Below are positions 1-13,800 of a stretch of DNA of 13,800 bases, piece after piece. A program made the position numbers and the translations under genes. Each line of letters begins with the position of its first letter. Positions within the stretch are counted from its first letter, which is position 1. The DNA comes from a virus. A model generated the notes under the pieces. That model had not been told where the DNA came from and did not search any database. It was given only the letters and a program-made list of their open reading frames with translations. The stretch lies in UHGV virus genome UHGV-0225830. One strand, 5' to 3'.

Positions 1-326
1 GCGGTGGCGGCGGTGGCGGCGGTAACAGGGGTAGACTAATATTTGGTGGTGGCGGTGGTCGCCCATTCGGTGCTGGTGGGTCTTCCTCTCATATGAGTTC
101 CGGTGCAACCGCTGGTACTATTTCCGCTCCTGGTAAAGGATCTGTTGGTGAGGGGTCTCTTAGTGCATATACAGGCGGTTCGGGTGGTAATGTTGGTGCT
201 GCTGGAGGAAGATGTAATACTCAAGGTAACGGTACAGAATATAACGGCGGAGCAGCTGGTAAAGCTGTTACTGGTAATGCGCCAAGATGGGACGCAGTAG
301 GTGCAATATACGGTTCACGTGTTTAA
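1..326 (+). CDS. C-terminal part of a glycine-rich tail-fibre/adhesin-like protein (5' end lies outside the window)
   Basis: Frame 3 is open from the window edge to TAA at 324-326. Translation GGGGGGGNRGRLIFGGGGGRPFGAGG...GGSGGNVGAAGG...NGGAAGKAVTGNAPRWDAVGAIYGSRV has at least six short Gly-rich blocks separated by short loops; DNA shows GGTGGCGGC tandem units at 1-25. Resemblance to the glycine-rich motifs of T-even gp38-type adhesins is from memory, not from a search. Confidence 0.5.
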   Translation, partial: GGGGGGGNRGRLIFGGGGGRPFGAGGSSSHMSSGATAGTISAPGKGSVGEGSLSAYTGGSGGNVGAAGGRCNTQGNGTEYNGGAAGKAVTGNAPRWDAVGAIYGSRV

Positions 327-342
327 TTAAAAAAGAGGGTAG

Positions 343-846
343 ATGGGGGTAGCATCTGGATGGGTCGGTTCTTCGGCCAAGAACGAAACGGGCGAACAAT
401 GGATGAGCGCCGCTGGTAGTAAATTAGGATTGGGTAGACCTTTTATGATGAGTCAAATGGTGGGACGATCTATGGGCTGTAAAATTGCAACCGCTGCATA
501 TAGCGATTCTTTAGGTAAGAAATGGGGCGCAGTAGGACCAAGCTGGCCGTTAAACCAGAAAAATCAGGGAACCATTCAAAACGCGGGTAACTGCGGGGTG
601 GGAACTTTAGTAGGTATTGAGTTACAGTTAACGACGATAGTTGCCAACGCAAAACCTACTTTAGCGGTTTACTTACAAGGAGGCAGAGCCTCTAACATTA
701 CCGTAAATTTAGGTGGCAACACCTGCGCGCTGACCTATCAGCAGGTTATTAACGGACAGCATTATTACTGGACTAATAACATCAGCGCTGCGTTCCAAAA
801 CGTGATGAAATCAACAGGCGCACTGCGTGATTTGAGAATTAACTAA
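343..846 (+). CDS. hypothetical protein (167 aa)
   Basis: ORF with ATG at 343 preceded by AAGAGGG (333-339), spacing short at 3 nt; same strand as neighbours; no recognisable motif. The minus-strand ORF 470-652 is taken as a shadow. Confidence 0.55.
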   Translation: MGVASGWVGSSAKNETGEQWMSAAGSKLGLGRPFMMSQMVGRSMGCKIATAAYSDSLGKKWGAVGPSWPLNQKNQGTIQNAGNCGVGTLVGIELQLTTIVANAKPTLAVYLQGGRASNITVNLGGNTCALTYQQVINGQHYYWTNNISAAFQNVMKSTGALRDLRIN

Positions 847-935
847 TTAATTTTCAACTGAATGCGCTTGAAAATATAATCGGGGATAAAATGATTCTAG
901 CAATATTTTATCCCCCAACCGTAGAGAGTAAGCTT

Positions 936-1451
936 ATGGGACAATTCGTGCCAGATTTGTCGCTAACCTCACCTAACATGGTTATTTCGCTGATCAACCA
1001 CGACCTTCAGCTCAATCTGCAAGAGAATGAGGTTGAAATCAGCGAAGTAAAGACCAGTGATGAATTGGATCGTGACACTACCGCTCTTGTAAAGATTAAA
1101 CGTCCTGGCAACAGAACGTTACAGATCTATTACAACCGTTTAACCGCGGAGCGGTGGTTAAACCAGCAGCCTATTCTGGTAAAAGTTTCCGGTAATGGCT
1201 TTACTACACACGATCTAATCGATGGAATTAACGCGGCTTGTGGTTGCAATTTACAAGCCGAAGATCTTACCGATGAACCATTTACCGTAGGGAGAGACGC
1301 TGTAACATTACAGGTTTCACCCAAGTCGTTAGGTTATAAAGGCCAATTCTCCGTTCTGGTTTTCGGTAACGATGAAGAAGCCGCTGTAGTAAAAGACAAC
1401 GATTTAATCGTTACTGCAGATAACCGTGTCTTAACATTCGGAGGTCGCTGA
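936..1451 (+). CDS. family A modular protein (paralog of 9265-10113, 10127-10603 and 13271->13800); alternative start ATG 891
   Basis: ORF 891-1451; the internal ATG at 936 has an SD-like GAGAGTAAG upstream, and the protein from 936 (MGQFVPDLSLTSPNMVISLINHD...) aligns with the N-terminus of the 9265 protein (MSLTSKQKLLKLINTEN...). Shared motifs: LI..IN, GY.G..F.Y.R, TT.DL...IN..[CY]G.NL...D. Stop overlaps the next start (ATGA at 1448-1451). Confidence 0.65.
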   Translation: MGQFVPDLSLTSPNMVISLINHDLQLNLQENEVEISEVKTSDELDRDTTALVKIKRPGNRTLQIYYNRLTAERWLNQQPILVKVSGNGFTTHDLIDGINAACGCNLQAEDLTDEPFTVGRDAVTLQVSPKSLGYKGQFSVLVFGNDEEAAVVKDNDLIVTADNRVLTFGGR

Positions 1452-2071
1452 TGACTGAACTGGTAGGAAAGGTACGCGTTCACGAACTACCGACTCTTTC
1501 AGAAGACGTCACGGGTGTAGTAGTCTTAGCGTCTAAGGAACAAACTGAATACCAACTCCCGATTGAGAAATTAGGGGGTACTGAGGTTACAGTGAGTCCG
1601 TCGGCGAATAACATCCTTAAGTCTAATAACGATGGGTTATTTGTTAATGGTGCTCATCCGATAGTACCAAAAATAGATGCAAAAACCTTATCGGGAAATA
1701 TGGTAGTAGAAAAAACGTTGACGGGTGGTGCGGTAATCTGCAAAACAACGGTTGACGTTAACAACAGGCTGGGTGTTTCGCAATTATCAGGAGTGTCAAT
1801 TTATAGCCAGTGCCTGTTGGAAAATAAATTGGTTTACCTGGCAGCGGATGGTAGTATTATTGATGCGTATTTCTACGTTAGTAATACAAAAACTACAGCC
1901 AGTACAATAACCCACACCATTCGTGTTGTTTTAGCGAAGGTACCCTCTAAAGTTATCAATATCGACGATTTGTCTGAAACCGAAGTACAGTACGAGAATG
2001 GTAATTTACCTGTTAAGATCGTTATTAAACATCTTGCAGGGACAACACTTTCTCAGAACGGAATGAAGTAA
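1451..2071 (+). CDS. hypothetical protein (206 aa), translationally coupled to the upstream gene
   Basis: ATG at 1451 overlaps the upstream stop (GCTGATGACT); SD GGAGGT at 1440-1445; followed by a strong terminator. Confidence 0.75.
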   Translation: MTELVGKVRVHELPTLSEDVTGVVVLASKEQTEYQLPIEKLGGTEVTVSPSANNILKSNNDGLFVNGAHPIVPKIDAKTLSGNMVVEKTLTGGAVICKTTVDVNNRLGVSQLSGVSIYSQCLLENKLVYLAADGSIIDAYFYVSNTKTTASTITHTIRVVLAKVPSKVINIDDLSETEVQYENGNLPVKIVIKHLAGTTLSQNGMK

Positions 2072-2077
2072 TTTTTA

Positions 2078-2117
2078 GGTAGTAGGGGCTTAGCCCCTAC
2101 TACCTTTTTTATTTTTT
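2078..2117 (+). terminator. Rho-independent terminator
   Basis: Perfect 12-bp stem GGTAGTAGGGGC (2078-2089) / GCCCCTACTACC (2093-2104), loop TTA, followed by TTTTTTATTTTTT (2105-2117); sits 7 nt after the stop of the 1451-2071 gene. Confidence 0.8.
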
Positions 2118-2162
2118 CTCAGATATATATTACCTAGGGGAGAGTGAAATTTACGTTCACTC
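2117..2162 (+). promoter_or_regulatory. Copy 1 of a repeated promoter-like element plus 5'-leader hairpin
   Basis: 20-nt TCAGATATATATTACCTAGG (2119-2138) is identical to 5653-5672; then GAGAGT conserved; then a 7-bp hairpin GAGTGAA (2142-2148) / TTCACTC (2156-2162). ATG of the next gene (2191) is 53 nt after the 20-mer. Confidence 0.5.
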
Positions 2163-2190
2163 CATTAGTTATAGCCTAAAGGAGGATTAG

Positions 2191-3042
2191 ATGTATCACC
2201 CGTATTATCTCCCGCACATTCTAGCAAATAGGGACCCCGGTTATTACTACGAACAAACAAAGGGATCTTTTAATCGACTTTACATTCGTGAATTTAATAC
2301 CGACGAAATGACTGATGACCAGTATCTGGAGTATCTAAAAGACCTTTACGGTTTTTCAAAATCGAATAAAGGTGACTTTGGACGTTCCGCAGTCATTAGG
2401 GTTGGTGAATATCGTCATTTGGCTAAGCCTGTTACTTACCCTATTATTACACGCGCTTATACATCGGATAGGCAATATATTGCTGAACTAAAATTTCCTT
2501 TACGGATAGACGGGCCCCAAATTAGCGCTATAGAAGTAGAGATTCAACCAATTGCTGAAGACTATATTGAAGACTACTTCAAGAAAGCTAAAGACGTACT
2601 CGACGAGGGTTTAAGTTACTCCGAAGAAGGAACGATTTGTCTTCTCTCGTTACTCACGAAGACTTACGTCACAGCAAATTTCCGTATCTCCGATTCCAGT
2701 AACTACAATACACTTACCCCCTCTAAGACAAAACCTGTTTATTGGGACGATCGGCTAGTCGACAGACAACGCTGGCTTACTATCTTAGATAGAGTAAAAT
2801 TCGAACCCCCTAAACACACCGAAGACGATTTTATTTTATTGCACAACTTCGAACCAATTTATATTCCAACGCATTTTGATCAAGCCTTACGTCATCGGTT
2901 GAAGTATGTGTTGGAATTACGGTACGGAAAGATAAACGGACTAACCTGTTCCGGTGAATTGGGTGAAGAAGAACGCGAGAAGATAAAAATCGTGTTTGAT
3001 AAGTTGGTTGAAGATTACATTAAGAAGGAAGGGCAATTATGA
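2191..3042 (+). CDS. hypothetical protein (283 aa)
   Basis: ATG 2191 preceded by AAAGGAGG (2178-2185); stop overlaps the next start (ATGA at 3039-3042); acidic, no recognised motif. Confidence 0.75.
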   Translation: MYHPYYLPHILANRDPGYYYEQTKGSFNRLYIREFNTDEMTDDQYLEYLKDLYGFSKSNKGDFGRSAVIRVGEYRHLAKPVTYPIITRAYTSDRQYIAELKFPLRIDGPQISAIEVEIQPIAEDYIEDYFKKAKDVLDEGLSYSEEGTICLLSLLTKTYVTANFRISDSSNYNTLTPSKTKPVYWDDRLVDRQRWLTILDRVKFEPPKHTEDDFILLHNFEPIYIPTHFDQALRHRLKYVLELRYGKINGLTCSGELGEEEREKIKIVFDKLVEDYIKKEGQL

Positions 3043-3482
3043 AACCAAATACTACTAACGGCATTATGCTACTTTGTGATTCTGAAACGTTAGCAAACCG
3101 TATTCGTGGTTTGATGCAAGTACGTTGGCAGCAAAAGGTTCTCGTCGACTATGCTGCCCCGTTTGTTCACATTACCTGGTTGCCAGAAGCTAGTGATTTC
3201 AAAGAACGTATAACCACGAGAAGAATTAAAGAATGGTTATCGGCAATCATTAATAAACAGATTACCGTTATCAATTTCCAACTTTTCGGTACCGCTGAAG
3301 AACATGAAATCTTGAAACAGTGTTTAAGAGACTTGGGTCTTTCCTCTTCTGTTCGTGGTAGCTGCTATACGGCTTACTTTATCGGTTCGCTTGAACTGTT
3401 TAAGAATACGCTAATGCTTCAGCTAAAAGACGACTACAAACTTTTAGATAAAATCGATTTCGAATTCCCAGGCATGATTTAA
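3039..3482 (+). CDS. hypothetical protein (147 aa)
   Basis: ATG 3039 overlaps the upstream stop; SD-like GGAAGGG upstream; no recognised domain (a single H-x-T-x at residue 44 only, see rejected). Confidence 0.7.
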   Translation: MKPNTTNGIMLLCDSETLANRIRGLMQVRWQQKVLVDYAAPFVHITWLPEASDFKERITTRRIKEWLSAIINKQITVINFQLFGTAEEHEILKQCLRDLGLSSSVRGSCYTAYFIGSLELFKNTLMLQLKDDYKLLDKIDFEFPGMI

Positions 3483-3528
3483 GGAATCATAGCTTAATCA
3501 CCCCACCATTTACCTAAAGGAGCATTAA

Positions 3529-4044
3529 ATGTCAGTAAATATTAACATGAATCTTTATACTAAACGTGAACGTCAGATTCTGGCGAATCAACCTGGTGTT
3601 ACGACTATCGACGGTAAACCTATTGACCGTTTAAAAGTTATCGTTGCGCGAAATTGTCATGAACACGATTGGGACATTACCTACTTCCGTTGTTGTTCGG
3701 TCGCAAATGCGCTTACTCAACTCTCTAACTACCACTCAGGACCGCTATTAAAAGACTGGGTTTGGTTAGTGCCAAGAACACCCACAGCAATTGAGTATCC
3801 CTCTGGACTAGTTTATATTCGACCTGTCGCTTATCCAGAGCGTCTGAAAGAGTATCTTGAAGTTATCTGGAACCGTCCTCGTAAAGAGCTGGTGACGATT
3901 ATTAATTTACTGCAGCAGATCGAAATCCCCGGCGTTTCGAATTTGAAACTCACGTCTCGCGATATTAACCAGGCTTACTGGGAACTGGAGTGGACAGAAC
4001 CGAAATTCGAAAACACTAACCGTATTTTCTTGCACCGGGGGTAA
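3529..4044 (+). CDS. hypothetical protein (171 aa)
   Basis: ATG 3529 preceded by the extended SD ATTTACCTAAAGGAG (3508-3522), identical to 8641-8655. Confidence 0.75.
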   Translation: MSVNINMNLYTKRERQILANQPGVTTIDGKPIDRLKVIVARNCHEHDWDITYFRCCSVANALTQLSNYHSGPLLKDWVWLVPRTPTAIEYPSGLVYIRPVAYPERLKEYLEVIWNRPRKELVTIINLLQQIEIPGVSNLKLTSRDINQAYWELEWTEPKFENTNRIFLHRG

Positions 4045-4046
4045 AA

Positions 4047-4328
4047 ATGTTAGATTGGTTGTTGGGTTTAATTAACTCACGTCAACAGGAGCTTTATAAA
4101 GAAAACACGCGATTACGGCAGGAGCTTAGTAACAATCGTCAGACCAAACGACAATTAATTCGAATGGTAAAACAACAGGCGCGTTGTATACGTGATATCG
4201 ATTATCAGTATCACCGTCTGAATACCTTAGACCCAACAACAAAAGCCCTCGGTGGGACAATCGGACACGCACGTAAAGTCAGTCACGATGCGTTAGTTCG
4301 ATTAGATACAATAGAAGAGAAACTGTGA
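4047..4328 (+). CDS. hypothetical protein (93 aa), predicted coiled-coil N-terminal half
   Basis: ATG 4047 lies 2 nt after the upstream stop; heptad-like charged/hydrophobic pattern (LYKENTRLRQELSNNRQTKRQLIRMVKQQ). Confidence 0.65.
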   Translation: MLDWLLGLINSRQQELYKENTRLRQELSNNRQTKRQLIRMVKQQARCIRDIDYQYHRLNTLDPTTKALGGTIGHARKVSHDALVRLDTIEEKL

Positions 4329-4333
4329 TTAGC

Positions 4334-4358
4334 TCTCCCTCGGGAACACCGAGGGAGA
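4334..4358 (+). promoter_or_regulatory. Strong intercistronic RNA hairpin overlapping a Shine-Dalgarno sequence
   Basis: Perfect 10-bp stem TCTCCCTCGG (4334-4343) / CCGAGGGAGA (4349-4358), loop GAACA; no clean T-tract follows; the right arm contains GAGGGA, a candidate SD for the downstream gene. Confidence 0.55.
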
Positions 4359-4371
4359 TAAGGTGTTTTAC

Positions 4372-4761
4372 ATGATACGTTTAGTTTACTTAAAAAGGCG
4401 TTTGTCATTAAAAGCCCAACTGTTTGTTAACGAGAAAGTTAAAAACTGGCTGTGCGGTAAAAGGGTACAATATGTCGTTAAAGAAGGCGACTGGTATACG
4501 GAGGTTGTGACTTCCCCTAACGGTGAACTTATAAACGTTACTATTCGTGACGTTATGGTTAAGGTTGGTAGGGGAGGTGGTCGGTTGTTTGAATCGGAAA
4601 CTATAAGAGTCGCTGCTAAACAATTGAAAGATGGTCGAGTTATATTCAATGTTACCGCCCAGAAATACTACGACAATTTATTCGAGTGCCAACGAGCAAT
4701 GGACAGAATGACCCGTGAGATGCGAAGAATGCACATTACGGAGATCACAATAGGTGTTTAA
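4372..4761 (+). CDS. hypothetical protein (129 aa from ATG 4372; 132 aa if GTG 4363 is used)
   Basis: ORF 4363-4761; ATG 4372 is preceded by AGGTG (4361-4365); GTG 4363 is preceded by GAGGGA, which lies inside the hairpin. Confidence 0.65.
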   Translation: MIRLVYLKRRLSLKAQLFVNEKVKNWLCGKRVQYVVKEGDWYTEVVTSPNGELINVTIRDVMVKVGRGGGRLFESETIRVAAKQLKDGRVIFNVTAQKYYDNLFECQRAMDRMTREMRRMHITEITIGV

Positions 4762-5072
4762 TGATGGAAAATAAAATCGCGAACACATCGGCACCTGAGA
4801 ACATCGTCAATTATATTCTCAGAGGCGGGTTATTAGAAGACAACAAAGAAACGTGCGATAAACTCGTTTCTCAACTACTGCCTATTCGTTCAGAATACTG
4901 CGAAATCGTTATCTTAGGTTCCGAGTATTGTGTACGCTCTTACTGCCGACGTTTCGAAGCCCTACGTGTACCTCGTACGTTAGGTGGTGTGATCTTACTG
5001 ATCTCATCTTTTCAAGACGCCCATGTGCGTGTGGCGACCTGGATTGCCAGAGGAGGTAACAGTGGTTTTTAA
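4761..5072 (+). CDS. hypothetical protein (103 aa)
   Basis: ATG 4761 immediately follows the upstream TAA (TAATGATGG); AGGTG at 4752-4756. Confidence 0.65.
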   Translation: MMENKIANTSAPENIVNYILRGGLLEDNKETCDKLVSQLLPIRSEYCEIVILGSEYCVRSYCRRFEALRVPRTLGGVILLISSFQDAHVRVATWIARGGNSGF

Positions 5073-5370
5073 ATTGCTAGGTTTCGGAAAATGCAAAGAG
5101 TGCGCAAAGCACGAAGAATTTATCAAGCTATTAGAAGAAACAGTTGAAACACAACAAGAACTCATTTCTGAATACCGTGCGAAAACTGGTTCAGTAGAAT
5201 ATCTGACCATCCTTGTTTGTGCTATTGCTGAGTTGGGTTGTGAGGGGGAATTGCCTAAAGAGGAGATATTAAAACTATTAAAAGAAAAAACGTCGTTTTA
5301 CCGTAAAGATATTGAAGCGTGTAAACGTGAGGTTAAAAGAGCTAACTGGGAGGTTATCAATGAAGCGTGA
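5062..5370 (+). CDS. hypothetical protein (102 aa from GTG 5062; ORF track start ATG 5023 lacks an SD)
   Basis: GAGGAGG (5050-5056) sits 5 nt before GTG 5062; overlaps the upstream gene by 11 nt; paired Cys motifs (GKCKEC, ELGCEGE). Confidence 0.6.
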   Translation: MVFKLLGFGKCKECAKHEEFIKLLEETVETQQELISEYRAKTGSVEYLTILVCAIAELGCEGELPKEEILKLLKEKTSFYRKDIEACKREVKRANWEVINEA

Positions 5371-5641
5371 AACTATTGTATTTTGTCAAAACGGTGATGT
5401 AAAACAATACCGGGGCAAGAAGTTAATTCGTACGTTAGATTATCGCGAAGCAAAACGTTTCGTTGAAGAGTGTGCGTGGTTAATGCATTACGAAGGGAAC
5501 TATCGCGCCATCTTAGAAGCACCGCGTTTAGAACGTGCAGTTGCGCAGATGGCAATAGGTAATCCTAAGAACTGTTACCTGGCCCGTAAGCCCAAATACC
5601 TACAGCGTGTCTCGCTAGGCAGTTTTATTGCGGGTTTTTAA
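5360..5641 (+). CDS. hypothetical protein (93 aa from ATG 5360)
   Basis: ATG 5360 preceded by GGGAGG (5348-5353); overlaps the upstream stop (5368-5370) by 11 nt; the track start at 5312 has no SD. Confidence 0.65.
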   Translation: MKRETIVFCQNGDVKQYRGKKLIRTLDYREAKRFVEECAWLMHYEGNYRAILEAPRLERAVAQMAIGNPKNCYLARKPKYLQRVSLGSFIAGF

Positions 5642-5650
5642 TAAAAATAT

Positions 5651-5693
5651 TTTCAGATATATATTACCTAGGTGAGAGTTCAGTTACTCTCAC
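5651..5693 (+). promoter_or_regulatory. Copy 2 of the repeated promoter-like element plus 5'-leader hairpin
   Basis: TCAGATATATATTACCTAGG (5653-5672), then TGAGAGT, then an 8-bp hairpin GTGAGAGT (5672-5679) / ACTCTCAC (5686-5693); ATG 5723 is 51 nt after the 20-mer. Confidence 0.5.
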
Positions 5694-5722
5694 TTAACGA
5701 AACCATTTTAGGAGAATATACC

Positions 5723-6217
5723 ATGAACTTCACTAGACTTGATTACACTAACGAATTAGTCGACAAAGAAAAATACAAATTCACGATTGACTTGGGTTAC
5801 GGGCTGTGGGACGTAGAAAAAGATATTCTACACAAAGAATTCCGTGGGCAATTCGGTGCATTATTCTGCGCAGGATTCCGTAGAAATTCTATTGATATCG
5901 GTTATGGTGCAACACCGTATAGCGACGAAGAAATGTTTAAGCTGATAACACAGATTATCGGAACTCGTGTGGCTAAACGTTTTAATTATTCTAACGAACT
6001 TGTTTCGAAAGAACATTACAAGTTCACTGTTAGACTACCTGTTCCTCTCTTTAAAGAAGATAAGAATAGACTCTATAAAGCCCTACAAACCGAATTCGGT
6101 AAAACGCTCAAAGTAGGGTTCCGCAGTCGTAGTATCGATATCGGAATTAGCGTAGACGTGTGCAGTGACGATGACCTTTACGAATTAGTTTCGGAAGTTA
6201 TCGGAAAACACCTCTAA
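5723..6217 (+). CDS. hypothetical protein (164 aa) made of two tandem repeats of about 75 aa
   Basis: ATG 5723 preceded by AGGAG (5710-5714); the track start GTG 5672 lies inside the leader hairpin and is unlikely. The two halves align (YTNELVDKEKYKF...GFRRNSIDIG vs YSNELVSKEHYKF...GFRSRSIDIG). Confidence 0.75.
   Translation: MNFTRLDYTNELVDKEKYKFTIDLGYGLWDVEKDILHKEFRGQFGALFCAGFRRNSIDIGYGATPYSDEEMFKLITQIIGTRVAKRFNYSNELVSKEHYKFTVRLPVPLFKEDKNRLYKALQTEFGKTLKVGFRSRSIDIGISVDVCSDDDLYELVSEVIGKHL
5741..6205 (+). repeat. Intragenic tandem duplication (two units of about 74 codons, roughly 45% amino-acid identity by eye)
   Basis: Residues 7-80 and 88-161 of the 5723-6217 protein align without gaps. 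Confidence 0.7.
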
Positions 6218-6261
6218 GCGTAAATTAACGCTTCAGCTTGTAAAACCAAAAGGAAAATAAA

Positions 6262-7038
6262 ATGAAAACTATCGAGTTTAAGAATAGCAGTCTTTGGGCA
6301 TACACGCACATCATTACGAGTTTCCTGAAAAACGTTACTCCACATCTTGCTTATCAGATTTGTGGGAATGAGCTCACTATCGGTGGTTTTAACGAGGATG
6401 AATTAAAACGAGCAAAAGAGTTCATTGACGATGTTCTTCGTGGTGAAGCAACGTGTTTAGTTGCAAGTTACGTTGCTAAAGACAAAGGAAGATTAAACGT
6501 CATGGCAATTTTCAGATCGTTCTCCGAAAAAGTATACGAAGTTGAGAAGATTAGTCATACCGTTTATATTGTTTACTTTAAACGTTCGGCGGAGAAAAAC
6601 GCTGATAAAATTCTGGAGTATTTCGACTGTAACCCGGGGGAAGGTATGGATGTCTATACGCTCGGTTACGATGGGGTACCTCACCGGAATAACCTTATTC
6701 GCATTGACGAACCTTTTTCTGTCAATGACGATTCCTCGCCTATAGAGATGGTTCTGGTACACAAAGATCGTTTCGCGCATTACGACTCTGATACTATTCA
6801 ACGTGTCCTGAACAACGTTAATGTACAGTTTTCACAAACCGAGCACTTAGTACGTGCATGTCTTAGGTCTAATGGCACAACATCATTTTTCTTCGAACGT
6901 CAAACCGTTTGGCAAACTTATCTGGCTCTGATGGAAGAACTTGATAGGATCGAGCCAGTTCAGGTTGGTGCAAATTGCTTATATTGGATAAAAACAAAAG
7001 GGTTCATGAATGAAAACGCTCAATTCAGATTTGCGTGA
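6262..7038 (+). CDS. hypothetical protein (258 aa)
   Basis: ATG 6262 preceded by AAAGGA (6249-6254); overlaps the next gene by 29 nt; no recognised motif. Confidence 0.75.
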   Translation: MKTIEFKNSSLWAYTHIITSFLKNVTPHLAYQICGNELTIGGFNEDELKRAKEFIDDVLRGEATCLVASYVAKDKGRLNVMAIFRSFSEKVYEVEKISHTVYIVYFKRSAEKNADKILEYFDCNPGEGMDVYTLGYDGVPHRNNLIRIDEPFSVNDDSSPIEMVLVHKDRFAHYDSDTIQRVLNNVNVQFSQTEHLVRACLRSNGTTSFFFERQTVWQTYLALMEELDRIEPVQVGANCLYWIKTKGFMNENAQFRFA

Positions 7039-7438
7039 TTACATCCGTCAGTACCCAGCCAGTATTCCTGTACTGGCTTCGCTTACGCTTTCAGGTACTG
7101 ACGTTAACATTTTAACGGTGGAGCAGTTCCACGAGATAATAAAAACCGCCTATAACTCCATTACCGCAACGTCAGTACGTAAACGTTGCGATTATCCAGA
7201 CGGGGATTTCGGCACCGAGATGTTTACAGATTATGCGGTTGCGTTTCTGTTAGGGCGACACTGCCTCGATAAACTTAACACTGCTGTAGAAGGGGAAACA
7301 GTGACGGAAATTGTCAATGCTTGGCAGCAACGTATTCTGAACGACCCTTACTGCCGCCAAGCGTTGAAACGAATGTCCACAACGGCGATTACAAACGACC
7401 AGCGTGCTTTAGAGTTCTTTAAGCACAATTACAGCTAA
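7010..7438 (+). CDS. family B protein (142 aa), paralog of 8663-9094
   Basis: ATG 7010 preceded by AAAAGGG (6996-7002). Aligns with the 8663 protein: LN.D.R.YIR..P, YP.G..G..M, DP, MS.T in the same order. Confidence 0.75.
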   Translation: MKTLNSDLRDYIRQYPASIPVLASLTLSGTDVNILTVEQFHEIIKTAYNSITATSVRKRCDYPDGDFGTEMFTDYAVAFLLGRHCLDKLNTAVEGETVTEIVNAWQQRILNDPYCRQALKRMSTTAITNDQRALEFFKHNYS

Positions 7439-7459
7439 TTTACCAAAAGGAAAAATGAC

Positions 7460-13800: not shown

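What the first reader, a model, noticed from the sequence alone, without database searches (positions are those of the whole stretch)
2117..5693. Exactly repeated 20-nt element followed by hairpins conserved in structure but not sequence, at fixed distance from two start codons
TCAGATATATATTACCTAGG occurs at 2119-2138 and 5653-5672, with 26 of 27 positions identical once the downstream N-GAGAGT is included. In both copies a hairpin follows at the same offset but with different arms (GAGTGAA/TTCACTC versus GTGAGAGT/ACTCTCAC), and the gene start lies 53 and 51 nt downstream. Copy 1 directly abuts the T-tract of a terminator. Exact conservation of a 20-mer in non-coding DNA plus a structurally conserved leader hairpin is what a phage-specific promoter with a stabilising or processing 5' stem-loop would look like. 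The G-rich segment after CCTA resembles initiation regions of single-subunit-RNAP promoters, though the sequence matches no consensus I know (T7, SP6, T4 late, sigma70).
Basis: seen in the sequence. Interest (0 to 1): 0.7.

Follow-up and report, generated by a model that had tools for sequence, protein, structure and literature searches.

The report
Jumbo-phage early promoter with leader hairpin
The repeated 20-mer is the core of the early promoter that SPN3US-like giant phages most likely use with the RNA polymerase they carry in the virion, and it comes with a structure-conserved hairpin at the very start of the transcript; the promoter type is already known, and the hairpin is a modest addition that I did not find described.

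Summary
TCAGATATATATTACCTAGG occurs exactly twice (2119-2138, 5653-5672, + strand; none expected by chance), each copy followed by a hairpin and a start codon 53 or 51 nt later.

The window is a fragment of an SPN3US-like (phiKZ-related) jumbo phage. The same 20-mer recurs 2-6 times per genome in Salmonella and Erwinia jumbo phages. It is always intergenic, always co-oriented with the genes, and often sits just after a terminator. It aligns with published early-promoter consensi of phiKZ (TATATTAC), 201phi2-1, OBP and N1M2. These promoters are read by the virion-packaged multisubunit RNA polymerase, with mapped starts about 10 bp after the AT-rich core.

The hairpin is also real across the family. 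27 of 43 non-redundant copies have an anchored stem of 7 bp or more (shuffles: mean 1.2, maximum 5). The stem shows compensatory changes and a sense-strand G·U bias, so it is selected at the RNA level. It begins 0-3 nt from the predicted 5' end. Its most likely role is a 5'-terminal stabilising stem-loop, but this is inferred.

Verdict: a new member of a known promoter class, not a single-subunit-RNAP promoter. The covarying leader hairpin was not found in the literature I could read. No transcript data exist for this phage group.

The parts
2077..2117 (+). Intrinsic terminator (13-bp GC-rich stem at 2077-2105, T-tract at 2106-2117) that ends the upstream virion/tail-fibre gene block. The T-tract overlaps the upstream part of promoter copy 1.
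   Evidence: Terminator scan; sequence. Many family members also sit directly after a terminator.
2106..2145 (+). Promoter copy 1: the conserved block from about -34 to +6. The exact 20-mer core is 2119-2138, the TATATTAC core is 2126-2133, and the predicted start is G2140 (plus or minus 2).
   Evidence: repeat; family conservation profile from -34 to +6; match to phiKZ, 201phi2-1, OBP and N1M2 consensi.
2142..2162 (+). Leader hairpin 1: 7-bp stem GAGUGAA/UUCACUC with a 7-nt loop, starting 2-3 nt from the predicted 5' end.
   Evidence: dG -7.6 kcal/mol, z -3.6; family statistics.
2163..2193 (+). Rest of leader 1, with the Shine-Dalgarno AGGAGG (2180-2185) and the ATG (2191-2193).
   Evidence: Sequence. 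Leader length fits the family (46-65 nt from motif end to start codon).
2191..5641 (+). Transcription unit 1: ten tightly packed small ORFs (2191-3042, 3039-3482, 3529-4044, 4047-4328, 4363-4761, 4761-5072, 5023-5370, 5312-5641 and others), all ORFans.
   Evidence: ORFs; no Pfam hit above the curated cut-off (one sub-threshold DUF3958 match); the only PHROG hit is to a family of unknown function; some homologues in SPN3US gp127 and gp131.
5640..5679 (+). Promoter copy 2: the conserved block from -34 to +6. The exact 20-mer core is 5653-5672, the TATATTAC core is 5660-5667, and the predicted start is G5674 (plus or minus 2). It begins at the stop codon of ORF 5312-5641, and there is no terminator upstream.
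5672..5693 (+). Leader hairpin 2: 8-bp stem GUGAGAGU/ACUCUCAC with a 6-nt loop. 6 bp remain (5674-5691) if the RNA starts at 5674, so the stem begins at the 5'-terminal nucleotide.
   Evidence: dG -12.2 kcal/mol, z -4.5; the covariance model finds window 5659-5700.
5694..5725 (+). Rest of leader 2, with the Shine-Dalgarno AGGAG (5710-5714) and the ATG (5723-5725).
   Evidence: Sequence.
5723..9128 (+). Transcription unit 2: ORFs 5723-6217, 6262-7038, 7010-7438, 7460-8593 and 8663-9094, all ORFans. There is a terminator-like hairpin at 8611-8630 and a strong terminator at 9101-9128.

Best explanation
Each copy is an early promoter of an SPN3US-like (phiKZ-related, Chimalliviridae) jumbo phage. 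A conserved block of about 40 bp (A/T-rich element at -34 to -22, then TTTCAGATATATATTACCTAGG, then the initially transcribed GAGAGU) is recognised by the multisubunit RNA polymerase that is packaged in the virion and injected with the DNA. Transcription is predicted to start at the G of G-T/G-G-AGA, at 2140 and 5674 (plus or minus 2).

The first 20-26 nt of the RNA fold into a 6-10-bp stem-loop. Its 5' arm is the conserved initially transcribed sequence. Its 3' arm and loop are free to vary as long as pairing is kept. A leader of about 50 nt then brings the ribosome-binding site of the first gene of an operon of small early ORFan genes.

The most likely job of the stem-loop is to bury the 5' end of the early mRNA and protect it from 5'-end-dependent decay by RppH and RNase E in the enterobacterial host.

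What is shown:
- The repeat, its family, its orientation and its genomic context.
- The sequence match to a promoter class that has been validated experimentally in other phages.
- Selection for the sense-strand hairpin.

What is inferred:
- Recognition by vRNAP and the exact start site (by homology; sub-confidence about 0.85).
- The stabilising role of the hairpin (sub-confidence about 0.45).
For: 1. Identity of the genome. The window ORFs are syntenic with SPN3US from 105.8 to 138 kb (25-78% amino-acid identity). They are 97-100% identical to a 220.8-kb IMG/VR contig. That contig encodes a 76%-identical homologue of SPN3US gp241, which is the essential, head-associated vRNAP beta-N subunit (PMC5105663).

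2. Family of the motif. There are 24 exact copies of the 20-mer in contigs of 150-245 kb, and 56 copies with 2 or fewer mismatches (43 non-redundant). Each genome has 2-6 copies, all on one strand. SPN3US has 13 copies with 5 or fewer mismatches on the + strand (plus one weak minus-strand match), each just upstream of a gene on the same strand. In 41 of 43 copies a Shine-Dalgarno sequence plus start codon lies 18-72 nt downstream, with a median near 52.

3. Match to known early promoters. These are phiKZ TATATTAC, 201phi2-1 TTAWTAVAA..TTTRARR.BTATATTACDWHDGTG, and OBP/N1M2 TTTCARRYAKATATTATYWAAGTG (PMC7058600). phiKZ itself reads TTTaaacagTATATTACtaacTTGA, against TTTCAGATATATATTACCTAGGTGA here. 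In phiKZ and 201phi2-1 these motifs lie about 10 bp upstream of mapped transcription start sites and are attributed to vRNAP (PMC8244752, PMC11512511, PMC7598289).

4. Hairpin.
- Anchored stems of 7 bp or more occur in 27 of 43 copies, against a shuffle mean of 1.2 and maximum of 5.
- In the covariance-model alignment 93.4% of cells are paired against 75.8% in shuffles (0 of 500 reach the observed value). The covariation score is 0.331 against 0.124 (0 of 500), and 0.01-0.06 in slid registers. 5 of 8 pairs have changes on both sides.
- G·T wobbles outnumber A·C 49 to 17, so the structure is favoured on the sense strand.
- Stems start 0-4 nt after CCTAGG, which is within 0-3 nt of the predicted start.

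5. No Rfam family and no tRNA is present. The downstream genes are ORFans, as is typical of jumbo-phage early genes.
Against: - There is no transcript mapping, rifampicin test or in-vitro transcription for any SPN3US-like phage, so vRNAP recognition and the start site rest on homology to Pseudomonas phages.
- I could not read the primary phiKZ paper or any TSS table, so the start is only placed to within about 2 nt.
- About a third of family members have only a weak or imperfect hairpin (13 of 43 lack a perfect 5-bp anchored stem).
- The divergent promoter class in SPN3US (TSAGATAGATATTATCT) and phiKZ's own early promoters mostly lack the hairpin. The hairpin therefore cannot be essential for vRNAP initiation in general.
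- The covariance-model alignment is fitted to the structure, which inflates the pairing figures somewhat.
- The sequences are phylogenetically related, so shuffle-based significance is optimistic.
- The window alone (13.8 kb) does not contain the polymerase genes.
Confidence: 0.78

Rival explanations
1. The hairpin is not a stabiliser. It is instead a regulatory or mechanistic RNA element of the same vRNAP promoter: a binding site for a phage or host protein (translational control, shut-off of early mRNAs, or export from the early-infection vesicle), a pause or attenuation signal, or an aid to promoter escape for a sigma-less polymerase.
For: - The hairpin is coupled to one promoter sub-class only (canonical copies versus TSAGATAGATATTATCT copies).
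- The 5' arm GAGAGU is conserved in sequence, not just in structure.
- Many family members have 2-4 U after the stem (consensus ttt at +20 to +22).
- In leader 1 the 3'-arm tail CUCC can alternatively pair with the Shine-Dalgarno GGAG.
- phiKZ 5' UTRs show conditional premature termination (PMC10914365).
Against: - Loop sequence and length (3-8 nt) and the distal stem vary freely, which argues against a sequence-specific protein site.
- The two window copies have no U-tract after the stem.
- The stems are AT-rich and weak compared with real terminators in the same window.
- phiKZ early promoters work without such a hairpin.
Confidence: 0.25
2. It is a host sigma-70 promoter (-10 hexamer TATATT) used by the bacterial RNA polymerase, and the extra conservation is incidental.
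For: TATATT matches 5 of 6 positions of TATAAT. The scan calls copy 2 a sigma-70-like site (TTAATA, 16 nt, TATATT).
Against: - The promoter scan finds no more sites than shuffles do (27 found against 25.3 expected).
- Copy 1 has no -35 hexamer, and the family consensus has none at 16-18 bp spacing. The conserved A-34, T-32 and A-29 would give a 14-bp spacer, and there is no TG extension.
- Near-invariant positions outside any sigma-70 element (TCAGA, ACCTAGG, GAGAG) are left unexplained.
- The homologous phiKZ promoters drive host-RNAP-independent transcription (PMC7598289).
Confidence: 0.06
3. It is an N4-type promoter in which the inverted repeat acts as an extruded DNA hairpin that the polymerase recognises, with the start site downstream of the hairpin.
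For: - The structure is conserved while the stem sequence varies, as in N4 early promoters, where non-conserved stem bases only need to pair (PMC4496689).
- The polymerase is also virion-borne.
Against: - N4 hairpins are centred at -11, have a GC-rich heptamer and a 3-nt loop, and function on the template strand with a single-subunit vRNAP.
- Here the hairpin lies downstream of the conserved core, which in relatives sits at about -10.
- Loops range from 3 to 8 nt.
- 49 G·T wobbles on the sense strand become A·C mismatches on the template strand.
- Relatives (phiKZ, class-B sites) lack the repeat.
Confidence: 0.04
4. The repeats are primarily recombination cassettes (like T4-type PeSL promoter/terminator modules) or ends of a mobile element, rather than being selected for expression.
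For: - Terminator-promoter composites recur.
- There are gene-cassette indels right next to them. L016 lacks window 2176-3006, and L011 has about 390 extra bp at 4329-4362.
- PeSLs are defined as composite terminator/early-promoter motifs that mediate indels in T4-like phages (PMC4122927).
Against: - The indel junctions lie downstream of the hairpin or at another intergenic hairpin, not within the 20-mer.
- There are no inverted copies, no target-site duplications and no transposase.
- The strict co-orientation with genes and the fixed distance to the ribosome-binding site fit expression signals.
- Recombination at repeated promoters would be a by-product and is not exclusive of promoter function.
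- The genome is not T4-type.
Confidence: 0.05
5. It is a promoter for a T7/SP6-like single-subunit phage RNA polymerase.
For: Copy 1 reads TAGGGGAGAG, which superficially resembles the T7 initiation region TATAGGGAGA (my own knowledge). T7 promoters also span -17 to +6.
Against: - The family consensus is TAGGTGAGAG. The G at the variable position is seen only in the copy-1 orthologue group and one other family member.
- The upstream part has no similarity to single-subunit RNAP promoters.
- The related complete genome SPN3US is annotated with multisubunit beta/beta' genes only.
- The motif is homologous to promoters of multisubunit vRNAPs.
Confidence: 0.02

Closest known systems
Early (virion-RNAP) promoters of phiKZ-related jumbo phages (phiKZ, 201phi2-1, OBP, N1M2, EL)
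   Same: - An AT-rich core of about 10 nt containing (T)ATATTAC/T, centred near -10.
- An upstream TTT-C/R-A-R-R element and an A/T-rich element near -30.
- A G/T-T-G-A start region.
- Intergenic position at the head of operons of small hypothetical genes.
- Several to dozens of copies per genome, co-oriented with the genes.
- A genome that encodes a virion multisubunit RNAP.

   Different: - The SPN3US-group version is far more rigid: 20 nt are identical between paralogous sites and across Salmonella and Erwinia phages.
- In its canonical sub-class it is coupled to a covarying 5'-terminal stem-loop. I did not see this consistently in phiKZ (about 2 of 7 sites), and it is not mentioned in the phiKZ and 201phi2-1 transcriptome papers.
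- Leaders are longer, about 50 nt against 31-40 nt in phiKZ.
- There is no experimental mapping for this group.
5'-terminal stabilising stem-loops of bacterial and phage mRNAs (E. coli ompA leader; the T7 phi10 leader downstream of a phage-RNAP promoter). This comparison rests on my own knowledge, not on a tool result.
   Same: - A short stem-loop within 0-3 nt of the 5' end.
- The sequence is free to vary as long as pairing is kept.
- The structure is placed upstream of, and separate from, the ribosome-binding site.
- In T7 the stem is likewise built from the conserved initially transcribed sequence of a phage-polymerase promoter.
   Different: - Function has not been tested here.
- The stems are AT-rich and modest in stability (-6 to -14 kcal/mol).
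- The polymerase is multisubunit and virion-borne.
- The transcripts are presumably made in or near the early-infection vesicle rather than in free cytoplasm (PMC13282480).
PeSL (promoter-early stem-loop) cassettes of T4-like phages
   Same: - Repeated composite terminator/early-promoter modules between variable small genes.
- Gene-cassette indels next to them.

   Different: - PeSLs are sigma-70-type early promoters of T4-like myoviruses, and their stem-loop is the terminator.
- Here the genome is Chimalliviridae-like, the promoter is of the vRNAP type, and the covarying stem-loop lies downstream of the promoter in the leader.
N4 virion-RNAP hairpin promoters
   Same: A virion-injected polymerase, and an inverted repeat whose sequence may vary if pairing is kept.
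   Different: - In N4 the hairpin is a DNA element centred at -11 on the template strand, with a 3-nt loop and a GC-rich core, read by a single-subunit enzyme.
- Here the hairpin is downstream of the conserved core and is biased to the sense strand.

Membership tests
phiKZ-type jumbo-phage early (vRNAP) promoter | A highly conserved AT-rich core of about 10 nt containing TATATTAC / ATATTAY, centred near -10 | tested here: met
   TATATTAC lies at 2126-2133 and 5660-5667. The core is invariant in all 43 family members, though these were selected on ATATTA.
phiKZ-type jumbo-phage early (vRNAP) promoter | Flanking elements of the published consensi: TTT-C/R-A-R-R upstream, an A/T-rich element near -30 (TTAWTAVAA), and GTG(A) at the start | tested here: met
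   Copy 2 reads TTAATAAAAATATTTTCAGATATATATTACCTAGGTGAGA, which fits 201phi2-1 and OBP/N1M2. The unbiased flanks A-34, T-32, A-29, T-23 and T-1 G+1 A+2 G+3 are conserved. Copy 1 has the terminator T-tract in place of the -30 element.
phiKZ-type jumbo-phage early (vRNAP) promoter | Multiple intergenic copies per genome, co-oriented with the genes, heading operons of small genes of unknown function | tested here: met
   2-6 canonical copies per fetched genome, all on one strand. SPN3US has 13 + strand copies with 5 or fewer mismatches upstream of + strand genes. The window operons consist of ORFans.
phiKZ-type jumbo-phage early (vRNAP) promoter | The genome encodes a virion-packaged multisubunit RNAP | tested here: inconclusive
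   This is met for the sister contig, which is 97-100% identical to the window in protein sequence and carries a gp241 homologue at 76% over 1400 aa. It is also met for SPN3US. The 13.8-kb window itself contains no RNAP gene.
phiKZ-type jumbo-phage early (vRNAP) promoter | Primary transcript 5' ends about 10 nt downstream of the core, made early and independently of host RNAP and of protein synthesis | not testable with these tools
   I found no transcriptome or 5'-end data for SPN3US-like phages. The start is predicted by homology only.
5'-terminal stabilising mRNA stem-loop | A stem-loop that forms in the RNA (sense strand) and is maintained by compensatory change | tested here: met
   27 of 43 copies have stems of 7 bp or more, against a shuffle mean of 1.2. 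The covariation score is 0.331 against 0.124 (0 of 500 shuffles reach it). G·T wobbles number 49 against 17 A·C.
5'-terminal stabilising mRNA stem-loop | At most about 2-4 unpaired nucleotides at the 5' end | tested here: inconclusive
   Stems start 0-4 nt after CCTAGG, which is 0-3 nt from the predicted start. The start itself is inferred, not mapped.
5'-terminal stabilising mRNA stem-loop | Lengthens mRNA half-life, dependent on RNase E / RppH | not testable with these tools
   This needs experiments. An indirect test, asking whether SPN3US lacks phiKZ's degradosome inhibitor Dip, was uninformative because the positive controls also failed.
Host sigma-70 promoter | A -35 hexamer 16-18 bp upstream of a -10 hexamer (or a TG-extended -10) | tested here: not met
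   The -10-like TATATT is present, but there is no conserved -35 at the proper spacing and no TG extension. Copy 1 has none at all.
T4-type PeSL cassette | A composite terminator / sigma-70 early promoter in the hyperplastic regions of a T4-like genome | tested here: not met
   The genome is SPN3US-like, not T4-like. The promoter is of the vRNAP type, and the covarying stem-loop is in the leader, not in the terminator.
N4 vRNAP hairpin promoter | A template-strand DNA hairpin centred at -11 with a GC-rich heptamer and a 3-nt loop | tested here: not met
   The hairpin is downstream of the conserved core. Loops are 3-8 nt and stems are AT-rich. The wobble bias disfavours the template strand.

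The most novel reading that the evidence does not exclude
In the SPN3US clade the 5'-terminal stem-loop is an integral, obligatory part of a distinct 'immediate-early' promoter class. It would act during transcription or just after it. It might help a sigma-less virion polymerase clear the promoter. It might instead mark the RNA for export from the early-infection vesicle, for preferential translation, or for later shut-off. The hairpin-less TSAGATAGATATTATCT sites, which sit upstream of the non-virion RNAP genes, would then form a second early class. That would be a two-tier early programme encoded in leader RNA structure, which has not been described for nucleus-forming phages.
Probability: 0.15. 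Interest if true: 0.65.

Novelty: new member of a known kind. Interest (0 to 1): 0.35.

Why it matters
SPN3US is the enterobacterial genetic model for nucleus-forming jumbo phages, yet I found no published promoter map or transcriptome for it.

- A precise consensus of about 40 bp (-34 to +6) and a list of sites give immediate targets for TSS mapping.
- The same consensus can be used to annotate early operons in dozens of Salmonella, Erwinia and E. coli jumbo phages.
- It also gives a compact, host-independent expression cassette for engineering these phages. A phiKZ consensus early promoter is already used in this way (PMC12676376).

The covarying 5' hairpin is a testable hypothesis about how early mRNAs made by an injected polymerase survive in the host. 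It may be a solution that phiKZ does not use. None of this overturns current understanding.

Tried and rejected
1. T4-type PeSL idea. It was prompted by the 93%-identical Krischvirus gp38 fragment at window 1-328. I dropped it once protein synteny showed an SPN3US-like genome.

2. T4 late (TATAAATA) and T7/SP6 consensi: no match by inspection.

3. Sigma-70: the scan is at background level and the family has no -35 hexamer.

4. Rfam and tRNA scans of the window found nothing.

5. MAFFT alignment of 43 leaders came out ungapped and put the 3' arms out of register. I replaced it with a covariance model built on the commonest geometry.

6. Exact TSS offset. The primary phiKZ paper, the AR9-genome paper (which predicts early motifs for all RNAP-encoding jumbo phages) and the OBP paper are not held. 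No supplementary TSS tables are held either. The start is therefore placed only from statements of 'about 10 bp upstream of the TSS'.

7. A literature search for the SPN3US-type motif string found no paper. I cannot exclude that it is shown as a logo in Lavysh et al. 2016.

8. Dip (phiKZ gp37) homologue search in SPN3US by tblastn was uninformative, because PhuZ and ChmA controls were also not detected at this divergence.

9. Only the first 50 kb of phiKZ was examined for hairpins (7 promoters). The conclusion that phiKZ lacks the hairpin is provisional.

10. RNase III site: rejected because the stems are only 6-10 bp.

11. Intrinsic attenuator: rejected for the window copies because there is no U-tract.

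Full report
**Observation.** The 20-mer TCAGATATATATTACCTAGG occurs exactly at 2119-2138 and 5653-5672 on the + strand. No other match exists with up to 3 mismatches, and none of 200 dinucleotide shuffles gives any match. Identity extends to 28 of 30 positions (2116-2145 and 5650-5679) and then stops, so this is a short non-coding repeat and not part of a duplicated segment. Each copy is followed by a hairpin:
- Copy 1: GAGTGAA (2142-2148) with TTCACTC (2156-2162), dG -7.6 kcal/mol, z -3.6.
- Copy 2: GTGAGAGT (5672-5679) with ACTCTCAC (5686-5693), dG -12.2 kcal/mol, z -4.5.

Each copy then has a good Shine-Dalgarno sequence and an ATG at 2191 or 5723. Copy 1 abuts a strong terminator (2077-2105 plus T-tract). 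The only inaccuracy in the finding is 'same offset': the two stems begin about 4 nt apart relative to the 20-mer.

**What genome this is.** The first 328 bases are 93% identical to the gp38 adhesin of RB49-like T4-type phages. That first suggested a T4-type 'PeSL' cassette. The rest of the window has no close match in the phage collection. Its proteins are syntenic with Salmonella jumbo phage SPN3US from gp122 to gp159 (25-78% identity). They are 97-100% identical to a 220.8-kb IMG/VR contig. That contig encodes a 76%-identical homologue of SPN3US gp241 over 1400 residues. gp241 is the essential, head-associated beta-N subunit of the virion RNA polymerase (PMC5105663). The window is therefore a piece of an SPN3US-like, phiKZ-related jumbo phage that carries its own multisubunit virion RNAP.

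**The element is a family.**
- The exact 20-mer occurs 24 times in contigs of 150-245 kb.
- With 2 or fewer mismatches I collected 56 copies, of which 43 are non-redundant, from SPN3US, Erwinia phages and metagenomic relatives.
- Every genome with several copies has them all on one strand.
- In the fully annotated SPN3US genome there are 13 copies with 5 or fewer mismatches on the + strand (plus one weak minus-strand match), each just upstream of a + strand gene.
- Many copies sit directly after a terminator.
- In 41 of 43 copies a Shine-Dalgarno sequence plus start codon follows at 18-72 nt, mostly 46-65 nt.
- Outside the positions used for selection, conservation extends upstream to A-34, T-32, A-29 and T-23, and downstream through T-1 G+1 A+2 G+3 A+4 g+5 T+6.
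- BLAST shows the motif in Salmonella, Erwinia, Cronobacter and E. coli jumbo phages. It is unannotated in their records.

**What it matches.** The published early-promoter consensi of phiKZ-related phages are:
- phiKZ: TATATTAC
- 201phi2-1: TTAWTAVAA_HYWTTTRARR_BTATATTACDWHDGTG
- OBP: ...TTTYARRYAKATATTATYWWADTG
- N1M2: ...TTTCARRYAKATATTATYWAAGTGWA
(PMC7058600).

Copy 2 reads TTAATAAAAATATTTTCAGATATATATTACCTAGGTGAGA, which fits these from the -30 element to the GTG. phiKZ's own sites read TTTaaacagTATATTACtaacTTGA. In phiKZ and 201phi2-1 these motifs lie about 10 bp upstream of experimentally mapped transcription starts. They drive early transcription that is independent of host RNAP, and they are attributed to the injected virion RNAP (PMC7598289, PMC8244752, PMC11512511, PMC13282480). 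The review states that such a motif can be found bioinformatically in every RNAP-encoding jumbo phage. By homology, transcription should start at the last G of G-T/G-G, at 2140 and 5674 (plus or minus 2).

**The hairpin.**
- In 43 non-redundant copies, a perfect stem of 7 bp or more that begins 0-4 nt after CCTAGG occurs in 27. Mononucleotide shuffles give a mean of 1.2 and a maximum of 5. With stems of 5 bp or more the count is 30 against 8.6, and random SPN3US 40-mers give 22%.
- The stems differ in sequence: GAGUGAA, GAGAUUAC, GAGCGUUA, GAACUUGC, UGAUAGA, GAGGAU and others.
- A covariance model built on the commonest geometry aligned 41 sites. 93.4% of cells are paired against 75.8% in shuffles. 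The covariation score is 0.331 against 0.124 (0 of 500 shuffles reach it), and 0.01-0.06 for slid registers. 5 of 8 pairs show changes on both sides. The caveat is that this alignment is fitted to the model.
- G·T wobbles outnumber A·C 49 to 17. The helix is therefore favoured on the sense strand, which means RNA and not a symmetric DNA cruciform or a template-strand hairpin.
- The 5' arm is the conserved initially transcribed sequence GAGAGU. The 3' arm and the loop vary.
- The hairpin is largely absent from the divergent SPN3US sites (TSAGATAGATATTATCT). It is also absent from most of the seven phiKZ early promoters I examined.
- The phiKZ and 201phi2-1 transcriptome papers do not mention it.

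**Mechanism.** The best-supported reading runs as follows. The injected virion RNAP recognises the block from about -34 to +6 and starts at G+1. The first 20-26 nt of the RNA then fold into a stem-loop that leaves 0-3 unpaired 5' nucleotides. A leader of about 50 nt delivers the ribosome to the first of a string of small ORFan early genes. A 5'-terminal stem-loop of this kind is the classical way to block 5'-end-dependent decay, as in the ompA and T7 phi10 leaders (my own knowledge). I rate this role at about 0.45. I rate a regulatory or co-transcriptional role at about 0.25.

In the window, unit 1 (2191-5641) runs straight into promoter 2 with no terminator between them. Unit 2 ends at the terminators at 8611-8630 and 9101-9128.

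**Rivals.**
- Sigma-70: only a -10-like hexamer is present. No -35 is conserved at the proper spacing, and the scan is at background level.
- N4-type DNA hairpin promoter: the position, loop, strand and polymerase type are all wrong.
- PeSL-like recombination cassette or mobile element: the genome is not T4-type. Indel junctions lie beside the 20-mer, not in it. Recombination at repeated promoters may still occur as a by-product.
- Single-subunit RNAP promoter: the G-rich start is seen only in the copy-1 orthologue group and one other family member, and the related genome has only multisubunit RNAP genes.

**Novelty and verdict.** The promoter belongs to a known, experimentally grounded class, and this is a new member of it. 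It is not annotated in the public records I saw, and it is not printed in any paper I could search. A logo in Lavysh et al. 2016, which I could not read, may already show it. The tightly coupled, covarying 5'-terminal hairpin is, as far as I could check, undescribed for jumbo-phage early transcripts, but it is a familiar device in other systems. Interest is moderate to low (0.35). The finding is useful for annotation, TSS mapping and phage engineering, but it is not surprising to a specialist.

Noticed in passing
window 1-326 (+, frame 3) and 343-846: The left edge encodes the glycine-rich C-terminus of a gp38-type adhesin that is 93% identical in nucleotide sequence to RB49-like (Krischvirus, T4-type) phages. 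A second adhesin-like ORF follows (phrog_1121). Both lie inside an SPN3US-like jumbo-phage genome. This looks like a recent transfer of a receptor-binding module between unrelated phage families, and it hints at an E. coli host.
   Followed up: partly
window 2176-3006; L016 about 2571-2575: A related contig (IMGVR_UViG_3300045988_078609) has the same promoter and hairpin but lacks exactly the 283-aa ORF 2191-3042 with its ribosome-binding site. There the leader runs into the homologue of ORF 3039-3482. This is a gene-cassette indel about 13 nt after the hairpin.
   Followed up: partly
window 4329-4362; L011 about 5750-6172: The sister contig L011 carries about 390 extra bp, probably one more small gene, at the position of the window's intergenic GC-rich hairpin CTCTCCCTCGGGAACACCGAGGGAGA. 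This accounts for the different spacing of the two promoters (3908 against 3534 bp).
   Followed up: no
SPN3US (L023-L026) 15612, 23808, 72682, 109891, 184042, 191600: A second, hairpin-less variant of the motif, TSAGATAGATATTATCT, has arms AGATA/TATCT that are self-complementary. Two of these sites lie upstream of gp22-23 and gp30-35, which include the annotated non-virion RNAP beta/beta' genes. This may be a second early-promoter class. No such site occurs in the window.
   Followed up: partly
leaders of 16 of 43 family members (e.g. SPN3US 56292, 94237, 223275): A conserved CGACYAT/TGACYAT motif lies between the hairpin and the Shine-Dalgarno sequence (…AATCGACTATCAAGGAG…). It is absent from both window copies, and its function is unknown.
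   Followed up: no
window 2175-2194, 3508-3532, 8641-8665: The ribosome-binding-site context (ATTTA)CCTAAAGGAG-N-ATTA-A/G-ATG is repeated almost exactly in front of three genes (repeat families D3 and D9).
   Followed up: no
window 2160-2185: In the full-length fold of leader 1, the tail of the hairpin's 3' arm (CUCC, 2160-2163) can instead pair with the Shine-Dalgarno GGAG. This gives two mutually exclusive conformations. It was not seen for leader 2.
   Followed up: no
window 5723-6217, 7460-8593, 7010-7438 vs 8663-9094: There are internal and tandem duplications among the early ORFans. ORF 5723-6217 consists of two repeats of about 80 aa (…NELVxKExYKFT…SIDIG…). ORF 7460-8593 contains repeated IGKEDAD…MR segments (repeat D4). 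ORFs 7010-7438 and 8663-9094 are paralogues.
   Followed up: no
window 12615-12642: A bidirectional terminator (12-bp stem with T-runs on both sides) lies between the convergent genes 12016-12531 (+) and 12647-13138 (-).
   Followed up: no

What the first reader, a model, noticed from the sequence alone, without database searches (positions are those of the whole stretch)
2191..7038. Block of about 12 coupled small genes with no recognisable domains, placed between a terminator/promoter-like element and the paralog clusters
The genes at 2191, 3039, 3529, 4047, 4372, 4761, 5062, 5360, 5723 and 6262 are tightly packed, several translationally coupled, and encode 93-283 aa proteins for which I recognise no known family. 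Blocks like this in lytic phages commonly encode host-takeover or anti-defence functions. The block starts right after a strong terminator and a promoter-like element and contains a second copy of that element, suggesting at least two transcription units. This is where an undescribed function is most likely, but the sequence alone does not say what it is.
Basis: inference. Interest (0 to 1): 0.55.

Follow-up and report, generated by a model that had tools for sequence, protein, structure and literature searches.

The report
Early-gene block of a jumbo phage
The flagged stretch is a real run of small genes that an uncultured giant phage of Salmonella, E. coli and Shigella most likely switches on first after infection; some genes are shared with its relatives and others are fast-changing and unique to its lineage, and no search showed what any of them does.

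Summary
All ten ORFs between 2191 and 7038 are real genes. Eight occur as called proteins on ~220-228 kb public contigs, and dN/dS is 0.06-0.22. They are tightly packed or overlapping and match no curated family in Pfam, NCBIfam, PADLOC or PDB sequences.

The window comes from an uncultured SPN3US-like, nucleus-forming jumbo phage. It fits the proposed genus 'Bapsvirus', known only from enterobacterial assemblies.

The repeated "promoter-like element" (2117-2138 and 5651-5672) contains TATATTAC. It matches the published early-promoter consensus of phiKZ-type phages, which is read by the virion RNA polymerase. It sits at syntenic positions in SPN3US and Erwinia phage Stratton, and a 5' stem-loop and a ribosome-binding site plus ORF follow it.

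The block really runs from 2117 to about 9128 and holds 13 genes (A-M). C, F, K/M and the N-termini of D and H are conserved across the clade. A, B, E, G, I, J and L are restricted to this lineage. They vary by presence or absence, by duplication and by module number, even among phages with an identical C protein.

C folds confidently (pLDDT 90.6) but has no solved structural relative. L is five tandem ferredoxin-like modules and is unusually variable (dN/dS 0.43).

Early expression and a host-directed role are plausible but unproven. This is a new member of a known kind, of moderate interest.

The parts
2077..2105 (+). Intrinsic terminator that closes the upstream tail-fibre and virion gene group
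   Evidence: 13-bp stem with 8 G-C pairs, a 3-nt loop, then TTTTTTATTTT
2117..2138 (+). Early-promoter element P1 (TCTCAGATATATATTACCTAGG; core TATATTAC at 2126-2133)
   Evidence: It matches the phiKZ / 201phi2-1 / OBP early-promoter consensus (PMC7058600 Table 2; PMC7598289).
2142..2162 (+). 5'-proximal stem-loop after P1 (GAGTGAA...TTCACTC)
   Evidence: A compensatory change is seen in a relative (GAGCGAA/TTCGCTC). Stem-loops follow this element in general.
2191..3042 (+). Gene A, 283 aa, lineage-restricted ORFan, absent from some close relatives
   Evidence: A HMMER search of 1.84 billion representatives found only its own cluster, a fragment, and a partial gene 55% identical to residues 141-279.
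3039..3482 (+). Gene B, 147 aa, ORFan, coupled to A by an ATGA overlap
3529..4044 (+). Gene C, 171 aa, conserved in SPN3US-like jumbo phages (SPN3US gp127, Stratton gp143; phrog_8180)
4047..4328 (+). Gene D, 93 aa, basic (pI 9.9), probably coiled-coil (inferred from weak, below-cutoff Pfam matches); only the N-terminal 25 aa are conserved with SPN3US gp128 and Stratton gp144
4334..4357 (+). Intergenic hairpin (CTCCCTCGG...CCGAGGGAG). An extra paralogue of E is inserted at this site in relative L003.
4372..4761 (+). Gene E, 129 aa, basic (pI 10.0), ORFan; one relative carries a tandem paralogue (41% identical)
   Evidence: There is a weak PHROG hit to an 'HNH endonuclease' family (E 0.004). The PDB ubiquitin hits are repeat-summed artefacts.
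4761..5072 (+). Gene F, 103 aa, conserved (SPN3US gp131; phrog_9649), four Cys
5062..5370 (+). Gene G, 102 aa, GTG start; a CxxC pair and a second Cys pair are kept in a 32%-identical allele in relatives
5360..5641 (+). Gene H, 93 aa, basic; the N-terminal ~30 aa are conserved with SPN3US gp133
5651..5672 (+). Early-promoter element P2 (TTTCAGATATATATTACCTAGG; core at 5660-5667)
   Evidence: It is syntenic with the copy upstream of SPN3US gp135 and of Stratton gp152/153.
5669..5696 (+). 5'-proximal stem-loop after P2 (11-bp stem, -15.5 kcal/mol, z about -6)
   Evidence: The loop differs but the stem is kept in relatives.
5723..6217 (+). Gene I, 164 aa, a tandem duplication of an ~80-aa unit; relatives carry a single-unit 88-aa form
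6262..7038 (+). Gene J, 258 aa, ORFan; replaced by an unrelated 157-aa gene in two relatives
7010..7438 (+). Gene K, 142 aa, paralogue of M (phrog_8484; SPN3US gp135)
7460..8593 (+). Gene L, 377 aa, acidic. It has five tandem beta-alpha-beta-beta-alpha (ferredoxin-like) modules, C-terminal helices and a terminal CxCPxC motif. It is hypervariable.
8611..8630 (+). Weak terminator-like hairpin between L and M
8663..9094 (+). Gene M, 143 aa, paralogue of K (phrog_8484)
9101..9128 (+). Terminator-like hairpin that ends the block, upstream of the DUF7941 virion paralogues

Best explanation
The region 2117-9128 is an early-gene block of an SPN3US-like, nucleus-forming jumbo phage (family Chimalliviridae), most likely the proposed genus 'Bapsvirus'.

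Proposed mechanism. The RNA polymerase carried in the virion starts transcription at two copies of a clade-specific early promoter, each of which contains TATATTAC. Each transcript begins with a short stem-loop and then reaches a strong ribosome-binding site. The messages encode 13 small, soluble, non-virion proteins (A-M). These are made in the host cytoplasm in the first minutes of infection.

Composition. The block has a scaffold conserved across the clade: C, F, K/M and the N-termini of D and H. Between these sit lineage-restricted genes: A, B, E, G, I, J and L, plus X1 in relatives. They turn over by cassette gain and loss, tandem duplication, changes in module number and fast divergence.

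Proposed role. The most likely role is action on the host or on the start of infection: takeover, counter-defence, or setting up the persistent carrier-like infections reported for this lineage. L, X1 and I would be the fast-evolving host-facing part.

Shown here: the genes are real, the block is syntenic with relatives, the promoter motif matches, the stem-loop is there, the content varies, and the two folds were modelled. Inferred: early timing, dependence on the virion polymerase, and every biochemical function.
For: - **Lineage.** The proteins lie on 220-228 kb contigs from Salmonella, E. coli and Shigella assemblies. The nearest cultured relatives are Erskinevirus (57% aa) and Seoulvirus SPN3US (46% aa). 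This fits the 'Bapsvirus' description in PMC12768965.
- **Synteny.** The block lies between tail-fibre genes and the DUF7941 head paralogues, as do SPN3US gp125-137 and Stratton gp142-154.
- **Promoter.** Two copies are found where 0 are expected. They sit at syntenic sites in SPN3US and Stratton. A strict 19-nt core pattern found 44 distinct copies in IMG/VR, and every contig that could be identified is an SPN3US-like jumbo phage or a ~220-225 kb relative of this window. Nearly all copies have an SD plus ORF 39-73 nt downstream on the same strand. The motif matches the published early-promoter consensus of phiKZ, 201phi2-1 and OBP (PMC7058600, PMC7598289, PMC11512511). Virion-polymerase transcription of early genes in Chimalliviridae is documented (bioRxiv 10.1101/2023.09.20.558163).
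- **Stem-loop.** The 40 distinct downstream sequences fold with a mean z of -2.6.
- **Real genes.** dN/dS is 0.06-0.22.
- **No structural or replication homology**.
- **Soluble proteins.** None has a hydrophobic stretch long enough for a membrane segment.
- **Turnover.** Searches show the gene-content differences. L has more than 250 clusters at 90% identity, against one for C. L has dN/dS 0.43. Duplications are seen within I, within L, and between K and M, L and X1, and E and its paralogue.
Against: - No transcript or timing data exist for this phage or, in the searched library, for SPN3US.
- P1 in SPN3US and Stratton is a weaker match to the motif, with 5 mismatches.
- No hit to any known takeover or anti-defence protein was found, by sequence or by fold.
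- L's fold is generic, and C's has no solved relative in the PDB, so neither indicates a function.
- L's elevated dN/dS stays below 1, so relaxed constraint explains it as well as diversifying selection does.
- The block sits among virion genes, so an assembly role cannot be excluded from position alone.
- I did not confirm that SPN3US gp125-137 are absent from its virion proteome.
Confidence: 0.55

Rival explanations
1. The block mainly encodes regulators of the phage's own programme. Candidates are factors that hand transcription over from the virion polymerase to the non-virion polymerase, help establish the phage nucleus, or control the persistent carrier-like state. On this view the proteins do not target the host.
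For: C, F, K/M and the N-termini of D and H are conserved across all SPN3US-like phages, which suits a core developmental role. D, E and H are small and very basic (pI about 10), as nucleic-acid binders often are. The lineage is reported to persist in bacterial isolates (PMC12768965; bioRxiv 10.1101/2024.12.31.630880).
Against: No DNA-binding or polymerase-associated domain was detected. Half of the genes are dispensable across close relatives, which is unusual for core regulators.
Confidence: 0.2
2. The genes are accessory morphogenesis factors, such as tail-fibre or head assembly chaperones or low-copy virion or ejected proteins. They would be expressed with the flanking structural genes rather than early.
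For: The block lies between gp38-type adhesin and tail-fibre genes and the DUF7941 head paralogues. The L profile has a very weak PDB match to a tail-fibre assembly protein (E 0.55).
Against: A strong terminator and then an early-type promoter separate the block from the tail-fibre genes. No structural PHROG or Pfam family matches. The PDB match is not significant. Literature searches and text look-ups for SPN3US gp125, gp127, gp131 and gp135 found no mention of them as virion proteins, but the proteome tables themselves were not checked.
Confidence: 0.12
3. The variable genes are selfish or neutral passengers, such as remnants of mobile cassettes or homing-endonuclease-associated ORFs, with no role in infection.
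For: Clean insertions and deletions of whole genes occur between conserved neighbours: X1, A, the replacement of J, and the extra E copy. E has a weak PHROG hit to an 'HNH endonuclease' family (E 0.004).
Against: All of them are under purifying selection (dN/dS 0.13-0.22). No nuclease motifs or domains were found. They have strong ribosome-binding sites and are translationally coupled within the operon.
Confidence: 0.08

Closest known systems
Early operons of phiKZ-like phages (phiKZ, 201phi2-1, OBP, N1M2), driven by virion-RNA-polymerase promoters
   Same: Both have an AT-rich conserved motif with the core TATATTAC. The extended match to the 201phi2-1 consensus TTTRARR-BTATATTACDWHDGTG is close. 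The motif occurs in many copies per genome, always upstream of co-oriented operons that mostly encode small hypothetical proteins (PMC7058600, PMC7598289, PMC11512511).
   Different: This version is specific to the enterobacterial and Erwinia SPN3US-like clade. It is extended to about 22 conserved bases and is followed by a structurally conserved 5' stem-loop. I did not find that stem-loop described in the papers I read. No transcription start has been mapped for this clade.
SPN3US gp125-gp137 (JN641803 locus tags) and Erwinia phage Stratton gp142-gp154
   Same: They occupy the same position, between the tail-associated genes and the 17-member head paralogue family. Both promoter copies sit at the same two places. 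Orthologues of C (gp127), F (gp131) and K/M (gp135), and of the N-termini of D (gp128) and H (gp133), are present.
   Different: A, B, E, G, I, J and L gave no tblastn match in 50,697 phage records. In this lineage they replace or add to the SPN3US genes at the same slots. K/M is duplicated here, and L sits between the two copies.
Hyperplastic regions of small early ORFans in T4-like and other large lytic phages (own knowledge, not tested here)
   Same: Both are dense runs of small, coupled genes of unknown function. Their content differs between close relatives, and they are generally held to be host-adaptation or anti-defence cargo.
   Different: The transcription machinery differs, being the phage's own virion polymerase rather than a modified host polymerase. 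Part of this block is conserved at clade level rather than fully plastic.
ACT / ferredoxin-like beta-alpha-beta-beta-alpha-beta domains (for protein L)
   Different: There is no sequence signature of any of these families. The resemblance is at the level of a very common fold and carries no functional inference. L also has an acidic disordered linker and a terminal CxCPxC motif.

Membership tests
phiKZ-type early promoter (read by the virion RNA polymerase) | Conserved AT-rich motif that contains TATATTAC or a close variant | tested here: met
   TATATTAC lies at 2126-2133 and 5660-5667, inside a 22-nt repeat for which 0 copies are expected by chance. The consensus comes from PMC7058600 Table 2.
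phiKZ-type early promoter (read by the virion RNA polymerase) | Many copies per genome, confined to the phage clade, intergenic and co-oriented with a downstream operon | tested here: met
   44 distinct copies were found. Every contig that could be identified is an SPN3US-like jumbo phage or a relative of this window, with 4-5 strict matches per genome. Nearly all have an SD plus ORF 39-73 nt downstream on the same strand. The copies are syntenic in SPN3US and Stratton.
phiKZ-type early promoter (read by the virion RNA polymerase) | Transcript 5' ends about 10 nt downstream; expression in the first minutes; independence from host RNA polymerase (rifampicin-resistant) | not testable with these tools
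   No transcriptome of this phage or of SPN3US was found in the searched library.
SPN3US-like early block (gp125-gp137 region) | Position between the tail-associated genes and the DUF7941 head paralogues, with orthologues of gp127, gp131 and gp135 | tested here: met
   C is 46% identical to gp127, F 49% to gp131, and M 25% to gp135 (K matched only the Stratton copy).
SPN3US-like early block (gp125-gp137 region) | Orthology of every gene in the block | tested here: not met
   A, B, E, G, I, J and L gave no tblastn match in 50,697 phage records. A has no relative outside its lineage among 1.84 billion representatives.
Known defence or anti-defence protein families | Significant sequence or fold match to a described family | tested here: not met
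Virion structural proteins (DUF7941 head paralogues, tail-fibre families) | Match to the structural Pfam or PHROG families seen in the flanks | tested here: not met
   The flanking genes hit DUF7941, Gp38_N and phrog_1037/2935. None of A-M does.
ACT / ferredoxin-like fold (protein L) | beta-alpha-beta-beta-alpha(-beta) two-layer sandwich topology | tested here: met
ACT / ferredoxin-like fold (protein L) | Family-level sequence signature or ligand-binding residues | tested here: not met
   Pfam gave no ACT or related hit. A profile search of PDB sequences gave nothing.
Helix-hairpin-helix DNA-binding domain (protein L) | Pfam HHH match above the cut-off and a two-helix hairpin structure at the GIG-like motif | tested here: not met
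   HHH_5 scored E 0.013, 16.4 bits against a cut-off of 27. In the model the IGKEDAD motif lies at a strand-to-helix junction of a ferredoxin-like unit.
Ubiquitin-like fold (protein E) | Significant match to a single ubiquitin domain | tested here: not met
   Strong E-values occur only for polyubiquitin chains, where no single stretch passes. Single ubiquitin scores E 0.2-1.2. The match rests on a KQLxDGR motif.

The most novel reading that the evidence does not exclude
L, its paralogue X1, and possibly I could form a new family of early jumbo-phage proteins. They would be built from tandem ferredoxin-like modules whose number and sequence change quickly between otherwise near-identical phages. 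They would act as the phage's variable interface with host factors, for example as inhibitors or decoys of defence proteins, or as determinants of the carrier-like persistence seen for this lineage. Separately, C could be a clade-wide early protein with a previously unseen fold and a conserved takeover function.
Probability: 0.2. Interest if true: 0.6.

Novelty: new member of a known kind. Interest (0 to 1): 0.38.

Why it matters
These phages turn up in hundreds of clinical and food isolates of Salmonella, E. coli and Shigella, yet none has been cultured (PMC12768965). What they express first is the obvious place to look for how they take over, evade defences or persist without killing the host.

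This analysis turns a vague 'block of unknowns' into a defined early unit. It gives two promoters, 13 genes, a conserved core (C, F, K/M) and a short list of fast-evolving candidates (L, X1, I, A, J, G). The promoter plus stem-loop element is a usable signature for finding early genes across all SPN3US-like phages.

The practical value lies in prioritising experiments. No new mechanism has been demonstrated.

Tried and rejected
- **Concatenated query for the representative-protein search.** The same trick worked for tblastn against phages and returned no match.
- **RNAalifold on the promoter-downstream sequences.** It gave no structure because the loops differ in length and the alignment had no gaps. 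I replaced it with per-sequence folding against shuffles.
- **Ubiquitin-like reading of E.** Rejected, because the strong E-values come from summing over polyubiquitin repeats.
- **Helix-hairpin-helix reading of L.** Rejected on the Pfam score and on the model.
- **The idea that B, I, J and L share one module family.** I formed it from secondary-structure patterns read by eye. Profile-profile comparison supports only L with X1 (93% probability); all other pairs score 2.4% or less.
- **CHEHD motif in C as a metal or catalytic site.** Rejected, because it is not conserved in relatives.
- **Antisense ORFs** (4386-4649, 5004-5210 and 6493-6801 on the minus strand). Discounted, because they lie inside genes that show plus-strand purifying selection.
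- **tRNA and Rfam scans.** Nothing was found.
- **Supplement search for accession numbers**, to confirm the 'Bapsvirus' label. It found nothing, so the genus assignment is an inference from genome size, hosts and relatedness.

Full report
**1. What is in the sequence**

They encode 93-283 aa. I call them A to J.

They are tightly packed. A/B overlap by 4 nt (ATGA), C/D are 2 nt apart, E/F overlap by 1 nt, and F/G and G/H overlap by 11 nt each.

Eight of the ten exact protein sequences are in the public protein collection, as called genes on ~220-228 kb contigs. I and J have 98-99% identical copies in related contigs.

Across the window and four related IMG/VR contigs (84-97% nucleotide identity), pairwise dN/dS is 0.06-0.22 for each of A to J. 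These are therefore real genes under purifying selection.

A strong intrinsic terminator lies at 2077-2105. A 22-nt element follows it at 2117-2138 and recurs at 5651-5672. None is expected by chance.

**2. Where the window comes from**

Only the first 328 bases, a gp38-type adhesin, match cultured phages at the nucleotide level. They match Krischvirus at about 93% identity.

At the protein level the nearest cultured relatives of gene C are Erwinia phages phiEaH2, Stratton and Asesino (57%) and Salmonella phage SPN3US (46%).

The block's proteins occur in isolate assemblies labelled Salmonella, E. coli and Shigella, and in metagenomes. One complete E. coli genome carries the phage as a 221,873-bp 'plasmid', and an Enterobacter ludwigii record carries a 222,441-bp one.

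This fits the proposed genus 'Bapsvirus'. It is described as about 226 kb, in the family Chimalliviridae, syntenic with Seoulvirus, and known only from bacterial assemblies (PMC12768965). A related preprint reports that such 'Seoul-like' persistent phages encode chimallin. I could not confirm the genus label by accession number, so it is an inference.

**3. The promoter-like element**

The element is TTTCAGATATATATTACCTAGG. Its core, TATATTAC, is the published early-promoter motif of phiKZ. The extended sequence is close to the 201phi2-1 and OBP consensus (PMC7058600 Table 2).

Reviews and transcript mapping place this AT-rich motif about 10 nt upstream of early transcription starts, which the virion RNA polymerase uses. 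In 201phi2-1 it precedes only hypothetical proteins (PMC7598289; PMC11512511).

Both copies sit at syntenic positions in SPN3US and in Stratton. In SPN3US these are upstream of gp125 and of gp135. The first copy is more diverged there, with 5 mismatches.

A strict 19-nt core pattern found 44 distinct copies in IMG/VR. Every contig that could be identified is an SPN3US-like jumbo phage or a relative of this window, with 4-5 strict copies per genome. In nearly every case an ORF with a Shine-Dalgarno sequence starts 39-73 nt downstream on the same strand.

A stem-loop forms immediately after the motif. Its sequence varies but its structure is kept. The 40 distinct downstream sequences fold with a mean z of -2.6 against shuffles, and 75% fall below -1.5. 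Compensatory changes are visible among close relatives.

I conclude that these are early promoters, each with a 5'-proximal stem-loop. Timing and polymerase dependence are inferred from the motif, not measured.

**4. True extent and synteny**

No early-promoter copy or strong terminator lies at 7038. The same arrangement continues through three more genes:
- K, 7010-7438, which overlaps J by 29 nt
- L, 7460-8593
- M, 8663-9094

It ends at a terminator-like hairpin at 9101-9128. After that come the DUF7941 virion paralogues, which are the 17-member SPN3US head paralogue family (PMC5105663).

Upstream lie gp38-type adhesins and tail-fibre genes. The block therefore corresponds to SPN3US gp125-137 and Stratton gp142-154.

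No terminator separates H from the second promoter, so read-through from the first promoter is likely.

**5. Conserved core and variable genes**

Local tblastn against the SPN3US and Stratton regions found orthologues for the following:
- C (gp127)
- F (gp131)
- K/M (gp135)
- the first ~25-30 residues only of D (gp128) and H (gp133)

A, B, E, G, I, J and L, searched as one concatenated query, gave no tblastn match in 50,697 phage records.

A full HMMER search of 1.84 billion representative proteins with A found only three things: its own cluster, a fragment, and a partial gene on a 435-bp contig that is 55% identical to its C-terminal half.

Content differs among close relatives:
- A is absent from two.
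- An extra gene, X1 (175-281 aa), sits between B and C in three.
- E has a tandem paralogue (41% identical) in one.
- G has a 32%-identical allele in two. Both of its Cys pairs are kept.
- J is replaced by an unrelated 157-aa gene in two.

Ten further contigs encode the identical C protein. All ten carry X1, which the window lacks. In them I is either a two-unit form (164 or 168 aa) or a single-unit 88-aa form. L is either about 253 aa (three modules) or 377-395 aa (five modules).

Duplication is frequent:
- I is an internal tandem duplication (40% identity, E 9e-22).
- L contains a duplicated two-module unit (37% identity, E 8e-26).
- K and M are paralogues.
- L and X1 are paralogues (hhalign probability 93%).

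**6. Protein L stands out**

A homologue search returned 253 clusters at 90% identity. The 120 listed clusters range from 64% to 100% identity to the window's L, and the ones with long contigs lie on the same ~225 kb phage contigs. C has essentially one cluster of 376 members in this lineage.

Variation concentrates after residue 70. Gene-wide dN/dS is 0.43, against 0.22 or less for every other gene. By region it is 0.40-0.61 in the linker, the modules and the C-terminus, and 0.22 in the N-terminal domain. Either diversifying selection at a subset of sites or relaxed constraint would explain this. The data do not separate the two.

**7. Domain and structure searches**

No curated family matched A to J:
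- Pfam gave nothing above cut-off.
- NCBIfam gave nothing.
- PADLOC gave nothing.
- PHROGs gave only families of unknown function.
- PDB sequence searches gave nothing, for A, B, C, E, F, I, J and K singly and for C and L as profiles.

E's apparent hits to polyubiquitin are repeat-summed artefacts. A single ubiquitin scores E about 1.

AlphaFold2 results for the two proteins I could fold:

| Protein | Alignment | Confidence | Model | Structure search |
|---|---|---|---|---|

C is thus a confidently folded protein restricted to this clade, with no solved structural relative in the PDB.

None of A to M has a hydrophobic stretch long enough for a membrane segment. D, E and H are very basic, and L is very acidic.

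**8. Interpretation**

The best-supported reading is an early-gene block of a nucleus-forming jumbo phage. Virion-polymerase promoters with a 5' stem-loop would drive 13 small soluble proteins that are made in the cytoplasm at the start of infection.

Early Chimalliviridae transcription by the injected polymerase is documented for Goslar (bioRxiv 10.1101/2023.09.20.558163).

The mix of conserved genes and rapidly turning-over, lineage-restricted genes suggests two layers. One is a conserved early function (C, F, K/M). The other is a variable host-facing layer (L, X1, I, A, J, G). Host takeover, counter-defence, or control of the carrier-like persistence of this lineage are all compatible with the data. 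None is demonstrated.

The rivals cannot be excluded, and they are ranked lower for the reasons given in their entries. They are phage-internal regulators, assembly accessories, and selfish passengers.

**9. Novelty and score**

Early operons of small unknown proteins behind TATATTAC-type promoters are a known feature of phiKZ-like phages. The syntenic block is visible in SPN3US, although it has not been characterised there.

What this analysis adds:
- the definition of the unit in an uncultured lineage
- the conserved stem-loop after the promoter
- a clade-specific fold for C
- the modular, hypervariable L/X1/I group

That makes it a new member of a known kind, of moderate interest (0.38). 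It is useful for choosing genes to test and is not surprising in itself.

Noticed in passing
window 1-328 (and 343-846): The first 328 bases are the end of a gp38-type tail-fibre adhesin gene. They are about 93% identical at the nucleotide level to Krischvirus (RB49-like, T4-type) coliphages. Almost nothing else in the window matches any cultured phage DNA. This looks like recent exchange of a receptor-binding adhesin between a T4-like phage and this jumbo phage. A second gene with a Gp38_N domain follows at 343-846.
   Followed up: partly
whole window; The phage is found as ~220-228 kb contigs in many Salmonella, E. coli and Shigella isolate assemblies, in metagenomes, and as 'plasmids' in a complete E. 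coli genome (NZ_CP173450.1) and an Enterobacter ludwigii genome (NZ_CP134650.1). This matches the published 'Bapsvirus' / persistent virulent phage reports.
   Followed up: partly
window 3483-3528 (B-C intergenic): All ten public contigs that encode the identical C protein carry an extra 280-aa gene here (X1, a paralogue of L). The window has a clean 46-nt junction instead, so this genome is a deletion variant, or the others are insertion variants.
   Followed up: yes
window 3508-3529 and 8641-8662: A 22-nt repeat, ATTTACCTAAAGGAG(C/T)ATTAAA, lies directly upstream of the start codons of C and M. The same ...CCTAAAGGAG context ends many 5' leaders behind the early promoter in related phages. 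It is probably a shared strong translation-initiation region, not a promoter.
   Followed up: partly
window 12647-13138 (- strand), with hairpin 12615-12642: This is the lone substantial minus-strand gene. Its product starts with a lipoprotein-type signal (…FSLAGC…). A bidirectional terminator-like hairpin flanks it. It could be a spanin component or a surface/exclusion lipoprotein next to the lysis genes. Pfam gave no match.
   Followed up: no
window 10666-11256 and 11364-12531: A GH108 endolysin with a PG_binding_3 domain is followed by a DUF1353 protein (a PHROG 'tail assembly chaperone' family) and a 171-aa gene. That 171-aa gene is the only other part of the window with a nucleotide match to cultured phages (75% to Salmonella phages STsAS and SPAsTU).
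   Followed up: no
L025, L026, L028 and L011 (related loci): Another copy of the early promoter drives a conserved 47-aa protein in both the Bapsvirus-like contigs and SPN3US. The protein has a hydrophobic stretch long enough for a membrane segment and a Cys-rich tail (…CIDNGNSVAxCTGRG). A further copy drives a 153-aa protein with a signal peptide. So some early products are directed to the envelope.
   Followed up: no
L008 10037-12266 (about 4.4-6.6 kb beyond the window's right end): Two adjacent radical-SAM genes lie on the opposite strand just downstream of the window in a near-identical contig.
   Followed up: no

What the first reader, a model, noticed from the sequence alone, without database searches (positions are those of the whole stretch)
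4334..4372. Perfect 10-bp hairpin sequestering a Shine-Dalgarno sequence between two genes
TCTCCCTCGG/CCGAGGGAGA with a 5-nt loop sits between the stop at 4328 and the next start. Its right arm contains GAGGGA, the SD for the GTG start at 4363, while a second SD (AGGTG) outside the stem serves ATG 4372. There is no clean U-tract, so it is more likely a translational control, processing or mRNA-stability element than a terminator. Start-site choice could depend on whether the hairpin is folded.
Basis: seen in the sequence. Interest (0 to 1): 0.4.

Follow-up and report, generated by a model that had tools for sequence, protein, structure and literature searches.

The report
Conserved intercistronic mRNA hairpin in jumbo phage
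A real, evolutionarily maintained RNA stem-loop sits between a conserved gene and a shuffling array of small paralogous genes in an uncharacterised Salmonella jumbo phage. It does not hide the ribosome-binding site of the next gene, and it is most likely an ordinary mRNA stability or partition element.

Summary
The perfect 10-bp hairpin (4334-4343/4349-4358, loop GAACA) is real and non-random. A hairpin occupies this position in every relative that could be fetched (19 distinct sequence versions).

Evidence for selection on the stem:
- Stem positions vary far less than neighbouring synonymous sites (1/20 vs 83/222), while the loop is free to vary.
- A second allele (type B, CCCCTCTCAGG/CCTGAGAGGGG) keeps the helix through four double-sided changes.

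The "SD-sequestering / start-choice" reading fails:
- GTG 4363 is GCG in one relative and is followed by an in-frame TAA in another.
- The conserved start is ATG 4372. Its SD (UAAGG, 4359-4363) lies just outside the stem in both alleles.
- No alternative pairing exists, so the helix is constitutive.

There is no U-tract in either allele, whereas the window's other three perfect ≥10-bp hairpins all have one.

The hairpin always lies 5-6 nt after the stop of a conserved 93-aa gene, at the head of a variable tandem array of 1-3 tightly coupled paralogous genes. It is internal to an operon bounded by chimallivirus early-promoter motifs.

Best reading: a constitutive intercistronic decay barrier or insulator. 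This is a known kind of element, and its function is untested here.

The parts
4047..4328 (+). Conserved 93-aa gene (coiled-coil-like, function unknown). Its TGA stop (4326-4328) lies 5 nt before the stem.
   Evidence: ORF list. 97-99% identical in relatives. N-terminal match to phrog_24666. The stop-to-stem distance is constant at 5-6 nt in all 19 sequence versions.
4329..4333 (+). Single-stranded spacer TTAGC between the stop codon and the stem.
   Evidence: Invariant (0/5 variable sites) among type-A relatives. The type-B allele has TATAA or TATAG of the same length.
4334..4343 (+). Left (5') arm TCTCCCTCGG of the hairpin.
   Evidence: The only variable site among 12 type-A sequences is the outermost T->A.
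4344..4348 (+). Loop GAACA, unconstrained.
   Evidence: Loops seen in relatives are GAACA, GAACG, GATTA, GAAAA and TTTTC (5/5 sites variable). GAAAA and TTTTC are exact reverse complements in otherwise identical flanks.
4349..4358 (+). Right (3') arm CCGAGGGAGA. It is purine-rich and SD-like but is not the SD in use.
   Evidence: 0/10 variable sites. Pair probabilities are 0.83-1.0. It lies 14-23 nt upstream of the conserved ATG.
4359..4365 (+). Functional Shine-Dalgarno region UAAGG(UG), immediately 3' of the stem and outside it.
   Evidence: UAAGG is invariant in type A. Type B has GGAG or AGGAG in the same place. There are 8 nt between G4363 and the A of ATG 4372. The predicted unpaired probability is moderate and inconsistent across relatives, so there is no conserved sequestration.
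4363..4365 (+). It is not a conserved start.
   Evidence: It is GCG in L007/L013. In L022 the GTG is followed by ATT TAA before the ATG.
4372..4761 (+). Gene A (129 aa), first and only member here of a variable tandem array of paralogous small genes. The start is ATG 4372.
   Evidence: Orthologues are 81-98% identical in relatives. Paralogue B is 41% identical (E = 2e-26). Arrays seen are A, B, B-A, B-C', C-B-A and D-A. There is no Pfam or PDB match. The predicted fold is helix, beta-meander, helix.
2113..2138 (+). Context: early-promoter-like motif TTTTCTCAGATATATATTACCTAGG, which opens the operon containing the hairpin. It lies just after the strong terminator at 2077-2105.
   Evidence: The exact 14-mer ATATATTACCTAGG occurs twice in the window against 0.13 expected. 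The same motif is present in SPN3US and all relatives. It matches the phiKZ/201phi2-1 early consensus TATATTAC (PMC7058600, Table 2).
5647..5672 (+). Context: second copy of the early-promoter-like motif, marking the next transcription unit.

Best explanation
The element is a constitutively folded stem-loop in the polycistronic mRNA of a roughly 225-kb Salmonella/Shigella-associated jumbo phage whose nearest named relatives are Chimalliviridae.

Position. It lies in a 43-nt gap between a conserved 93-aa gene and the first gene of a rapidly shuffling tandem array of small paralogues. All other junctions in that block are 3 nt or less, or overlap.

Proposed mechanism (inferred). The GC-rich helix (about -20 kcal/mol) is a physical barrier that partitions the transcript.
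- It stops host 3'->5' exonucleases (PNPase, RNase II) that enter after endonucleolytic cuts downstream. The upstream conserved genes would therefore outlive the accessory array, as in the malE-malF and puf model.
- Because it abuts the SD, it may also cap and insulate the translation-initiation region of whichever array gene comes first, as in the papBA model.

What it is not. It is not a switch, it does not sequester the SD in use, and it is not a canonical intrinsic terminator.

Shown: the existence of the helix, purifying selection on it, its positional constancy, the placement of the SD and start outside the helix, and the lack of a U-tract.

Inferred: the barrier function and which side it protects.
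For: 1. The helix is real and stable and far beyond chance.
2. All 19 distinct sequence versions from the 27 related contigs fetched (some may be duplicate assemblies of one phage) carry a 9-11-bp perfect helix at the same place.
3. Within type A, 1/20 stem sites vary against 83/222 third-codon sites in the two flanking genes (binomial P = 0.0011, Fisher P = 0.0025). The loop varies at 5/5 sites.
4. The type-B allele keeps the helix with four pairs changed on both sides plus an extra pair. 96.9% of cells are paired, against 39-60% when partners are slid. The covariation score is 0.298 against 0.145 +/- 0.027, reached by 0/500 shuffles.
5. One type-B variant (L033) has a G.U closing pair that pairs only in + strand RNA.
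6. No U-tract is maintained. Type A has UAAGGUG(A/U)UUU and type B has GGAGUAAC or AGGAGAAAG. The window's other three perfect >=10-bp hairpins are all followed by T-runs.
7. The hairpin stays at the head of the array whichever paralogue follows. Junctions within arrays (2-3 nt) have no hairpin.
8. It is internal to a unit bounded by early-promoter motifs at 2125 and 5659, with no other structure in between.
9. The family is found in Salmonella and Shigella assemblies. In that host group, protective 3' and 5' hairpins within operons are documented and conserved (PMC5927463).
Against: - There are no RNA data. No 3' or 5' ends, half-lives or expression ratios are available for this phage.
- The covariation rests on essentially one A/B split, and the alignment was fitted to the structure.
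- A loop inversion (GAAAA<->TTTTC) shows that DNA-level hairpin template switching occurs here. That process can keep the arms complementary without RNA-level selection.
- The tight apposition of stem and SD, preserved in both alleles and carried as a unit in front of different genes, could equally mean the element acts on translation initiation.
- Termination rules for chimallivirus RNA polymerases are incompletely known. In 201phi2-1 only 52 of 132 mapped 3' ends were predicted intrinsic terminators (PMC11512511).
Confidence: 0.45

Rival explanations
1. Non-canonical or weak transcription terminator, pause site or attenuator for the phage's own multisubunit RNA polymerases. It would lower transcription of the accessory array relative to the conserved upstream genes.
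For: It is a GC-rich hairpin immediately after a stop codon. There is no terminator ahead of the next early promoter at 5659, so something may need to limit read-through. In the chimallivirus 201phi2-1, 80 of 132 mapped 3' ends were not ARNold-type intrinsic terminators (PMC11512511).
Against: The same phage uses clear hairpin+T-run terminators elsewhere (2077, 9101, 10608, 12615). Neither allele maintains a U-tract, and type B is followed by purines. Genes 4372-5641, including the conserved phrog_9649 gene, have no recognisable promoter of their own, so termination cannot be efficient.
Confidence: 0.2
2. Translation-level element of the downstream gene. A rigid helix directly 5' of the SD would insulate the initiation region from upstream sequence or from ribosomes terminating at the upstream UGA. 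This would decouple the array from the 93-aa gene, or damp initiation sterically.
For: The stem ends 0-2 nt before the SD in both alleles. The hairpin+SD travels as a unit in front of three different first genes (A, B, C). All other junctions in the block are translationally coupled (<=3 nt), and only this one is separated. A ribosome stopped at UGA, 5 nt from the stem, would reach only the outer pairs (inference from ribosome footprint size).
Against: The SD and start are not in the helix, and their predicted accessibility shows no conserved pattern. Gene A is found without any hairpin when it is second in the array (L008, L026). The unconstrained and even inverted loop argues against a specific protein operator.
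Confidence: 0.17
3. One reading: the right arm GAGGGA is the SD for a GTG start at 4363 and is sequestered, so folding decides between GTG and ATG starts.
For: In the window alone the geometry fits (GGAG 4354-4357, then 5 nt, then GTG 4363). GTG is present in most type-A relatives.
Against: GTG is GCG in L007/L013. In L022 the GTG is followed by an in-frame TAA. Type B has no equivalent start. The codons between GTG and ATG change non-synonymously. The database gene calls give the 129-aa product from the ATG. The helix is constitutive, with no alternative partner.
Confidence: 0.03
4. DNA-level palindrome: either a recombination or template-switch hotspot marking the boundary where array cassettes are exchanged (PeSL-like), or the binding site of a dimeric protein.
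For: Homology between genomes with different arrays breaks exactly after the stop codon and resumes near the next start. The loop inversion GAAAA<->TTTTC shows the DNA hairpin is active in replication or recombination. Array content varies widely.
Against: The element is single-copy per genome in the pattern scan. No hairpins lie between array members, so there are no repeated substrates for PeSL-type exchange, and there is no adjacent promoter. Two alleles with different arm sequences argue against a sequence-specific protein site. The G.U pair in L033 is strand-specific.
Confidence: 0.1
5. A functionless remnant, for example of a former terminator whose T-tract was replaced when the array was inserted.
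For: More distant relatives (Huxley, SPN3US, Asesino) have no intergenic gap or hairpin at this junction.
Against: The stem is significantly more conserved than synonymous sites, and the helix is preserved across two alleles and all 19 sequence versions.
Confidence: 0.05

Closest known systems
Intercistronic protective stem-loops of polycistronic mRNAs (malE-malF, puf 'decay terminator', papBA 5' hairpin; genome-wide in E. coli and Salmonella, Dar & Sorek 2018, PMC5927463; SRPS operons, PMC4423207)
   Same: A stable GC-rich helix without a U-tract, placed between cistrons inside an operon just after a stop codon. The structure is conserved while the loop is free. The host group (Enterobacteriaceae) relies on RNase E plus 3'->5' exonucleases.
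   Different: The element belongs to a jumbo-phage operon, probably transcribed by phage RNAPs in a phage nucleus. It is single-copy and not a REP repeat. It abuts the next SD. Function is not demonstrated: no 3' ends or half-lives are available.
Rho-independent (intrinsic) terminators, including those elsewhere in this window (2077-2105, 9101-9128, 10608-10628, 12615-12642)
   Same: A GC-rich perfect stem of similar length with a short loop, located right after a stop codon.
   Different: No U-tract in either allele. It is followed directly by an SD and a coupled gene block that has no promoter of its own.
RBS-sequestering hairpins of phage mRNAs (T4 e, soc and I-TevI early transcripts; from the analyst's own knowledge)
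   Same: A phage intergenic hairpin next to a translation start, with an SD-like purine run in one arm.
   Different: The SD and start codon in use lie outside the helix. No promoter or alternative fold could open it. The in-helix SD-like run serves no conserved start.
PeSL promoter-terminator cassettes of T4-like phages (PMC2839356, PMC4122927)
   Same: A stem-loop located at the edge of a hyperplastic region where small ORFan genes are gained, lost and swapped.
   Different: No promoter is attached. There is one copy per genome rather than many dispersed homologous copies. No copies lie between the shuffled genes.

Membership tests
Rho-independent terminator | GC-rich stem-loop | tested here: met
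   10 bp, 7 G-C pairs, about -20 kcal/mol.
Rho-independent terminator | U-tract (>=5 U in about 8 nt) directly after the stem | tested here: not met
   Not called by the terminator scan. The tail is UAAGGUGU. The type-B tail is GGAGUAAC or AGGAGAAA.
Rho-independent terminator | Lies at the end of a transcription unit | tested here: inconclusive
   Downstream genes 4372-5641 have no recognisable promoter. The next early-promoter motif is at 5659. No RNA data are available.
SD-sequestering translational hairpin / riboregulator | The SD and/or start codon of the expressed gene is base-paired in the helix | tested here: not met
   The conserved SD (UAAGG, GGAG) and the ATG lie outside the stem in all 19 versions. 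GTG 4363 is not conserved.
SD-sequestering translational hairpin / riboregulator | An alternative state (competing pairing, internal promoter, ligand or temperature lability) that frees the site | tested here: not met
   Pair probabilities are 0.83-1.0 in a 411-nt context. The only nearby complementary 7-mer (4246-4252) is not conserved in relatives.
Intercistronic mRNA-stabilising (decay-barrier) hairpin | Stable helix between cistrons of one operon, without terminator features | tested here: met
Intercistronic mRNA-stabilising (decay-barrier) hairpin | Structure conserved by selection | tested here: met
   1/20 stem sites against 83/222 synonymous-type sites are variable. Four double-sided changes separate the alleles. 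Caveat: this is one lineage split, and DNA template switching is possible.
Intercistronic mRNA-stabilising (decay-barrier) hairpin | Processed 3' (or 5') ends at the helix and different half-lives of the flanking segments | not testable with these tools
   No transcriptome exists for this phage clade.
REP/BIME-type repeated extragenic palindromes | Many dispersed copies of a consensus palindrome | tested here: not met
   The exact-stem scan of IMG/VR gave one site per related genome. The covariance model found no further copies in 126 kb of related loci.
PeSL cassettes (T4-like phages) | Stem-loop fused to an early promoter, with multiple homologous copies flanking variable genes | tested here: not met
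   No ATATATTAC-type or sigma70-type promoter lies between the stem and the start. It is single-copy, with no hairpins within arrays.
boxB/nut-type antitermination hairpin | Short stem with a conserved GNRNA-like pentaloop bound by an N-type peptide | tested here: not met
   Loops are GAACA, GAACG, GATTA, GAAAA and the inverted TTTTC. Type B has 4-nt loops.
Recoding signal (bacterial SECIS, readthrough or frameshift stimulator) | Structure 3' of a stop or slippery site with an open extension frame that is conserved | tested here: not met
   Read-through in type A ends at TAA 4359-4361. The +1 frame is closed by TAG 4330-4332. The frame relation to the next gene differs between type A (46 nt) and type B (45 nt). 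All read directly.
Any Rfam family | Score above the gathering threshold | tested here: not met
   No hit at gathering threshold in the window. The best E-values are 2.5-6.6 at 9-14 bits.

The most novel reading that the evidence does not exclude
The hairpin+SD is a fixed 'landing pad' module heading a fast-evolving tandem array of paralogous small genes in a new clade of Salmonella/Shigella-associated jumbo phages. It would serve both as an expression insulator that gives any incoming first gene a standard initiation context, and as the DNA break-point for cassette exchange. That would make it a promoter-less functional analogue of T4 PeSLs in phages whose closest named relatives form a nucleus.
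Probability: 0.12. Interest if true: 0.5.

Novelty: new member of a known kind. Interest (0 to 1): 0.25.

Why it matters
If the barrier model is right, it would show that phages of this group tune expression inside operons through host mRNA-decay rules as well as through their own RNA polymerases. Their closest named relatives (Chimalliviridae) separate transcription from translation inside a phage nucleus. The element also marks a clear hotspot of gene gain and loss in an unstudied group of ~225-kb phages found in Salmonella and Shigella isolate assemblies. For annotation, it settles the start of the downstream gene as ATG 4372, not GTG 4363. In itself the element is a common type of feature.

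Tried and rejected
- **GenBank phage searches.** Megablast of 3500-5500 and tblastn of gene A found nothing. Only flanking genes find SPN3US, phiEaH2 and Huxley, at 41-57% aa identity.
- **Slot genes in distant relatives.** Gene A was compared with the genes occupying the same slot in SPN3US and Asesino. There was no similarity.
- **Pfam, PHROGs and structure.** There was no Pfam hit for genes A or B, and only a marginal PHROG 'HNH endonuclease' hit (E = 0.004) that was not pursued as real. The AlphaFold model (pLDDT 79) gave no PDB match at E <= 0.001 and only two unnamed viral proteins in BFVD, so the function stays unknown.
- **Rfam.** No family matched.
- **Riboswitch- or attenuator-like alternative pairing.** None is conserved.
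- **boxB/N-type hairpin.** Rejected because of loop variation and inversion.
- **SECIS, readthrough or frameshift.** Rejected from the reading frames.
- **RNase III site.** The stem is too short (10 bp; from general knowledge).
- **RNase E RN|WUU site in the spacer.** It fits loosely in type A (GA|UUA) but not in type B (GA|UAU), so it is not used as evidence.
- **Late TATG-type promoter (PMC7598289).** TATG is present before the start only in some type-B versions and not in type A, so this was rejected.
- **MAFFT alignment of types A and B.** It put the arms out of register. A covariance-model alignment was used instead, with the stated bias.

Full report
**1. Observation.**
The window reads ...GAAACTG TGA TTAGC TCTCCCTCGG GAACA CCGAGGGAGA TAAGGTGTTTTAC ATG ATA....
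- The stop of the 93-aa ORF is at 4326-4328.
- The arms are 4334-4343 and 4349-4358, a perfect 10 bp (I11), and the loop is 5 nt.
- GTG 4363 and ATG 4372 are in frame.
- A 55-nt RNA folds at -23.8 kcal/mol against -11.4 +/- 2.6 for shuffles (z = -4.7).
- In a 411-nt context the pairs have probability 0.83-1.0.
- Perfect >=10-bp hairpins with 3-8-nt loops occur at four places in the window, against 0.08 expected per shuffle.
- All four are intergenic. The other three (2077, 9101, 12615) are followed by T-runs and are called terminator-like, while this one is not.

**2. Where the window comes from.**
There is no nucleotide match in GenBank phages. The flanking genes 3529-4044 (phrog_8180) and 4761-5072 (phrog_9649) find only the jumbo phages phiEaH2, Asesino, Stratton, SPN3US and Huxley/Machina, at 41-57% aa identity. 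These genera belong to Chimalliviridae.

The motif TTTTC(TC)AGATATATATTACCTAGG occurs at 2113-2138 and 5647-5672. It is also present in SPN3US and in every relative. It matches the early (virion-RNAP) promoter consensus TATATTAC of phiKZ and 201phi2-1 (PMC7058600, Table 2; PMC7598289).

The hairpin is therefore internal to a unit running from about 2125, just after the strong terminator at 2077-2105, to about 5659. Inside that unit the gene junctions are overlaps or gaps of 3 nt or less. The two exceptions are a 46-nt gap at 3482/3529 and the 43-nt gap holding the hairpin.

**3. Relatives and the gene array.**
Closer relatives were collected from four sources.
- IMG/VR.
- JGI/ENA metagenomes.
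- The 5.8-billion-protein collection.
- Contig look-ups.

They are ~222-238-kb contigs, several from Salmonella enterica and Shigella flexneri isolate assemblies. The downstream gene (gene A, 129 aa) belongs to a small family confined to this clade. Paralogue B (124 aa) is 41% identical (E = 2e-26). A third paralogue, C (101-102 aa), is more distant.

The slot after the conserved 93-aa gene holds different arrays in different genomes.
- A alone: the window and most relatives.
- B alone: L028, L030, L031 and L039-42.
- B-A: L008.
- B-C': L032 and L033.
- C-B-A: L026.
- A C/B deletion fusion followed by A: L034.

These arrays are shown. In Huxley the two conserved flanking genes abut with no array at all. 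SPN3US and Asesino carry unrelated genes in the slot. The family has no Pfam or PDB match. The AlphaFold model (pLDDT 79) is a helix, a beta-meander and a helix, and its only matches at E <= 0.001 are two unnamed viral proteins in BFVD.

**4. The hairpin in relatives.**
All 19 distinct sequence versions have a perfect 9-11-bp helix starting 5-6 nt after the TGA of the 93-aa gene and ending 0-2 nt before an SD. There are two alleles.
- Type A: (T/A)CTCCCTCGG-N5-CCGAGGGAGA, followed by TAAGG.
- Type B: CCCCTCTCAGG-N4-CCTGAGAGGG(G/A), followed by GGAG or AGGAG.

Type B precedes either gene B or gene C. Gene A lacks any hairpin when it is second or third in an array. The hairpin is therefore tied to the junction at the head of the array, not to a particular gene.

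Among 12 type-A sequences, variable sites are distributed as follows.

| Region | Variable sites |
|---|---|
| Spacer | 0/5 |
| Left arm | 1/10 (outermost base) |
| Loop | 5/5 |
| Right arm | 0/10 |
| Post-stem to ATG | 3/13 |
| Third-codon positions, 93-aa gene | 33/93 |
| Third-codon positions, gene A | 50/129 |

For the stem, P(<=1 of 20) = 0.0011 and Fisher P = 0.0025.

A covariance model built on type A recovers type B at E about 1e-4. On that alignment:
- 96.9% of cells pair, against 39-60% when partners are slid.
- Four pairs change on both sides (U-A<->C-G twice, C-G<->U-A, G-C<->A-U).
- The covariation score is 0.298 against 0.145 +/- 0.027, reached by 0/500 shuffles.

Caveats apply. 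The alignment is fitted to the structure, and the A/B difference is essentially one evolutionary split. The L029/L036 loop GAAAA and the L010/L035 loop TTTTC are exact reverse complements in identical flanks. This shows DNA-level hairpin template switching, which can keep arms complementary without RNA-level selection. Two points argue against a purely DNA explanation: arm sequence is conserved within each type, and L033 has a G.U closing pair that pairs only in the + strand RNA.

**5.
Five observations count against the GTG start.
- It is GCG in L007/L013.
- In L022 the sequence is GTG ATT TAA AAG ATG, so an in-frame stop separates GTG from the ATG.
- Type B offers no alternative start.
- The differences between GTG and ATG (TTT/ATT, TAC/TGC) are non-synonymous.
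- The database gene calls give a 129-aa product beginning 44 nt after the upstream stop.

The conserved SD (UAAGG at 4359-4363, with 8 nt between G4363 and the ATG) is outside the helix. Its predicted accessibility is moderate and inconsistent between relatives. The only nearby sequence complementary to an arm (CCCTCGG at 4246-4252) is not conserved. There is therefore neither sequestration of the SD in use nor a plausible switch.

**6. What it most likely does.**
- The loop is unconstrained and can even be inverted. This argues against a loop-reading protein of the boxB/N or operator type.
- The missing U-tract in both alleles, in a phage that otherwise uses hairpin+T-run terminators, argues against a canonical terminator.
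- Single-copy status argues against REP- or PeSL-like repeats.
- Reading frames exclude a recoding signal.

What remains is a sequence-independent physical role for a stable helix at one specific cistron boundary. In Enterobacteriaceae such helices are documented to block PNPase and RNase II after downstream endonucleolytic cleavage, stabilising the upstream segment. When they lie at a new 5' end, they protect the downstream segment from RNase E (PMC5927463).

I therefore favour a constitutive decay-barrier or partition element that lets the conserved upstream genes and the accessory array be expressed at different levels (confidence about 0.45). The rivals are:
- a weak, non-canonical attenuator for the phage RNAPs (about 0.2; chimallivirus 3' ends are often non-canonical, PMC11512511);
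- a translation-initiation insulator or decoupler (about 0.17, favoured by the invariant stem-SD apposition);
- a DNA-level recombination boundary (about 0.1);
- a functionless remnant (about 0.05);

None of these can be separated without RNA data.

**7. Novelty and score.**
Intercistronic protective or partition hairpins are a well-known kind of element. This is a new, well-conserved instance in an uncharacterised jumbo-phage clade. Its location at the head of a shuffling paralogue array is interesting but not surprising. Interest is 0.25.

Noticed in passing
window 2113-2166 and 5647-5696; also L003 (SPN3US) 6320-6380 and all related loci: A chimallivirus early-promoter-like motif, TTTTC(TC)AGATATATATTACCTAGG, occurs twice and is conserved down to SPN3US. 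Each copy is followed at once by a leader hairpin (GGGAGAGTGAA...TTCACTCC; GGTGAGAGT...ACTCTCAC). Among relatives the hairpin shows compensatory changes (GAGAGTGAA/TTCACTC vs GAGAGCGAA/TTCGCTC) and free loops. This looks like a conserved 5'-terminal stem-loop on early transcripts.
   Followed up: partly
window 882-915 (ORF 891-1451); L008 about 1125-1165: The 11-12-bp hairpin GGGGATAAAAT(G)/(C)ATTTTATCCCC does contain the SD-like GGGG and the ATG 891 of the next gene. In L008 the helix is kept with an A-U->G-C double change and a G.U pair.
   Followed up: partly
L029/L036 vs L010/L035, the position equivalent to window 4344-4348: Loops GAAAA and TTTTC are exact reverse complements between otherwise identical flanks. 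This is a spacer inversion within the inverted repeat, the signature of hairpin-mediated template switching in DNA.
   Followed up: yes
window 4372-4761 and the equivalent slot in L008, L026, L028, L032, L034: A variable tandem array of 1-3 paralogous small genes (A 129 aa, B 121-124 aa, C 101-102 aa, plus a C/B deletion fusion). It is confined to this phage clade and absent from Huxley. The predicted fold is helix, beta-meander, helix, with no known homologue. It is a local hotspot of gene gain and loss.
   Followed up: partly
window 3503-3528 and 8640-8662: The repeated motif ATTTACCTAAAGGAG(C/T)ATTAAA(A)TG lies directly upstream of two genes (3529 and 8663). A related CCTAAAGGAGGATTAGATG precedes 2191. 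It could be a shared translation-initiation region or a second promoter class.
   Followed up: no
whole window; The window belongs to a clade of ~222-238-kb phages with no close relative in GenBank phage records (best 57% aa to phiEaH2). The clade is nevertheless present as large contigs in several Salmonella enterica and Shigella flexneri isolate assemblies and in metagenomes.
   Followed up: partly
L006 2805-2835 (IMGVR_UViG_3300021387_000252, unrelated 60-kb GC-rich viral contig): The identical 10-bp stem TCTCCCTCGG/CCGAGGGAGA occurs here, with the upstream gene's TAA stop in the loop and an SD+ATG about 30 nt downstream. It is probably a chance or convergent match.
   Followed up: no
window 7010-7438 vs 8663-9094; 5720-6217; 7460-8593; 891-1451, 9265-10113, 10127-10603: The translations suggest further paralogous gene pairs and internally duplicated genes. 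Two 142/143-aa proteins share N-terminal motifs. The 5720-6217 product has a two-fold internal repeat. Several proteins share an N-terminal 'LIN...EP' region.
   Followed up: no
window 4761-5641: The three ORFs as listed overlap by 50-59 nt (4761-5072, 5023-5370, 5312-5641). In relatives the called genes overlap by only about 11 nt, so the true starts of the 5023 and 5312 ORFs are probably further downstream.
   Followed up: no
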